DNA of 64,000 bases. Origin: Candidatus Obscuribacterales bacterium (GTDB lineage Bacteria > Cyanobacteriota > Vampirovibrionia > Obscuribacterales > Obscuribacteraceae). Below, in pieces: positions 1 to 64,000 of the stretch. Position numbers and translations under genes: made by a program. Under the pieces are notes generated by a model, which worked only from the letters and a program-made list of their open reading frames with translations, was not told where the DNA came from and searched no databases. Position 1 is the stretch's first letter. Each line of letters opens with the position of its first letter. The DNA is taken from positions 672,001-736,000 of the forward strand of contig CBDDIJ010000003.1 of NCBI GenBank assembly GCA_965228855.1, written 5' to 3'.

Positions 1-432
1 AACGGATAGCAATACTATCCGGAGATGTTCGCCTAGTGGAAATTCCGCTGGGCAGACGAGGTTGCCGACGTTCTCTATAATGATGAGATCTCCAGCCGGT
101 GATTTGTTCGAGTCTATTAGTCTGCTAATCATCTTTGCGTCAAGATGGCAGCTCCGACCAGTGCTGATCTGCACTGCGTTTATGCCTGCATCTCGAAGTC
201 TCTGCGCGTCGATGTCCCCGACCATATCACCTTCAATGACACCGATTGATCTTTCCGATCTCAGTTCGTTCGCGAGTTTTGATATAAGAGTAGTTTTGCC
301 AGCTCCCGGTGCGCTCATAAAATTAACAGCAAAGGCGCCTGCGTGTTCAAAGCTGTGCCGGTTGGCATGAGCGAGCTGATCGTTGTCTTCCAGAATGCGC
401 TTTAGAAGATGTTCGTCTGTACTGTCGTGCAT
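1..432 (-). CDS. hypB: Hydrogenase nickel incorporation GTPase HypB (runs off the window; not in ORF track)
   Basis: Manual translation MHDSTDEHLLKRILEDNDQLAHANR...FMSAPGAGKTTL...VIEGD...TGRSCHLDA...IENVGNLVCPAEFPLGE; GGAGG RBS. Confidence 0.92.
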   Translation of the reverse strand, partial: MHDSTDEHLLKRILEDNDQLAHANRHSFEHAGAFAVNFMSAPGAGKTTLISKLANELRSERSIGVIEGDMVGDIDAQRLRDAGINAVQISTGRSCHLDAKMISRLIDSNKSPAGDLIIIENVGNLVCPAEFPLGEHLRIVLLSV

Positions 433-555
433 AGAATGCTCCTCCTGCCGACCCATTGATAGAGTACCCGAAATTCCGCAAGTTCTAATCATCCGGTTGG
501 GCTATTTAGAAGCGCGCAAAAGGTGACTTCGCTAACTCATCCCTCGGTTTCAGTT

Positions 556-593
556 TTCACAGGACAGTAGTTTCTTCACAGGACAATAATTTC
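556..593. repeat. 19-bp tandem direct repeat
   Basis: ttcacaggacagtagtttc / ttcacaggacaataatttc. Confidence 0.7.
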
Positions 594-677
594 AAATCCT
601 TAGCGGAACGGTGGCCGCTTGTGAAATTCTGACGTTAGTAAAAACGAGAGAGGCTAGTGGTACTAAGTGCGGTACCA

Positions 678-709
678 ACAAAAAATAGACGCCGGTTTAA
701 CCGGCGTCT
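678..709 (-). terminator. Intrinsic terminator
   Basis: AGACGCCGGU/ACCGGCGUCU stem followed by AUUUUUUG. Confidence 0.85.
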
Positions 710-786
710 TCAGGCTCTGAGTTTCCTCTGGTGCCTGCTGCCCTTGGAATTCCGCTGTGGCTTCTTTCCTTGGGTTTCTCTTTGCT
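678..786 (-). ncRNA. Candidate purine/GGA-rich small RNA
   Basis: TTGCGA...TGTCATTAT promoter (790-817), no ORF, ends at the terminator. Confidence 0.45.
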
Positions 787-815
787 TATATAATGACAGT
801 TTTAATCCCGCTCGC

Positions 816-832
816 AATCATGCCTGATGATG
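816..832 (-). promoter_or_regulatory. Island motif, 1 mismatch (CATC-N9-GATT)
   Basis: 20 nt upstream of CATTAT (790-795). Confidence 0.55.
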
Positions 833-920
833 ATTCTTGCTCCTCCGTTGGGATGAATTCGAAGCAAATGTTTTAAATTTCGGGACGCCGCGTCTTGCTC
901 TGCAATTCAGCTCAGCACTT

Positions 921-937
921 CATCCGTGCGGCTGATG
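921..937 (+). promoter_or_regulatory. Island motif CATC-N9-GATG
   Basis: tCATCcgtgcggctGATG upstream of the USP at 1000. Confidence 0.65.
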
Positions 938-999
938 CAGGAAACACCTCTTAGGTGAGAGACTGAACACAGTTTAACTCGCTCGCAGGTGCTTCAGCC

Positions 1000-1575
1000 A
1001 TGAAAGAAAAGTCGAAGAAAAGAGGTCACGCTTATAAGGTCCTGGTGGCTGCCCACGACCAGCTGTTCGGGCGTGCATTACTTCAGTTTATCGAAAGCCA
1101 TCAATGGCCGGCTAACACCCAGTTCCATGTCCTTCATGTGATCGAAGATAATCCATTGAAGAAACCGCTTCTTCTGCCGCAGGATGTTTTGGATGACCTC
1201 ACGGAAGAAGAAGAGTTAGCGGGTATGGATGTTTTAAACTTCATGGCTCGTCAAATATATTCTTCTCTAACCAACGTTCGTGTGGCAAGACACTTAGTCA
1301 GAGGTGATGCGGCTCATGAAATTTTGAAGCTTGCCAAAGGCTTGCCAGCCAATATGATCTGCTTAGGCTCCCATGGACGGGCTGGATTCGAGCGCCTTAT
1401 GCTTGGAAGTGTTGCCACCGCAGTGGTCGCACACGCTCCTTGTTCAACCGTGGTATTGCGATTGTCTGAAGCGCAGAAAACGGAATTCGCTCAGTTCGAG
1501 TTCAATGAAGCGGATATACCCGAGCGCATGAGGGATGAACTTGAGATTCAAATCGAGCATTCGGCTAGTAAGTAG
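1000..1575 (+). CDS. Universal stress protein
   Basis: KVLVA...LGSHGRAGFERLMLGSVATAVVAHAPCS USP signature. Confidence 0.9.
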   Translation: MKEKSKKRGHAYKVLVAAHDQLFGRALLQFIESHQWPANTQFHVLHVIEDNPLKKPLLLPQDVLDDLTEEEELAGMDVLNFMARQIYSSLTNVRVARHLVRGDAAHEILKLAKGLPANMICLGSHGRAGFERLMLGSVATAVVAHAPCSTVVLRLSEAQKTEFAQFEFNEADIPERMRDELEIQIEHSASK

Positions 1576-1602
1576 ATTTAGATACGATTAGGAGAGAAAA
1601 AG

Positions 1603-2082
1603 ATGAAGGTTATTGTAGCTCTTGATGATTCGCCTCATTCTCGGGATGTTATTACTGCTGTAACCAGGCGCGCCTGGCCTGAGTTTACCCAGTTCAGAAT
1701 ATTAACGGTCGTCGAGCCTATTCAAAATTTTGACGACCTTGATGTTACCGGATCTGACTTCAAAGCGCAGCGAGAAAAGGCTGCCGACAAATTTTGCGGT
1801 TTGATTCGAGAGCAGCTTGAGTCCTCTGTTCCGGGAGCGATTGTGCACTATGAAGTGAAACACGGCACTCCGGCAGGTGAAATAATAAACGCCGCCGTGG
1901 AGTGGCCGGCTGAACTGATTATTCTTGGTGCTCACGGGCAGAGAGGATGTCCTACGAACTTAATGGGAAGCGTTTCTCGTGCCGTCGCTCACCATGCTCC
2001 ATGTTCAGTCGAAATCGTGCGCTCTAAAACATCTGCAAAAAGCAAGTCAAAGGAAAAAGCTGGTGCCAGTGTTGATTGCTAA
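1603..2082 (+). CDS. Universal stress protein
   Basis: MKVIVALDDS...GAHGQRG...GSVSRAVAHHAPCSV. Confidence 0.92.
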   Translation: MKVIVALDDSPHSRDVITAVTRRAWPEFTQFRILTVVEPIQNFDDLDVTGSDFKAQREKAADKFCGLIREQLESSVPGAIVHYEVKHGTPAGEIINAAVEWPAELIILGAHGQRGCPTNLMGSVSRAVAHHAPCSVEIVRSKTSAKSKSKEKAGASVDC

Positions 2083-2170
2083 ACCCGGGAGCTAGTCTCA
2101 TTACAAAAGTGCCATGCATTTGATCGCGTCACCGACTGTTGCCGGTGACGCGTATTTTTCTCAAACCCCC

Positions 2171-3586
2171 TTATCTATTGGCGAAGGCTTTCTCGTCCAG
2201 AACTAACGAATCGGCCATTCTCGGAACTTCCGGGTGTAGCGCAAATTTCTCTCGAATTTTTTCAGATAGGAGGTTCAGAGCATGGCTCTCTCCATGATTC
2301 AAAATCACGAGAGGTTTCGAATCAGCCATCGGCGCGAGCCATCGCAACAAGTCGGATTGACCGGCGTGCGCGCTGAAGCCACCCAACGATGCGATTCTAG
2401 CGCCGACCGAGATTGTATCTCCCATAATTTTGACCTTTTTCGCTCCTTCGACGAGTAGTCTTCCTAAAGAGCCTTTGGCCTGATATCCAACTATGATTAC
2501 GTAGCAGTTTTGCTTCCAGAGATTATGTTTCAAGTGGTGAACAATTCGACCTGCGTTGCACATTCCAGCGCCGGCAATTATTATGCACGGCCCATCGACT
2601 GCGTTCAACGCTTGCGATTGCTCTGCCGTTTCGCAGAGCTGCAAAGTTGATAGGTCCTTTCGCAGTTGCCCGGAACTCAGGAGCTCAGATATTTCAGGGT
2701 CCATTAGTTCCGCAAAGTCCAGATAGATCTTGGTAGCGGCGATAGCCATAGGACTATCCAGGTAGATAGGGATTGGCGCCACAATGTCGTTGCGAAACAT
2801 CTCTGCAAGGTGATAGAGAATGCTCTGGGTTCTGCCGACCGCGAAGGAGGGTATCAAGATCTTGCTTCGCGTTCGAATCGCTTCCTTAATGATCGCTTCA
2901 AATTCTGATACCGTATCCGATACTGTGCGATGGTCTCTATCTCCGTATGTTGATTCCATGATAACGGCATCAGCATTATTGATTAGGGCTGGATCGCGCA
3001 TCAAGGGAACGTCGAATTGTCCCAAATCGCCGGAGAAAACCAATTTCTTTTGCGTTCCATTAACATTTGCAGTAACAGTGATGGAGGCGGAACCAAGGAT
3101 GTGACCGGCCTCGTAGTAACGCACATTCAATTCGTCGTTAATCGAAAAATCTGCCCCAAGCTCGACTGGGTGGAAATGAGAAAAGACCTGCTCGACATCG
3201 TGCATATTGAAAAGTGGTTTTAAGCCTCTGAGACCGGCTCTTGCTCGTTTTCGATTGAGTCTTCCTACCTCATTCTCCTGGATGTTAGCGGCATCGGCTA
3301 GAATTATTTTTGCTATCTCGATTGTGCCTTTGGTTGCGTAAATCGGACCGCGGAAACCGGTCCTCATTAAAAGCGGTAGTCTGCCGCAATGATCCAGGTG
3401 CCCGTGAGTGAGGAGCACCGCATCCAGTGTCTTTGCTCCAAGGTGAGGGGGGATATTGTTTTTCCGATCGAGATGATCGCGACCCTGGAACATTCCGCAA
3501 TCCACTAGTATTCTACTTCGACCATGCTCGAGCAGGTTACAGGAGCCCGTCACTTCATTTGCAGCACCATACAGTGTTAGCTTCAT
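2171..3586 (-). CDS. MBL-fold beta-CASP metallo-hydrolase
   Basis: THGHLDHCG, AGHILGSA, FSGDLG, MESTYG, FSAHAG, NHGE motifs. Confidence 0.92.
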   Translation of the reverse strand: MKLTLYGAANEVTGSCNLLEHGRSRILVDCGMFQGRDHLDRKNNIPPHLGAKTLDAVLLTHGHLDHCGRLPLLMRTGFRGPIYATKGTIEIAKIILADAANIQENEVGRLNRKRARAGLRGLKPLFNMHDVEQVFSHFHPVELGADFSINDELNVRYYEAGHILGSASITVTANVNGTQKKLVFSGDLGQFDVPLMRDPALINNADAVIMESTYGDRDHRTVSDTVSEFEAIIKEAIRTRSKILIPSFAVGRTQSILYHLAEMFRNDIVAPIPIYLDSPMAIAATKIYLDFAELMDPEISELLSSGQLRKDLSTLQLCETAEQSQALNAVDGPCIIIAGAGMCNAGRIVHHLKHNLWKQNCYVIIVGYQAKGSLGRLLVEGAKKVKIMGDTISVGARIASLGGFSAHAGQSDLLRWLAPMADSKPLVILNHGESHALNLLSEKIREKFALHPEVPRMADSLVLDEKAFANR

Positions 3587-3837
3587 CTAGACCTCGGCAT
3601 CATATACGGTACTAACCTTGTTAAAGATTTGAGGCATAACGCTCTCGAACATAGTTTCGCCTATTGTCAGTTTACCCCATTCGACCGGTGAAAACATCAA
3701 TCCATCGAGCTATCAAACAGTGGTCGGTTTCTTCATACAAATGGATGAGGCGCTGATGCGTTAAATCACTCACAATATATCCAGACGTCTGCCGAAACAT
3801 TGAGTGCGTTTTTCGGCTCGCTGGAGCGTTCATAAGA

Positions 3838-4449
3838 ATGACCGAAAGTCCATTAATCAGTCGAAGCATTGACGTTGACTATTCTACGGTGGCGATTGCC
3901 CGAGATGGTCGACGAATTATTATTAGAGCAATCCGTCCAGACGATAAAGTTATTTTTGAAGATGAACTCCGGCATCTCAGTCCGGAATCAAGGTATTTTA
4001 GATTCTTTACACCGAAAACCGAGCTAACTGCAAAGGAATTGAAGTATTTTTCGGAGCTGGATTTTGTCAATCATGTTGGACTGATTGCACTGATCCAGGA
4101 CAATGACACTTTTGTTGCGGCTGGAACAGGACGATACATTGTTTGCCCAGCTAATGGAAATGGACCGAGCGCAGAAGTCGCCTTTGAGGTGAAAGAGGAA
4201 TTTCAAAATCTTGGCATTGCTACTATTTTACTTCGCGAACTGACTTGCATCGCGTCTAAATCCGGCATCAAACAGCTCGTGGCGTTTGTCCTCAACACGA
4301 ATTCTAAGATGCTCTCGGTCTTACGTAAGTTTCACTGGAAGTATCAAAGCCACGGCGGTTCCGCCGGTGTCATGACTCTCAGCAAAGAAGTTAGCGACAG
4401 TGAGTCGGGTGATATCCATACTCCCTCACAAAACCATTCCGAAGGATGA
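3838..4449 (+). CDS. GNAT N-acetyltransferase (Pat/YfiQ GNAT-domain-like)
   Basis: IRAIRPDD...LSPESRYFRFF...AEVAFEV...FQNLGIATILL. Confidence 0.88.
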   Translation: MTESPLISRSIDVDYSTVAIARDGRRIIIRAIRPDDKVIFEDELRHLSPESRYFRFFTPKTELTAKELKYFSELDFVNHVGLIALIQDNDTFVAAGTGRYIVCPANGNGPSAEVAFEVKEEFQNLGIATILLRELTCIASKSGIKQLVAFVLNTNSKMLSVLRKFHWKYQSHGGSAGVMTLSKEVSDSESGDIHTPSQNHSEG

Positions 4450-4544
4450 GGCGAGCCAGTCTTGAAGCTTCCATACTAATAAAAACGCATCGAGTCGCTG
4501 ATTGGGGAGACCCAGTCTTAGTTTTCAAAAGAGGAAAAACTGAA

Positions 4545-5213
4545 ATGCAAGTCAATTCAAACTTGAAAAATCGAATGGACGCGGTATGGATTCCTGCCGG
4601 CGGTGTCACGCTCCGAGGTGATTTATGCGTTCCTCCGCATGCCAGCGGAATAGTTGTTTTTGCTCATGGCAGTGGCAGCAGCCGGCTGAGTCCGCGAAAC
4701 CAATATGTTGCCAGAGAGCTTGAAGAGGCGAATGTCGCTACACTGCTAATCGATTTAATGACGGAAGACGAGGAGCGTGACGATATTGATACCGGTCATC
4801 TGCGGTTCGATATTGCTATGCTTGGTGACAGATTGGTGGATGTCATCGATTGGTTGACTGTCAATGAGCGCACATCTGGTTTAAACATCGGACTTTTCGG
4901 CGCAAGTACTGGCGCTGCCGCTGCAATACATGCGGCGAATAGAAGAAGCAAGTGGGTCAGAGCTATTGTTTCTCGGGGCGGCAGACCAGACCTGGCGGGC
5001 CTGGAGTTGAGCGAGCTGACAACCCCAATTTTACTTGTGGTTGGCATGGACGACCGGGATGTTTTGAAGCTGAACAAAAAGGTTTTGAATGTGTTGACGT
5101 GTCCTAAACAAATGACATTGATTGAAAACGCGACGCACCTGTTTGAAGAGCCTGGCGCCTTGACTCAAGTCACAGAGGCTGCGAAAAGTTGGTTCTTGCA
5201 TCATCTTACTTAA
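4545..5213 (+). CDS. Dienelactone hydrolase-like alpha/beta hydrolase
   Basis: FAHGSGSSRLSPRN, GASTG, SRGGRPDL, ATHLFEEPG; start chosen at MQVNS. Confidence 0.88.
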   Translation: MQVNSNLKNRMDAVWIPAGGVTLRGDLCVPPHASGIVVFAHGSGSSRLSPRNQYVARELEEANVATLLIDLMTEDEERDDIDTGHLRFDIAMLGDRLVDVIDWLTVNERTSGLNIGLFGASTGAAAAIHAANRRSKWVRAIVSRGGRPDLAGLELSELTTPILLVVGMDDRDVLKLNKKVLNVLTCPKQMTLIENATHLFEEPGALTQVTEAAKSWFLHHLT

Positions 5214-5384
5214 GGTCACTGTTTGGAAGGAAACCTGGTGCCGTATACGGTGCCCGGCTACAAATTGACGAGCAGTTCGACAGATCGTACTGCTCGTTTT
5301 CGTTTCGTTTCCACTTCTAATTAAGCTGACGGGTGTTGTAGCCACCGACGTTTAAACAAGCCTCTCATTAAGTGCGGAGACCCA

Positions 5385-6305
5385 CTAGGTGAGGCTTGTC
5401 TTGTAGGCAAAATCTGGGAACCTTCCGGGTTCGTTATACTTCCGTGGAACTGGTACTGCCGGTTTCACATTCTTTTGCTTTGTCGGTGTTTTATTTTCTT
5501 TTCTTTCAGAAGCCGGGGGCCGATCGTCGGGACGCAGTCGCTCTCTTACTTCTTCCAGTCGGTCTTGCATCTCCTGGGTCAGGGAATGATGACTCCCAAG
5601 AGAAAATTCGAAAGCTTCTAGTGCCTTTTGAAAGTACTCGACAGCTAACGTTAACTTATCGAAGTGCTCATAGTAATCGCCTAAATTAGAAGCTGTGAAA
5701 GCGTAGAAGAGACTTTTGACGCCCTTGCTTTTGCTGAAGGCGTCTAGCGATTGTTTGTAGTGAATTTCCGCGGACTCAAATTTCCCCAGTTTCAGCTCCG
5801 CATAGGCGAGGTTGTTAAGTGCAACACCGGCGTCAACGCTATATTCTCCATTCGCTTTCTTCACGAGCGGTAGAGCAAGGTTTAAATAACTCAGTGCTTT
5901 TTGATAGTTCTCTCTTGCTCCGTAAATCTCAGCCAGCTGAACGTAAATTTGCGCATAGGTTTCTTGCGGAAACTGATACCCTTTCAATATCTGGAGGTGA
6001 ACCCTGAGCACCTTCTCCTTTGATTCATTGTCACCGGTTTCTTCGAAGAGTCTTTCCAGAAGGCTGATTGTCGTCAAAGCCCTCACGGGGTCGTTGCCAA
6101 TTTGATCGAGGCACTTCATGAGGTCTCTATGCGCATCTTTGTAGAGTTTCTGGTCGAGCTCTTTGGATGCGGAGTAAAAATTGTGGAGCCACTGATTGTC
6201 GAGCGGTTTGCCTACGCTGGCAACGCTGCTACTCGTCCACGTAATGCAAAGTGCGACGGATAGAATAATTGTGTTCCTGAATGTGCGGCAGCTCGGCAAT
6301 TTCAT
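5385..6305 (-). CDS. Exported tetratricopeptide repeat protein
   Basis: Signal-like N-terminus; ALNNLAY...AEIHYKQSL and ASNLGDYY...AVEYFQKAL repeats. Confidence 0.8.
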   Translation of the reverse strand: MKLPSCRTFRNTIILSVALCITWTSSSVASVGKPLDNQWLHNFYSASKELDQKLYKDAHRDLMKCLDQIGNDPVRALTTISLLERLFEETGDNESKEKVLRVHLQILKGYQFPQETYAQIYVQLAEIYGARENYQKALSYLNLALPLVKKANGEYSVDAGVALNNLAYAELKLGKFESAEIHYKQSLDAFSKSKGVKSLFYAFTASNLGDYYEHFDKLTLAVEYFQKALEAFEFSLGSHHSLTQEMQDRLEEVRERLRPDDRPPASERKENKTPTKQKNVKPAVPVPRKYNEPGRFPDFAYKTSLT

Positions 6306-6354
6306 TTGTGAACCCTTCTTACTTTGTGATTATGACGGCGTTGTAGACTTCACG

Positions 6355-6371
6355 AATCGGCTGGAAGGATG
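6355..6371 (-). promoter_or_regulatory. Island motif, 1 mismatch
   Basis: tCATCcttccagccGATT, 20 nt upstream of CATAAT (6329-6334). Confidence 0.6.
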
Positions 6372-6506
6372 AGTTCATTAAGCTACTGTTTCTGACTATC
6401 CATCTAACGATCATCCTTAAGAGTGGTTCGGTTTTATTCCTAAATTGCTTGAATTAGATTATGGCGCTCGGTAGTGTCTCAACCTCGAAAACGGGAAGGA
6501 GCGGAG

Positions 6507-7223
6507 ATGAAATTTCTGGACAGAGCCACAGCAGGAAGACGGCTAGCCAAGGTCGTATCTGAACGCAAAAAGACATTCCCGAGCGGGCAGGATGGCAGTG
6601 GTGAAATTATCGTCGTGGGTCTTCCTCGAGGAGGGGTTCCCGTAGCGTTCGAGGTTTCCAAAAGTTTGAATTGTCCACTGGAAATCATCACTTCAAAAAA
6701 ATTGTCATATCCGGGTCAGCCTGAATATGCCATCGGTGCTGTCTCGTCTGATGGCTTTGTCGTTTTGAATCCAAACATTCCTCAGACCTCCAACTGGCAA
6801 GACTACGTTGATGGAGAGCGCACGCGATTACGGAAGGAGACTCTAGCAAATGAGGAGAGACTGTATCGTCTTGCCGGGCGTGAGCGCTGCACCAAATATG
6901 ATGGCAAATGCGTAATTATTGTCGACGACGGTATCGCTACAGGAATGACAGCTATTGCTGCGATTGAAACCGCTAGAGCAAGAGGCGCTGCTGCGGTATA
7001 CCTGGCGGCTCCGGTGATCTGCCGCGAAAGTTTCTTCGAACTCAACGAACACTGTGATGGCTTGATTGCTTGTGAAGTTCCTGAGGTGTTTGAATCCGTA
7101 GGCTACTACTACGTAAACTTTCAACAGACCTCGGATAATGAGGTAGTTGAGGCTTTGCGACAAAAATTACCGCCGGCGTATAATCATGAGGTCCGCGAAA
7201 GCTCGATCAACTCCATCGGCTAG
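6507..7223 (+). CDS. Phosphoribosyltransferase family protein
   Basis: FLDRATAG, GLPRGGVPVA, IIVDDGIATG PRPP motif. Confidence 0.9.
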   Translation: MKFLDRATAGRRLAKVVSERKKTFPSGQDGSGEIIVVGLPRGGVPVAFEVSKSLNCPLEIITSKKLSYPGQPEYAIGAVSSDGFVVLNPNIPQTSNWQDYVDGERTRLRKETLANEERLYRLAGRERCTKYDGKCVIIVDDGIATGMTAIAAIETARARGAAAVYLAAPVICRESFFELNEHCDGLIACEVPEVFESVGYYYVNFQQTSDNEVVEALRQKLPPAYNHEVRESSINSIG

Positions 7224-7225
7224 CA

Positions 7226-8092
7226 ATGAAACTTCCTTCTAGATCTTTGAAACTTCCGGTCGCACTGTCATTAATCGTGGCAGGGAGTATTGTGCTGTCG
7301 ACTTTTACCACGGGCAGTGCTGAGGATCTTTACACGCATATGTTGCAGCGACCGATCTTCAATAAAAATCAGTTGGATGAAGAGCAAAAAAAGCCAGTTG
7401 AAAACGACGTTGAGATTATGGATCAGTGCGCTGGTACGATGAGACATTATCGTTTTTCTCCCACGGGTTTTGAGCCTCGAAAACCGGATGCGCAAAGTCG
7501 CCACGGTAAGCAGCTTTACAAAGAGCGAAATTGCGTGCAGTGTCATGCAATTAACGGTCAGGGCGGCGAATTAGGACCTCCTCTGGATGGAATCGGAGGT
7601 CATCGTGGAAAGGAGTGGTTAGTTGCACGTTTGCTCGATCCAGAGAAGCAAATGCGCGATTTCCCTGATGTTTTCGATCGACGAAAAAACGTTATGCCGC
7701 ATCCTGGAGTTTCCGAGGAGGATGCCTCGGCGATAGCCGACTATTTGTTGACGCTTCCGGAACCCGAGTTGGGCTGGGTCGTTTCATCTCATTCTGTTTC
7801 AGCGGATGATAAATCAAAAAGTTCCGATTTTGTTTTTAAAACTTCGGACGCTAGCGCAAGCCGCGGTGCGAAACTGTTCGTACAGCTATACTGTGCTTCC
7901 TGCCACTCCACCGACGGCGAAGGAAATAGATCTGGTCCGGATCTTCGCGGAATCGGATCACGTCTGTCTGAATCTGAGCTGGAGCAGGTTCTAACAGGCT
8001 CTGCAAAATTCATGACCATGCGCGCGATAACAACGAGCATCGAGAAAGATGAATTGACAGACCTTAAAGCATTTCTGCTGACTCTAAAGTAA
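7226..8092 (+). CDS. Exported dihaem c-type cytochrome
   Basis: Signal peptide; CVQCH and CASCH, each followed by GPxL. Confidence 0.88.
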   Translation: MKLPSRSLKLPVALSLIVAGSIVLSTFTTGSAEDLYTHMLQRPIFNKNQLDEEQKKPVENDVEIMDQCAGTMRHYRFSPTGFEPRKPDAQSRHGKQLYKERNCVQCHAINGQGGELGPPLDGIGGHRGKEWLVARLLDPEKQMRDFPDVFDRRKNVMPHPGVSEEDASAIADYLLTLPEPELGWVVSSHSVSADDKSKSSDFVFKTSDASASRGAKLFVQLYCASCHSTDGEGNRSGPDLRGIGSRLSESELEQVLTGSAKFMTMRAITTSIEKDELTDLKAFLLTLK

Positions 8093-8115
8093 GGATAGTC
8101 GTTCTCTCAAGTAGA

Positions 8116-8625
8116 TTATGATTTATGACTACCGGTGAGTGGTCTTTCAGTCGCGCTGTTGGATACTGTTTCCTGTTCTTCAGGTTTATCCAGGTGGACG
8201 ATTGCCACCGAGCACGGTGCATGCGAAATAACCGCCATCGAAACGCTTCCTAAAAATAATCGTCCGATCTCTGTTCGTCCATGGGAGCCCATGACTATCA
8301 GGTCTATTGCGTTCTCCCTGGCATAGGCTACCAGATCTTCGTTTGGAAAACCTTCTACGACGATTTCTTCGATATCTTGCTCGGCTAGCTTTTGTTGAAT
8401 CGAATTTGCTGTTTTGTGTACCAGCTCTCTGGCAGCGGCAAACTGCTTTTCCTCTATCTCATCAAGCAAAGGACCGGGCAGAACGGCCAGGGTTTTGCTA
8501 AGCTTTGTCGGTTTGACCACACTCATGATTATGAACCTGGTGTCTGGCTTCCATGTGTGATTTACGACGAAGTTGGTTATGGCTCTGGCGAAGTCAGCCT
8601 GGTCTACTGCAATTAAAACCTTCAT
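8116..8625 (-). CDS. Universal stress protein
   Basis: MKVLIAVD...MGSHGRTEIGRLFLGSVS...HAPCSV. Confidence 0.9.
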   Translation of the reverse strand: MKVLIAVDQADFARAITNFVVNHTWKPDTRFIIMSVVKPTKLSKTLAVLPGPLLDEIEEKQFAAARELVHKTANSIQQKLAEQDIEEIVVEGFPNEDLVAYARENAIDLIVMGSHGRTEIGRLFLGSVSMAVISHAPCSVAIVHLDKPEEQETVSNSATERPLTGSHKS

Positions 8626-8731
8626 CCGATTAGTCCTCTGTGACCCTGTTCTATTCATTTTGGCTGAGGGTGCGTTTGACCGCATCCTCCCAAAGATTTA
8701 TTCCGTTCATGCTAGAGAACCAGATCTGTGC

Positions 8732-9733
8732 CTAGTGATTGAAAACGATGACGGCCGCTCCTTCGATAGCCCCCTGACGAAGTTTTTCAATTGCATCATT
8801 GATACTTTCCAGGTCAAATACCGAAACGTGCGTCTGGATCGTCAGGTTTTTAACGATATTGAAAAATTCTTCGCCATCCTTTCGACAGAGATTAGCAACA
8901 GACTTGACGCTTCGTTCGCCCCAGAGAAGTGAATAGGGGAAACTCGGGATATCGCTCATGTGGATCCCGCCGCATACCACGGTGCCACCGGGTCTGGTAT
9001 CACTGAGTGCTTTGGGCACCAGGTTTCCTGCCGGGGCAAAAATTATCGCGGCATCTAACGGCGTCGGCGGCTTCTCTAATGAAGATCCGGACCACTCGAC
9101 TCCGAGACTAAGCGCAAACTTTTGCTTGCGCTCGTCACCGGGAGATGTAAATGCGAAAACACGTTTGCCCTGGTGAATGGCAATCGGTGTTATGACATGT
9201 GCTGCTGCGCCAAATCCGTAAATCCCGAGATGTTTCTCATCGCCGGCAAACTTAAGAGATCGCCAGCCAATTAGACCGGCACAGAGTAGTGGCGCGGCGT
9301 GTTGAGCGTCATAATTTTCAGGGATCGGAAAACAAAACCTGGAGTCTGCGACTGTGTATTCCGAGAATCCTCCGTCTACGTTATATCCGGTGAAGAGCGC
9401 ATCTGGACAAAGATTTTCTTGCCCTCTGAGACAAAATGAGCATGATAAACAGGTTGATGCTAGCCAGGGAACACCTACCAGGTCGCCAACTTTGAAATTG
9501 GAGACACCGCTTCCTGTCTCGACCACTGTACCAACGATCTCATGACCCAGAATCAAATTCTCTTTTGGATTGCTAAGTTCGCCATCTATGACATGCAGGT
9601 CGGTACGACAGATTGCGCAAGCTCTAACTTTCAGCAATAGTTGATTGACCTTGGGCTTCGGTTTCGGGACCTCGGTTAATTCCAAAGCCTTTTTGTTGTT
9701 GCGAAGTATCGCCGCTCTCATCTGCTCTTTCAC
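8732..9733 (-). CDS. Zinc-dependent alcohol dehydrogenase
   Basis: CRTDLH, GHEIVG, CxxCxxC...C structural Zn site, GFGAAA. Confidence 0.92.
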   Translation of the reverse strand: MKEQMRAAILRNNKKALELTEVPKPKPKVNQLLLKVRACAICRTDLHVIDGELSNPKENLILGHEIVGTVVETGSGVSNFKVGDLVGVPWLASTCLSCSFCLRGQENLCPDALFTGYNVDGGFSEYTVADSRFCFPIPENYDAQHAAPLLCAGLIGWRSLKFAGDEKHLGIYGFGAAAHVITPIAIHQGKRVFAFTSPGDERKQKFALSLGVEWSGSSLEKPPTPLDAAIIFAPAGNLVPKALSDTRPGGTVVCGGIHMSDIPSFPYSLLWGERSVKSVANLCRKDGEEFFNIVKNLTIQTHVSVFDLESINDAIEKLRQGAIEGAAVIVFNH

Positions 9734-9797
9734 CGCCTGAACTCCGTGTTTCTCTATCCATTGTACTAAGTTGTAGCCAATGGCTTTGTGATCACCA

Positions 9798-12260
9798 TCA
9801 GATCTTCAATAAGAGTTTGTGCTTTGCAAAGTTTACTATCAAGAGGTAAGTTGCCGTCGCGAAGAATAAAAAGGCATAAAAGGTTGAAGGCAGTTGACTG
9901 AATCCGAGCATCGAAGCCAGTGGTGACAGCGGCAATATAATTCCAACCAGAACAACCGTTATAGTCGACACCACAAGTGGTGCGCTAGGCCGACTCTTAA
10001 GCGGATTGCCGGTTGTGCGAATAACGAATATTACGAGGGTCTGGGTTGCAAGAGATTCGACAAACCAACCGGTGTGAAAGAGTTTTTCGTCTGCGCTGAA
10101 AAAGTTTAAAAGCACATAAAACGTCAGGAAGTCATACAACGAGCTGATTGGTCCGATTGTAAGCATGAAATTGCGGATTCCGTCCACGTTCCAGCGATGC
10201 GGTTTTCTTGCATAACTCTCGTCGATTCTGTCCGTTGGAATAGTCACTTGAGCGAGATCGTAGAGGAAATTATTGAGGAGAATTTGAGTCGGTAACATTG
10301 GCAGAAATGGTAGTAATAGTGATGCTCCAGCCATGCTGAACATATTTCCGAAGTTTGAGCTGGTTCCCATCAAGAGGTATTTGACGACATTTCCAAACGC
10401 TTTTCGGCCTTCCCGGATTCCCTCGTGGAGTATCTTTAAGTCTCTCTCCATCAGAATAATTTCTGCGGACTCCTTCGCAACGGCAGTTGCATTTGCTACT
10501 GAGATTCCAACATCGCAAGCATGCAGAGACGGTGCGTCATTTATGCCGTCTCCCAGAAAGCCGACCACGTGTCCGCGTGCCTTTAGCGCTAGTATTATTC
10601 TATATTTCTGCGCGGGTGTGACGCGCACAAAAACACTGTGTTTTTCCGCGAGTTGAGCTAAGGCGGGTTGTGTAAGTCTATCTATATCTTTGCCCTGGAT
10701 AATTCGCTTTGTACTTATTCCGACCTGCGAGCATACATGAGCAGTCACGAGCTCGTTATCGCCAGTCAGAATTTTTACCTTAATACCATCTCGGCGCAGA
10801 GCGGAAATTGTTTCTGCCGCATCCGAGAGAACAGGATCCTCGAATGCCAGAAAACCAGCAAGTGTAAGCTCGGTTTCATCCGCTTTACTCCACAATGTCT
10901 TCTGCGTGCTGACTGTTTTGAACGCGACGGCAATTACTCGGAATCCTTGACGGCTAAGATCTCTCCAGCGTTCATCAACCTTCGCTAGGGTCTCATGATC
11001 CAGATTCTGCAGTCTACCGGACATCATGACTTGAGTGCAGCAGTTGAGGACCGCTTCTGGTGCACCTTTTGAGATAAGGACGCATTCTGAATCCTTCACA
11101 ACGACAGATAGCCTTCTGCGCTCAAAGTCGAAAGGAATCTCGTCTAGTTTTTCAGTGGAGGAAACGTTTAGCGTTTCGTAATTCAGAATTGCCTGATCGA
11201 GAGAGTTCTTGATGCCGGTTTCATAAAAGCTGTTGAGATACGCCATCCGCAAAACCTCTTGAGACTTCTCACCGCTCGGGTCGCAGAAGATTCTGAGTGT
11301 TAGTTCGCCTGAGGTTAGCGTTCCCGTCTTATCGCTACAAAGGACATCTATACTGCCAAAGTTTTGAATGGCCGACAGGTGTTTGACGATAACCTTTTTT
11401 TCCGCCATTCGCAGCGCGCTCTGTCCTAGTGTCACTGTCATGATCATTGGTAGGAATTCCGGCGTGAGTCCAACGGCAAGTGCCAGTGCGAAAAGAAGCG
11501 ACTGAATTGGATCTCGCCCATAACACAGATTGGTCGTCAGCACGAATAGCACAAGTATGAAAACGGTTTTGCAAATCAACATTCCGAATTTGCGGGTTCC
11601 ACGTTCGAATTCGGTTTCCGGAGACTTCGCAGACAATTGACTTGCAATCGTGCCGAACTGCGTTCTCGACCCGGTGGCGAAGACTAGAGCAGTTGCTGTT
11701 CCGCTGACAATTGAACTGCCCATAAAAACTTTTGCTCGATCATCATCATGGTCGGTTTCATCTTCAACGATTTTCTCCACAGGAAAGGATTCGCCGGTTA
11801 AAGCCGCTTCGTTGACGTGAAGATCAATTGCTTTGATTATTCGAGCATCGGCCGGAACCAGGTCTCCCGCGCACAATCGAATGAAGTCTCCTGGAACAAT
11901 TGACCTCACCGGCACTTCAGTCCACTGCCCGTCACGCTTGGCGCTGGCAGTTTGCGAAACTTTTGACTTCAGCAACTCTTCTGCATGCTGCGCCCTGCGA
12001 CTTTGGGTGAAGTCCAGTATTACACTGAAAAGTACGATTGTCGCGATAATGAGGCTATTGGTCGCTTCTCCGACAAAGGCGGAGATTGCGCTAGCCACAA
12101 GCAGGATGACTACAAGAGGATTAGTGAAGAACGATGCAAATTGGAGAATGACGTTAATTCTCCGCGCATGGCGAATTTCGTTGTATCCAAATTGAAGGTG
12201 AAGAGCTTCAACGTTCGCGGACGTCAAACCGGCGATCTCTGTTTTCTCCATTAGCTGCAT
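9798..12260 (-). CDS. mgtA: Magnesium-translocating P-type ATPase
   Basis: TGES, PEFLP, DKTGTLT, GDGINDAP, SSNFGN, LYDLAQ. Confidence 0.9.
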   Translation of the reverse strand: MQLMEKTEIAGLTSANVEALHLQFGYNEIRHARRINVILQFASFFTNPLVVILLVASAISAFVGEATNSLIIATIVLFSVILDFTQSRRAQHAEELLKSKVSQTASAKRDGQWTEVPVRSIVPGDFIRLCAGDLVPADARIIKAIDLHVNEAALTGESFPVEKIVEDETDHDDDRAKVFMGSSIVSGTATALVFATGSRTQFGTIASQLSAKSPETEFERGTRKFGMLICKTVFILVLFVLTTNLCYGRDPIQSLLFALALAVGLTPEFLPMIMTVTLGQSALRMAEKKVIVKHLSAIQNFGSIDVLCSDKTGTLTSGELTLRIFCDPSGEKSQEVLRMAYLNSFYETGIKNSLDQAILNYETLNVSSTEKLDEIPFDFERRRLSVVVKDSECVLISKGAPEAVLNCCTQVMMSGRLQNLDHETLAKVDERWRDLSRQGFRVIAVAFKTVSTQKTLWSKADETELTLAGFLAFEDPVLSDAAETISALRRDGIKVKILTGDNELVTAHVCSQVGISTKRIIQGKDIDRLTQPALAQLAEKHSVFVRVTPAQKYRIILALKARGHVVGFLGDGINDAPSLHACDVGISVANATAVAKESAEIILMERDLKILHEGIREGRKAFGNVVKYLLMGTSSNFGNMFSMAGASLLLPFLPMLPTQILLNNFLYDLAQVTIPTDRIDESYARKPHRWNVDGIRNFMLTIGPISSLYDFLTFYVLLNFFSADEKLFHTGWFVESLATQTLVIFVIRTTGNPLKSRPSAPLVVSTITVVLVGIILPLSPLASMLGFSQLPSTFYAFLFFATATYLLIVNFAKHKLLLKI

Positions 12261-12378
12261 TCTTGCTGTCCTTGTGGATGACTTCTATATTGACGCATGC
12301 GATATGCCTTCGCCTCGACCGTTCGGCGTAACACGCAGAAATCGCCCCATTGCTGTGTTGATTGGAAAAATGTTGGTT

Positions 12379-12395
12379 CATCCCATGGGACGATG
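12379..12395 (+). promoter_or_regulatory. Island motif CATC-N9-GATG
   Basis: tCATCccatgggacGATG between divergent mgtA and USP. Confidence 0.65.
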
Positions 12396-12448
12396 CTTTT
12401 ATTATGTTCGAGTGGGAAACTTATGGTGTCATATTTGGAGCACAACAA

Positions 12449-12922
12449 ATGAAGATATTGATTCCTGTCGAAGATGAAGAGTTGGCGAATGTTCAATTGG
12501 ATTTTGTCTTAAGTCATCATTGGCCTGAACCTACGAGTTTCAATGTTTTAAACGTACTGCATCATATCTACAAAGTTTCCGAAGAGGCTTCAGCCGAACA
12601 TCGTCATGCAGCAGAGCTCGTTAAGAACATTGCCCACAAAATTCAAGAATCGCGAACTAAAAGTGGTGTCACAATTAGTGTCGCCGAAGGCCGAACAGTT
12701 GAGGCGATTTTAAAGGTTGCGACCGAGTGGGAGTCGGACCTTATAATTCTAGCTTCGCACGGACGTAAGGGCCTTGGGCAGGCGGTTCTCGGGAGTGTTG
12801 CGTATGATGTGTTGGCGCAAAGCCCGTGCAGAACCATAATGCTCGGATTGCCTGCTCAAGCTGAAACTGCGACGAAACCGGTCAAGGAGACGATCGATAA
12901 ATTGCGCTTCGCGAAAGGTTAG
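12449..12922 (+). CDS. Universal stress protein
   Basis: MKILIPVED...ASHGRKGLGQAVLGSVA. Confidence 0.88.
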   Translation: MKILIPVEDEELANVQLDFVLSHHWPEPTSFNVLNVLHHIYKVSEEASAEHRHAAELVKNIAHKIQESRTKSGVTISVAEGRTVEAILKVATEWESDLIILASHGRKGLGQAVLGSVAYDVLAQSPCRTIMLGLPAQAETATKPVKETIDKLRFAKG

Positions 12923-13035
12923 ATGACGCTTTATGTCGAGGCATCCATCAGTCGGAAGAGGGATGCTGTCGATAGCCAACCGCGTCAAGATAAAGTTGAA
13001 TGGCTGAGTCTCTGTAATCAAAGGAAACCTCGATT

Positions 13036-14367
13036 ATGAATGCTATGGGAGATACCGATTGCGAGTCTGCTGACACGTTGCGTGATATTGAAAGGAAATA
13101 TGCGGAATTGAAACGCGACAACGAACAGCTTGAGAGTCTCGTGAAAATGGACTCCCTCACTTCCGTGCTCAATCGAAGAGGCTTGGAAAGTGTTCTTGCT
13201 CGCGAAATCGAGTATGCGAAACGAAATAAGACAGACCTGCTGGCCATCATGATAGACCTGGATGACTTCAAGCGAGTCAATGATGTGCATGGGCATTTTA
13301 CGGGCGATCTGGTGCTAAAGCATGTTGCCACCGTTCTTAAGGAATCAGTGAGAACCATCGACTGGCTTGGTCGCGTGGGGGGCGACGAATTTGTCATTTT
13401 ACTGCCTGACACTACTCTGATGAGTGGAGTAAAAGTGGCCGAGCGAATTCGTCGAGACTTGAGTTCAAAGGTGTTTCCTTTAGGCGATGACGAAATTCGG
13501 CAGACCGCAAGTCTTGGTGTAATTCAGCTGTCTATGAGTGTTTGCTCGATTGAGGAGATTTTAGAACTGACGAAATCGGCTCTAAAAGATAGCAAAATGC
13601 GCGGAAAAAATTGCGTCAGTTTTGGCGATGTTGGATCATTTCCGGGGCAACCATCGCAAAGGGCGTCCGAAGTAACTCTTCGCGACATCCTGCTGAATGA
13701 ATCTGCGCGCCGGGTCGTTGTACAGCCCATCGTGGATTTAAGAACAAGGGAAGAGGTCGGTTATGAAATTCTGACGAGAGGTCCGACTCCTGAGTTTGAG
13801 ATGCCTGAATCATACTTTAGAGCTTGCCGCGAAAGTGATCTTCTGACTCTTGTTGATCTTCAGTGCTTTTCCGCATCATTGCGGCGCTCACGAGATCTGC
13901 GTCCAGACACGGTGTGTTACTTGAACGTATTTCCTTCCACTCTTGTCGAAGCGCCGGTCGAAAATTTGATAGAGCAGCTGGGGCTGGTCGATGAGCCGGA
14001 ACGAAAGTACTGCATCGAAATAAGCGAAAGGCATATAAGGTCTCTTCCGGATTATTTAGTGGAGCCTCTAGCCAAATTACGCGATTTCGGCGTTCTAATT
14101 GGGCTTGATGATGTCGGATACGGTCATAGTTCATTAGAAGCTATTTTTGCGATCATGCCGGACGTTATGAAAATCGATGGACGATTGACTTATAAGATCG
14201 CTAGCAATCGAAGAAATCAGTTGATCCTCGCGAAATTGAAAAAATTCGCTGACTCACTAGAATCCATCCTCATTGCAGAGGAGGTTGAAACAGAAGATGA
14301 TGCCAGTGCACTCAAGCATCTTGGAATTGAGTACGGGCAAGGTCTGTTTACCGGAGGTCGCTTCTAA
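13036..14367 (+). CDS. GGDEF-EAL diguanylate cyclase/phosphodiesterase
   Basis: DSLT, DLDDFKRVND, GGDEF; QPIVD, EIL, DDVGYG, KID. Confidence 0.92.
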   Translation: MNAMGDTDCESADTLRDIERKYAELKRDNEQLESLVKMDSLTSVLNRRGLESVLAREIEYAKRNKTDLLAIMIDLDDFKRVNDVHGHFTGDLVLKHVATVLKESVRTIDWLGRVGGDEFVILLPDTTLMSGVKVAERIRRDLSSKVFPLGDDEIRQTASLGVIQLSMSVCSIEEILELTKSALKDSKMRGKNCVSFGDVGSFPGQPSQRASEVTLRDILLNESARRVVVQPIVDLRTREEVGYEILTRGPTPEFEMPESYFRACRESDLLTLVDLQCFSASLRRSRDLRPDTVCYLNVFPSTLVEAPVENLIEQLGLVDEPERKYCIEISERHIRSLPDYLVEPLAKLRDFGVLIGLDDVGYGHSSLEAIFAIMPDVMKIDGRLTYKIASNRRNQLILAKLKKFADSLESILIAEEVETEDDASALKHLGIEYGQGLFTGGRF

Positions 14368-14443
14368 GGACTTCAAGAGTCACCATTCTCTCGTCGCTTA
14401 TTCTTACACTCAATCTAAAGGATTACGAGGCACTTCCAAAAAT

Positions 14444-14460
14444 CCTCCTTGATGCTGATG
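14444..14460 (+). promoter_or_regulatory. Island motif, 1 mismatch
   Basis: tCCTCcttgatgctGATG, 20 nt upstream of GACAAT. Confidence 0.55.
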
Positions 14461-14573
14461 TTAAGTCCTTGAATCGGCGCGACAATGTGCGATAGCTATT
14501 TCAAAGCAGCTTGAGAACGGTTCGCAGATGAACCCGAACTCACGGAGCTGGTATCACATTAGAGGTTGAGGAG

Positions 14574-15041
14574 ATGCAAACCGCGAAAGCCGAAAAAGAC
14601 TGTTCAAAAGAGAACTTCAATTTCTTCGGTCGCTGGCGTAACCAGCATGGTTCGGAAATGAATTTGACCAAGTTCGAAGACGGCAAAATTTCCGGAACTT
14701 TCAGAACTGGTGTGGGAGCACATGAGCCTGGAGAGGTGCATTTGCTAACAGGTTTCGTGGCTGGCGGGCTCATTTCCTTTACAGTTAATTTTGGAAAGTA
14801 CGATACGCTAACGTCATGGACTGGGCAGCACAATCAAATCGACGGTCACGATCATATTGAAACAATGTGGCACCTGGCGCGTACTATACCGGAAAATGGT
14901 CGGCACGACCGATTGTGGGCTGGCGTCTGGACCGGCTCCGATACATTTAACCGCGTAGGTGAGGACAGTCAGCTCGATCACGATCTCTCCGATCGACCAA
15001 TGTTCATTCCGTCATATCCGTTGAAATTCTCAAAAAAATAG
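14574..15041 (+). CDS. Avidin/streptavidin family protein
   Basis: GRWRNQHGSEM, GKISGTF, FTVNF, TSWTGQ, TMWHL, WAGVWTGSDTF. Confidence 0.85.
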   Translation: MQTAKAEKDCSKENFNFFGRWRNQHGSEMNLTKFEDGKISGTFRTGVGAHEPGEVHLLTGFVAGGLISFTVNFGKYDTLTSWTGQHNQIDGHDHIETMWHLARTIPENGRHDRLWAGVWTGSDTFNRVGEDSQLDHDLSDRPMFIPSYPLKFSKK

Positions 15042-15133
15042 ACTTCCGGGCGATGCCACTTCCATAAGCCGGCACCGCCAATGGTATCGGCAATTTTGAC
15101 TCATTCCGGTGCGGCTGTCGAGGTTCGAGACGC

Positions 15134-16858
15134 ATGAGATACACCTGTGTAGCTTTTGATTACGATGGAACGTTAGCCTCTGATGGACGTGTCCCTGAAG
15201 ATGTGCTTCTCGCTCTTTCGAAGGTCAGGCAGACTGGTCGCGTTCTCGTACTTGTTACGGGACGAAGGTTGAACGAACTTTTAAAGATATTCTCGCACGT
15301 CACAATCTTTGACCTCATAATTTGCGAGAATGGCGCAGTCCTCTACGACCCGGTTACAAAAGCGGTCAAGTTGCTGGCTGAACCTCCAGGTCTAGAGTTC
15401 ATAAATAATCTGAGAGTTCGAGGAATCGACAATCTTGAAATCGGGCAAGTCGTCGTCGCGACGTGGCATCCGCACGAAACCATCGCCATTGAAGTGATAC
15501 AAGAGATGGGTCTGGATTTGCACATCACCTTTAACAAAGGTGCGGTGATGATTTTGCCTCCGGAAATTAACAAGGGAAGCGGTTTGCGCGCCGCACTTGG
15601 CGAATTGAATATCTCTTCGCATAACACATTAAGTATTGGAGACGCCGAGAATGATCTGGCCATGTTTGCGGCTAGCGAGTGTTCGGCGGCCGTCGCAAAT
15701 GCTTTGCCGAACGTCAAATCACATGCGTCGATCACCACTCGAGCAGACCATGGTCAAGGAGTGATCGAACTTTTAAACAGGCTGCTCGAGACTGACCTGA
15801 TTGAATGCGAGCAAGTTGTGCGCCAGCACCAAATTGGACTTGGTACTACTGATGATGGCAAGATGCTTGAGTTTAACGCATACAATTGCAGCATTCTAAT
15901 TGCCGGGCCGTCTAAGAGCGGAAAGTCGACCATCGCAATGTCTTTGCTTGAGAATATTGCGGCATGCGGATACCAGTACTGCGTAATCGATCCGGAAGGC
16001 GAGTATCATAGAGCTCCCAAAGCTGTTTTAATTGGTAATCAGCATTACGCACCGGACGTAAGCGACATAGTTCACGCTCTCGATAATCCGGCCGACAACG
16101 TTGTTGTAAATCTGCTGAGTGTCGACCTGAATGAACGTCCTGCATTCCTGGGCCGGCTAGTTTGCGCGTTGCAGGATATGCGCAGAACGCGCGGTCGGCC
16201 TCACTGGATTGTCGTCGACGAAGCACATCATATGCTCCATCCTTATTGGGATGAAACTTTGGAACCTGAGTGGAGCGAGCTTGGGTCGATTGTTCTAATT
16301 ACGGTAGACCCTGCTGAAATTTCCGGAAAAGTTCTGAGCGAAATCGATTTGGTCCTGGCGGTTGGACGCGACAGTCACAAAACATTCAAATCCTTCGCTG
16401 ACCATATTGGCCAACGTGCGCCTGAAGAGACCAAGGAGATTCCTGGATGGGGAACGGCAGTAGCCTGGTTTCGACATGAGCATATGCTCCCCGTGCGGAT
16501 GAGCATCGGCGTAACGCCGGTTGAACATCAGCGGCATATGCGAAAGTACGCTGCTGGTGACGTCGGAAGCCAGCGGAGCTTCTATTTTACTGGTCCTGAG
16601 AATCGGTTCAAAATTCGATGCCAGAATCTTTTTCTTTTTTTGCAAATATCTGATGGACTCGATGACTCGACCTGGAATTTTCATTTGAGACGAGGTGACT
16701 TTTCGAACTGGTTCAGAGATATAATTCGCGACCCAAGTCTTGCAAGCGAGACATGGCAACTGGAGAGAAACAACTCGCTGTCTGCTTTCGAGACGCGGCA
16801 AAGAATCAGAAAACTCATTGAACAGCGATATTCTCCGCCCACGAAACTATTAGGTTGA
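15134..16858 (+). CDS. HAD-IIB hydrolase fused to a HerA/DUF87-like P-loop domain
   Basis: DYDGTL, VTGR, GDAEND; GPSKSGKS, DPEGEY, VVDEAHH. Confidence 0.85.
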   Translation: MRYTCVAFDYDGTLASDGRVPEDVLLALSKVRQTGRVLVLVTGRRLNELLKIFSHVTIFDLIICENGAVLYDPVTKAVKLLAEPPGLEFINNLRVRGIDNLEIGQVVVATWHPHETIAIEVIQEMGLDLHITFNKGAVMILPPEINKGSGLRAALGELNISSHNTLSIGDAENDLAMFAASECSAAVANALPNVKSHASITTRADHGQGVIELLNRLLETDLIECEQVVRQHQIGLGTTDDGKMLEFNAYNCSILIAGPSKSGKSTIAMSLLENIAACGYQYCVIDPEGEYHRAPKAVLIGNQHYAPDVSDIVHALDNPADNVVVNLLSVDLNERPAFLGRLVCALQDMRRTRGRPHWIVVDEAHHMLHPYWDETLEPEWSELGSIVLITVDPAEISGKVLSEIDLVLAVGRDSHKTFKSFADHIGQRAPEETKEIPGWGTAVAWFRHEHMLPVRMSIGVTPVEHQRHMRKYAAGDVGSQRSFYFTGPENRFKIRCQNLFLFLQISDGLDDSTWNFHLRRGDFSNWFRDIIRDPSLASETWQLERNNSLSAFETRQRIRKLIEQRYSPPTKLLG

Positions 16859-16894
16859 AATTTGTCCGGTATGAGGAGAGTGTATGCCATCAAT

Positions 16895-16911
16895 CATCCC
16901 TTAGATAGATG
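16895..16911 (+). promoter_or_regulatory. Island motif CATC-N9-GATG
   Basis: tCATCccttagataGATG, 20 nt upstream of CAGAAT. Confidence 0.65.
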
Positions 16912-16974
16912 TCGACTCTTAATTAGCCAGTCAGAATAAACCGATAGCTACACCTTCTTTCAGGAGATCGAAAG

Positions 16975-17442
16975 ATGCTTTCCAGAGTGATCATCGCTAT
17001 AGAGGACACGAAGTTCGCACAAGCAATCGAGAAACAACTATGTCAAATAAAATGGTCCGACTCGACTGTTTTTAGAGTGGTACATGTCATCGAACCTAGC
17101 GATACGCTGTTGGCCTGGCCTAGCGAGGAATTGCGTGCTGAAGCGATGGTTCTTCTTGATAGCATCGCGAGCAATTTACGAAGACTCTTCCCGAACGCCC
17201 ATGTTGAAGAAGTTGTTTTGAACGGTCATGCAGGTGAGGCTATCATTGAAGATGCCGTAAGCTGGAAGGCCGATCTTATCGTAGCCGGTTCGCATGGCAA
17301 GCGCGGCGTACGGCGGTTTATGTTGGGAAGTGTTGCTGCTGCGATCTCCAACAATTCTCCCTGCTCCGTGTTGATCATCAGACCTGAATGTGAAACGAGA
17401 AAAGAGGAACAGCTAGCCCTTTCGGAAGGCGCTTCTGTTTAA
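16975..17442 (+). CDS. Universal stress protein
   Basis: AGSHGKRGVRRFMLGSVA...SPCSV. Confidence 0.9.
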   Translation: MLSRVIIAIEDTKFAQAIEKQLCQIKWSDSTVFRVVHVIEPSDTLLAWPSEELRAEAMVLLDSIASNLRRLFPNAHVEEVVLNGHAGEAIIEDAVSWKADLIVAGSHGKRGVRRFMLGSVAAAISNNSPCSVLIIRPECETRKEEQLALSEGASV

Positions 17443-17511
17443 AAAGCTCGTATTTTTCAAAGCAGGAAGCGAGTATTACTGAGTGAAATTCAACGAATTG
17501 AGGAGTGAATC

Positions 17512-18414
17512 ATGAGTTTTGAGAACATTTTGGTAGCGATCGATGGCTCGAAAAATAGTCAGATCGCCGCCGAATACGGTTTTTGGATCGCTAATAAACT
17601 GGATGCCTCCATTACTGGACAGCATGTTGTCGATCCTCGACTCGTTGATCTGTTCATCGAGCCAGAATTCGCAGAAGAGCTTGGCATGGATGTTTCCGTA
17701 GATACTTCTGAACGAGTTTGTAAGGCACTCAAGAAAATTGGTAAAGTGATTCTCGATCGGTTTGAAACTGAAGCAAAGCATCGTAACTTTGATGTGAAAG
17801 TTAATCTAAGTGAAGGTTACATAGTCGAGGAGATATTGAGATACTCTCAACAGTTCGACCTGTTGGTAGTTGGGCACAGAGGAAGAGGAGAAAGAGAGCT
17901 TCCTGCACATGCGCTACTCGGCTCAGTCGCTGAGAGAATTGTACTCGGCTCACACTTGCCTGTTCTGATCGCTGTTCAACCAATCGATAGGATTGAGGAA
18001 ATCCTGGTCGCGTTCGATGGTAGTGAGGCGGCCAAGGGTGCTTTGCTGATGGCTGAAAATTTTGCCAAGAATGTCAATTTAAAACTCAAAGCTGTTGTTG
18101 TCTGTGATGATGATACCGATAGTGGTGCAAGAGCTATAGCGGAGCAGGGTGAGAAGTGTCTTCGTGAATATTGGTCGCAGGATGTTTTTAGCATTCAAAA
18201 AGGCGATGTTCATCAAATTTTGTTGGAACGCTCTGAGTCTAACAACAGTTTGCTGGTCCTGGGTGCCTACGGTTTCACAAGTCCAGCGCAGAACGTTCTG
18301 GGGCGTACTACGACTTCAGTGATTCGGCAGACTCAGAAAAGCGTTCTGGTCTACAGACCCGCTCACCAGGCCAAGACGCAGAAGCCGACACATTCAAAAG
18401 CCGCCGTAAAATAG
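17512..18414 (+). CDS. Tandem-domain universal stress protein
   Basis: NILVAIDGS and EILVAFDGS; GHRG...LLGSVAE; LGAYG. Confidence 0.9.
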   Translation: MSFENILVAIDGSKNSQIAAEYGFWIANKLDASITGQHVVDPRLVDLFIEPEFAEELGMDVSVDTSERVCKALKKIGKVILDRFETEAKHRNFDVKVNLSEGYIVEEILRYSQQFDLLVVGHRGRGERELPAHALLGSVAERIVLGSHLPVLIAVQPIDRIEEILVAFDGSEAAKGALLMAENFAKNVNLKLKAVVVCDDDTDSGARAIAEQGEKCLREYWSQDVFSIQKGDVHQILLERSESNNSLLVLGAYGFTSPAQNVLGRTTTSVIRQTQKSVLVYRPAHQAKTQKPTHSKAAVK

Positions 18415-18513
18415 GCGGGTGACAGGCTGCATTTATATAAGAGCAAATGTGGACCGGTCAAGGTAACCGGTCCACATTGAAGTCGCTGTTGTCCAGCCCG
18501 TTAGAAGCTGTTT

Positions 18514-18759
18514 TTACTTGGACTCCTCAGCCATTAGCAACTCTTCATTGATAAGTTCACTTTCTGCCGCGAGCCAATCGTCCACATCATAGCCGTGAGT
18601 GCATCCGCGACTTTCCCATAGGGTGAAGGCTCTGATCGATATGAGCTGTTCTCTTTCAAAGGTGTGATGCTGCGGGGGATGTTTCGGTCTTTCCTTTGCG
18701 ATATCGGATGCTTTGTTTTCTCCAGCTTGGTTATTTTTGTTTCTCGTGGTGGTTTTCAT
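18514..18759 (-). CDS. DUF2934-like small protein
   Basis: ISIRAFTLWESRG...DDWLAAESEL. Confidence 0.8.
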   Translation of the reverse strand: MKTTTRNKNNQAGENKASDIAKERPKHPPQHHTFEREQLISIRAFTLWESRGCTHGYDVDDWLAAESELINEELLMAEESK

Positions 18760-18845
18760 AACATATCACTCCAAACCCTTTCCTCATTTTGTCTTCGAAA
18801 AACAGAACTGGGGCATGAGTTTCCCCTGCCCCAGTTCTATCAGGT

Positions 18846-19355
18846 TTAGCCAGCCTTGATATTTATTTGCTTTTCGTTCTTAATTGAGTCTTTTGATTTT
18901 GGAAGAGTCACGGTGAGCACTCCGTCTTTGTATATTGCGTCAACCGCGCTTTGCTCAACTTCGCATGGGAGCGGAATTGCTCTGTAGAATGACCCGTAGC
19001 TGCGTTCCATTCGATAATATCCTTTTTCCTTTTCTTCCTTTTCAACTTTCTTTTCACCCTTCAACACGAGGGTTTCACCGTTCAATGAGATGTTAATGTC
19101 CTTCATCTCAACGCCGGGGAGTTCTGCGCTGACAACGATGTCTTTGTCGTTGTCTTTCATATCGACTTTCGCGTGAAAGTCCCCAAGCTGTTCAAACACT
19201 GACGGGTGGATATTCCATCCGCCACGAAGTTCGTCAAACAATTTGTTCATCTCGTGCTGCAGTGATGCGAAGGGCGCCAAAAGCTCTCTTCGAGCAGGGG
19301 TCTTCTTCGTCTCTTCTTTCGTAGGTAGCATCGATTTCATAACTCTCTTCCTCAA
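18846..19355 (-). CDS. Hsp20/alpha-crystallin small heat-shock protein
   Basis: AELPGV, ERSYGSFYRAIPLP, YKDGVLTVTLPK; real start may be 19340. Confidence 0.92.
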   Translation of the reverse strand: MRKRVMKSMLPTKEETKKTPARRELLAPFASLQHEMNKLFDELRGGWNIHPSVFEQLGDFHAKVDMKDNDKDIVVSAELPGVEMKDINISLNGETLVLKGEKKVEKEEKEKGYYRMERSYGSFYRAIPLPCEVEQSAVDAIYKDGVLTVTLPKSKDSIKNEKQINIKAG

Positions 19356-19443
19356 AAAACTATTTTGTATGCGTAAACTTTGCGTAGCGACCGAGTTGCC
19401 ATCGCCACTGAAAACTATTTTCCGACAGCCGCTTCAATATGGC

Positions 19444-19460
19444 CATCTGCTGAAAGGATG
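19444..19460 (-). promoter_or_regulatory. Island motif CATC-N9-GATG
   Basis: tCATCctttcagcaGATG upstream of hsp20. Confidence 0.65.
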
Positions 19461-19675
19461 ATCTATCGACTTCTCAGAGGATGAGTCTGCGATGACCGTG
19501 ATAGAGGGCTCGAACGTTTTCTTATTCAGAGGTGCTGGTGACCCGAAAGTGAGTACTTGCTGATCTGGATGCAAAGCATAAATTCATTCTTTCGACTGAG
19601 TAAATTTCATTCTCAGAGTCAATGTGGACGTTCTAAAAATTTTACAAAATAGAAATACAAGTGGAGGGAATTAGG

Positions 19676-20344
19676 ATGATTGGAGATTACGGCGTTAGCG
19701 CCCCGATTCGTGAAAACGTTATGTTGTCGCTTGATGAGGCTGGTCTTGAAGGCGACCTCTCGATTCCTCGCGATGCCGTCGGCATAGTCTTGTTTGTCAA
19801 TGCAACCGCATCTAGTGGCGCAACCGCGCACCACCGCATGATGGTCGAAGAGTTGAATAGATTTGGAATTGCGACCCTTTCCCTGGACCTGTTGACGCCA
19901 GAGGAGGAAGAGAGCAACGGCTCTAAATGGAGATTCGATATTGATTTCCTCGCTCGTCGGGTGGAGGAGGCTGCTCGGTGGCTTCGCGAGTATCCTGACA
20001 CGCAGAAATTAAAGCTCGGGCTATTAGGTGCTAATACAGCAGCTGCCGCAGTCCTGGTTGCGGCGTCGGAGTTGCCACGGCAAGTAAGAGCTAATGTCGT
20101 CTATAGCGGCAGAACAGACTTGGCTGGAGATGCGCTTCCAAATGTTCAGGCTCCGACCCTGTTTGTTGTTGGAAACTCAGACCGAGAGAACGTTGAATTA
20201 AACAGACGCGCTGCTGAACAGTTGAAATGTGAACATCATACGGAGAAAGTTCCTGGAGCAACTCATACATTTTTAGAGGAAGGAACTTTTGAGCGTGCTT
20301 CTGAATTGACGAGACAGTGGTTCGATTGGTACCTGACTAGGTAG
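19676..20344 (+). CDS. Dienelactone hydrolase-like protein (paralog of 4545..5213)
   Basis: DLLTPEEE, RFDI, GANTA, GATHTFLEEG. Confidence 0.8.
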   Translation: MIGDYGVSAPIRENVMLSLDEAGLEGDLSIPRDAVGIVLFVNATASSGATAHHRMMVEELNRFGIATLSLDLLTPEEEESNGSKWRFDIDFLARRVEEAARWLREYPDTQKLKLGLLGANTAAAAVLVAASELPRQVRANVVYSGRTDLAGDALPNVQAPTLFVVGNSDRENVELNRRAAEQLKCEHHTEKVPGATHTFLEEGTFERASELTRQWFDWYLTR

Positions 20345-20349
20345 CCGGC

Positions 20350-21600
20350 GTGAGAGTGCGAGATGTCGCATTGGAGAATGAGATGCCTCGAAAGTACATT
20401 TCTCCTCAAAATACAAAGGCGATTATCGATGTCGCAAAGAATGGCTGGCCGCTTTGGATGAAACTAAAAGGCCTGGACGTGGAAGTTGTCGGATCCGGTT
20501 TGCAACGATATGAAGAAGTTCGTGACTCGCGACTGATGATCTGTCCGAATCATCCGTGCGAAACTGATGCAGAAGTTTTGTTCGGCCTTTCTAGAATGGT
20601 GCATGATGAGTTTTGCTTTCTGACGGCCCACGAAATTTTCCACGGTTCGCGCGGTTTGAACCGCGAGTTGCTTCCACGTCTTGGGTGTTATTCCGTGGAG
20701 CGAGGAACCAAAGACGTCGCAGCATTTAAGACCACTCGAGATATTCTTATTTCCAACCATCACAAAATTGTGGGATTTCCGGAAGGAGAAATCTCACACT
20801 TGAACGATGTCGTAATGCCGCTTGAGAGAGGATTGATCCAGATGGGTTTTTCCGCCATGGACAAATTGCAATCTGAGGTCGAGCGTCGTTCGGTAAAGAT
20901 TTTGCCGGTTGCCCTCAAATACTATCTGAGTTCGGATGTTACCAAACAGATTTCGCAAACCCTCGAGCAGATTGAGGGTGAGTTCGAGCTATGTAAGATT
21001 GGGAACGCATCTCTTGCCGAGCGAGCTAAGCGGGCTATGCTCTCTGCTATAGGCCGCCTGGAGATCCGATTTGGCATTTCTGTGATTCCCGGTACCAGTC
21101 TCGACATCAGGATGGTCAATCTCAGGTGGGCGATTTTAGAACGAGTTGCGGATAGGCTCGGCGTCTGCTGTCCGCGATTTGAACGACAAGTCGATTGTGC
21201 ACATATGTTGCAGTCTCTTTTGTGCGACATTCATTTTCATGGTTCCGCCGCATCCGCAGCGCTCGGTGCCGTCGAAGTCCGTTGTTTATATCGAGATCTT
21301 GTAACGGTTATCGATTTAATTGCTCTGGAAGATAGTTTTGTTGGCAAAGCATTCGAGACGGTAAGTGACGAGCAAATCTGGGATATCATCCGTATTTTGA
21401 GACTGATTACCTTCAGGAAGCGAATCAGACCAAGGAAACAAACAGTTCTAGTCATGCTTGGTGAGCCAATCGTGCTTAACGAGTTTTACGCTCTTTACCA
21501 GTCGTCGAGAGCGTCTGCAGTGTCTGAGGCTGTTACACAGCTATCGAACCAATTGGTCGGTATGTTGAAAGAATTGGATAACGTGTTTAGATCCAGATGA
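20350..21600 (+). CDS. Lysophospholipid (PlsC-like) acyltransferase
   Basis: NHPCETD (HX4D) and FPEG motifs; start may be 20383. Confidence 0.82.
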   Translation: MRVRDVALENEMPRKYISPQNTKAIIDVAKNGWPLWMKLKGLDVEVVGSGLQRYEEVRDSRLMICPNHPCETDAEVLFGLSRMVHDEFCFLTAHEIFHGSRGLNRELLPRLGCYSVERGTKDVAAFKTTRDILISNHHKIVGFPEGEISHLNDVVMPLERGLIQMGFSAMDKLQSEVERRSVKILPVALKYYLSSDVTKQISQTLEQIEGEFELCKIGNASLAERAKRAMLSAIGRLEIRFGISVIPGTSLDIRMVNLRWAILERVADRLGVCCPRFERQVDCAHMLQSLLCDIHFHGSAASAALGAVEVRCLYRDLVTVIDLIALEDSFVGKAFETVSDEQIWDIIRILRLITFRKRIRPRKQTVLVMLGEPIVLNEFYALYQSSRASAVSEAVTQLSNQLVGMLKELDNVFRSR

Positions 21601-21720
21601 TGTGCTTTTGGTGCATAGGCGGAATCGTTTATGACGACTCAAGCGCACTTTGGACTCGCTCTCTCAGGTGCTGAAGCTGAGTGAACTGACTTTGATTTCT
21701 TTCGTTCAAAGGGCACGTAA

Positions 21721-22389
21721 TCAATTTCTGTCTGATTCCAGATATGGTTCGGTGATGACTTCGCCGACGTGAAAATGGAGAGGTTCATGTTCTTGAAAGT
21801 GTCTTTTGACTTCATGGTGTCTTATGATTGCACCGTCTCCGAGGGCACGTGCAATTCTGATATCTCGCTCGTTTCCGAATATTAACTCAGCAAAATCATT
21901 GCCACCAAAAGTGGTGTGTTCCGAAACGGCGAACTCGAGAACAAGGTGAGCTTTCAATTTCAGGTTGATATACCAGTGTCGGTGAATTGTTTCTTTGATA
22001 CGTTGACAGATTTTGCCGGCAAGGTTTTCGTCTGCATCCAGGAGGAGAACGGCAAACCTGGTTTTCCCAGATCTGACCACTATGTTTCCGTTTTCCAATG
22101 CCTTTGCGATGACAAGGTCCAGGTTCGCGCATGCTTTTTTAAGCTGTCTCTTGCTGACGTTTTCGGTTCCGGTCGCAACCTCTACTAAAATGATTGAGAT
22201 CGGCAGTTTAAATATCGAGTTTGGATATTTACTCAGAGCTTCCAGAAACACGTCCAGAACCTGTTCCGGCCCAGAGCAATAGACTCGGCCAGTCTGGTCA
22301 AGGCGCGTAAGTTTGACGTGGTTGATTACGTTGTCGTGTATTTGACTGGCCAAGCTTTCCTGGCGATGTTGTAGCGGATTCTGTTCCAT
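21721..22389 (-). CDS. Degenerate GGDEF-like domain protein
   Basis: DQTG...ISIILVEV...VVRSGKTRFAVLL pattern with GGDEF replaced. Confidence 0.55.
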   Translation of the reverse strand: MEQNPLQHRQESLASQIHDNVINHVKLTRLDQTGRVYCSGPEQVLDVFLEALSKYPNSIFKLPISIILVEVATGTENVSKRQLKKACANLDLVIAKALENGNIVVRSGKTRFAVLLLDADENLAGKICQRIKETIHRHWYINLKLKAHLVLEFAVSEHTTFGGNDFAELIFGNERDIRIARALGDGAIIRHHEVKRHFQEHEPLHFHVGEVITEPYLESDRN

Positions 22390-22524
22390 AATTAAGTCCC
22401 ACGCTGTTATGAAGGTATTCAGTGGTACCTGCTTCTATCTTGATGCGGAGCGTGAGTCTTCACATCAACCAACCTACTGAAGAGCCCTCACCGAAGTGGG
22501 TGATTTCCGTGGTTGTTGTGAGGT

Positions 22525-22565
22525 CAACCTTTAGGTTGATTGAAAGATCATCCTCTTTAGTCATG
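22525..22565 (+). promoter_or_regulatory. Two tandem island motifs
   Basis: tCAACctttaggttGATT and tCATCctctttagtCATG, 24 bp apart, upstream of HPF. Confidence 0.5.
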
Positions 22566-22602
22566 TCTGAATAGTTCAAAGGCGAGAAGATTAAGGTAGT
22601 AA

Positions 22603-23043
22603 ATGGAGGAAGTGCTTGTGAGTTTCACCGTGCAGACCGTCTTTCGAAATATGGATCGGTCAGAGTGGATTGAACTGTTAGTCAGTAAGTATGCTGAGAA
22701 GTTGGAGTCGCTCTGTGACCGAATTTTGAGCTGCAAAGTTACAATCGATGTTCCTCGCAAACATCAAGGGAAAGAGAATTTTCAAGTACGCGTGGACGTT
22801 TGTGTTCCCGGCTCCGAGATTGTCGTGAATGGACACGATGTGATCACTGATGCGAATATCAATAGAGCGCTTAGAGAGGCGTTCGAAAGTACAAGACGCC
22901 AATTGCGCGACTATATGCACATCAAGAGGGGTGATGTGAAGACGCACCAATTCAGTGAACCCGCTGCTCCGAGCGATAGCGAGACTGAAGAAGATGATTT
23001 TGAGGTCCCGGAGCTGGAAGCGCCCCTTGCGCTAGAGGCTTGA
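22603..23043 (+). CDS. HPF/RaiA family ribosome-associated protein
   Basis: VFRNMDRSE...SCKVTID...FQVRVDVCVPGSEIVV...EAFESTRRQL. Confidence 0.82.
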   Translation: MEEVLVSFTVQTVFRNMDRSEWIELLVSKYAEKLESLCDRILSCKVTIDVPRKHQGKENFQVRVDVCVPGSEIVVNGHDVITDANINRALREAFESTRRQLRDYMHIKRGDVKTHQFSEPAAPSDSETEEDDFEVPELEAPLALEA

Positions 23044-23208
23044 AATCTGCGTTTTTCGCGAAAGTTTAACTCCCCCACCGGCGCAGGCATTTCGTTTGCG
23101 CCGGTTTTGCGTGATTAAGGTACTCCCTGCAAAATCCGTGTAAGCTTCTATGTCGGATTTCGGTGTCTCGGAATCCGGTGCACGTATTTGTGGTTTGGGA
23201 GAATTCGC

Positions 23209-26200
23209 GTGAAAAAGTTCAAGAAAAAGGCATTCTCGTTTGTTGCTGTTGCCGCTCTAGCGCTGGTCGGGCAGGCTGCATCGGCCAACAGTGGTCAGAA
23301 TTTTCATCAGGCAATCGAGAACGCCGCAAGGCGCGGGTTTGAAGCTCAAAACAGCGGAAGACGGCATAGTGACCGGTTGATTCAAGTTCAAAACCTTGAT
23401 GGTGCTAGAGCGGCCCGTCATGACAATAGAATCTTGCGCTTGGAAAACCGTCACGGAATTGATACTGCTAATACAGTCAATGCTATCCGGGAACAGCGTT
23501 TGATTCGACTTAACAGTATTAATCTCAACGGACTGCCGAGTGATCTCAACTTGAACTCGCGCAGAGACAATTACGTTTTAGGTGGGCTCAGCGGCAATGT
23601 CACCATCTCGCGCGCCGGGTCGGACCTGGTTGTAGACGGAAGCACCAAACTTACTGCCGCGGAAGTTGCAGCTGTTTATCAGGTACTCAACGAATCCGGG
23701 CAAACTCTTTCTCTCGGCAAAAAAGGAAATGCTGATGGCGGCTTCTTGACACTTGATGCCGCTGCGACGGGTGGTCTGACAAGTCTTGTGATTCCTAAAA
23801 ACGTCACTGTTAACGGTGATTTCACGAATGCAGCGGAATTGGGTATTGGTGGAGATTTGCACAACTCCGGCAACTTGTTCGTCCATTCAAATGATGCCTC
23901 TGTCACGACTGCGACAATTAGTGCCGATAACATCCGCAATTCTCGCACCGGCAGTATTGCGACAGTGGATTCGGGTAGTTCGGTTTTAAACTTGAGTCTG
24001 TTTGCAAATATGGACATCGTAAACCAGGGAAGCATCAATGGCGCTGGTGATGTGTCTCTTTCGGCTGGCAGTTCGATTCAAAATGTTTCCGACTCTGGTT
24101 CTGTTCCGACGATTACTGCAGGGCAAAACGTTAATCTTCAGAGTGCAAACATCTTCAATCAGGGTGTGATTAGTGCCAAATCTGGTGATATAAACCTTGC
24201 CACACAACTGGTGACCTTGCCGGCCAGCAAAACCGTTTTCGTTTATGGGCAGGGTGGTGCCTTCAATGCTACAGGCGACATAACTATCGGCTCGAATGTT
24301 TTTGATTCATCGACGGCTGTGTTGCTTAATGGTGGCGATTATCATTCTAACAACCTGGTAGTAAACGCGGGGGCGGGTTCTGCTGATGGAGCCGTGGGTG
24401 ATGTCACCGGTCAATTGAAGGTAAATGCTGGAATCGCTCACATAGGTGCATCAACTGAGAACTTAAATCTAGGTCAATGTGTGATCTCAGGTGATCCGAC
24501 GTTCTTCAACAACAGCGGCAACATCACCGTCAGTGGTGCAATTTCCTTCGGTGAAGCGATTGCAATTCTTGCAAGTGGTGATATCTCAGATAGCGGTCCT
24601 ACGACCATTACGGCTGCGTCCGGTGACGACGGTAAGAACGTGACGATAATCGCTGGTGTGACTTTGACACCGATTGGATTGGCGATGCCGACCACAACTG
24701 TCCCTGGTACCCCTATTGGACTCGGCACGTCCGTCCAGGTCGGAAAGACCTCGAAGACTGGTGGCAACATAAATCTGGCCTCCACGACGATCAACACAAA
24801 TGGTACAAATAATGGTTCTGGCGGTGACGTTCTATTGATTGCAGCCGGTTCGAAAAAAGCCGGCGGGCAGGTCAATATCGGGCACGTCAATGCTTCTGGC
24901 AGTGGGACTGGCGATAACGGCGACATTTCGATCATTGGTTCCTCATCCTCGAGTATCTCTCAGGCGATTACCACAAATACGCTATCTACTGGGGCGGGAA
25001 CGGGCGAGACCGGAAACATCTCCCTGACAGTTTCAGCAGTTACTTTCAGCAAAGATTTCGTGTTTGATTCGACTGGCTCATATACGGGAACTTATCAATT
25101 CGCCAAGAAGTTAAGTACAGGAAATATTGGCACAGAGCAAGTGACGGCAAATGGTGGATTAATCCAGTATTCGACTGCTGGCTCCGCGTTGATCAACAGC
25201 GGCGGTATTTCTGCAAACGGATTGACAGGAAGAAACGCTGGTGAAATCAGAATCAATGCTGGAAACATAACAATCAATGGCGCCATCACCGCCAATGGTG
25301 GCGCAGGTGATACCGAGGTTACTGGAAGTGGACTTGATGGTGGCGCAGGCGGTGCTATCATCCTTACATCGACCAATGGTGGGATCTTCTCGAATGACGG
25401 TGATGCCATTGTATCGCGAGGCGGAGATGGGGGCGCAGGTGCGTTGGTTGGCGGCATCGCCGGCTCGGGTGGCCACGGTGGTGCTGGTAGCAGCATAACT
25501 CTCACCTCCGCGACCACGATCGACATAGGCAATCAGGGCGTCCTGAGTCAGGGCGGCAGCGGCGGCTCTGGGGCTCATAACACCGCTGGTAATGGCAATG
25601 CAGGCGGCTCCGCTGGTGCAGGTGGTGATGGTGGCAACGTGTCCCTATCCTCAGACGGTAGCGACATGAACCTGGTAGGCAACATTCTGTCTCAGGGCGG
25701 TGCAAGCGGAAATGGCGGGGACGGTGCCAATAATGGCGGCGGAGCTGGTGGCGCAGGTGGTGATGGCAATATCGGAGGAAATGGGCAAACCGTTTCGATA
25801 GTGACGTCGGGTGGCGGCAATCTGAATGTGTTTCAGCAAGTTGGTTCCCTCGGCGGAGGCAACGGTACTGCTGGTAATGGCGGTGACGGCTTCAACGGCG
25901 GTGCTGGTGGAAATGGTGCAGGCGGTAACTCTAGTGGTCGGGTCGAGATCGTATTCGGCACTGGAACACTTTCCTTCAATGGAAATGCTGAGATCGTCTC
26001 ACTCAGCGGTGCGGGGGGAGCCGCCGGTAATGGCGGTGATGCTACAGCTACCGGAGGGATTGCCGGCGATGGCGGTGGTGCGAACAGTGGTGGCGCATCC
26101 GGTGACGTCGTCATAACAGGGTCATTGAAGGGTGGCACCATCTCGGGCGGAAGCAATAATGCGATTCGTTCAATTTTGGGTAACGCCGGAAATGGCGGCA

Positions 26201-28158
26201 ACGGCGGCTCCGCCGTCGGTATTGCCGTAACTGGTGGCGATGGCGGTGACGTCTCGGATTCCGGAACCGGTGGAGATGTCAACGTCACCGCAGGGGTAAT
26301 CAACTTCGGCGGACAAATCGTTGCAAGCACATCTGGTACTGCATTTCAGGCTGGAAACGGCGGTGATGGAGGCGGCAACCCTGGTGGTAGTGGTGGCAAT
26401 GCAGGCAGTGGCGGTGACGTAATATCGAACAGTGAAGCGCCGCGTCGGGTCGGTAACGTCACCATTACCGGTGGCACAGTCGATGTGAACATCGTTTCTG
26501 TTGCTGGGGGCGTGGCTGGCGACGGAGGTAACGCTGGGTTTGGTGGCATCTCGGACGGAGGCGTTGGCGGTCGAGGTGGTGACGGCGGCGACGGTGGAAG
26601 CGGTACGAATGCTGGTACGATCACGATCACCGGCGCCTCCATTGCTGCTGCGACGCTTGACGCTCATGGCTCTGCTGGCGGCGATGGGCAGGATGGTAAC
26701 AGTGGGGCTTTCAGCACCGTGACTGGAGGATTAGGAGGAAATGGTGGAGCCGCTGGTTCTCAAGGAAGCGGTGGCACTGTTGTCCTTTCTACTGCTAAAG
26801 GAAAACCTCCAACTATCAACGTCTCTACGATAAACGTCGACGCTGGTTCTCAGTCGCATGCCGGGGGCGGAGGAGATGGTGGCTTCAATGGCTCCATATT
26901 TGCAACTGGTGGGAATGCTGGACAAGTTGGCTCCTCTGGTGATGCCGGCTCGATCACGGTAAATGCCGGAGGCGACGTGAATATCAATACAATCAATGCG
27001 ACTGGCGGCAGTGGAAACCTCGGTAGCTTCGGTGGTAGTGGTGGCACAGCCGGTACCGGGTCTGTTGCTGCAGACGGTGGAGCTGGCGGAGTGATCATTA
27101 TCACTTCCAAGAAAGGAAACTTTGCCTTCTCAGATATTGATTTCGACGGGGGTTCTGGTTCTGCCGCCGGCCCGGCAGGTGCAGCCCCGTCGGCACCGAT
27201 CTCGAGCGACGGAGGTAATGGTGGCGCCGGAGGCACCCTCTCGCTCACCACTGGTGGTGCTACAAACATCAACGGAGGACTCAACGGCTCAGGTGGCACT
27301 GGCGGTGCCGGCGGAGCAGGCTCTTCCGTGTCCACCGGCGGTAGTGGTGGCGCAGGTGGCAGCGGAGGGACCTTCTCCGTTGATGGAACCTCGCTGAGCT
27401 TGAATGGCGTCGCAAACCTTCAGGGTGGCGCCGGCGGCAACGGCGGCTCCACTGGCATCAACGCTAACGGAGGTACAGCCGGTTCCGGTGGCACTGGCGG
27501 TCAGGGCGGAGCGTTCAACATAGCTAATGTGAAAGGTGATACTAACCTCAACCTTATGAGCGTCAGTGGTGGTAATGGCGGCTCCGGGGCGAATGGTGTG
27601 GTCTCGGTTAACCAACTTCCCGTGACCGGAGGTAATGGCGGTTCTGGCGGAGTCGGTGGCACCATCAGCACCACTAAGGTTGGTGGCAATATTTCCGCCG
27701 ACATTATTCGCGCCGATGGTGGAGCCGGTGGAAACGGTGGTCTGGGAGGCAGCCCTACCTCTTCTCCGCAAGTCGCTGATGGCGCCTCTGGCGCTGATGG
27801 CGGTTCAGGCGGTGATGGTGGAACCGGTGGACAAGTTTCACTGTTCGCGGGCAAGAAGAAAGTTATCGACATCGTTACTTCGCTTTCTGCTAATGGTGGT
27901 ACAGGTGGTGCCGGTGCCACCGGCGGAAGTGGCGATGTCGGTACGAATACGACAGGATTTGGTGGCGATGGTGGTGACGGCGGATTCGGAGGAAACGGCG
28001 GTGACATAGTTACCTCGGTCATTCCGAGCACTCCGGCTTCCGCCGCTGGTGGCGCTGGTGGTTCAGGTGGAATCGGCGGTAACGGAGATCCGGATGGATT
28101 GGGCGGAAACGCCGGAACCCCCGGAGCCGATGGAACCGTGTTCCCCGTAGTGCCCTAA
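23209..28158 (+). CDS. Large exported glycine-rich repeat protein (beta-helix plus GGxGG repeats)
   Basis: GTG start, KKFKKK then hydrophobic signal with ASA; many GGxGGxGG blocks. Confidence 0.8.
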   Translation: MKKFKKKAFSFVAVAALALVGQAASANSGQNFHQAIENAARRGFEAQNSGRRHSDRLIQVQNLDGARAARHDNRILRLENRHGIDTANTVNAIREQRLIRLNSINLNGLPSDLNLNSRRDNYVLGGLSGNVTISRAGSDLVVDGSTKLTAAEVAAVYQVLNESGQTLSLGKKGNADGGFLTLDAAATGGLTSLVIPKNVTVNGDFTNAAELGIGGDLHNSGNLFVHSNDASVTTATISADNIRNSRTGSIATVDSGSSVLNLSLFANMDIVNQGSINGAGDVSLSAGSSIQNVSDSGSVPTITAGQNVNLQSANIFNQGVISAKSGDINLATQLVTLPASKTVFVYGQGGAFNATGDITIGSNVFDSSTAVLLNGGDYHSNNLVVNAGAGSADGAVGDVTGQLKVNAGIAHIGASTENLNLGQCVISGDPTFFNNSGNITVSGAISFGEAIAILASGDISDSGPTTITAASGDDGKNVTIIAGVTLTPIGLAMPTTTVPGTPIGLGTSVQVGKTSKTGGNINLASTTINTNGTNNGSGGDVLLIAAGSKKAGGQVNIGHVNASGSGTGDNGDISIIGSSSSSISQAITTNTLSTGAGTGETGNISLTVSAVTFSKDFVFDSTGSYTGTYQFAKKLSTGNIGTEQVTANGGLIQYSTAGSALINSGGISANGLTGRNAGEIRINAGNITINGAITANGGAGDTEVTGSGLDGGAGGAIILTSTNGGIFSNDGDAIVSRGGDGGAGALVGGIAGSGGHGGAGSSITLTSATTIDIGNQGVLSQGGSGGSGAHNTAGNGNAGGSAGAGGDGGNVSLSSDGSDMNLVGNILSQGGASGNGGDGANNGGGAGGAGGDGNIGGNGQTVSIVTSGGGNLNVFQQVGSLGGGNGTAGNGGDGFNGGAGGNGAGGNSSGRVEIVFGTGTLSFNGNAEIVSLSGAGGAAGNGGDATATGGIAGDGGGANSGGASGDVVITGSLKGGTISGGSNNAIRSILGNAGNGGNGGSAVGIAVTGGDGGDVSDSGTGGDVNVTAGVINFGGQIVASTSGTAFQAGNGGDGGGNPGGSGGNAGSGGDVISNSEAPRRVGNVTITGGTVDVNIVSVAGGVAGDGGNAGFGGISDGGVGGRGGDGGDGGSGTNAGTITITGASIAAATLDAHGSAGGDGQDGNSGAFSTVTGGLGGNGGAAGSQGSGGTVVLSTAKGKPPTINVSTINVDAGSQSHAGGGGDGGFNGSIFATGGNAGQVGSSGDAGSITVNAGGDVNINTINATGGSGNLGSFGGSGGTAGTGSVAADGGAGGVIIITSKKGNFAFSDIDFDGGSGSAAGPAGAAPSAPISSDGGNGGAGGTLSLTTGGATNINGGLNGSGGTGGAGGAGSSVSTGGSGGAGGSGGTFSVDGTSLSLNGVANLQGGAGGNGGSTGINANGGTAGSGGTGGQGGAFNIANVKGDTNLNLMSVSGGNGGSGANGVVSVNQLPVTGGNGGSGGVGGTISTTKVGGNISADIIRADGGAGGNGGLGGSPTSSPQVADGASGADGGSGGDGGTGGQVSLFAGKKKVIDIVTSLSANGGTGGAGATGGSGDVGTNTTGFGGDGGDGGFGGNGGDIVTSVIPSTPASAAGGAGGSGGIGGNGDPDGLGGNAGTPGADGTVFPVVP

Positions 28159-28183
28159 ACTGATTCGTCGCTATGTCCAATTA

Positions 28184-28217
28184 AAAAGCGCGCATCTCGG
28201 AAGAGGTGCGCGCTTTT
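28184..28217. terminator. Bidirectional terminator
   Basis: aaaagcgcgcatctc-ggaa-gaggtgcgcgctttt between convergent genes. Confidence 0.85.
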
Positions 28218-28279
28218 GCAATCGGAGAAAAACTGTGTGAAAGCTGTGACTTCTGAGCGATTGCTTCGAAGTCGAATAT

Positions 28280-29323
28280 CTACATAACTAGCGCCAAAAT
28301 CGCCTTCTGCGCATGTAAGCGGTTTTCCGCCTGATCGTAGACGACTGACTGAGGACCGTCGATGACCTCGTCTTGAACTTCTTCGCCGCGATGGGCGGGC
28401 AAGCAGTGCATGAAGATTGCGTCCTGCTTGGCATTGCTCATGAGCGCACTGTTTACTTGATATGGAATAAACGCCTTTGTTTTGTCGTCGGCTTCAGCTT
28501 CTTGACCCATTGACACCCAAACGTCGGTGTAAACGACGTCCGCGTCCTTAACCGCTTCAACAGGATCGTGCGTAATAGTGAGTATTGCGCCGGTTTTCTT
28601 CGCTTCCTCCTGTGCCATCGCCCATAGGGTCGCATCCGGTTCAAAACCTTCTGGGCAGCCTAGTGTGAAGTGAGTTCCAACTTTTGCTGCAAGAAGCATC
28701 AACGAATTTGCCACGTTGTTGCCGTCTCCGATAAATGCGATTTTCAGACCTTTGAAGTCGCCCTTATGCTGAAGGATTGTTTGGAAATCCGCCAGCGCCT
28801 GGCAAGGATGTTCCAGATCGCTAAGACCATTTACGACTGGAATATTCGAGTTCTTAGCAAGGCTCAAGACTGTTTCATGAGAAAACGTTCTTGCCATTAC
28901 AGCGTCGACCCAGCGCTCCAGGTTTTTCGCTACGTCGCTCACTGGTTCTCTCTTGCCTAGCTGACCCTCCATGTAAATCGCGTGACCGCCTAGTTGAGTC
29001 ATGCCAGCTTCGAATGTGATGCGGGTTCTCAGTGACGGTTTTTCAAAAAGCATCACCAGGGTCTGCCCCTTGGCGAAGAGGGTTTGAGTCTCGTCGAATT
29101 TATTGAGATAGAGTTGCTGTGCCGTATCGATTATTAGGTGGATTTCCTCTGACGACAGGTCGGCAATGCCGAGCACGTCTTTGCCACGCATCAAGTTCGT
29201 TTCCAAAACCTTCGCTAGTGGCGACGCCCCTACCGGTGGTGCCATCCGCTGGGAGGAACCGTTGCCTAGTTTTGCGGCGGCTTCTTTGATGAATGACAAA
29301 ACTGGAATCAATACGTTCAACAT
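28280..29323 (-). CDS. argF: Ornithine carbamoyltransferase
   Basis: FEKPSLRTR, HPCQALAD, GDGNNV, SMG, HCLP, QAENRLH. Confidence 0.95.
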   Translation of the reverse strand: MLNVLIPVLSFIKEAAAKLGNGSSQRMAPPVGASPLAKVLETNLMRGKDVLGIADLSSEEIHLIIDTAQQLYLNKFDETQTLFAKGQTLVMLFEKPSLRTRITFEAGMTQLGGHAIYMEGQLGKREPVSDVAKNLERWVDAVMARTFSHETVLSLAKNSNIPVVNGLSDLEHPCQALADFQTILQHKGDFKGLKIAFIGDGNNVANSLMLLAAKVGTHFTLGCPEGFEPDATLWAMAQEEAKKTGAILTITHDPVEAVKDADVVYTDVWVSMGQEAEADDKTKAFIPYQVNSALMSNAKQDAIFMHCLPAHRGEEVQDEVIDGPQSVVYDQAENRLHAQKAILALVM

Positions 29324-29454
29324 AACTTTCTTCTCCTCGTCCGGTCGAAACCTCGACCGCTAAAAACATTTGTTCTTCTCTCGATTCGGCCGGTTTATAA
29401 AGGCGTTGCGTCCGGCTGCTTCATGTAGGGATTCGGGCGTCTCTGCTCGAATCC

Positions 29455-30798
29455 CTAAGGTCGAGCATTCATCATTTGTCCGGCTCCACCGGGCGATTTC
29501 TTGTTTGACACCGAAAGCTTGGGATCGAACAAATCAAAAACATCTTCGGCAAATAAACCGCTGTAGGTTTTATAGTCAGCAATTGGAAGTTGCGTTAGAC
29601 TCAGACTTTTCTCTCTGGCGTGTGCCACCACTTCCGCTACCGTTTCATGTGCTGCTCTGAATGCCATGCCTTTGTTCACCAGGTACTCGAGAACATCGGT
29701 GGCATAGATCTCGGGATTGCTGACTGCTTTCTTCATGTTGTCAGCGTTCACAGACATCTCTGATAGAGCCAGTGACATTACTTTCAGAGCATCAATGATG
29801 GTGTTGGAAGAATTGATCGCGGGCGGTTTCGTCTCCTGAAGATCCCGGTTGTAACCAACCGGCAATCCCTTTAGAGTAATCAACAAGTTCAGCAGATCAC
29901 CGCATACGGTGCCAACCTTGCCGCGAACGATTTCGATCGGGTCAGGGTTTTTCTTCTGAGGCATCAAGCTAGACGTAGTTGTCACTGCGTCCGAAAACGT
30001 TACGAAGCCGAATTCGTTGGTGCACCAGATAATCATTGTTTCAGCCAGCTGCGAAAGATGCACTGCTGTCAGTGAACAGGCGAAAACGAATTCCGCCACG
30101 AAATCTCTGTCCATCACTGCATCAATCGAGTTGGCGAAAGTTTTGTTGAAACCAAGAACTTCGGCTGAAACTTGCGGCGCGATTGGCAGCGAAGAGCCGG
30201 CTATGGCTCCTGCTCCCAGAGGGCTGCAAGCGGTTCTTTTCTGACAGTCTTCGAATCTTTCGGCGTCCCGCTTCAGCATTTCGATGAAGGCGTTGAGCAC
30301 GTGACCGAGGGTGACTGGCTGCGCCGGCTGCAAGTGGGTGTAGCCGGGCATGATTGTTTCAACATGGGCATTGGCTTGCTCGGTAAGTACCGAGCAGATA
30401 GCTTTGATTTGCCAGTTGATTGTCGCAATCTGTTCGAGCACGTAGAGTCTCATATCCAGAGCGACCTGGTCGTTTCTGCTTCTTGCGGTATGAAGCAGTT
30501 TTGCATCCTGACCGATGATCTCTTCGAGTTTTTTCTCCACGTTCATATGAACGTCTTCAAACTCTTCGATTAGCTCAAAGGTCCCGTTGTAGGCCTCGTC
30601 TTTGATTTTACTGAGTCCATCGATGAGATTTGTAGCTTGCGCGGCTGTCAGTAAGCCGACTTTTTCCAGCATCGCTACGTGTGCGAGACTTCCGTTTACA
30701 TCAGCCGCGATCAGATGTTTGTCGTCCGCGACTGATGAAACGAATTTCGTCACCGCCGGATCAAGTGGCTGGTTGAAGGCTTTTCTTAACACTTTCAT
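29455..30798 (-). CDS. argH: Argininosuccinate lyase
   Basis: EDVHMNVE, HTARSRNDQ, PGYTHLQ, SSLMPQKKNPD, YNRDLQE. Confidence 0.96.
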   Translation of the reverse strand: MKVLRKAFNQPLDPAVTKFVSSVADDKHLIAADVNGSLAHVAMLEKVGLLTAAQATNLIDGLSKIKDEAYNGTFELIEEFEDVHMNVEKKLEEIIGQDAKLLHTARSRNDQVALDMRLYVLEQIATINWQIKAICSVLTEQANAHVETIMPGYTHLQPAQPVTLGHVLNAFIEMLKRDAERFEDCQKRTACSPLGAGAIAGSSLPIAPQVSAEVLGFNKTFANSIDAVMDRDFVAEFVFACSLTAVHLSQLAETMIIWCTNEFGFVTFSDAVTTTSSLMPQKKNPDPIEIVRGKVGTVCGDLLNLLITLKGLPVGYNRDLQETKPPAINSSNTIIDALKVMSLALSEMSVNADNMKKAVSNPEIYATDVLEYLVNKGMAFRAAHETVAEVVAHAREKSLSLTQLPIADYKTYSGLFAEDVFDLFDPKLSVSNKKSPGGAGQMMNARP

Positions 30799-31981
30799 TG
30801 CACTTACTCCAGGCTGTGAGTCTTAAACCATTGACGTTGATGAAGCCACCAGAATCATGTTTGTCGAACATTCCCATCGCTTCGAAGCTCGATAGCTTCT
30901 CGTCGTAGAGGCTGTTTTGAGATTGTCGTCCTACGACAATTGAATTTCCTTTGTAGAGTTTCAACTTAGCCCAACCGTTTACATTGGCTTGGGATGCATC
31001 GATCGCGTTCTTCAACAAAACTGCCTCAGGTGCGAACCAGAAACCGTTATAGGTAAGTTCTGCGAATTTCAGTCCCCACTCCTGCTTCATGTGAGAAACT
31101 TCGCGATCGAGTGTCAAAGATTCAACCGCCACGTGTGCTTGCATGAGAAGCGTGGCGCCAGGAGTTTCATAAACACCTCTCGACTTAATTCCAACGAAAC
31201 GATTCTCAACCAGATCGACTCTTCCGACTCCGTGTTTCGCTCCAATTTCATTTGCCTTATTGAGCAAGTCGACGGGACTAAGAGCTTCTCCATTAATCGC
31301 TACGGGCACGCCGCACTTAAATTCGATAGTGATCTCTTCAGCTTTGTCGGGGGCTTGCTCCGGATTTGTCGTCCAGAGATAAATGTCGTCTGGGGGAGCG
31401 GCAGCCGGATCTTCGAGAATGCCGCCTTCGTAACTGATGTGCATCAGGTTCGCGTCCATTGAATATGGTTTCTCTTTGGTTACGGGAACAGGAATGCCAT
31501 GTTTCTTGGCGTATTCAATAAGATCGTTTCGTCCGGAATAGTTCCATTCGCGCCACGGAGCAATTATCTGGAGATGTGGCGCCAGAGACTTAACGGCTAA
31601 TTCGAAGCGAACTTGATCGTTGCCCTTGCCGGTCGCACCGTGGGCGATGGCATCACAACCTTCTTTCAAGGCTGCAGTAATCATGCCCTGAGCGATGCAT
31701 GGGCGCGCCAGCGATGTGCCCATGAGATAGGTATGTTCATAGACACCGTTTGCTTTGATGGATTCGAACACATAGTTATTCACGAAGTCATTGCATAAAT
31801 CGTCGACTATGCATTTTTCTGCGCCTGTTTTCATCGCCTTTTCGACAACTGCATCGAAGTCCTCGCCTTGCCCGACGTTGGCGCAGTATGCGACGACCGG
31901 CACGTTGTAGGTTTCTTTAAGCCAGGTGAGAATGCAAGATGTATCCAAACCACCGCTGTAGGCGAGCAAAATCTTCTTCAT
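30761..31981 (-). CDS. argG: Argininosuccinate synthase
   Basis: AYSGGLDTS, HGATGKGNDQVRFE, ENRFVGIKSRGVYETP. Confidence 0.97.
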   Translation of the reverse strand: MKKILLAYSGGLDTSCILTWLKETYNVPVVAYCANVGQGEDFDAVVEKAMKTGAEKCIVDDLCNDFVNNYVFESIKANGVYEHTYLMGTSLARPCIAQGMITAALKEGCDAIAHGATGKGNDQVRFELAVKSLAPHLQIIAPWREWNYSGRNDLIEYAKKHGIPVPVTKEKPYSMDANLMHISYEGGILEDPAAAPPDDIYLWTTNPEQAPDKAEEITIEFKCGVPVAINGEALSPVDLLNKANEIGAKHGVGRVDLVENRFVGIKSRGVYETPGATLLMQAHVAVESLTLDREVSHMKQEWGLKFAELTYNGFWFAPEAVLLKNAIDASQANVNGWAKLKLYKGNSIVVGRQSQNSLYDEKLSSFEAMGMFDKHDSGGFINVNGLRLTAWSKCNESVKKSLQPAT

Positions 31982-32210
31982 TGTATAAGCCCTCTTTTAA
32001 AAATTTTGATTCAATCAATCCGGAGCGACCTGTGTTTTCAAAACACTTCGCAGTCACGGTTTGTTGCACACGTTCAGTATCGCTGTGTTAAAGGAGAGAA
32101 CTGGCAACGCGCGGGGCGGCTCATCTAAGTCCTGAAGCCCTGCTTCGTGAGCTGCTGCGTCGCTGTCAGTTTTACCGTTCTACTGACGTTTTATGTTCTT
32201 ACAAAGCTTC

Positions 32211-32282
32211 TTACGCTCGCAAGCGACGCATGCATCGGAGGCGTCGTCGTCGTCGACGGTTCGATATTTTGACGACTGGCAT
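32211..32282 (-). CDS. Arg-rich leader peptide MPVVKISNRRRRRRLRCMRRLRA
   Basis: 10 of 23 codons are Arg (6 CGA); AAGGGAGA RBS; directly upstream of argG. Confidence 0.8.
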   Translation of the reverse strand: MPVVKISNRRRRRRLRCMRRLRA

Positions 32283-32374
32283 CACGATTGCGTTCTCCCT
32301 TGCTTAAACTAACCTTTGTCCGGCGCGTTCCTATATATTTAGCAACGCGGCAAGCCGGAGGCGTTGGTTACGTA

Positions 32375-32413
32375 TCTGCATAATCATACATTCGTTCTGT
32401 ATAATTATGCACA
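32375..32413. promoter_or_regulatory. Tandem ARG boxes (ArgR operator) overlapping the arg promoter
   Basis: TCTGCATAATCATACATT-cgt-TCTGTATAATTATGCACA: two 18-bp boxes 3 bp apart. Confidence 0.82.
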
Positions 32414-32460
32414 GAGTTGATTGCTATGTAACCAAAATGTAACGCCGACCGCGGACGTCT

Positions 32461-34383
32461 CTAGTTTATCAATTCGATTGGGTCTAGTTGACTTTTACGA
32501 ATGGTCGTCTGGAGTTCCACGAGCGGCGGAAGTTTCAGCTCTTGCCGCCTACTGGCGAACAACTCTAGCGCCGGTCTGCAGTCTTTCGATGTATCTATCA
32601 TTCGAAACTTTTCTAAGCGGGGCATTTGAGCGGAATACAAGACTCCAGTCATCGTTATGCGTTCCGGTGCTGTTAATTTCAACTCCTGCAAACGCGCCTG
32701 CGAGAGGACCTTCAGGGTGTCGTCGGTTATGTCTGAATTGTTCAGGGACAGATACTTTAGTTTCTTGCAAGAACTCAGTGGCGCGAGAGCTGCTCCTCCC
32801 AGCCCGTGACACCGTGTAAGAGACAGCTTCTCGAGGCGAGGTAATTTTGTCAGCTCTTTGATTGCATCAGGTTCCAGGTTGCAGCCTTTGAAGGTCAGAC
32901 TCAGGAGCTTCAGGTGCTGCAACTTATCAATGCCTTTGACAGCGCAAAGTTTATCCGGGGCGAGTAACTCAAGACTTTCCAAAGACTTGTTCGCGGCAAT
33001 CGTGGATAGAAAGTCAGTTTCGCATCTGTAAGCAATTTGGAGCCGTTTGAGTTTCTGAAAACGAGGGAGCAGCGCAATGCCGTCAGGGGTCAGATCGGCG
33101 TACTCTAATTTCAGCTCCTCTTGATTGGGATGGTTGCGAAGCGTTTCTTCCAAACTCATGTCCGTATAAGGTTCGATCGGCAGGTTCTTTTCTGTTGCAC
33201 TAGCGAGGCTTATCTTTTCTGCGCCTTCCGGAAAGGCGGACATGCTGGAGCCCGCTATCTTAAGTTCCGATAGATTCGTTTCTTGAATTGTTTTGTTTCC
33301 TTGACCGGCTCTAAAAAGCAGAAAGTATGATACTGCGGATGACACCACTAGTAAAATCATTGCGGTCAAAACTGGAGCTTTCATGGATTTCCGAGTATCG
33401 TGAAGTTCTGAGCTTGCGGTCAATCCCGGCTCCACATTGGTACTCCTTCTAATCGCTTCTTGTCGAATTTGAAAGCTCGCTTCCTCCTTTAAGAGTTCAT
33501 CAAGGATCTCGCTAACTGTTTGGAATCGCTCCTTCTGAGTCTTGCGCAAACATTTGTCTATAATTGCTTCCAGACCAGGGGTCAAAGGTGGGCTGAAGGT
33601 TAGACCCATTTGACTTGCTCGCTCGCTAATGGTGTCGGGTCTTTGATTTGCATGCTTCTCAAAAATTTCCAAAACTGTTTCAGCTCCGAATAAGGCTGTT
33701 CCAGTCAGCGCTTCAAACATCAGACAACCAAAGGAATAGATGTCGGAACGTTCATCAGTGTCTCGAGTCGCTGCTTGCTCAGGCGGCATGTACTTTGGCG
33801 TACCCAAACCAACGCCTTTGGTGGTGAAGAACTGCTGCGAGTCAGTCTCCATAGCCAGACCAAAATCGAGGATTCGAGCTTTGAAAGTTCGCTTACCCTC
33901 TTCCTCTTCGATAAGCATGATGTTGCTCGGTTTGAGATCTCGGTGTATTACATTCTTGCTGTGGGCATGGACCAAGCCACGTGCAATGTCGATAAACGCT
34001 GCCAGCGCAAGTGGAACCGGCATAGGACCATTGTCTTCTAGCCACGCTGCCAGTGTTTTGCCTGGAACATATTCAAGCACCAGATACGGTTCGCTTTCAC
34101 TTGTGAGACCAAAGTCGAAAGCAGTTAATAGGTTCGCATGTTGCAGCGTCGCTAGAATTTTAGCTTCTCGCTGGAATCGCACCGACTGAGAATCCGTAGA
34201 GCTTCCGTGGAGTTTTTTAATCGCAAAAACTTTATTCAAGTTTTTGTCGAGGACCTTATAGACGACACCTGCCGCCCCCGTTCCTACAACTTCGAGCACA
34301 TCGTACCTGTCACCGATGTGTTTTGGCGGCGGCGGCAGTTTTGAAGATATCTTTGGACCGGAACCGTCGAGCGAATCTGCCAT
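32461..34383 (-). CDS. Membrane Ser/Thr protein kinase with C-terminal LRR domain
   Basis: GTGAAG, AIKK, HRDLKPSN, DFG, TM helix, LxxLxL repeats. Confidence 0.9.
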   Translation of the reverse strand: MADSLDGSGPKISSKLPPPPKHIGDRYDVLEVVGTGAAGVVYKVLDKNLNKVFAIKKLHGSSTDSQSVRFQREAKILATLQHANLLTAFDFGLTSESEPYLVLEYVPGKTLAAWLEDNGPMPVPLALAAFIDIARGLVHAHSKNVIHRDLKPSNIMLIEEEEGKRTFKARILDFGLAMETDSQQFFTTKGVGLGTPKYMPPEQAATRDTDERSDIYSFGCLMFEALTGTALFGAETVLEIFEKHANQRPDTISERASQMGLTFSPPLTPGLEAIIDKCLRKTQKERFQTVSEILDELLKEEASFQIRQEAIRRSTNVEPGLTASSELHDTRKSMKAPVLTAMILLVVSSAVSYFLLFRAGQGNKTIQETNLSELKIAGSSMSAFPEGAEKISLASATEKNLPIEPYTDMSLEETLRNHPNQEELKLEYADLTPDGIALLPRFQKLKRLQIAYRCETDFLSTIAANKSLESLELLAPDKLCAVKGIDKLQHLKLLSLTFKGCNLEPDAIKELTKLPRLEKLSLTRCHGLGGAALAPLSSCKKLKYLSLNNSDITDDTLKVLSQARLQELKLTAPERITMTGVLYSAQMPRLEKFRMIDTSKDCRPALELFASRRQELKLPPLVELQTTIRKSQLDPIELIN

Positions 34384-34527
34384 TTGGTCTCCCGTATTCG
34401 CGCAAATACATTTTACCCGAAAGCTCAGGGAAAACCGACGCGATGCTGTGGACCGCTGCGGCAGCCTTCGAATCACTCCCTATGTGTTTTCTTGCTATCT
34501 TGGATCTGAGACCAGCTGGTAGTTAGA

Positions 34528-35517
34528 ATGCTTCAAAAAAACAAAATCAAAGTCATTGATTTCCACACTCACCTGATGTCGTTAGCCGGCGCGGAGCAGG
34601 TTTTTCCAGAAGCCCGTCAGTCAATTTTTTTCAAACACGTCGTACCTTTAGTCGAGCCCATCGCGGACCTGACAGAAGGGCTACATGACCGGCTTCTGCG
34701 CGATCTGGCGATGCGGTATAACAACAAATTGAGTCGCTTGATCTACTCACATTGCGGTGAACTCTTTTTGATGGAGGCACTGCGGCTTTTCAAACGTCAT
34801 GGTCTGGAACGTCTCGTGTTCAACATGGACAAGCTCGGCATTGAGCGTTCGGTAATTTACTCTCTCGAGCCTCTGACGAAAACACAGGACATTCTGGATC
34901 AAGTTAAAAAATATGGTGACCGCTTCTCCGTTTTCGCCTCCGTGCATGCTGAGGAGACTGATAAGATCGGCTATTTGAAGCCTTTTCTGGATTCGGGCAC
35001 AGCAAAGGGATTAAAAATTCATCCCATGATTGGCGGATACAACGCATCGAATCTCTACGAGAAAGCCGGCGACATATTCGCACTTGCCGAAACCTATGAC
35101 GTTCCGCTTGCTATGCACACTGGCGACATTCCTATTCAAAAAATTACAACCAGTCAGGTCTCCTGCTGTGGCATCCCAGCTATTGAAGCACTAGTTCGTG
35201 ATTTCCCAAACTGTAAGCTCGTGTTGAATCACCTCGGTTGGGAGTCGTGGAGAGCGGTTATTAAGCTTGCCGAGGAACATCCCAACGTTTTCGTAGAAAC
35301 AAGCTGGCAGCATGCCAGCATTATGCGTCGCGCTGTCAAAGCGCTCGGACCCGAGCGGGTGATCTTCGGATCCGACTATCCGCTGTTTCAACAATGGCAG
35401 GCGTTGCGCGAAGTCCGCAAGGCTTTCAAACCGCAGGACTTTCAATTGGTCGCTCATGATAACGCTGCCAGACTGCTAAAGCTCCCCATCTCGGAAGAGC
35501 AGGTTGTGGGCGTTTGA
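34528..35517 (+). CDS. Amidohydrolase_2 family protein
   Basis: DFHTH, KIHP, HTG, NHLG, FGSDYP. Confidence 0.88.
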   Translation: MLQKNKIKVIDFHTHLMSLAGAEQVFPEARQSIFFKHVVPLVEPIADLTEGLHDRLLRDLAMRYNNKLSRLIYSHCGELFLMEALRLFKRHGLERLVFNMDKLGIERSVIYSLEPLTKTQDILDQVKKYGDRFSVFASVHAEETDKIGYLKPFLDSGTAKGLKIHPMIGGYNASNLYEKAGDIFALAETYDVPLAMHTGDIPIQKITTSQVSCCGIPAIEALVRDFPNCKLVLNHLGWESWRAVIKLAEEHPNVFVETSWQHASIMRRAVKALGPERVIFGSDYPLFQQWQALREVRKAFKPQDFQLVAHDNAARLLKLPISEEQVVGV

Positions 35518-35563
35518 AGCTCAGGTCTGCTTCAGTGTCATACTGACCAGGAACGGCGCCGGC

Positions 35564-36700
35564 CTAGAAAGCATAGTAGTCTTCGGGGATCGTCTCCGTA
35601 GGTCGCCAATCGATTTCGCCGACTTCAGCCCCTTTATATTGGATAAAAGTGTCGGCGATAAGAGCGCCGTTTGCCCGGGGACGCTTCCCCTGCGCTGCTT
35701 TCAGCCAGTCGTAAGCCTGGCGTGCCTGCATTTCGCCTGCGCCCGTTAGACCGACCATGAGCACGAGCAGATGTTTGCAGATGTTTCCCTGAAGACCCAT
35801 GCACTCGTCCAGATCCGGGGTGCAGCAGCCGTACTTGCCCTCCGGCGTCAACCAGCTGGCATACACCTTCGAGGTGGTTGTCTGGCTGCGCACAACGCCA
35901 ACCACATGCTCCTCGTCTTTGCGAACATAGAGCTTGAAGACCTCTTGCTTCAGCATCTTTAACGCTCGACCGAGTTTTCCCTGGTCAACCGTACCATGCA
36001 GTCTACTGATAAACGTGGCGAAGCTCATATCGTCATCACCGGATGTGGTGTCATGATCGGTTCGAACCAGCTCGAGGAATCCTTCCTCATCTAAAATTTT
36101 TAAACGAATACCGCTGGCAGCCAATTTCTTCGCCTTGTTGCTGGCTGCTATTTTGCCATCGCTTTTGCGCGGGCCGAAAACGGCATAGTCTAACTTCTCG
36201 TCTAACGTGTTCACGACAACACCGCCTATGTTTTCAACCATAGACTTCAGGAGTGCTTCGTCGTAGCCTCCACCACAGCAGTCGAAGCCTCCAAACAGGC
36301 AGAAGGTTTTGCCGGTTAAGTTGGCGCGCACCATCTCTCGGAACGCGCTTTCATCTAATATGGTCGGAAACGGTTTTCCTGTAGCTGTTTTTGCCTTTCG
36401 CTTGCCTGATGCAACCGTGCCTTCAGATTCAGCGCGCAGTTTTTCGACTTTCTTAATCGCCTCCTTCTTACCTTCCTCCCTTTTGTCACCGATTACCAGA
36501 TAATCCAGACCTTCATCGACGTCATGCTTCAGAATTCCGCCCCTCATCTGTGCTACCGTGGATGGTGCTCCAGGATGATATGAAGGCCAGTATGAAAAGG
36601 CGCCGAAGAATGCAAAGGTCTTACCCTTAAATACATCGTCGTTTGGTTTTACTGAGCTGATTGCTTTAGCTATCACTGTGCAAGATTTCCCGAAATTCAA
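35564..36700 (-). CDS. Tandem BRCT-like plus SWIM zinc-finger protein
   Basis: Two GKTFxxFG...GG...LDYxVxG...K...LDExxF units; CCT...C...CKH. Confidence 0.7.
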   Translation of the reverse strand: MNFGKSCTVIAKAISSVKPNDDVFKGKTFAFFGAFSYWPSYHPGAPSTVAQMRGGILKHDVDEGLDYLVIGDKREEGKKEAIKKVEKLRAESEGTVASGKRKAKTATGKPFPTILDESAFREMVRANLTGKTFCLFGGFDCCGGGYDEALLKSMVENIGGVVVNTLDEKLDYAVFGPRKSDGKIAASNKAKKLAASGIRLKILDEEGFLELVRTDHDTTSGDDDMSFATFISRLHGTVDQGKLGRALKMLKQEVFKLYVRKDEEHVVGVVRSQTTTSKVYASWLTPEGKYGCCTPDLDECMGLQGNICKHLLVLMVGLTGAGEMQARQAYDWLKAAQGKRPRANGALIADTFIQYKGAEVGEIDWRPTETIPEDYYAF

Positions 36701-37020
36701 CAGTTAGTTTAGCCTTCGAGTTGAGCTGCTAGCAATGGTTCGTGTCGCTTCTCTCAAACAACATTGGCGATTGTTAATGAATTGCTGAGTTTGTCGGTTT
36801 GCTGTCAAGCAGCGTGTTATTGTGGCTATATGAACGAGGTGAACGAATCGTGTCAGAGCAAAAAACAAACTCGGAAGAACGATTCGCGCTGTTTCATACC
36901 AACAAAGTAGTTTTCTAAGTAAAAACAACTTGCGCAGTCCCTGACGGAGACTGCGTTTCTGTAAACGTCCGGAGTTCTCAGGAATTCCGCTAGCCCTGCT
37001 TTGTATTGGAGAATATTTCA

Positions 37021-37938
37021 ATGAACGCTAAATCTGCGGGACTGCTCGGATCAACTCTAGTTGCGCTTGTAATGTTGATTTTTGTCGCTCCGCTTCTCTT
37101 CGGCTTCTGGGTGACCGTAGATGCTGGTCACGTAGGGGTTTTGAAGACGATGGGAGCGGTGAGCCCTAATGTTCTTCCGCCGGGTTTTCACTTCAAAAAA
37201 CCTTTGATCGACGAAGTCGTGCAAATCGACACGCGCCTGACTTCGTTTGAAGTTCGCGCTGCCGCAGCTTCCAAGGACTTGCAAACTGTTGAGACCAAAA
37301 TTTCGGTTCAACATAGCATTGCGCCAGCTATGGCCGGTCAGTGCTATCAGACCGTAGGTGATCTCGAAAAGATTGACCTGACAGTGGTGGCGCCGGCGGT
37401 GCAAGAGAGTTTGAAGGCCATTACCGCCAAGTATACGGCTGAGGAACTCGTCACTCGAAGAGAAACTGTTAAACAATTGGTGACCGACGCTATCAAGAAC
37501 TACATCAGCCATACTCTTACGGAGAAACAGTTGAGTGGAGCGGTGATGGTTGCGAACGTCGCGATTACTGACTTCGATTTCTCGAAAGAGTTTAACCTGT
37601 CAATCGAATCGAAGGTCAAAGCCGAACAGCAAGCTTTGCAGGCGAAGAACGAAAAGGATCGCCGCATCACAGAAGCAGAAGCTGCGGCTCGTGAGAAGGA
37701 GCTGTCGGCTGATGCTGCCGCCTATCAAATTCAAAAGGAGAGTATCGCTAGAGCTCAAGCCATTCAGCGCGAAGCCGCTGCACTGGCCCAGAACCCCAAT
37801 CTCGTGCAGTTGCGTGCTGTAGAGAAATGGGATGGCGAACTGCCGACTTTCTCGAGTGGTGGCACTATGCCCTTCGTCAACATCTCTTCGATAGAGCGCC
37901 GCCATGTAGCTGACAACAAGAAAGCCAATAGCGGTTGA
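37021..37938 (+). CDS. Prohibitin/SPFH membrane protein
   Basis: TM, VDAGHVGV, SKDLQTV, KYTAEEL, EKWDGELP. Confidence 0.88.
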   Translation: MNAKSAGLLGSTLVALVMLIFVAPLLFGFWVTVDAGHVGVLKTMGAVSPNVLPPGFHFKKPLIDEVVQIDTRLTSFEVRAAAASKDLQTVETKISVQHSIAPAMAGQCYQTVGDLEKIDLTVVAPAVQESLKAITAKYTAEELVTRRETVKQLVTDAIKNYISHTLTEKQLSGAVMVANVAITDFDFSKEFNLSIESKVKAEQQALQAKNEKDRRITEAEAAAREKELSADAAAYQIQKESIARAQAIQREAAALAQNPNLVQLRAVEKWDGELPTFSSGGTMPFVNISSIERRHVADNKKANSG

Positions 37939-38335
37939 GTTCAATGAGTTTGATGACACGGAGTATACCCCGGTACACAACCCGAAACCCTAGTACGCAA
38001 CCCAGACCAATGGTGTAGGAGGCACCAGCGAGCTGATTCCATCTATCGACACCCAGGAGGTGGTCCAAGCGTAATAGATAGAAACTAAATCCACAAACAA
38101 AGGAGCTGCTTCATCCCTGACGGCTCCTTTGTTTTTTGCCTGTGAGCTGTCCGCTTGAGCTAATTTGTGACTTTTCGGGGTCATTCTGGCCTCCGGTTCG
38201 TGGAGTTCGGGACCGAAACGTTCACAGAGGTAGACTTTATAGATTTAATGTTGTTCCACAACTTTGTCACTATTGAAGGTTAGGATATTTTGCACAAGGT
38301 CCACTCGCGCTGCTTTTTAAACAGGACTGACCCAA

Positions 38336-38611
38336 ATGAAAATGTCAAAAACCCCTGGTCTTCGCAATCGATTCGCTCGTGGTGTAATGCCTCTGCACAT
38401 GAGACTCTTCGGAGCTGTCATGAAAGCCGTTACCTGGAATGCGCCCCTCGAAAAACCTTCGCTCTGCAAAACAGAGGGACACAAATTCGACCTCAAGAAG
38501 TGGAACGGACCTCACAACAAGTGCGAGGAGTGCGGCGTTTGGATTAAATCGCACGAGCAAGTGCGTACGGAAGAATTCTACAAGCCCGCAGATCACCACG
38601 TTTACAGATAA
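38336..38611 (+). CDS. Small hypothetical protein
   Basis: 91-aa ORF with C...H...CEECG. Confidence 0.45.
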   Translation: MKMSKTPGLRNRFARGVMPLHMRLFGAVMKAVTWNAPLEKPSLCKTEGHKFDLKKWNGPHNKCEECGVWIKSHEQVRTEEFYKPADHHVYR

Positions 38612-38690
38612 GTTTTCACCACTCAGCTCACCACTCCAACTCACGCGTTCCGGCGCCAGCGAAGCTACTTCGCTGGCGTCATCGTTGCGA

Positions 38691-39578
38691 TCAGTTGGCG
38701 CAGGCAATCTTGGTGCCACATTGTTCGAAGAATGTCTTGAGCCTCGCATCAAAATCTGATTGCTTCTTCTGGAAGAAGGCATGATGGCAGTCTTCGTAAA
38801 CAGCGAATTGCGCAGGCTTGGTAGCGTGGTCAAATAGATACTGCGAGTGGTGCCACGGAATGACCTCATCGAGTTTTCCTGCCACTATTAGAAGCGGCGG
38901 GTGGTGCCGGACTACAAAGCTGTCATTGTCGAATTTTTTTGGAAACATCCATGACGGATAAAGTTTGAAAAGGTCGAATTTCTCCTTGCCTAGCGCTTCT
39001 ACCGAGGAAAAACCAGACTCCAGCACCACGCCGGCGCAATCGATTCTCTTGCATAGCGCGCTGGAAACTCCGGCCCCAAGGGATTCTCCGTAAACGATTA
39101 TTTGGTCGTTTTTGATTCCGCAGCGAAGAAGGTAGTTAAACGCTGCTGCAGAGTCGTCGACGACACCGTCTATCGACGGCGTGCCCGTGCTTTTACCGTA
39201 ACCTCTGTAGTCATAGGCGAGCACGGAGACGCCGGTAGATAGAAGGCTATTGATTTTGTATAGACAATAGGGCATGGAGACGTTACCGCCGTTTCCATGA
39301 TTGTAGAGAACTACTTTCGACGCGCCTTTCTGTTTATAGAACCGACCGAAAAGCCTCACGCCATCAGAAGATGTGATATCAACTTCCTCAGCCTTCACGC
39401 CGGCTAACTCTTTTCCGTAGAATTCATCAAAGACTTTCAGCGGTCTGAACAAGATGACGTTTACTAGTGCCGGATTGGCCGCCGGACAGCAGAACCACAC
39501 AACCAGCGATGCTCCGAATAGTATTGTCGCCAGGCAACCGGCACTGAAGCCTATAAGAAAGGATGTTCGTTTCTTCAC
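38691..39578 (-). CDS. Alpha/beta hydrolase (ABHD-like)
   Basis: HGNGGN, DYRGYG, GESLG, DEVIP, H. Confidence 0.9.
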   Translation of the reverse strand: MKKRTSFLIGFSAGCLATILFGASLVVWFCCPAANPALVNVILFRPLKVFDEFYGKELAGVKAEEVDITSSDGVRLFGRFYKQKGASKVVLYNHGNGGNVSMPYCLYKINSLLSTGVSVLAYDYRGYGKSTGTPSIDGVVDDSAAAFNYLLRCGIKNDQIIVYGESLGAGVSSALCKRIDCAGVVLESGFSSVEALGKEKFDLFKLYPSWMFPKKFDNDSFVVRHHPPLLIVAGKLDEVIPWHHSQYLFDHATKPAQFAVYEDCHHAFFQKKQSDFDARLKTFFEQCGTKIACAN

Positions 39579-39734
39579 AGCATATACCTGTTATGAGTTT
39601 GTGACGGACGGAAACAAGGGCGCCATAGGTGCGTCGATAAATCCATCTTATTAAGCAGCCTCGAAAACCGTCCACCCGCGCTACACAGTTTATTAACTGT
39701 TGCAACCCGACCTGACACGAAGTATTCTCAAATC

Positions 39735-41051
39735 ATGAATAAGGAAAATCTCGGACCGTTTCGAATATTCGCCAATTCAAACTATTCGCTCTATTTTGGC
39801 GGTCAGTTGATTTCCTTTATCGGTACCTGGATGCAGCAAGTAGCGCTCGCCTGGTACACCTACGAACTCACGAAGTCGCCCTTTCTGCTTGCTGTCGTTG
39901 GCGTATCCGCGCAGCTGCCGTCATTGTTGGTGATGCCATTTGCCGGCGTGATGGCGGATCGCATGAACCGCTACAAAATCATCATTACGACTCAGTCGCT
40001 GGCGATGATTCAGGCAAGCGTTCTTGCATATCTCACTCTCACACATCAGATAGCGGTACCGCATCTGATAGCACTTGGTATATGCGCAGGTGTTATAAAC
40101 TCTTTCGACATGCCCGCCCGATCGGCGTTCGTTATCAATTTGGTGAACAAGGACGAACTGCCGGCCGCTGTAGCGATGAACTCTTCTTTGATGAACGTCA
40201 CCCGGCTGATCGGTCCTGCTATGGCTGGATTTATCGTTGCTGCCTGGGGCGCCGGAATCTGTTTTCTTCTTAATGCGGCTAGCTATGTAGCCGTTATTCT
40301 CGCGCTTTTTTTGATTCGAGGTGACTTTCATCCTAAACCGAAAGCTAAGCGAGGGATGTTTGATGAGCTCAAAGATGGGCTTGCTTACACGTATGAGACG
40401 AAGGCGCTTCGTTACGTGCTACTTCTGGTGTTGACATTTGGTCTCGGTGCATCGGCTTATATTCTGCTTCTCCCGATGTTTGTGAAACAGATAGGCGGGG
40501 AAGCTCAAACGCTTGGTTATCTGATGTCCGCCTCAGCAGCCGGTTCTCTGGTCGGTACTTTATTGCTGGCCTCGCGAAAAACAGTCAAAGGTTTAGGCAG
40601 ATGGGTGGTAGTGGCGTCGTTTCTGTTTTCATTGGCGCTTATCGGTTTCAGCCAAATAAACAGCTTCTGGCCTGCCGCTTGCGCTATCGCTTTCATCGGT
40701 GCGACCATGATGTTGATGATGGCCGCTTGCAGCACCATCCTTCAATCTGTGGTCGAAGAGGATAAGCGCGGGCGCGTGATGAGCCTGTTCGCCATGTCCT
40801 TCATGGGAACTGCGCCTTTCGGCGGAATGATAGCCGGATGGATTGCCGACCACTATGGCTTTCAGAAAACGGTGTTGGGGTGCGGGATTTACTGCTTCAT
40901 AACCATCGCATTTTTCGCTCGGAAATTCATGCCCAAGCAGGAGCCGCCGCATGCTCCACCTGTGGAACCGGAGGCGCTGCAATCAAATTCCGGTCCAGGA
41001 AAAATTATGGCAAGCTTCAGGAACGAAAGCGCCAGGAAATCGCGCGTTTAA
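39735..41051 (+). CDS. MFS transporter
   Basis: GQLISFIGTWMQ, GVMADRMNR, KRGRVMS; about 12 TM. Confidence 0.92.
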   Translation: MNKENLGPFRIFANSNYSLYFGGQLISFIGTWMQQVALAWYTYELTKSPFLLAVVGVSAQLPSLLVMPFAGVMADRMNRYKIIITTQSLAMIQASVLAYLTLTHQIAVPHLIALGICAGVINSFDMPARSAFVINLVNKDELPAAVAMNSSLMNVTRLIGPAMAGFIVAAWGAGICFLLNAASYVAVILALFLIRGDFHPKPKAKRGMFDELKDGLAYTYETKALRYVLLLVLTFGLGASAYILLLPMFVKQIGGEAQTLGYLMSASAAGSLVGTLLLASRKTVKGLGRWVVVASFLFSLALIGFSQINSFWPAACAIAFIGATMMLMMAACSTILQSVVEEDKRGRVMSLFAMSFMGTAPFGGMIAGWIADHYGFQKTVLGCGIYCFITIAFFARKFMPKQEPPHAPPVEPEALQSNSGPGKIMASFRNESARKSRV

Positions 41052-41053
41052 CT

Positions 41054-41539
41054 TTATCTTCTGAACGAAAACCAGCCCATCAGGAATAGTAGTGCTGCCG
41101 CGACTTTTCCTGCCAGTGAGATGAAACGTGAGATTTTATCGTCCGGCAAGCGTGCCGGCTTCGGGCGGGTCGCGAGGCGTCGAGCTTGTTCTACTGAAGG
41201 CGCGAGCAGGCACTGCTGCGGAAAACGGCGAGCGTAGCTCACAATTAGATGTCTGCCTGCGAAGGCCTGTCGAACGTAGCCTTCCTCCACTGGTCTTGGC
41301 TGATAGCGACTTATCACGAACGGACCATCCGGCGTCTGAATAGTGAAACTGATCAAATCGCCCGTCTCGTAAGGACCTCGTGACGTTATCGTCGCCGGAG
41401 ACGTAAGCAAATCTTGGCTGAGAAGCTCTTGAGCGGCTGCTTTGTCGCTCTTGTATTTGTTATCCCAATACCAGTCGGCCACCTTATCGGCGTTCATTGA
41501 AGCGACGAAACACATGATGGCTAGGGCTAGAAAGAGCAT
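41054..41539 (-). CDS. Hypothetical membrane protein
   Basis: Hydrophobic N- and C-termini. Confidence 0.5.
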   Translation of the reverse strand: MLFLALAIMCFVASMNADKVADWYWDNKYKSDKAAAQELLSQDLLTSPATITSRGPYETGDLISFTIQTPDGPFVISRYQPRPVEEGYVRQAFAGRHLIVSYARRFPQQCLLAPSVEQARRLATRPKPARLPDDKISRFISLAGKVAAALLFLMGWFSFRR

Positions 41540-41783
41540 AAGTTTATCCCGAGAGGCTTGTTGGGTCGCAGGGACTCATACCAGCTTAGTCTAGACCACG
41601 CTAAGAGACAAGCGCGGCGCGCGGTTTTGCGGCATTACCAGACATATGATTGGCGATCCTGTTAAGTATGTATGATCTTCCGCTTCCTTACAACGTCGTC
41701 GTTATATGATGGCTTTTATGTAAAACGCAATAGCGTTGGGTATCCTAAGTCGCAAATCAGTCCCAGCAGGTGGTGCAAATAGC

Positions 41784-42767
41784 ATGTTCGACCTATTCAA
41801 GAAACAATTTATCGACGTTATCGAATGGACGGAAAAGACCAACGGCGTTTTGGCATATCGATTTCCCGCCGAAGACCGAGAAATTCAATCCGGTGCGTCA
41901 CTCACGGTGACTGATTCCCAGATGGCGCTTTTCGTCAATGAGGGGAATATCGCCGACGTGTTCTCTCCCGGAAGATACACCCTTACGACAAAAACCTTGC
42001 CGATTTTGACGACGCTTTTGAACTGGGACAAGGCGTTCAAATCGCCGTTCAAATCCGACGTCTACTTCTTCTCGACACGCGAGCAAATCGACCAGCGCTG
42101 GGGAACTCCAACGCCAATTCAGATCCGCGACAAAGAGTTTGGCGTGATTAGATTGAGAGCGTTCGGAACGTTTTCATACAAGATTGAGGAACCATCGACG
42201 TTTTACCAGAAAATTAGTGGCTCTCGTGCACAATATACGGTAAGTGAACTGGATGGACAACTGCGGTCGCTAATTACAATGTCGATTGCCACGAAGTTCG
42301 GCAAGGGAGATGTTGCGTTCCTTGATATGGCAGGCAACCAGACCGTGTTCTCCGACGAGCTTAAGAAAGAGCTGGATCCAAAATTTTTCGAGTACGGTTT
42401 AAAGCTTGAAACATTTGTCGTTCAAAGCATCACCCTACCTGAAGAGCTGCAAGAATACCTCGACAAACAGTCGAAGATGAATCTTGTGGGCGACCTGCAG
42501 AAGTATGCGAACTTCCAGGTGACGGAAAGTATTCCGGAAGCTGCGGCGAACTCCGGCGGCGTCGCCGGACTGGGAGCTGGTATCGGTGCTGGTGCCTTGA
42601 TCGGGCAGCAGTTTGCCCAGTCGGCGCAGCAGCTCGGTGCGGGCGGCAGCGCAGCGAAAGAAGATCCCTACGAGAAACTCGAGAAACTCGCTGGACTCAT
42701 GGAAAAAGGTATCCTTACAAAAGAAGAGTTCGAACTGAAGAAGGCTGAGATTCTCAAGAATATTTGA
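41784..42767 (+). CDS. SPFH (YdjI-like) protein with C-terminal SHOCT
   Basis: KKQFIDVIEW, FKSPFKSDVYF, WGT, LRAFG; LEKLAGLMEKGILTKEEF. Confidence 0.85.
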   Translation: MFDLFKKQFIDVIEWTEKTNGVLAYRFPAEDREIQSGASLTVTDSQMALFVNEGNIADVFSPGRYTLTTKTLPILTTLLNWDKAFKSPFKSDVYFFSTREQIDQRWGTPTPIQIRDKEFGVIRLRAFGTFSYKIEEPSTFYQKISGSRAQYTVSELDGQLRSLITMSIATKFGKGDVAFLDMAGNQTVFSDELKKELDPKFFEYGLKLETFVVQSITLPEELQEYLDKQSKMNLVGDLQKYANFQVTESIPEAAANSGGVAGLGAGIGAGALIGQQFAQSAQQLGAGGSAAKEDPYEKLEKLAGLMEKGILTKEEFELKKAEILKNI

Positions 42768-43396
42768 TGATTGAACTCAGCTGCCCAGCTTGTGGTGCCC
42801 CCGTAGCGTTTCGTTCGAAAGCCTCGGTGTTCGCGGTTTGCAGTTTCTGCAAAACGACAGTCGTTCGTCACGACACGGATCTGGAAGCCGTCGGTAAAAT
42901 GGCGGAACTCCAGTATGAATTGACACCATTTCAGATTGGAACTTCCGGCATGTATGACAAACGCTCGTTTCAAATAATTGGACGTCTGAAGATCGCTTAC
43001 GAAGACGGATTTTGGAATGAGTGGTACACCATATTCGGTGACGATGGAGAAACTGGTTGGCTTGCCGAAGCTCAGGGTTTTCTCGCCATGTGTTTTGAAA
43101 TCAGCGATAAGAGCATTCCCAAGATTGATCTAATCAAACCCGGTTCCGATGTAGTAATGCCTCCTCACGGGCACTTCCAGGTAGAGGATATTCGGAATGT
43201 GCATTGCATTTTTAGTGAAGGTGAGTTGCCGGTAAACGCCGTTCAAGGCAGACGTTCCAACAGCGTCGACCTTGTCGGTGCGAATCGGAAGATGGCCACA
43301 ATTGAATATGCCGACACCACTCGCGCCTTCGTCGGCACATACCAGGACTTCGATGGATTCAAGTTTGAGAACCTGAGGAGAATCGATGGCTGGTAA
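42764..43396 (+). CDS. DUF4178-like protein with N-terminal Zn ribbon
   Basis: CPACGAP, CSFC, WNEWY, GELP. Confidence 0.78.
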   Translation: MMIELSCPACGAPVAFRSKASVFAVCSFCKTTVVRHDTDLEAVGKMAELQYELTPFQIGTSGMYDKRSFQIIGRLKIAYEDGFWNEWYTIFGDDGETGWLAEAQGFLAMCFEISDKSIPKIDLIKPGSDVVMPPHGHFQVEDIRNVHCIFSEGELPVNAVQGRRSNSVDLVGANRKMATIEYADTTRAFVGTYQDFDGFKFENLRRIDGW

Positions 43397-44726
43397 TTCG
43401 GGTGAAGGTCGCGATCTGCGCAAGGAAAAGCCCAAAGTAACGACTTTCTCCTGCGGGAACTGTGGTGCACCAGTGACGGTGCGCTATCCGGGACACTCGC
43501 TGTCTGCAGTATGCGATAGCTGCTACTCGGTTATCGATACCAGTAACGAAGCATTCCAGGTCTTAAAAACCTATTTTCGGAAAGCGCACATTCAACCTCG
43601 CTTGGAACTCGGCTCCCGCGGCGAGTTGATGGGGAAAACCTGGGAATGTATCGGTTTCGTAGTCAGAGAAGACGGTGCCAGTAGTTTTAAATGGGAAGAA
43701 TATTTGCTGTTCAACCCCTATTATGGCTATCGCTTTCTGACTTGCAACAATGGTCACTGGAGCTTCGTGACCATGATAAAAGAACGTCCTGAGCGTTTCG
43801 CTGCTTATGCTGATTTTCAGAACAAGCGTTACAAGCTTTTCTATCAGGGACGCGCCCGGGTTCACTATGTTCTTGGCGAGTTCTATTGGCGAGTCTCTGT
43901 AGGTGAAGAGGTCAGCATGGCTGACTATATAGATCCACCGCAGATGGTATCAGTCGAGGATGATAAAAACTCACGTGTCTGGAGCGTTTCCGAGTATTTA
44001 GAGCCAAAAGTGGTATCGCAAGCTTTCGACCTATCCGGGGATTCCATTCCTCGCACAATCGGCATAGCGCCTAATCAGCCAAGTTCGGCAACGGTCAACT
44101 GGCGACAAGTCGGTCCAATGTGGGCATTGTTTCTTGTTGTTTTGACCGGGCTTCAAATATTCCACTGCACTCTTGCGAAAAACATCATCGAGTTTAGCGC
44201 ACCAATTGAATACGTAACCAAAATGGATGGTCAATTTGCGACCAGTGATGCCAAGCTTCCTGAATTTACGACCCCTGAATTCGTTTTGGATAAAGCCAAT
44301 GCAAACGTTGCGATCGACATCAATGCGGACGTCGACAACAGTTGGCTATATGTTTATGGCGAGTTGGTAAATACCGACACGGAAGAACTATTCACCTTCG
44401 AGCGCAGCATCGAGTACTACCACGGTTATGAAGACGGTGAGTCATGGAGCGAAGGGAGCAAGACTACCTCGATATTCATGCCGCAGGTTCCAGGCGGAAA
44501 GTATTATATGAATCTGGATTTTGACAATGGTGGCAACGCACAGGCGAACATGCGTCAAACCTTCAATGTGCAGGTCAAGCGTGATGTTCCGACCTTCCAT
44601 AATTACTTCTGGTGCCTGTTTTTAATTTCTCTATATCCGATTTTTGCGTGGATCAAATATCGGCAAGTTGAGGTCGCGCGCTGGTCGGACAGCGATTTCT
44701 CACCATATCAGTCGAGCAGCGACTAG
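43386..44726 (+). CDS. DUF4178 domain membrane protein
   Basis: CGNCGA, WEEYLL, GEFYW, YYHGYEDGESWSEG. Confidence 0.8.
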   Translation: MAGNSGEGRDLRKEKPKVTTFSCGNCGAPVTVRYPGHSLSAVCDSCYSVIDTSNEAFQVLKTYFRKAHIQPRLELGSRGELMGKTWECIGFVVREDGASSFKWEEYLLFNPYYGYRFLTCNNGHWSFVTMIKERPERFAAYADFQNKRYKLFYQGRARVHYVLGEFYWRVSVGEEVSMADYIDPPQMVSVEDDKNSRVWSVSEYLEPKVVSQAFDLSGDSIPRTIGIAPNQPSSATVNWRQVGPMWALFLVVLTGLQIFHCTLAKNIIEFSAPIEYVTKMDGQFATSDAKLPEFTTPEFVLDKANANVAIDINADVDNSWLYVYGELVNTDTEELFTFERSIEYYHGYEDGESWSEGSKTTSIFMPQVPGGKYYMNLDFDNGGNAQANMRQTFNVQVKRDVPTFHNYFWCLFLISLYPIFAWIKYRQVEVARWSDSDFSPYQSSSD

Positions 44727-44742
44727 GAGGCAGGAAGCATTT

Positions 44743-44880
44743 ATGTCAAAACTCTACGGACTTTTGGGAGCGGCACTTTGTGCGTTCTTTTTCTTTGCCA
44801 CTGAAACCGGTATCAGAATTTTTGCTATCGACACCACGCCGCATACCCGACCCACCGGGGCGGCTTTACATCACAAATAA
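44743..44880 (+). CDS. 45-aa membrane peptide
   Basis: MSKLYGLLGAALCAFFFF...HHK; AGGA RBS; fills the operon gap. Confidence 0.6.
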   Translation: MSKLYGLLGAALCAFFFFATETGIRIFAIDTTPHTRPTGAALHHK

Positions 44881-44890
44881 GGGGGAGATT

Positions 44891-45106
44891 GTGGAATTAG
44901 TTAAGTTGAATTACATTGTCGCGGCAGTTGTGTACTCGGGATTGGGTATTGCAATCCTTTGTACTACTTTCGTGATCTTTGACTTGATTACGCCGAGCAA
45001 AATGTGGAAGGAAATCGTCGAGGAAAAGAATTTGCCTCTTGCGGTTTGTCTGTCTGCAATGACTATTGCTGTCGGGATGATTATTGCGTCTGCGATCCAC
45101 GGCTAA
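44891..45106 (+). CDS. DUF350 small membrane protein
   Basis: DLITPSKMWKEIVEEKNLPLAV...IASAIHG; GGAG RBS, GTG start. Confidence 0.8.
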   Translation: MELVKLNYIVAAVVYSGLGIAILCTTFVIFDLITPSKMWKEIVEEKNLPLAVCLSAMTIAVGMIIASAIHG

Positions 45107-45121
45107 TATTCTGGTAGAAAA

Positions 45122-46624
45122 TTGACATACTCGCTTCTGATTACCGCTTTCGTCATCTCGACATGCGGTCTCGTGTACGAACTGATCGCCGGGACCGTCG
45201 CCAGCTATTTGCTAGGCGATTCGGTTACGCAATTTTCAACCGTAATCGGCGTGTATCTGTTTTCGATGGGAATTGGCTCGTTTCTCTCCCGTTATGTTGA
45301 TAAGGACATTATCCTGAAATTCATACAGGTTGAGATGCTCGTGGGTCTGGTTGGTGGCTGTTCTGCAGCGTTGCTCTTTATGTCCTTTGAGCATGTTGAA
45401 AATTTTCGCATTCTTCTTTATGCGTTAGTCACCGCCATTGGTGTTTTGGTGGGATTAGAGATCCCACTTCTTATGCGCATATTGCAGGACAAGCTGGAGT
45501 TTAAGGAACTGGTATCGCAGGTGTTCACCTTCGACTATGTAGGCGCGTTGTTGGCATCCTTGCTCTTTCCGCTGCTCCTTGTACCGTATCTCGGTTTGAT
45601 TCGCTCCGCGTTTCTCTTCGGAATTTTCAACGCGCTAGTCGCGGTTTGGACTGTACATCTGTTCCGTAACGACGTTAAGGGAACGTTTGGGCTCAGGTCA
45701 GCGGCCATTACTGTTGCCGCTGCACTTTCTGCCGGTTTTGTCTTCTCCGATCAGTTAATGACCTGGGCTGAGTCTTCAACATATCAGGAGCCGATTATAT
45801 TTTCCAAGTCGACTCCGTATCAGCGGATTGTAATCACGTGCAAAGGCAAAGAAGTGCGTCTGTTTTTAAACGGTAATTTGCAATTTAATTCACGAGACGA
45901 ATATCGATATCACGAAGCGCTGGTTCATCCGGCTATGTCCAGCTTAAAAAATCCGGAGAACATTCTCGTCCTCGGTGGTGGCGATGGAATGGCAGTGCGT
46001 GAACTCCTCAAGTATCCCTCTGTTAAAACCATTCAACTAGTCGACCTTGATCCGGAGATGACGAAGCTGTTTCGCGCTAAGGGTTTATTGTCGCAGCTGA
46101 ACAATGATGCGTTAAGCGACAGTAGAGTCACCGTGATCAATCAGGATGCTTTTGTATGGCTGCGAAAGTCGAAAGAAAAATTCGATTGCGCGATAATTGA
46201 TTTCCCTGATCCAAGCAATTTTTCGCTCGGCAAACTTTATAGCGATACCTTTTATAAAACAGTAAAGAGGGCGTTGAAACCCGGTGGTGTTTGCGTTATC
46301 CAGAGTACTTCTCCATATTTTGCGAAGAACTCTTACTGGTGCGTCGTGAACACTCTCGAATCAGTCGGATTTCACACGACACCATATCACGCATACGTTC
46401 CTTCATTCGGTGACTGGGGCTATGTGCTAGCGTCGATCGACAAATTCGAGCCTCCGGCAGCGTATCCGGCTAATCTCAGATACGTGACGGATGAGTCATT
46501 TCGTCAGATGCTTAACTTCCCACCGGATATGGTGGCAACTGAAAAGTGTGTCAATAAACTGAATAATCAAAAACTTGTTCACCTGTTCGAGTCTGAGTGG
46601 GGAGAATATGTTGAAACGTTTTAG
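45122..46624 (+). CDS. speE: Polyamine aminopropyltransferase with N-terminal membrane domain
   Basis: CGLVYEL, DEYRYHE, LGGGDG, DFPDP, YVPSFGDWG. Confidence 0.9.
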   Translation: MTYSLLITAFVISTCGLVYELIAGTVASYLLGDSVTQFSTVIGVYLFSMGIGSFLSRYVDKDIILKFIQVEMLVGLVGGCSAALLFMSFEHVENFRILLYALVTAIGVLVGLEIPLLMRILQDKLEFKELVSQVFTFDYVGALLASLLFPLLLVPYLGLIRSAFLFGIFNALVAVWTVHLFRNDVKGTFGLRSAAITVAAALSAGFVFSDQLMTWAESSTYQEPIIFSKSTPYQRIVITCKGKEVRLFLNGNLQFNSRDEYRYHEALVHPAMSSLKNPENILVLGGGDGMAVRELLKYPSVKTIQLVDLDPEMTKLFRAKGLLSQLNNDALSDSRVTVINQDAFVWLRKSKEKFDCAIIDFPDPSNFSLGKLYSDTFYKTVKRALKPGGVCVIQSTSPYFAKNSYWCVVNTLESVGFHTTPYHAYVPSFGDWGYVLASIDKFEPPAAYPANLRYVTDESFRQMLNFPPDMVATEKCVNKLNNQKLVHLFESEWGEYVETF

Positions 46625-46633
46625 CCGAGCGAC

Positions 46634-48337
46634 GTGACTATGCCGAGACGTTTCAGTCGAGCTGTGTTTCTTGCGATGATGGGCGGCTGTGCGGTTGCTG
46701 CGGTGTCCGGAAAATATCTTCTTGACGCACTGAAAGCGCGAGTGAAATTCCCGATTCGTATGCTTGGTCCTTCGATGAACCGGGGACATATGATTCGCGA
46801 TGGCAAAATGCCGAAAGTCTTAACGGATGCAGAGCACGCAAAAACAAGAGTCACCATTATCGGTGGCGGAATGGCGGGTTTATCTGCTGGTTGGTGGCTG
46901 AAGAGAAACGGATTCTCAGACTTCAAGATTTTGGAACTGGAAAAGGAAGTTGGTGGCAATTCATCTTTCGGTAAAAATGGCATCAGTGCTTACCCCTGGG
47001 GAGCGCATTATGTTCCACTTGCCAATCCGGAGTCTGAATATGTTCGCATGTTTTTTCAGGAACTTGGAGTCATTCAGGGCGTTGATGCAAATGGTTTGGC
47101 AATCTATAACGACCTGTATATGTGTCACGACCCTGAAGAGCGGCTTCTAAAGGACGGCTCCTTTCAAGAGGGGTTGGTTCCTCGTCGCGGTTTACAACCA
47201 TCTGACAAGCAGGAATTTCAGCGCTTCTTCAAAGCGATGAAGCATTATCGTGAGCTGGTCGGTCGTGATGGAAAGCCAGGGTTCGCGATTCCTCTCGATT
47301 TGAGCTCGCAGGATGAAGAGCTGATTACCCTCGATAGAATTTCGATGGCGAAATGGATGAAGGAGAATAAGTTTCTGGGTAAGCCAATCCGATGGTATGT
47401 CGACTACTGTTGCCGAGATGACTACGGCTCACTTCCTGAACATGTTTCGGCCTGGGCGGGCATTCACTACTTTGCTGGGCGCAAGGGCGTGGCGGCTAAC
47501 GCGGAGATGAATTCTGTAGTGACGTGGCCGGCTGGAAACGGTTTTCTCGCTGACAAACTTCGTGAGATGTTGAATGGGAAAATCGAGACGGGAAGCGCAG
47601 TGTTCAACGTTTCCAGCACGGAAAGTGGAGCGACCGTTTCGTTTTTCGATGTCAAAGAAAATGCTGCCAAGATCATTGAGTGCGATTACGTGATATTTGC
47701 GGCTCCAAGATTCTTGGCTCGCCACCTTGTTTCACCTAATGGTCGAGACGAAACTATTTCTTCTCCGGGAATTTCTGCGCAGGCTGTACGTTCACAAAAT
47801 GAACCTGTCCAGGAGCAATTCGAGAGCGCTCAATATGCACCCTGGATGGTGGCGAACATCAGTTTGAAACGTGTCCCCGAGGGCAAGGGCGTTGGTCTTG
47901 CCTGGGATAATGTTAGCTTCTCAAGTCGTTCTCTCGGCTACGTTGTAGCTACTCACCAGAATATAACGACGCAGAGAGACGCGCCGACAGTCATTACCTA
48001 CTATTATCCAATGGCTCAGGATGAACCGAGCGAGTCTCGACGGATACTCTTAGAGCGCACGGCAGAGGAATGGTCACAATTGATCCTTGCCGACCTTGAA
48101 AAAATGCATAATGGTATAACGACTGAGATTACAGCGATGGATTTATGGCCGTGGGGTCATGGAATGATTCGTCCTTCGGTCGGTTACATCTGGGGCGAGA
48201 CTCGCAGAGTGATGAAGAAGAACATGGGAAATGTTTACTTTGCTCATTCGGATATGAGTGGGATCTCTAACTTCGAGGAAGCTCAATATCAGGGAATTGA
48301 AGCGGCTAAACAGGTTTTAGCCAGGGTGACGTCGTGA
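46634..48337 (+). CDS. FAD-dependent oxidoreductase (amine oxidase-like)
   Basis: GGGMAG, WGAHY, CRDDYG, WGHGM, SNFEEA. Confidence 0.85.
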   Translation: MTMPRRFSRAVFLAMMGGCAVAAVSGKYLLDALKARVKFPIRMLGPSMNRGHMIRDGKMPKVLTDAEHAKTRVTIIGGGMAGLSAGWWLKRNGFSDFKILELEKEVGGNSSFGKNGISAYPWGAHYVPLANPESEYVRMFFQELGVIQGVDANGLAIYNDLYMCHDPEERLLKDGSFQEGLVPRRGLQPSDKQEFQRFFKAMKHYRELVGRDGKPGFAIPLDLSSQDEELITLDRISMAKWMKENKFLGKPIRWYVDYCCRDDYGSLPEHVSAWAGIHYFAGRKGVAANAEMNSVVTWPAGNGFLADKLREMLNGKIETGSAVFNVSSTESGATVSFFDVKENAAKIIECDYVIFAAPRFLARHLVSPNGRDETISSPGISAQAVRSQNEPVQEQFESAQYAPWMVANISLKRVPEGKGVGLAWDNVSFSSRSLGYVVATHQNITTQRDAPTVITYYYPMAQDEPSESRRILLERTAEEWSQLILADLEKMHNGITTEITAMDLWPWGHGMIRPSVGYIWGETRRVMKKNMGNVYFAHSDMSGISNFEEAQYQGIEAAKQVLARVTS

Positions 48338-49473
48338 CACAGGCGATTTTGAAAACGGATGCAACCGCGCTTCCGAAGCAGCCGTGGCTTGCTTCAGTGA
48401 AATGGGATTGCGCTTTGATTATTGGTCCTGCGATCGTCACTTCGGTTATTGCGCTGGCTTGCAAACCTTTACTTGATAATAGTCAATTCATGCCGCTCTG
48501 GGCGTGGGTAACTTTTGTACTGGTCGTTGATGTTGCGCATGTTTACTCAACTCTATTTCGGACCTATTTTGATCGTCGCTCGATTGCCGAACATCACTTA
48601 TTGCTGGTTGTGATTCCGATCGCATGTTGGGTCGTTGGGTGGTTGTTGTATCGAACTGATTTTATGTACTTCTGGCGGGCACTGGCTTACCTCGCGGTTT
48701 TTCATTTCATTCGTCAACAGTTTGGTTTTGTAGCTCTCTATTCAAGAAACGATCCGCGAGCGTTTTTGAAGGTCCGCTGGCTCGACCAGGTGTGCGTCTA
48801 CACTGTGACGCTTTATCCTCTTCTGTATTGGCATACTCATTTACCTCGCAATTTTAACTGGTTTGTCAGTGGCGACTTTGTCAATGCGGTACCGCCTGTG
48901 GTGAATGAGTGTGCGCTGGCATTTTACTGTTTAGTTGTTACTGTTTACACTGCCAAAGAGCTGCTTCTGTTTAAATCAACGGGGTTTTTAAACATACCCA
49001 AGAACTTGATTCTGTTTGGAACAGCGTTGAGCTGGTGGGTAGGCATTGTCGCGTTGAATTCTGATCTTGCCTTCACCATGACGAATGTTGTCTCTCATGG
49101 CGTTCCATACATGGCGCTAATCTGGCTTTATCACAACAAGGCAAGTCGAGCCAACGCTGATGTTTCCAGTGCACAAACGAGGGCTTCGAAGTCGCTTGGG
49201 CGTTTCAGCAAAGATTTTCTGCTGTCATTTGCACCAGCGTTTGTGCTATTTCTCGTGCTTCTCGCTTATTTCGAAGAAGGTTTCTGGGACGGACTCATCT
49301 GGCGAGAGCATTTAACGTTTTTCACGCCGTTTGCCTCCTTGCCCGCTATCACCGACGCGACCACGCTTTCAATACTTGTGCCTCTGCTTTCTCTGCCACA
49401 ATCCACGCATTACGTCCTGGACGGTTTTATATGGCGTGTGAAGGACAAATCTGGTTCATGGTCTGCGAGGTAG
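48334..49473 (+). CDS. Multi-pass membrane protein
   Basis: DVAHVYST, FHFIRQQ, SHGVPY, THYVLDGFIW His motifs. Confidence 0.75.
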   Translation: MTQAILKTDATALPKQPWLASVKWDCALIIGPAIVTSVIALACKPLLDNSQFMPLWAWVTFVLVVDVAHVYSTLFRTYFDRRSIAEHHLLLVVIPIACWVVGWLLYRTDFMYFWRALAYLAVFHFIRQQFGFVALYSRNDPRAFLKVRWLDQVCVYTVTLYPLLYWHTHLPRNFNWFVSGDFVNAVPPVVNECALAFYCLVVTVYTAKELLLFKSTGFLNIPKNLILFGTALSWWVGIVALNSDLAFTMTNVVSHGVPYMALIWLYHNKASRANADVSSAQTRASKSLGRFSKDFLLSFAPAFVLFLVLLAYFEEGFWDGLIWREHLTFFTPFASLPAITDATTLSILVPLLSLPQSTHYVLDGFIWRVKDKSGSWSAR

Positions 49474-49650
49474 AGCGTCTGGGAAACCTGATTATGTTTC
49501 CCACGAAAGGTACCAAGCTTAGATAGATTTCAGGAGGCGGTGCCGAAAAGGCGCAAAAGCCGTCGCTTCTTTTAGTTTTGGCTCATGAAAACCTCGGGTG
49601 ATTCCTGACAAGATCTGTAAGTCGGCGTGTGCCGTGTGTTTGTGGCTTTT

Positions 49651-51117
49651 ATGCTATTCAACAGTCTGCAGTATCTTATATTCCTGCCGCTCGTGGTGCT
49701 CGCCTATTGGCTAGTGCCCGGCAGATTGCGCACTGTTTTGCTGCTCGCGGCGAGCTACTACTTTTACATGAGCTGGATGAAGTCCTATGGGCTTTTGCTT
49801 TTCGGGCTCACAGCCATCAATTACCTGGCTGGTCTGGCTATCGGCAAGCTCGAGGCCGCGCAATCGAAGCGCCTTGCTCTCATTGCCGGAATCACGTTTA
49901 ACGTCGGCGTCCTGGCGCTTTTCAAATATACAAACTTTTTCCTTGAAACCTATAACAGTCTGGAGAAGATGCTTAGCTCCATACTGCCACTTAATCTGGT
50001 GCCTGCACCCGAGGCACTGCCCATAATACTACCCCTTGGTATCTCATTTTTTGTCTTTGAATTCATTCATTACCTGGTCGATGTTCGCGCCGGAAATAAA
50101 CCGATTGCAAACCCGCTGCGATTCGGATTATTCGCGGCATTTTTTCCGTCTCAAATTGCGGGTCCGATCAAGCGTTATGAAGACTTTGACGGTCAACTCG
50201 AGAAACCTCGTGTGTTCAGTCGGGCTGAATTCGGTGAGGGGATTAACCTGATCGTTCGCGGTATGTTCAAAAAGGTTGCGTTAGGCGATAACCTCGCACC
50301 TTTGGCTGCAAGCGGTTTCGCCAATCCAGCTGCGATAGGCACAGTGGATGCCTGGGTTGCAGTGCTCGCCTTTACTTTGCAAATTTATTTTGACTTTTCC
50401 GGTTACACGGACATCGGTCGTGGCTCCGCGCTTTTGCTCGGGTATAAACTGCCTGAGAATTTCAATATGCCATACATCGCCAGAAGCATTCAGGAATTCT
50501 GGCATCGCTGGCACATGAGCTTGTCGACCTGGCTTCGCGATTACCTTTACATTCCGCTGGGTGGTTCACGTGGTGGCAAATTCGCCACGATGAAAAACCT
50601 GTTTATCACTATGCTGCTAGGAGGTCTCTGGCACGGTGCCTCGTGGCACTTTGTACTGTGGGGCGGCTATCAGGGTGTTTGTCTGGCAATTCACAGAACT
50701 TGGGAGCGGATCAGCGAAGGACGGCCAGCGCTTGCAACGTTCGGAAACTCATTTGTAGGAAAAGCAACTGCATGGTTGGTCACATTCCTGACGGTCGTGA
50801 ATGGCTGGGTGCTGTTCCGTGCGAATACCGTGGCGGAAGCGTTCCAAATGTACCAATCGATGTTTACGCTCAAGGCAGGGACCGGCGAGTCTCTTCTTGA
50901 GCTATTCATCTACGGTGGTCCACTGCCGGCGGTGCTGGCGATCTACACCGCTTTCGTCCTTGGCGATAAACTCAAGTGGAAGGCTAAACTTGAATCCGCA
51001 AGCCTTTTGCCGTCACCGCCCGTGACGGCACGCGCCGTCGCACTAGCTGCAGTGGCACTGTTCATCGCGAGCCTGGCTCCGCGACATGCTGTTCCCTTCA
51101 TATACTTCCAATTTTAA
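49651..51117 (+). CDS. MBOAT O-acyltransferase (AlgI/DltB-like)
   Basis: LPLGISFF, QIYFDFSGY, FWHRWHMSLS, GLWHGA. Confidence 0.92.
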   Translation: MLFNSLQYLIFLPLVVLAYWLVPGRLRTVLLLAASYYFYMSWMKSYGLLLFGLTAINYLAGLAIGKLEAAQSKRLALIAGITFNVGVLALFKYTNFFLETYNSLEKMLSSILPLNLVPAPEALPIILPLGISFFVFEFIHYLVDVRAGNKPIANPLRFGLFAAFFPSQIAGPIKRYEDFDGQLEKPRVFSRAEFGEGINLIVRGMFKKVALGDNLAPLAASGFANPAAIGTVDAWVAVLAFTLQIYFDFSGYTDIGRGSALLLGYKLPENFNMPYIARSIQEFWHRWHMSLSTWLRDYLYIPLGGSRGGKFATMKNLFITMLLGGLWHGASWHFVLWGGYQGVCLAIHRTWERISEGRPALATFGNSFVGKATAWLVTFLTVVNGWVLFRANTVAEAFQMYQSMFTLKAGTGESLLELFIYGGPLPAVLAIYTAFVLGDKLKWKAKLESASLLPSPPVTARAVALAAVALFIASLAPRHAVPFIYFQF

Positions 51118-51126
51118 GGGGACATC

Positions 51127-52515
51127 ATGACGACGACTCTTAGAGAGAAAACGATAAAGTCTCCCACTCCAGTCAAGGAGCCCAGCCAAATTTCCCGACT
51201 TGTTCGCGGTTTAATCCGGAATATAGTCTGGTGTTTTGGAACATTAATCGTTTCGCTCCTGGTTCTCGAAGTTGCTCTGCGAGCATGTGGTGTGGGCGGC
51301 GAAGAGTATTTGAAGATGGACCCGACGATTGGTTTTACTCACCTGGAGAATAAACCTATTGTCGTCCGCTCCGAGGGCTGGTCTTATGACCCCGCCAACT
51401 CCAGAGGCATTCGCGATTATGAATACTCTGTCACTCCGGCACCGGGTGTGCATCGCGTAGCATTTCTCGGAGACTCGAAAACAGAGTCTATTCAAGTTCC
51501 GCTGAAGGATAATTTCCCTAAAGAGATTGAGCGTCGTTTAAACGCAAATGGTTCCAGCGGTGGTCGGGAAACGGCAATAAATGGCTCGAATGTATCGAAC
51601 GGCCTGGATGGCAAAGTTGAGTGCATCAACTTCGGTATGTCCGGTTATGGGACGTCGCAAGAAGTTCTCCAGTACATGCGTGATGTGCGGCAATACAAGC
51701 CGGAAGTCACGGTCCTTGTTTATCATGTGCTCGATAACGACGAAAATACTGCCCCGGTGCAGCCGGAGACGTTTACGCCTCGTCCTTACTTCAGCGTCAA
51801 CGATCAGGGGGTTTTGAAACCGGACTGGCTTTTTCTTGATGCGTGGTTTTGTTCCGAAAGGGCGGTTTATTTCAAGGCTTGTGATTGGCTGAGAAGAAAC
51901 AGTTATGTGCTGGGTGTTCTCGCGCAGATCGATAAGACGAGTAAAGGGCAAAAATATTACGACCTATATCAGCAAAAAGTGCTGTTACCGATTTACGAAT
52001 CGCTAGCGAACGTTGTTCCTGCTTTTCGATATAAACCGGATGAAGTTGCTATGGCTCAAAGAGCCAGTCTTGCTAAGGAGTTTGAAAAGCCAATACAGAA
52101 TTTCGGTTCTACGTCTGAAGAACAAATTCCAGATCGCCCGCCAGGTTTTCTAGATAAAGACTATAACGTGCTATTGCTTAACCATCGCTTGCACTTCCGC
52201 GTGACCGCGGCGCTGATTCGGAAACTGAATCAGGTGTGCAAAGAGAATGGTTCAAAGTTGGTTGTTGCGACCCTTCCTGCGCCTACTTCACAGATATTCT
52301 ATTTCAAGGAAGTCAACGCTCTTCAGCAAATCTCAAAAGAAGAAGGCTTTGATTTTGTCAATTTGCATGAGGCATTTCCGAAGTCAACCGGCGGCGAATC
52401 GAGTCCACTATTTGTCGGCTTCCACTTCTCTCGCCTTGGACACAAAATCGTTGCTGATGAGTTGACGCCGGTTGTCGAACGAAATCTGAAAAGTAAAAAA
52501 CTGAATCCGCAATAG
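51127..52515 (+). CDS. SGNH hydrolase-like protein (AlgJ/AlgX-like partner)
   Basis: TM, LGDS, NFGMSGY, ND, HFSRLGH. Confidence 0.8.
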   Translation: MTTTLREKTIKSPTPVKEPSQISRLVRGLIRNIVWCFGTLIVSLLVLEVALRACGVGGEEYLKMDPTIGFTHLENKPIVVRSEGWSYDPANSRGIRDYEYSVTPAPGVHRVAFLGDSKTESIQVPLKDNFPKEIERRLNANGSSGGRETAINGSNVSNGLDGKVECINFGMSGYGTSQEVLQYMRDVRQYKPEVTVLVYHVLDNDENTAPVQPETFTPRPYFSVNDQGVLKPDWLFLDAWFCSERAVYFKACDWLRRNSYVLGVLAQIDKTSKGQKYYDLYQQKVLLPIYESLANVVPAFRYKPDEVAMAQRASLAKEFEKPIQNFGSTSEEQIPDRPPGFLDKDYNVLLLNHRLHFRVTAALIRKLNQVCKENGSKLVVATLPAPTSQIFYFKEVNALQQISKEEGFDFVNLHEAFPKSTGGESSPLFVGFHFSRLGHKIVADELTPVVERNLKSKKLNPQ

Positions 52516-52518
52516 TAA

Positions 52519-52600
52519 GGAGCAGACAGGAGTTGAACCTGTAACCCTTGCAGGCAGACGGTTTAGCAAACCGCTTCCTCGACCGTGTCGGACCTGCTCC
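52519..52600 (-). tRNA. tRNA-Ser(GCT)
   Basis: GGAGCAG/CUGCUCC; GCGGU-UUGCUAA-ACCGU; V-arm. Confidence 0.88.
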
Positions 52601-52604
52601 AAAG

Positions 52605-52785
52605 TCGCATCGTCACCAGCCAATCACTAGTATTGAATCTGGTGCTTCTCAGGGAATGGTGACCATGCGGCGTCCGGTGAAGACGCCGCGGGCGAGCAGA
52701 CGATGCGAGCTACTCGCGGTCACCTATATGACGGAGTCTAAGCATTTCCAGCGCACAGGCGGAAGAGGTTTCCGCCTGACCGCGA
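52605..52785 (-). ncRNA. Two adjacent structured RNA domains of unknown class
   Basis: UCGCGGUCA/UGACCGCGA and UCGCAUCGUC/GACGAUGCGA closing stems with internal hairpins. Confidence 0.5.
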
Positions 52786-52827
52786 CAGGTTTGATACCAC
52801 AAATATAAATGCTGACTCGGTCTAAAA

Positions 52828-52902
52828 TGGCTGCACAGGCAGGGGTCGAACCTGCGACAAATCGGTTAACAGCCGATTGTTCTGCCGCTGAACTACTGTG
52901 CA
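52828..52902 (-). tRNA. tRNA-Asn(GTT)
   Basis: AUCGG-CUGUUAA-CCGAU; CCA encoded. Confidence 0.92.
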
Positions 52903-52906
52903 ATAA

Positions 52907-52987
52907 GGAAGCAGAGGGACTCGAACCCCCAAACCTTGACGGCCAACTGTTTTCAAGACAGCGTCCTCATCCAGCCGGGTTGCTTCC
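52907..52987 (-). tRNA. tRNA-Ser(TGA)
   Basis: GCUGU-CUUGAAA-ACAGU; V-arm. Confidence 0.88.
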
Positions 52988-53047
52988 GAGTGATACCGAA
53001 AATGATTTCGGTATCGCCGATAGTGCTTGCGAGCACGCTCGACATAA

Positions 53048-53119
53048 GCCGTTGACAGGAGTTGAACCTGCAACCTACTGTTTACAAGACAGCAGCTCTA
53101 CCAATTGAGCCACAACGGC
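53048..53119 (-). tRNA. tRNA-Thr(TGT)
   Basis: GCUGU-CUUGUAA-ACAGU. Confidence 0.92.
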
Positions 53120-53120
53120 A

Positions 53121-53195
53121 TGGAACCGCATCCAGGATTCGAACCTGGGCGCAAAGGTTTAGAAAACCATCGCTCTTCCGCTGAGCTAATGCGGT
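53121..53195 (-). tRNA. tRNA-Arg(TCT)
   Basis: UUUCUAA loop; CCA encoded. Confidence 0.88.
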
Positions 53196-53196
53196 A

Positions 53197-53290
53197 TGGT
53201 ACCAGTGGTAGGGCTCGAACCTACAACCTTGCGCTAATCGGGCGCTCAACCGAGTATAAATCGGCCGCTCTGCCATTGAGCTACACTGGT
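53197..53290 (-). tRNA. tRNA-Ile(TAT) with 24-nt extra arm
   Basis: GCCGA-UUUAUAC-UCGGU; extra arm GCGC-CCGAUUA-GCGC; ACCA end. Confidence 0.8.
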
Positions 53291-53320
53291 TCGTTTGTGA
53301 ACTAATTTAAGTAGCGAAGA

Positions 53321-53392
53321 TGGAGGCAGTAGGAATCGAACCCACTTAATGCTGGTTAAAAGCCAGATGCATAGCCACTCTGCCATACCTCC
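53321..53392 (-). tRNA. tRNA-Lys(TTT)
   Basis: CUGG-CUUUUAA-CCAG. Confidence 0.88.
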
Positions 53393-53509
53393 TAGCGTTG
53401 ATTCTCATCGACGCTATGCGTTTTGAACTCATATTGGAACCTCCGATGATGGAGCATGACCGTTTTTCAACGACCATGCTCCGAGACGCAAACTTGTTTC
53501 CGAAGTAAT

Positions 53510-53584
53510 TGGGAGCACTGACGAGAATCGAACTCGCATTTGCGGAGTGAAAGTCCACCTTCCTAACCATTAGAAGACAGTGCC
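53510..53584 (-). tRNA. tRNA-Glu(TTC)
   Basis: GUGGA-CUUUCAC-UCCGC; CCA encoded. Confidence 0.88.
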
Positions 53585-53616
53585 GTAGAACCGCTTTTGA
53601 AGCGGAGTTGTAATCA

Positions 53617-53688
53617 ACCCTTGTCAGGACTTGAACCTGAACGCTACTGGATCGGAACCAGTTGCTCTTCCGTTTGAGCTACAAGGGC
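53617..53688 (-). tRNA. tRNA-Arg(CCG)
   Basis: ACUGG-UUCCGAU-CCAGU. Confidence 0.88.
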
Positions 53689-53692
53689 ATGG

Positions 53693-53820
53693 GCCGTACG
53701 AGTTGGAGATACGAGTTTTTTACATCCCCATGTAGCGGGGATGATTGGAGTTGAACCAATTAGATTTGTGTTGGAGACAAATGTTTTACCGTGTGTAAGT
53801 ATCTTCTGTTAGAGTACGGC
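53693..53820 (-). ncRNA. Y-RNA-like RNA 1 (circularly permuted tRNA-Trp cargo)
   Basis: GCCGUAC-UCUAAC...CAAC-UC-GUACGGC handle; anticodon arm (CCA), T arm, loop-closed acceptor stem. Confidence 0.7.
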
Positions 53821-53829
53821 GGAAATTTG

Positions 53830-53898
53830 TTCGTGCAAGTCGTTGATGCGAAGCTAAGCTCGTTCAAAGAGTGTATGCATCAACTGTCGGAGCACGAA
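53830..53898 (-). ncRNA. Y-RNA-like RNA 2 (minimal)
   Basis: UUCGUGC-UCCGAC-A-GUUGAUGC...GCAUCAAC-GAC-UU-GCACGAA. Confidence 0.68.
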
Positions 53899-53901
53899 AC
53901 A

Positions 53902-53988
53902 TGGTCGGCGGGGCACGGATTTGAACCTGCGAAGTCTTGAGACGCGTGGGTTACGGCCACGCTGCTTTGGCCACTTGCATACCCGCCG
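53902..53988 (-). tRNA. tRNA-Tyr(GTA), C1-G72, C33
   Basis: CGGCGGG/CCCGCCG-ACCA; CGUGG-CCGUAAC-CCACG; V-arm; bulged T stem. Confidence 0.82.
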
Positions 53989-54061
53989 GTACTGTTTGCG
54001 TTCTGAATCGGGGCGATACCAGAGTGGTATCACCGTGATACCAGACTGGTGTCATCAATGA

Positions 54062-54132
54062 AGTCCCTTGCAGGAATTGCACCTGCATAAACTGATTTGC
54101 AGTCAGTCACCTTGCTATTCGGACAAAGGGAC
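54062..54132 (-). tRNA. tRNA-Cys(GCA)
   Basis: ACUGA-CUGCAAA-UCAGU; U73. Confidence 0.88.
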
Positions 54133-54133
54133 G

Positions 54134-54207
54134 TGGAGCCTATCATCGGACTCGAACCGATACCCCTAGCATGGCTCGCTAGGATTCTGCCTTTATACTA
54201 GATAGGC
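54134..54207 (-). tRNA. tRNA-Gly(GCC) with atypical anticodon loop
   Basis: CUAGC-GAGCCAU-GCUAG; UCCA end. Confidence 0.75.
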
Positions 54208-54208
54208 G

Positions 54209-54283
54209 TGGTTGCCGCAGAAGGATTTGCACCTACACTTGCTCACTTATCGGGTGAGTACTCTGCTGTTAAGTTATGCGGCA
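54209..54283 (-). tRNA. tRNA-Ile(GAT), C33
   Basis: CUCAC-CCGAUAA-GUGAG; ACCA end. Confidence 0.82.
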
Positions 54284-54284
54284 C

Positions 54285-54369
54285 TGGTGGAGGCAGTAGG
54301 AATCGAACCCACGTTGGTTTTGAAACCTCTGGTTAAGAGCCAGGTGCATAGCCATTCTGCCATGCCTCC
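54285..54369 (-). tRNA. tRNA-Lys(CTT) with variable arm
   Basis: CUGG-CUCUUAA-CCAG; GGUU-UCAA-AACC extra arm; ACCA. Confidence 0.82.
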
Positions 54370-54370
54370 A

Positions 54371-54562
54371 GGACGAGCGACATCGAGAACGGTTTCATGT
54401 TGCACATAGAAACCTCATCGTGCAGTTAGTCAGCTCGTTTCTGTTCTTGCACCACAGATGGTTTCGTTCATAAGACAGTCCCTTAGAACCGTTTTTTGCG
54501 AACCACATCTGGTGCTCGATGTTTTAGACGTCACCCGGCGCCTGATAGCGCCTGCGGTGCTC
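54371..54562 (-). ncRNA. Structured RNA of unknown class
   Basis: AACAUCGAG/CUCGAUGUC closing stem, GCACCAGAUG/CAUCUGUGGUGC arm. Confidence 0.5.
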
Positions 54563-54567
54563 TTAAT

Positions 54568-54642
54568 TGGAACCCTTGTCAGGATTCGAACCTGAAGCCT
54601 ACTGGTTCGTAGCCAGTTGCTCTTCCTTTAAGCTACAAGGGC
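54568..54642 (-). tRNA. tRNA-Arg(ACG)
   Basis: ACUGG-CUACGAA-CCAGU; CCA encoded. Confidence 0.92.
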
Positions 54643-54683
54643 GCATGCCTGCTTATGGTTATGACACCGCAAGTAGGCGGTCA

Positions 54684-54899
54684 ACCGTGCAAGTTGAAGT
54701 TACGGATCATCGCGTTTTACCGTTGCTCGAAATCTAGCCCAGTCCGCACTTACGCGTTGTTTAAATGATGGCTGCTTAAAGCCTACATCCTGGGTTTCTG
54801 ACGACTCCTCACAATCTCATTGCCATTTGAAACGACGGTTGGCTTAGCCAACTAGCCTCCTCTCGTACTGCTTGTATGTATCTTGGGTTGGGGCACGGT
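54684..54899 (-). ncRNA. Y-RNA-like RNA 3 (23S sarcin-ricin loop plus H43/H44 mimic)
   Basis: ACCGUGC-CCCAAC...CAAC-UU-GCACGGU handle; AGUACGAGAGGA; CCAGGAUGUAGGCUUUAAGCAGCCAUCAUUUAAACAACGCGUAAGUGCGGACUGG. Confidence 0.8.
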
Positions 54900-54903
54900 C
54901 GCT

Positions 54904-54973
54904 TGCTCACCATCGGAATCGAACCGATTTCTCCATCCGGCGAGATGGATTTCTGCCATTGAATTAGGCGAGC
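54904..54973 (-). tRNA. tRNA-like gene, anticodon undetermined (GCC or CGC)
   Basis: GCUCGCC/GGUGAGC; intact T arm; anticodon loop of 6 or 8 nt. Confidence 0.6.
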
Positions 54974-54977
54974 ACAT

Positions 54978-55110
54978 AAACCGTACGAGTCGCGCTTGCA
55001 GGTGGGGCTTTACATTTCGCAGCCGTGAATTCCAGTTCCGGCAAGACACCCACAGTTACGTTTGTTTATTTGTTTGTGGATTGTAAGCAATCGCTGTTGG
55101 AGTACGGTTT
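54978..55110 (-). ncRNA. Y-RNA-like RNA 4 (A/C-rich strand plus GUGGG/CCCAC domain)
   Basis: AAACCGUAC-UCCAAC...CGAC-UC-GUACGGUUU handle. Confidence 0.68.
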
Positions 55111-55114
55111 TATA

Positions 55115-55185
55115 TTGCCGCAGCAGGTCTTGCACCTGCACGTGTCGGTTTATTCAACAAACACTCTGCGTTGATTTACACGGCA
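55115..55185 (-). pseudogene. Degenerate tRNA, probably Ile(AAT), related to the Ile(GAT) gene
   Basis: UGCCGUG/UGCGGCA; GCAGG-UGCAAGA-CCUGC; weak D and anticodon stems. Confidence 0.5.
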
Positions 55186-55186
55186 T

Positions 55187-55261
55187 TGGTACCCGATGAA
55201 GGACTTGAACCTTCAACCCGCTCTTTGTAAGAGAGACGCTCTACCATTGAGCTAACCGGGT
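55187..55261 (-). tRNA. tRNA-Val(TAC)
   Basis: CUCU-CUUACAA-AGAG; ACCA. Confidence 0.92.
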
Positions 55262-55262
55262 A

Positions 55263-55339
55263 TGGTGCTTAGGGTCGGGGTCGAACCAACAACGCGCAGG
55301 GCTTCAACCTGCCGCTCTACCACTTGGAGCTACCTAAGC
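55263..55339 (-). tRNA. tRNA-Phe(GAA)
   Basis: GCAGG-UUGAAGC-CCUGC; ACCA. Confidence 0.9.
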
Positions 55340-55340
55340 A

Positions 55341-55417
55341 TGGTGCTTCTGGAAGGAGTCGAACCTTCAGACTTCTGTTTTTGAAACAGATGCATGTACC
55401 GATTCTGCTACAGAAGC
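55341..55417 (-). tRNA. tRNA-Leu(CAA) without variable arm
   Basis: UCUGU-UUCAAAA-ACAGA; 5-nt variable loop; ACCA. Confidence 0.85.
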
Positions 55418-55422
55418 ATGTG

Positions 55423-55540
55423 GCCGTACGAGTCGAGGTGCAGTGTAGTTCACGGAGGAATCGAACCTCCAACTTCTGATTAATAGTCAGATACTCTTAC
55501 CGTTTGAGTTAGTGTGTATGCACGTCTGTGTGAGTACGGC
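55423..55540 (-). ncRNA. Y-RNA-like RNA 5 (tRNA-Asn(AUU)-like cargo)
   Basis: GCCGUAC-UCACAC...CGAC-UC-GUACGGC handle enclosing D, anticodon (UCUGA-CUAUUAA-UCAGA) and T arms. Confidence 0.72.
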
Positions 55541-55547
55541 GCAGTTA

Positions 55548-55620
55548 TGGAGACGATCGGAGTTGAACCGACAACCTTCTCGTTGCAGGCGAGGTGCTCT
55601 ACCAGTTGAGCTAAGTCCCC
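55548..55620 (-). tRNA. tRNA-Ala(TGC), C33
   Basis: G3:U70; CUCG-CCUGCAA-CGAG. Confidence 0.88.
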
Positions 55621-55624
55621 AGGT

Positions 55625-55728
55625 GGAGCCGATCTTGGCGTTTCGAGATTGCGATGAAGACCCTCCGAGTTTGCGCCGGCAATGCGCTCGATCTTCGCAG
55701 AGAAAAAATCGTCGAAACAATCGGCTCC
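55625..55728 (-). ncRNA. Long irregular hairpin RNA
   Basis: GGAGCCGAU/AUCGGCUCC, GUUUCGA/UCGAAAC and further nested stems. Confidence 0.5.
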
Positions 55729-55734
55729 TGGTAC

Positions 55735-55810
55735 TGGTCGCAGAGACCGGATTCGAACCGGTAATTTACAGGTTATGAGCCTGCCGTGTTAACCGTTACA
55801 CTACTCTGCT
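55735..55810 (-). tRNA. tRNA-Met(CAT), 1-72 mismatch (initiator-like)
   Basis: GCAGG-CUCAUAA-CCUGU; A1xG72; ACCA. Confidence 0.85.
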
Positions 55811-55823
55811 AAATTTGAACATT

Positions 55824-55897
55824 TGCTTCTGGAAGGATTCGAACCTTCAGACCTCCGGGTTTAAGTCGGATGCATGTGCCGATTCTGCTACAGAAGC
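55824..55897 (-). tRNA. tRNA-Leu(TAA) without variable arm
   Basis: CUUAAAC loop; near-copy of the Leu(CAA) body. Confidence 0.82.
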
Positions 55898-55898
55898 G

Positions 55899-55973
55899 TG
55901 GCGCATCCCCTAGGATTTGAACCCAGATCGAACGAGTTTGGAGCTCGTCATGTTGCCGTTACACCAGGGATAC
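55899..55973 (-). tRNA. tRNA-Trp(CCA)
   Basis: ACGAG-CUCCAAA-CUCGU; GCCA end. Confidence 0.92.
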
Positions 55974-55978
55974 GGGTT

Positions 55979-56134
55979 GAGTGAGTTAAGCACGAGCCTT
56001 CGGTCTGGGTTATGTGAACTGCAACTGAATCTGATTTTCAGCTGCTGGAACCATTTGCTATCACGATTCCGTCGGCTCCGTGTTGGGTCACGACGCCTGC
56101 TCGATCACGAACCAAAACTCGTGCTCAACCACTC
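55979..56134 (-). ncRNA. Multibranch structured RNA of unknown class
   Basis: GAGUGGUUGAGCACGAG/CUCGUGCUUAACUCACUC closing stem plus three internal hairpins. Confidence 0.55.
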
Positions 56135-56270
56135 GAATGTTTTTTTGCGGATTCAATTTTCAGTGTGCGATTCGTCGAGGAGTCACGCAAGAGCGCAGAG
56201 AAACAGGCCTGTTCACTACTGCGAAGGCGCTTCAAGACTATTTTTTTGTTCGCGAAAATCCAGAACTAAT

Positions 56271-56303
56271 AACAAAAAAGCCTGGGCTTTTCGACCCAGG
56301 CTT
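56271..56303 (-). terminator. Attenuator terminator 5' of the RNA array
   Basis: AAGCCUGGGU-CGAAAA-GCCCAGGCUU-UUUUGUU. Confidence 0.85.
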
Positions 56304-56325
56304 GCGAATGAGAAACGACTCTACG

Positions 56326-56454
56326 TCAGATCACACCTGGGCTATATTTATTCGTCGCGCCTGCTGTCCACAGTTCGCGACCGAGTATCTCGGCCGGTTT
56401 CCCGACGGACATGCGATTCTCGCAACTTAAATGTCTATATGATCTAAACGACAT
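56326..56454 (-). CDS. 42-aa leader peptide of the RNA array
   Basis: GGAGA RBS; last codons contain AGCCCAGG, complementary to the terminator 5' strand. Confidence 0.7.
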   Translation of the reverse strand: MSFRSYRHLSCENRMSVGKPAEILGRELWTAGATNKYSPGVI

Positions 56455-56521
56455 TTCGTGTTTCTCCATTCGCCGCCGAATTCGATACTTAATCGAATCG
56501 ATTTTTCGGTCGACACTAACA

Positions 56522-56550
56522 ATCCTACCATGCACCTTCCGAAATTACAC
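56522..56550 (-). promoter_or_regulatory. Candidate promoter for leader plus array
   Basis: GTGTAA-17 nt-TAGGAT with TG extension. Confidence 0.35.
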
Positions 56551-56854
56551 GGGGAAGTTTCAACTTTTAATCTTTGATTCGCGCTTACCATGCGGTTTTC
56601 CGCATATAAGAGTAAAAGAGTAATAAATAAACATGGAGAAGATGAAGATGTGGTGCGTTCTTAACGCTCACCAGATCCTCGGTCATGATTAAGTGCTTGT
56701 AGCACAGTCTCGTGTTTAGGTAATCAAAACATGTAATCGCTGAGCTTCTATCATGAACTTTAGAGGCCTTACTTTAATCAAAAGCCTATAGATCAATAGA
56801 TCCACATTTCAAGCTATTGAGATAACATAGAAGAAGGTAAATATTGGAGACGCT

Positions 56855-57124
56855 ATGTCAAAGGTTGTCTATTCTGATCGCCATCTGACCGACAACGGCT
56901 GGGTAACGGGGACCGAGCGTTGGGATGACGGAACACTTAAACTGGTAAATCCGCCATCCGACACAGCTATGACTGTTCGCTACTCTGTGCCCATGCATAG
57001 GCCTCCATACATAACGACCCAGTGGAAGACGGATCGCGACGAGTATCTGCAGGAACTCGTTCAGAAGTTTGGTGAATTGCCAAACGACCTGCAGATCGTT
57101 GAGAACACTGCGGGCGATAATTAA
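56855..57124 (+). CDS. Hypothetical protein
   Basis: GGAGA RBS, 89-aa ORF. Confidence 0.6.
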   Translation: MSKVVYSDRHLTDNGWVTGTERWDDGTLKLVNPPSDTAMTVRYSVPMHRPPYITTQWKTDRDEYLQELVQKFGELPNDLQIVENTAGDN

Positions 57125-57406
57125 CTGCGAAGCGGCGCTCGATTTTTCAATTAGTCGATAAATATCTGAAGATCATGTAGATGAGATCTCAGAGGGACTC
57201 TGAGATTTGAGCCGCGGTTTTTTTTGGTTTTCAGTGCCACTATATGTGGTGTTTGGCCTTTCGGAAGCCTGTATGGAACGACGCTAAAATTTGCAGATCG
57301 ACGCAAGCACTTGAGGTGGTTTGTCAACGAGTGAGCGTCGGAATTTGTGAAAACCGTCGCTCTGGGATTGACAGGGCGGGTCTAGAATCGATTTGTCTAA
57401 CGGTCG

Positions 57407-58324
57407 TCAAATGGGTGGACCAGAGGCTCCATATTTCGATAGTTCTTCGAGCAGGTTTCTGACCGAATATTGTGGGACATATCCGATACTGCTGGTGGTG
57501 CGTGAGATGTCCAGCCTCCTAGGACAGTGATGAAGTGGAAGATCGTGTTTTAGAGCCATCTCGTAGTATTCTGGAAAGTGCAATTTAAATGTGGTGCCTG
57601 GACCTTCTCGATCCCAGTTTAAGAACTCATCTTTTGAGTACTCATAGGCACCATCTACGGTGAGGATCAAATTTTCGCATACGTCGCGTTCCGCATCTTC
57701 ACTTTCCTCATCGCTACGTGTCGCATCTCCGTCGAGTCTCCTGGCCAGATAGTCGATACTTCTTTCTACTGATTGCGCAACATCGTTGATATGCACCGCT
57801 CCTTTCCAAAACCATTTTGCCCATTCTACGTAGTTGCTGTAAACCGCCCGGTTCCAGTGCGGAATGAACGCTCTTGGACGCAGTGTTATCGTCTTCAACT
57901 TGTGATGCGAAGCGTAAAATGAAGCCAGCTGTTCTGAAATAATTTTGCTGTTCCCATATACTGTATCGGGTTCATCGATACTGGTGCTCGAGATGAAAAT
58001 CACGCTGCCAACGCCGGCACGGACAGATGCCTCGAAAACTTCGAAAGTTCCCCTGATGTTCAGGTCGAAGAATTCGTAAGCATCCCTCTGCTTCTTAAAC
58101 TCATGAATGCCATGCCAAGCCGCGATGTGAACGACTACATCGCAGTTTGAAAACCACGTTGGAAGTTGTGGTCGATCCAAGACCGAGCCGCGGACGAATT
58201 CTCCGGGCGAGTCATGCGGCGGGTCTGCAACATCGAGAAGAACCGCTTCATCACCCCGATTCGTCAATCTTCTCGCCAGAACTTTGCCCAGATCACCACA
58301 ACCACCTGTCAGCAAAACGCGCAT
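57407..58324 (-). CDS. NAD-dependent epimerase/dehydratase (extended SDR)
   Basis: TGGCGDLG, HIAA, SST, YGNSK. Confidence 0.88.
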   Translation of the reverse strand: MRVLLTGGCGDLGKVLARRLTNRGDEAVLLDVADPPHDSPGEFVRGSVLDRPQLPTWFSNCDVVVHIAAWHGIHEFKKQRDAYEFFDLNIRGTFEVFEASVRAGVGSVIFISSTSIDEPDTVYGNSKIISEQLASFYASHHKLKTITLRPRAFIPHWNRAVYSNYVEWAKWFWKGAVHINDVAQSVERSIDYLARRLDGDATRSDEESEDAERDVCENLILTVDGAYEYSKDEFLNWDREGPGTTFKLHFPEYYEMALKHDLPLHHCPRRLDISRTTSSIGYVPQYSVRNLLEELSKYGASGPPI

Positions 58325-58515
58325 CGGTTTCCTCCCAAAAAAAAGTTGTAAAAGGCCGCCAGACGCGTAGATTCAAATTTTAGCGGTTTCGTGCAAGAAA
58401 AGACTTTTTGCAAGAAATTCGCAATTCGAAGTTTGAATCTGAAATCGTGCTAAGATGACCCACTGATTGCGTTTCTGCAGATGCAGTCAGATGTCATAAG
58501 GAAGGAGATCAATAA

Positions 58516-59115
58516 ATGAATATCTCGCGGCGCGCACTTCTGTCATTGATGACGGCGTTTGCGGTGACCGGTGGAATTGCGACGGCAAGCTTCGCAGCCG
58601 ACTCGGGAACCTTCGCCAAATTTAGTACGACTGAAGGCGACTTTACTGTCAAATTGTTCGATAAACAAGCTCCGAAAACAGTCGCCAACTTTGTTGGCTT
58701 GGCTGAAGGTACCAAAGAGTGGAAGGACCCCCGTTCGGGCAAAATGGTCAAGAAGCCGTTCTACAATGGTTTGAAGTTTCATCGCATTATCGATGGTTTC
58801 ATGATTCAGGGCGGAGATCCGCTTGGTAACGGAACTGGCGGACCCGGCTACGAATTCGAAGACGAATTCGATCCCAAGCTCCGTCACTCCAAAGCGGGAA
58901 TTCTCTCGATGGCGAATGCTGGTCGCAACACCAACGGCAGCCAGTTCTTCATCACTCTCGCTCCTACGCCTCACCTCAACGACAAACACTCGGTGTTTGG
59001 TGAAGTAGTGAGCGGCATGGATGTAATTAAAAAGCTCGGCTCGACACCTGTTGGTGCCAACGATAAGCCGATCAAAGACGAAATAATCAAGTCCGTCACG
59101 ATCGAACGCAAATAG
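58516..59115 (+). CDS. Exported cyclophilin-type PPIase
   Basis: SRRALL signal; FHRIIDGFMIQGGDP, SMANAG, NGSQFFIT. Confidence 0.95.
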   Translation: MNISRRALLSLMTAFAVTGGIATASFAADSGTFAKFSTTEGDFTVKLFDKQAPKTVANFVGLAEGTKEWKDPRSGKMVKKPFYNGLKFHRIIDGFMIQGGDPLGNGTGGPGYEFEDEFDPKLRHSKAGILSMANAGRNTNGSQFFITLAPTPHLNDKHSVFGEVVSGMDVIKKLGSTPVGANDKPIKDEIIKSVTIERK

Positions 59116-59247
59116 TTTCAGCAGCGCCAGAGCGCTGTTTGTACCAAATGCAAATTTAAGGGGCACCATTTTTGGTGCCCTTTCGTTTAATCTGGTTTCT
59201 GCCGTGTTGATACCGGTTATGGTATCGTCGAATTCAACTAAGCGGAA

Positions 59248-60288
59248 CTAGATTTTCAATACTACTTTCCCGAAGTGAGCTCCGCTCTGCACGTAGCGAA
59301 GAGCTTCCACTACGTCGTGCGCATCGAACACTTTATCGATGACAGGTTTTGTTTTGTGCACTGTCAGAGCGGCGTTCATGCGTTCGTACATCTCTACCGA
59401 ACCGACGAAGATGCCCTGCAGTTTAACCGCCTTCATCAACAGGTGAACGGCGTGATTGCTTTGCGCATTTGGATTTGCAAGGACACCGATCAAGCTGATG
59501 TGTCCACCGACCTTGACGGAGACTGCGGACTTTTCCAGAGTACCTGAGCCGCCGACTTCGATTACGTGATCGACGCCCCGACCGCGGGTAAATTTCACTA
59601 CTTCCTTATCCCAGTCGGGATTGGATTTGTAGTTGATCACGTGTGCTGCTCCCATCTTTTTCAGCCGCTTCAACTTCTCATCGCTGCTGGATGTTGCAAT
59701 GACCTCAGCGCCACTCATAAGCGCGAACTGCATGGCAAATATGGAGACTCCGCCGGTTCCCATAACTAGAACGGTTTCACCGGCCTTTAGATTGCCTTCT
59801 TCGATTAAACCGTTCCAGGCTGTCAGAGCGGCGCATGGCAATGTTGCCGCTTCTTCGTCGCTCAAATAGTCAGGGATTTTGACAAGCGAACGTTCGTCGA
59901 AAACCGCATATTGCCTCAAGACTCCGTCGATACCGGCGCCGAGATCCGTCTGGATCACTTCGGGAGTTATCGTGCCTCCGGTCCATCCAGTCATAAAATT
60001 AGGCGAAACGCGCATGCCTACCTTGACTTTAGTCACCGCCTGACCGACTTCTATTACCTCGCCGACGCCGTCCGAAAGCGGAACTCTTGGGAGGGAAATC
60101 TTGCGATAACGACCGGTGCAAACTAACAAATCTCGGTAGTTGAGGGAAGCAGTTTTTATCCGCACCAGAACATCTCTAGGTCCCAGGGCTTGCGAAACTC
60201 TGGTGGCAGATTGGATCGCCGTCAAATCGTAGTTCGTGAGTTCGTAAGCCGCGTATTCGAGAGCACTCGAAGATGTAACTGCCGTCAT
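59248..60288 (-). CDS. NAD(P)-dependent MDR oxidoreductase (zinc-independent)
   Basis: SLNYRD, PLSDG, CAALTAW, GTGGVS, HFGKVV. Confidence 0.9.
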   Translation of the reverse strand: MTAVTSSSALEYAAYELTNYDLTAIQSATRVSQALGPRDVLVRIKTASLNYRDLLVCTGRYRKISLPRVPLSDGVGEVIEVGQAVTKVKVGMRVSPNFMTGWTGGTITPEVIQTDLGAGIDGVLRQYAVFDERSLVKIPDYLSDEEAATLPCAALTAWNGLIEEGNLKAGETVLVMGTGGVSIFAMQFALMSGAEVIATSSSDEKLKRLKKMGAAHVINYKSNPDWDKEVVKFTRGRGVDHVIEVGGSGTLEKSAVSVKVGGHISLIGVLANPNAQSNHAVHLLMKAVKLQGIFVGSVEMYERMNAALTVHKTKPVIDKVFDAHDVVEALRYVQSGAHFGKVVLKI

Positions 60289-60407
60289 TGCTACCTCCGG
60301 CTGGTCGTATGTATGCTCGGTCAAACCGTGCAGCTATTATCCGATACGAAGGGCCCCTAAATATACTGTGTTAACAAAGGCTTCAGTTGGATTTGTTGCC
60401 AAGTGAA

Positions 60408-61307
60408 TCAGCGCGCCGACAATGTAGTAACTCTTGGTCTGAAGTATTGTTGGTAGTTTGCGGTCCGCATGTAAAGAAGAATCGAGGCTGTTTTTGCAAT
60501 CTTTCCGGCGGTCTTGCGCAGTTCCGGATCGTCCGATTTCATGAGAGTTTTCAAGGCACTCACGGAATTTATAGCCGCTGGAATCGAGAATTCTGATTTG
60601 TAAACTGTTTGCGTCTTGCCCGTCCGGACCTGCTTTACGTCGGAATGAGGAATTAACTCCAGCGCGTTTGCCGATGCGAACTCTCCGGATTTGTCCGTAG
60701 AAATCAAAATGTGACGACCCGGCGAAAGGGTATGAGTTTCTCCGCTTGTAATCACTTTTATGTTTCCTTTCTTTGAGTCGTGGACATCGTAAACCGCGAG
60801 CCCGTCTGCGGTAGAGGATATTAAAGCGACCGATTTACCACCGATGTGTACGACTCCATGTATTGTGGAGACGTCCATGTCATGCTGTGGAACGAAGAGC
60901 GTAGTTCCTTCGAAAAGGTTAGACTTTCGCTCAGGGTTGCGGTCATCGTTCAACGCAGCACTTTCTACTGTGGTGGCTGGTGTCACGACAGCTCCTATTG
61001 AACTCCCCGTAACCAAGTTGGCTTGAATCTCCGCCACCTGTCGATTCTGGGTCAGAGGCGCTTGACCAGAGGCGCTTGTTGCGGTTCTTCCAGCTCGTAA
61101 AGCGCCGCTCTGGGGGAGTGTAGCGACCTGAGTACCAACATTTCCACGTTCTCTCGGCGAAGCGCTCTGCGATACCGGATGTGATATCGGACTGGATGCG
61201 TACATTGGCACCGCGGATGAGACCATCAGTCCGAACAGAACGGCTCGAGCAGTCGCACCGACCCGGTTTTGAACGGTTGAAATGTTCGAGAATGCTTCGC
61301 CTTGCAT
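60408..61307 (-). CDS. Hypothetical exported protein
   Basis: AAGGAGA RBS before MQGE; hydrophobic signal. Confidence 0.6.
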   Translation of the reverse strand: MQGEAFSNISTVQNRVGATARAVLFGLMVSSAVPMYASSPISHPVSQSASPRERGNVGTQVATLPQSGALRAGRTATSASGQAPLTQNRQVAEIQANLVTGSSIGAVVTPATTVESAALNDDRNPERKSNLFEGTTLFVPQHDMDVSTIHGVVHIGGKSVALISSTADGLAVYDVHDSKKGNIKVITSGETHTLSPGRHILISTDKSGEFASANALELIPHSDVKQVRTGKTQTVYKSEFSIPAAINSVSALKTLMKSDDPELRKTAGKIAKTASILLYMRTANYQQYFRPRVTTLSAR

Positions 61308-61602
61308 GATGTCTCCTTCGGCTTTCCATTTAGACCGCATTGCGAACTGCGAATGCGAACTTACAACAGAGTGAAGCATTGTTGTGTCGGTCTTGTGAAC
61401 GAGCCGGCATCCTCTCATTAATGTTTGTTCCTTTTCGTGTCGTTCATCTTGAAGACTGTCGAGCCTGTCCCAGGCGCGCGTTTGGCGCTCTCGAGGAGCT
61501 TAAGCCGGTTGGCGATATTGTGAATTGATAATGTGAGTTGTGGAGCGAAACGGCTGTTGTGTGCGATTATTATTGACCGCAGGCGCTCGAAAGTGAGGTC
61601 AC

Positions 61603-62310
61603 ATGAGCATCAAGAAATCTTGTAAACGTCCGATCCTTGCCGCACTCGCATCAATCTATCTGCTTGCTGGTGTTTCTGCGCCGGCATTGGCGGAGGGATT
61701 GTTCTATGACGCAGAGCATGATGTATTTGTCCTGCCGACCAATGAATTGAGCGTTCGATATAACAGTAAAACATTTGCGCCTGTAAAAGCCACCAAATAC
61801 GGTGACGATGCCGTCCACTTTCTTCAGTATCCTCTTCTCACCGGCGTAAAGATTGAGGAGGACTTCAGCAAGATGAACATCTCGCAATCGCCTGAATCCA
61901 TACAAATTGAGTGTTATGATTCCGGACCAATCGGTCCTATGGGAACCAATCGCATCTCCAAGGACTTTCTGAAAGAAAACAAAGTCACTCAAGTGAGCTA
62001 CAACCACGAGAAGATTGCGAAGGAAACCGGAATGCCGGTATCAGCTCTTCGAGCAATGAAAGCGATATTGATCTTTGAAGTGAAGCCGAAGAGCGGCGCT
62101 GATGCCTACAACTTATTCGCGTTTCAACATGATGGTCATACGACAATGTTTGCAAGGCGAATGCGTAGTGGAAGGGCTGATATCAAAAATGACCCACCGG
62201 TAATCATCGTAGACATGCGTCTAGGTTCAGTCAAAGATAGTAAAGCGAATGTGGAGTTTCCTGCCACGACTGAAAAAACGGCAAGCGAAGGCACACCTTC
62301 CGAACAATGA
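61603..62310 (+). CDS. Hypothetical exported protein
   Basis: GAGG RBS; signal peptide ending ALA. Confidence 0.65.
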   Translation: MSIKKSCKRPILAALASIYLLAGVSAPALAEGLFYDAEHDVFVLPTNELSVRYNSKTFAPVKATKYGDDAVHFLQYPLLTGVKIEEDFSKMNISQSPESIQIECYDSGPIGPMGTNRISKDFLKENKVTQVSYNHEKIAKETGMPVSALRAMKAILIFEVKPKSGADAYNLFAFQHDGHTTMFARRMRSGRADIKNDPPVIIVDMRLGSVKDSKANVEFPATTEKTASEGTPSEQ

Positions 62311-62342
62311 GTTGTTAGCCCCGAGGGTGTAGCGCGCATTCG

Positions 62343-64000
62343 ATGAAAGGCGTGGCTCAGAAACTGATTCGAATGTACGGGTATTTCCCCGTAATAGAGG
62401 CCTGCGTGATTGGCACTGCATCCGGTGCCTGTGCCCTGCTGCTGGGTGCAGGAATAAATTGGCTAGGCTCGTTGCGATTGTTGCTCTGCCAGAGCTATCC
62501 TGCGATGCTCGTATTGCCTCTATTCGGATTAGTTGGTGGCATGATCGCCGGATGCATGTTGCTCATTTCTCCTGATACCTCTGGTAGTGGCATCCCTCAA
62601 GTACGGGCTGTTCTGAACAGAATGAATCTGCCACTAGACGTCAGGGTGGCTATAGCGAAACTAATTGGTGGCACCGTGGCACTTGGCTCCGGTCTCTTCA
62701 TGGGAAGAGAGGGACCCACTGTGCAAGTCGGTGCAGCGATCGCCGGTCAGTTGACTCGATGGATCCCCACAACTGTCGAAAGTCGCAGATATCTCATAGC
62801 CTCAGGCGCCGCCGCTGGTTTAGCCGCTGCTTTCAGTGCGCCCATCGCTGGAGTCGTTTTCGTAATTGAGGAACTTTTGAAGGAGTTCAAACCCGCGGCC
62901 GTGGCACTATGCATAGTGTCATGCTTCAGTGCCTGTCTAATCGAGCAGCATTTCGGCACGCCCCACAAAATCGTATTTCGAAGCGAGACCTTTCAGGGTG
63001 TTTTGAATGCACCGGACATTTTGTTTCTTGTTGTCCTTGCCATAATCTGCGGGTTCTTCGGAGCGCTATTTAACCGGGGGATTCTGCTCTTGCTTCGGCT
63101 GTTTCGCTCGGTAAAGGTGCCGAAACCCTTCAAAGTCGGCTTTGCTGGTTTGCTCACTGGTGCCATAGTGGCGATGCTTCCTGCAACGCTGCATGATTAT
63201 GCTGGTGCGCGAGCGATGATAAATTCCGGCACACTGGAAGGCGACCTGGTTCCGATAGTATTCAGTTCATTTTCCGTTCTTACATTTCTTGGCTACGGAT
63301 CCGGCGCTCCTGGCGGTTTGTTCGCTCCGACCCTATCAATCGGTTCTTCAATCGGCTACATGGTCGGAGAAGCCGAGCGCTTTTGGATGCATACCGGGGC
63401 TTTGCATTTGTTTTCCCTGGTTGGTATGGGCGCGTTCTTCGCGGGGGTATCGCGCGCGCCCTTGACGGCTATCGTCATCGTTTTTGAGATGGTTAGCGAT
63501 TTCGCGCTGGTGCCACCACTAATGATCGCTTGCGTAATTTCTTCGTTTGTTGGTGATTGTTTCTATAAGGGTGGATTGTACGATCTCTTGATGGTTTGGA
63601 ATGGATTACATCTGCGCAATCCCGATCAGCCTGCTGAAGCCGTTGGAGTGTGCGCGCGCGACCTGATGACTGCTAAATTCGATGTCGTGGAGTCCGGCAT
63701 GACTCAAAAGACAGCTCTTGAACTCTTAGAGAAGACAAAAACATTAAGTGTTTCAGTGGTGAAGAAGGGCAAATTGATCGGTGTTTTCGTGGGTGGCGAC
63801 CGTCCGGCATCCACTAACCTGGAAACGGTAACCGTCGATAGCGCCATGGTGACTCCACCGCTGGCGGTAGCGCCGCACGACAGTGCCGAGGACCTGTTAT
63901 TTTTATTCTCTAGATACAAGTTCAACTGGCTGCCAGTCACTGATGATTCGAATAATTTGATTGGTGTAGTCTGGCAGAATGATCTTATTAATTCAGTTTT
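62343..64000 (+). CDS. ClC chloride channel/antiporter with CBS domains (runs off the window; not in ORF track)
   Basis: Manual translation: GSGIPQV, GREGPTVQ, GGLFAP, then a CBS-like region. Confidence 0.92.
   Translation, partial: MKGVAQKLIRMYGYFPVIEACVIGTASGACALLLGAGINWLGSLRLLLCQSYPAMLVLPLFGLVGGMIAGCMLLISPDTSGSGIPQVRAVLNRMNLPLDVRVAIAKLIGGTVALGSGLFMGREGPTVQVGAAIAGQLTRWIPTTVESRRYLIASGAAAGLAAAFSAPIAGVVFVIEELLKEFKPAAVALCIVSCFSACLIEQHFGTPHKIVFRSETFQGVLNAPDILFLVVLAIICGFFGALFNRGILLLLRLFRSVKVPKPFKVGFAGLLTGAIVAMLPATLHDYAGARAMINSGTLEGDLVPIVFSSFSVLTFLGYGSGAPGGLFAPTLSIGSSIGYMVGEAERFWMHTGALHLFSLVGMGAFFAGVSRAPLTAIVIVFEMVSDFALVPPLMIACVISSFVGDCFYKGGLYDLLMVWNGLHLRNPDQPAEAVGVCARDLMTAKFDVVESGMTQKTALELLEKTKTLSVSVVKKGKLIGVFVGGDRPASTNLETVTVDSAMVTPPLAVAPHDSAEDLLFLFSRYKFNWLPVTDDSNNLIGVVWQNDLINSV

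Follow-up and report, generated by a model that had tools for sequence, protein, structure and literature searches.

We report that an array of tRNA genes in a Candidatus Obscuribacterales bacterium is, with a probability of about 0.8, gated by a ribosome-mediated transcription attenuator whose short leader open reading frame (ORF) samples the amino acids served by the array. The anatomy of this leader, its conservation in relatives and the match between its content and that of the array are seen directly in the sequences. That attenuation as such operates before the cellular tRNA array across the family is very likely, true sensing of individual tRNAs by the leader is fairly likely, and the spare tRNAs are probably made only when ribosomes falter. 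The reasons for which bacteria maintain long 'cryptic' tRNA arrays, and the signals that activate them, are an open question for which the only worked-out case, that of Anabaena, offers a repressor; the leader described here would give a second, RNA-only answer. Control by a leader peptide is known for amino-acid synthesis genes; the literature searched, which included few subscription papers, yielded no such control of tRNA genes.

Organization of the locus

The elements of the locus in the window (the whole stretch of 64,000 nt that was analysed) are the following.

52518..55973, minus strand: tRNA array with some 22 intact genes that serve 16 amino acids
56153..56168, minus strand: boxA-like element of the rRNA-operon type, past the terminator (in 16 of 19 loci, about 123-210 nt past it)
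56270..56303, minus strand: intrinsic terminator, stem 56303-56278 (10 pairs) and U tract, 22 nt past the ORF stop
56304..56325, minus strand: spacer, which extends the antiterminator hairpin or supplies the 3' strand of helix P1 (56316-56304)
56326..56454, minus strand: leader ORF, 42 codons, UGA stop
56336..56343, minus strand: antiterminator strand, a copy of the terminator 3' arm within the final ORF codons
56460..56473, minus strand: ribosome-binding site (RBS) and 5' strand of helix P1 (anti-antiterminator)
56467-56463, minus strand: RBS GGAGA, 8 nt 5' of the ATG
56522..56530, minus strand: extended -10 promoter-like element, predicted start near 56515
56590..56605, no strand assigned: palindrome 5' of the promoter, putative factor-binding site

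The initial annotation had described an intrinsic terminator 5' of the array, a 42-codon ORF with a GGAGA RBS that ends about 22 nt before it, and a copy of the terminator 3' strand at 56336-56343 in the final codons; each was recovered at these positions, and translation of the ORF gives the same 42 residues. The leader region folds more stably than all 200 of its shuffles (z -4.1) and matches nothing in Pfam or Rfam. A generic terminator scan gave 8 terminator-like sites against 6.9 ± 2.7 in shuffles, and a count so near that of the shuffles proves nothing by itself; the evidence for the terminator comes from its conservation. The boxA-like element, which we take to be the boxA of rRNA antitermination, also precedes the 23S gene that follows Ile and Ala tRNAs on contig C5 of the same genome, and its place past the terminator is fitting for a long untranslated transcript. 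Between this element and the first tRNA lies a long hairpin (55978-56135, minus strand), possibly a processing stem; its sequence differs among relatives, yet by eye it seems to be present in them.

An extended -10-like element occurs in all 19 terminator-bearing loci, 36-96 nt upstream of the ATG, and the one at 56522..56530 was missed by a generic sigma-70 scan. In the aligned promoter regions, the right half of the palindrome and a short motif about 20 nt downstream of it (56567-56572) recur in most relatives; the palindrome has 9 loose matches genome-wide, with no other seen at a tRNA promoter. Such a conserved upstream motif could mean that the array is controlled at its promoter by a DNA-binding factor, acting on the palindrome or in the manner of the TrcR repressor, with the leader letting through a fixed fraction of transcripts, and the available text of PMC10272220 does describe repression of the Anabaena array at its promoter. 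We nevertheless hold this to be very improbable as the main control, since tandem direct repeats of the TrcR type over the -10 element or start site were not seen by eye in the aligned promoters, and since a constant leak would require no particular stop position and no correspondence between leader and array content. Besides leader-mediated attenuation, a second, promoter-level layer of control may exist.

Conservation of the leader across relatives

Twenty-one loci were examined first, 19 of them with the terminator; the other two are one cut at the terminator (G021) and one array of another kind (G031), which has no match to the leader. All 19 carry an ORF of 33-43 codons whose 3' end overlaps the antiterminator copy, and the RBS is clear in 18 of them (weak in G111). 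Conservation in relatives was a check named by the initial annotation, and the ORF is present in 37 of 37 rows. These 37 leaders (36 different, with ORFs of 33-47 codons) all end at UGA just past the antiterminator, a stop codon used by 1028 of the 3323 long ORFs of this genome (31%); the RBS is weak in five of the 37 rows (G111 and four of ten held-out loci) and cut off in L199. In the 27 rows measured, 8-13 nt separate the start of the antiterminator from the stop that follows it, and all three reading frames are used. The leader peptides have no conserved sequence and their C-terminal frame varies. Since the peptide is variable and read in three frames, with the stop position and UGA fixed, it is the position of translation that is kept and not its product. 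A conserved functional peptide was rejected as a candidate for the same lack of conservation and for the absence of a Pfam match.

The ORF was also found in the loci that further searches gave. A metagenome pattern built from the terminator and boxA only, with no leader feature, gave ten matches, one of them false; the other nine (seven different) all carry the ORF, which in one of them starts at the contig edge. A covariance model matched strongly in 29 of the 104 family genomes, many of which are incomplete, and all ten new strong matches carry the ORF. As a control, 119 pattern matches listed from a search across all bacteria were screened: the ORF is present in 10 of the 10 with at least three tRNAs downstream, and of the other 109 listed, four have it and are family loci with short flanks, leaving 0 of 105 unrelated look-alikes.

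Among the named records listed, the array-bearing matches to the switch are assigned to Obscuribacterales, Melainabacteria or similar groups, and one to Chloroflexota. The latter (L102) is nearly identical in leader and array to G012, which points to a binning error or a transfer. Searches of wider range require the same terminator sequence, so that diverged versions would escape them: 400 sampled genomes of the phylum gave 0 true loci (two other genomes matched, both without an array), 150 genomes of the class gave strong model matches only in this family, and 0 of 7 viral pattern matches were of this leader type. No plasmid covers the region. The genome itself holds a single pattern match and a single covariance-model match, and hence no regulon.

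The strong structure of the leader RNA (z -4.1) and its appearance alone in two RNA libraries would also suit an independent unit, either a small gene or a structured RNA, that ends at its own terminator, with the array transcribed from a separate promoter downstream, and at locus L200 the leader precedes a gene for a secreted protein instead of tRNAs. This is most improbable, as neither the peptide sequence nor its C-terminal frame is conserved, Pfam and Rfam give no match, a generic scan found no promoter-like site on the array strand between the terminator and the first tRNA, and the terminator copy is invariant. In L200 (1-1192), the gene that follows the leader, terminator and boxA, all of the G013 type, encodes 261 aa and matches PEP-CTERM weakly (E 0.024), and the available 1 kb contains no tRNA; either the array was lost or the leader was reused.

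Modelled folding of the proposed switch and helix P1

In the folding model, the transcript was cut just after the terminator 5' arm and a ribosome footprint of 31 nt was moved along the ORF. With the ribosome on the first codons the antiterminator was predicted in 19 of 19 loci, and with the ribosome on the last 8-9 codons it was abolished; stalls in these last codons would go unsensed, as the ribosome then sits on the antiterminator itself. The range of stall positions predicted to turn the array on was broad in 13 of the 19 loci, intermediate in one and narrow in five, this locus and four others, in which it is limited to the first 7-13 codons. At this locus antitermination was predicted only for stalls in codons 1-7, since P1 re-forms in the model once a stall lies past codon 7. 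The terminator and the antiterminator, the latter overlapping the ORF, are mutually exclusive by folding and by invariance. All displayed folds of the full-length RNA favour the terminator, and the switch must therefore be kinetic. Across 21 sequences, 96.8% of the cells of the antiterminator strand and the terminator 5' arm are paired; the core is invariant, so that there is no compensatory change and covariation is uninformative. The extension of the antiterminator beats spacer shuffles (P ≤ 0.05) in 11 of 27 rows and fails to do so at this locus (P 0.55).

P1, overlooked by the initial annotation, is in this genome a helix of 13 pairs between the RBS and the spacer. The cognate duplex of this locus is calculated at -24.4 kcal/mol versus -14.1 kcal/mol for shuffled spacers and beats 24 of 24 spacers from other lineages; P1 is better than all other-lineage spacers in G000, G007, G012, G029, G067 and G068. 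Judged from sequence, P1 thus appears real in several lineages with large arrays, and it is unsupported in the small-array clade. In the model, P1 would keep the switch off without initiation and would hide the RBS in the terminated RNA, and complete failure of initiation is predicted to keep the array off at this locus. Equilibrium folding is silent on whether P1 closes around a stalled ribosome or is blocked by a queued one. The earlier claim that stalling from loss of almost any tRNA switches the array on is thus not fully supported here, the last 8-9 codons being insensible and P1 being predicted to re-form after codon 7.

Leader content and array content

ARAGORN called 21 array genes in 3.5 kb and 74 tRNA genes in the genome, the rest mostly dispersed; two 'Cys' calls were read as Val and Ala from their loops, and one Ser and one Ile tRNA of the array were detected only at a lower threshold. 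At that threshold, the array serves 16 amino acids and has no tRNA for Asp, Gln, His or Pro. It is long, same-strand, non-periodic and supernumerary to the housekeeping set, as L-arrays are.

The leader at this locus uses 34 distinct codons among 41, with no codon run, and 18 amino acids, all of them already within codons 1-33; AGA occurs twice, and TTA, ATA, TCA and ACA are present. These counts agree with the initial annotation, as does the tRNA survey with its statement that the two residues missing from the leader, Asp and Gln, have no array tRNA and that the array lacks those for His and Pro as well. The 34 distinct codons compare with 27.3 ± 3.0 in the genome's own long ORFs (p 0.007) and with 29.8 ± 2.0 in stop-free dinucleotide shuffles (p 0.03), and codons 2-33 are distinct in 29 of 32 cases versus 23 and 24 triplets in the two other frames. 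The proposed excess over shuffles was found for codons and is absent for amino acids: 18 in 42 codons is within chance (p 0.16 against the long ORFs, 0.36 against dinucleotide shuffles). Taken alone, this locus shows a modest codon-sampling signal. The near-absence of family-box U-ending codons (7 of 702) was set aside because depletion of the CU dinucleotide extends to every codon position (0.56, 0.12 and 0.45).

Across lineages the codon-sampling signal is strong. A hand count, made without a shuffle null on the 27 loci with complete arrays, 12 of which belong to one clade of the leader tree, found 4 of 338 array-served amino acids missing from the leader versus 82 of 202 non-served ones; it drops ten of the 37 rows (seven truncated or unclear, one masked, one without array, one duplicate). 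The residues absent from leaders are often common ones (Glu, Leu, Asp), and the rare Trp and Cys are kept. Glu stands in the sensing range of 11 of 11 loci with a Glu tRNA versus 0 of 16 without, and Asp in 3 of 3 loci with an Asp tRNA (and in 5 of 5 truncated arrays) versus 4 of 24 without. In G013, the Trp tRNA and the leader Trp are both absent; in G123/G124, the Thr tRNA is absent and so is Thr from the sensing range. Mismatches exist: although the tRNAs are present, the leaders of G067 and L198 (as well as that of the truncated G029) lack Trp and those of G123/G124 lack Phe, and leaders hold many amino acids that their arrays lack, notably in G123/G124.

Within the sensing range, individual leaders are extreme in their diversity. 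The 26 codons of L203 cover all 20 amino acids (0 of 5000 shuffles), G012 has 20 in 34 codons (3 of 5000), G015 and L201 each have 19 in 26 codons (6 and 19 of 5000), and L199 has 35 distinct codons among 37 (1 of 5000). A comparison of L201 with L203 finds Cys, Tyr, His, Asn, Val and Arg each at another position, with the inventory maintained. In eight lineages with large or Asp/Pro-bearing arrays, the coding frame exceeds the other frames by 4.0 amino acids on average; in seven small-array loci the difference from the other two frames is -0.1, and the leaders of small arrays (7-13 tRNAs) have no excess diversity. Array size and leader diversity correlate (Spearman rho 0.62 and 0.83, n 18), but the rows are related to each other and the correlation does not count as a test.

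The attenuator might instead be a general sensor of ribosome inhibition that responds to stalls at or near the start codon, as leaders of antibiotic-resistance genes do, its content being incidental or weakly tuned. The restriction to codons 1-7 at this locus, the overlap of P1 with the RBS and the chance-level number of amino acids here would agree with this, as would the 100-1000-fold induction of the Anabaena array by ribosome-targeting antibiotics, described in the available part of PMC8421152. We consider it unlikely, since it leaves unexplained the leaders with 19-20 amino acids in 26 codons, whose residues move among G015, L201 and L203, the broad range in 13 of 19 loci, and the way in which leaders have lost Glu, Leu, Trp or Thr where the array has no tRNA for them.

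Proposed mechanism

The reading of the leader as an attenuator, put forward in the initial annotation, stands in that conservation, controls and modelled folds agree with full translation turning the array off and stalling turning it on, and it gains from the hand count, in which leader content follows the array. We infer translation of the leader, switching and the sensed signal as follows. RNA polymerase would start near 56515 with a ribosome translating the leader behind it. A ribosome that reaches the UGA would cover the antiterminator strand and part of the spacer, so that the terminator folds, transcription ends near 56270 and the array stays off. If the ribosome slows or stalls earlier, the free antiterminator strand would capture the terminator 5' arm, and the polymerase would read through, pass the rRNA-type boxA and transcribe the array. 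With no ribosome loaded, P1 would form and, at this locus, the terminator would win. Stalls past codon 7 at this locus would count only if a trailing ribosome on the RBS, or steric hindrance, blocks P1.

The leader would thus serve as a test text and not as a functional peptide. Since it keeps nearly every array-served amino acid, shortage of or damage to any of the corresponding tRNAs, or a ribosome-targeting drug, could trip it. More specifically, the leader is somewhat likely to be a pan-tRNA sensor that co-evolves with the array, keeping codons for those tRNAs that can be resupplied and letting the others go, so that the backup set would be turned on whenever any single host tRNA is lost, uncharged or cleaved by a nuclease. 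If so, it would provide cellular feedback on tRNA supply without a protein regulator and independent of the cyanobacterial TrcR route. The logic would be readable, in that the text of the leader states which shortages induce; attenuation would be extended from a sensor of one amino acid to a general monitor of decoding, and the leader might find use as a portable sensor that reports damaged tRNAs or stressed ribosomes.

Comparison with known systems

Amino-acid operon attenuators include trpL, hisL and pheL and the multivalent thrL and ilvL, and in trp and his, pairing hides the binding site of the leader. The tRNA-array leader resembles them in its RBS, its short ORF overlapping alternative helices, its intrinsic terminator and the predicted read-through upon stalling. 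Whereas they repeat one to three control codons in runs and act on genes for biosynthetic enzymes, the tRNA-array leader avoids repeats, spreads up to 20 amino acids over 33-47 codons and targets non-coding tRNA genes, with a boxA past the terminator. At this locus there is no control-codon run, and a tRNA array instead of biosynthetic genes lies downstream, which sets it apart from the trp/his/thr type. T-boxes resemble the proposed switch in their tRNA-status-dependent antitermination in a 5' leader, but each recognizes a single uncharged tRNA by direct binding and works without translation, and the Rfam T-box models have no match in 52400-56700 at E ≤ 1.

Upstream ORFs that sense translation stress through stalls have been described, and the nearest general ones are two. 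According to the available parts of the reports, rli80-hflXr of Listeria has a 14-codon ORF with an RLR motif and terminator, antiterminator and anti-antiterminator states (PMC6310831), and toiL-topAI of E. coli is induced by stalls at several positions and acts through repression of translation and Rho (PMC12121999). The tRNA-array leader is like them in its proposed sensing, but those parts describe neither control of tRNA genes nor content matched to the product.

Biologically, the closest parallel is the trn operon of Anabaena PCC 7120, which in the available text of PMC8421152 and PMC10272220 is an L-array under the repressor TrcR. It too is long, coexists with a complete housekeeping set and stays silent as long as translation is unimpaired, but it is controlled through direct repeats that lie across the -10 box. 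The string 'attenuat' occurs 0 times in the main texts of both papers, and the available part of PMC2965389 names no attenuated tRNA array. A Nostoc plasmid array has a boxA-like motif 5' of it, tandem repeats and an upstream spacer of about 200 nt, and gave no significant match to the leader model.

Transcript traces

Four of 15 sequencing runs were compared, at contig level only, and gaps in their coverage carry no weight. An activated-sludge RNA run holds a contig of 189 nt (56269-56456, 1 difference) that ends at the U tract, together with pieces of a relative's array; a biofilm RNA run holds a contig covering 56337-56506 (2 differences). The two leader RNA contigs end at different places. 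A soil RNA run has two pieces of depth 2 in the array and none in the leader, and a run that is probably DNA continues across the terminator. These traces hint weakly that the leader is made as a short RNA.

Other features of the array and related loci

A segment inside the array (54717-54816, minus strand) resembles 23S rRNA, matching model positions 1071-1170 above the gathering score, presumably near the GTPase-associated centre, and L064 has a 23S-rRNA-like segment as well (5282-5367, minus strand). This segment may imitate rRNA or act as a decoy, induced together with the tRNAs. A tRNA-like gene (55447-55519, minus strand) keeps the same array position with an anticodon loop that differs in each relative, and could be a decoy or a tRNA that is drifting; further tRNA-like pieces, also degenerate, are located near 55115-55185 and 54903-54974. 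The Ile tRNA at 53197-53290 (minus strand) reads ATA directly; it is about 94 nt in length, has a long variable arm and is conserved in large arrays.

Elsewhere in the genome, Ile and Ala tRNAs lie 5' of the 23S gene on contig C5 (about 1059956-1060700), with no 16S gene directly upstream in the stretch examined, and a small cluster on C3 (1529761-1530653) encodes Gln, Gln, Leu, His and Asp tRNAs, mostly of kinds that the array lacks. In two relatives (L251 and L252, from G123 and G124), a protein-coding gene of roughly 1 kb stands between the Ser tRNA and the Gln/Glu tRNAs. In L260 of G126, short aromatic-rich ORFs with terminators at 4064-4129 and about 4200-4260 (both minus strand) precede genes for DAHP synthase and chorismate mutase-prephenate dehydrogenase, and one of them shares the antiterminator/terminator core. 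This would be a classical attenuator within the same family and possibly a relative of the tRNA-array switch.
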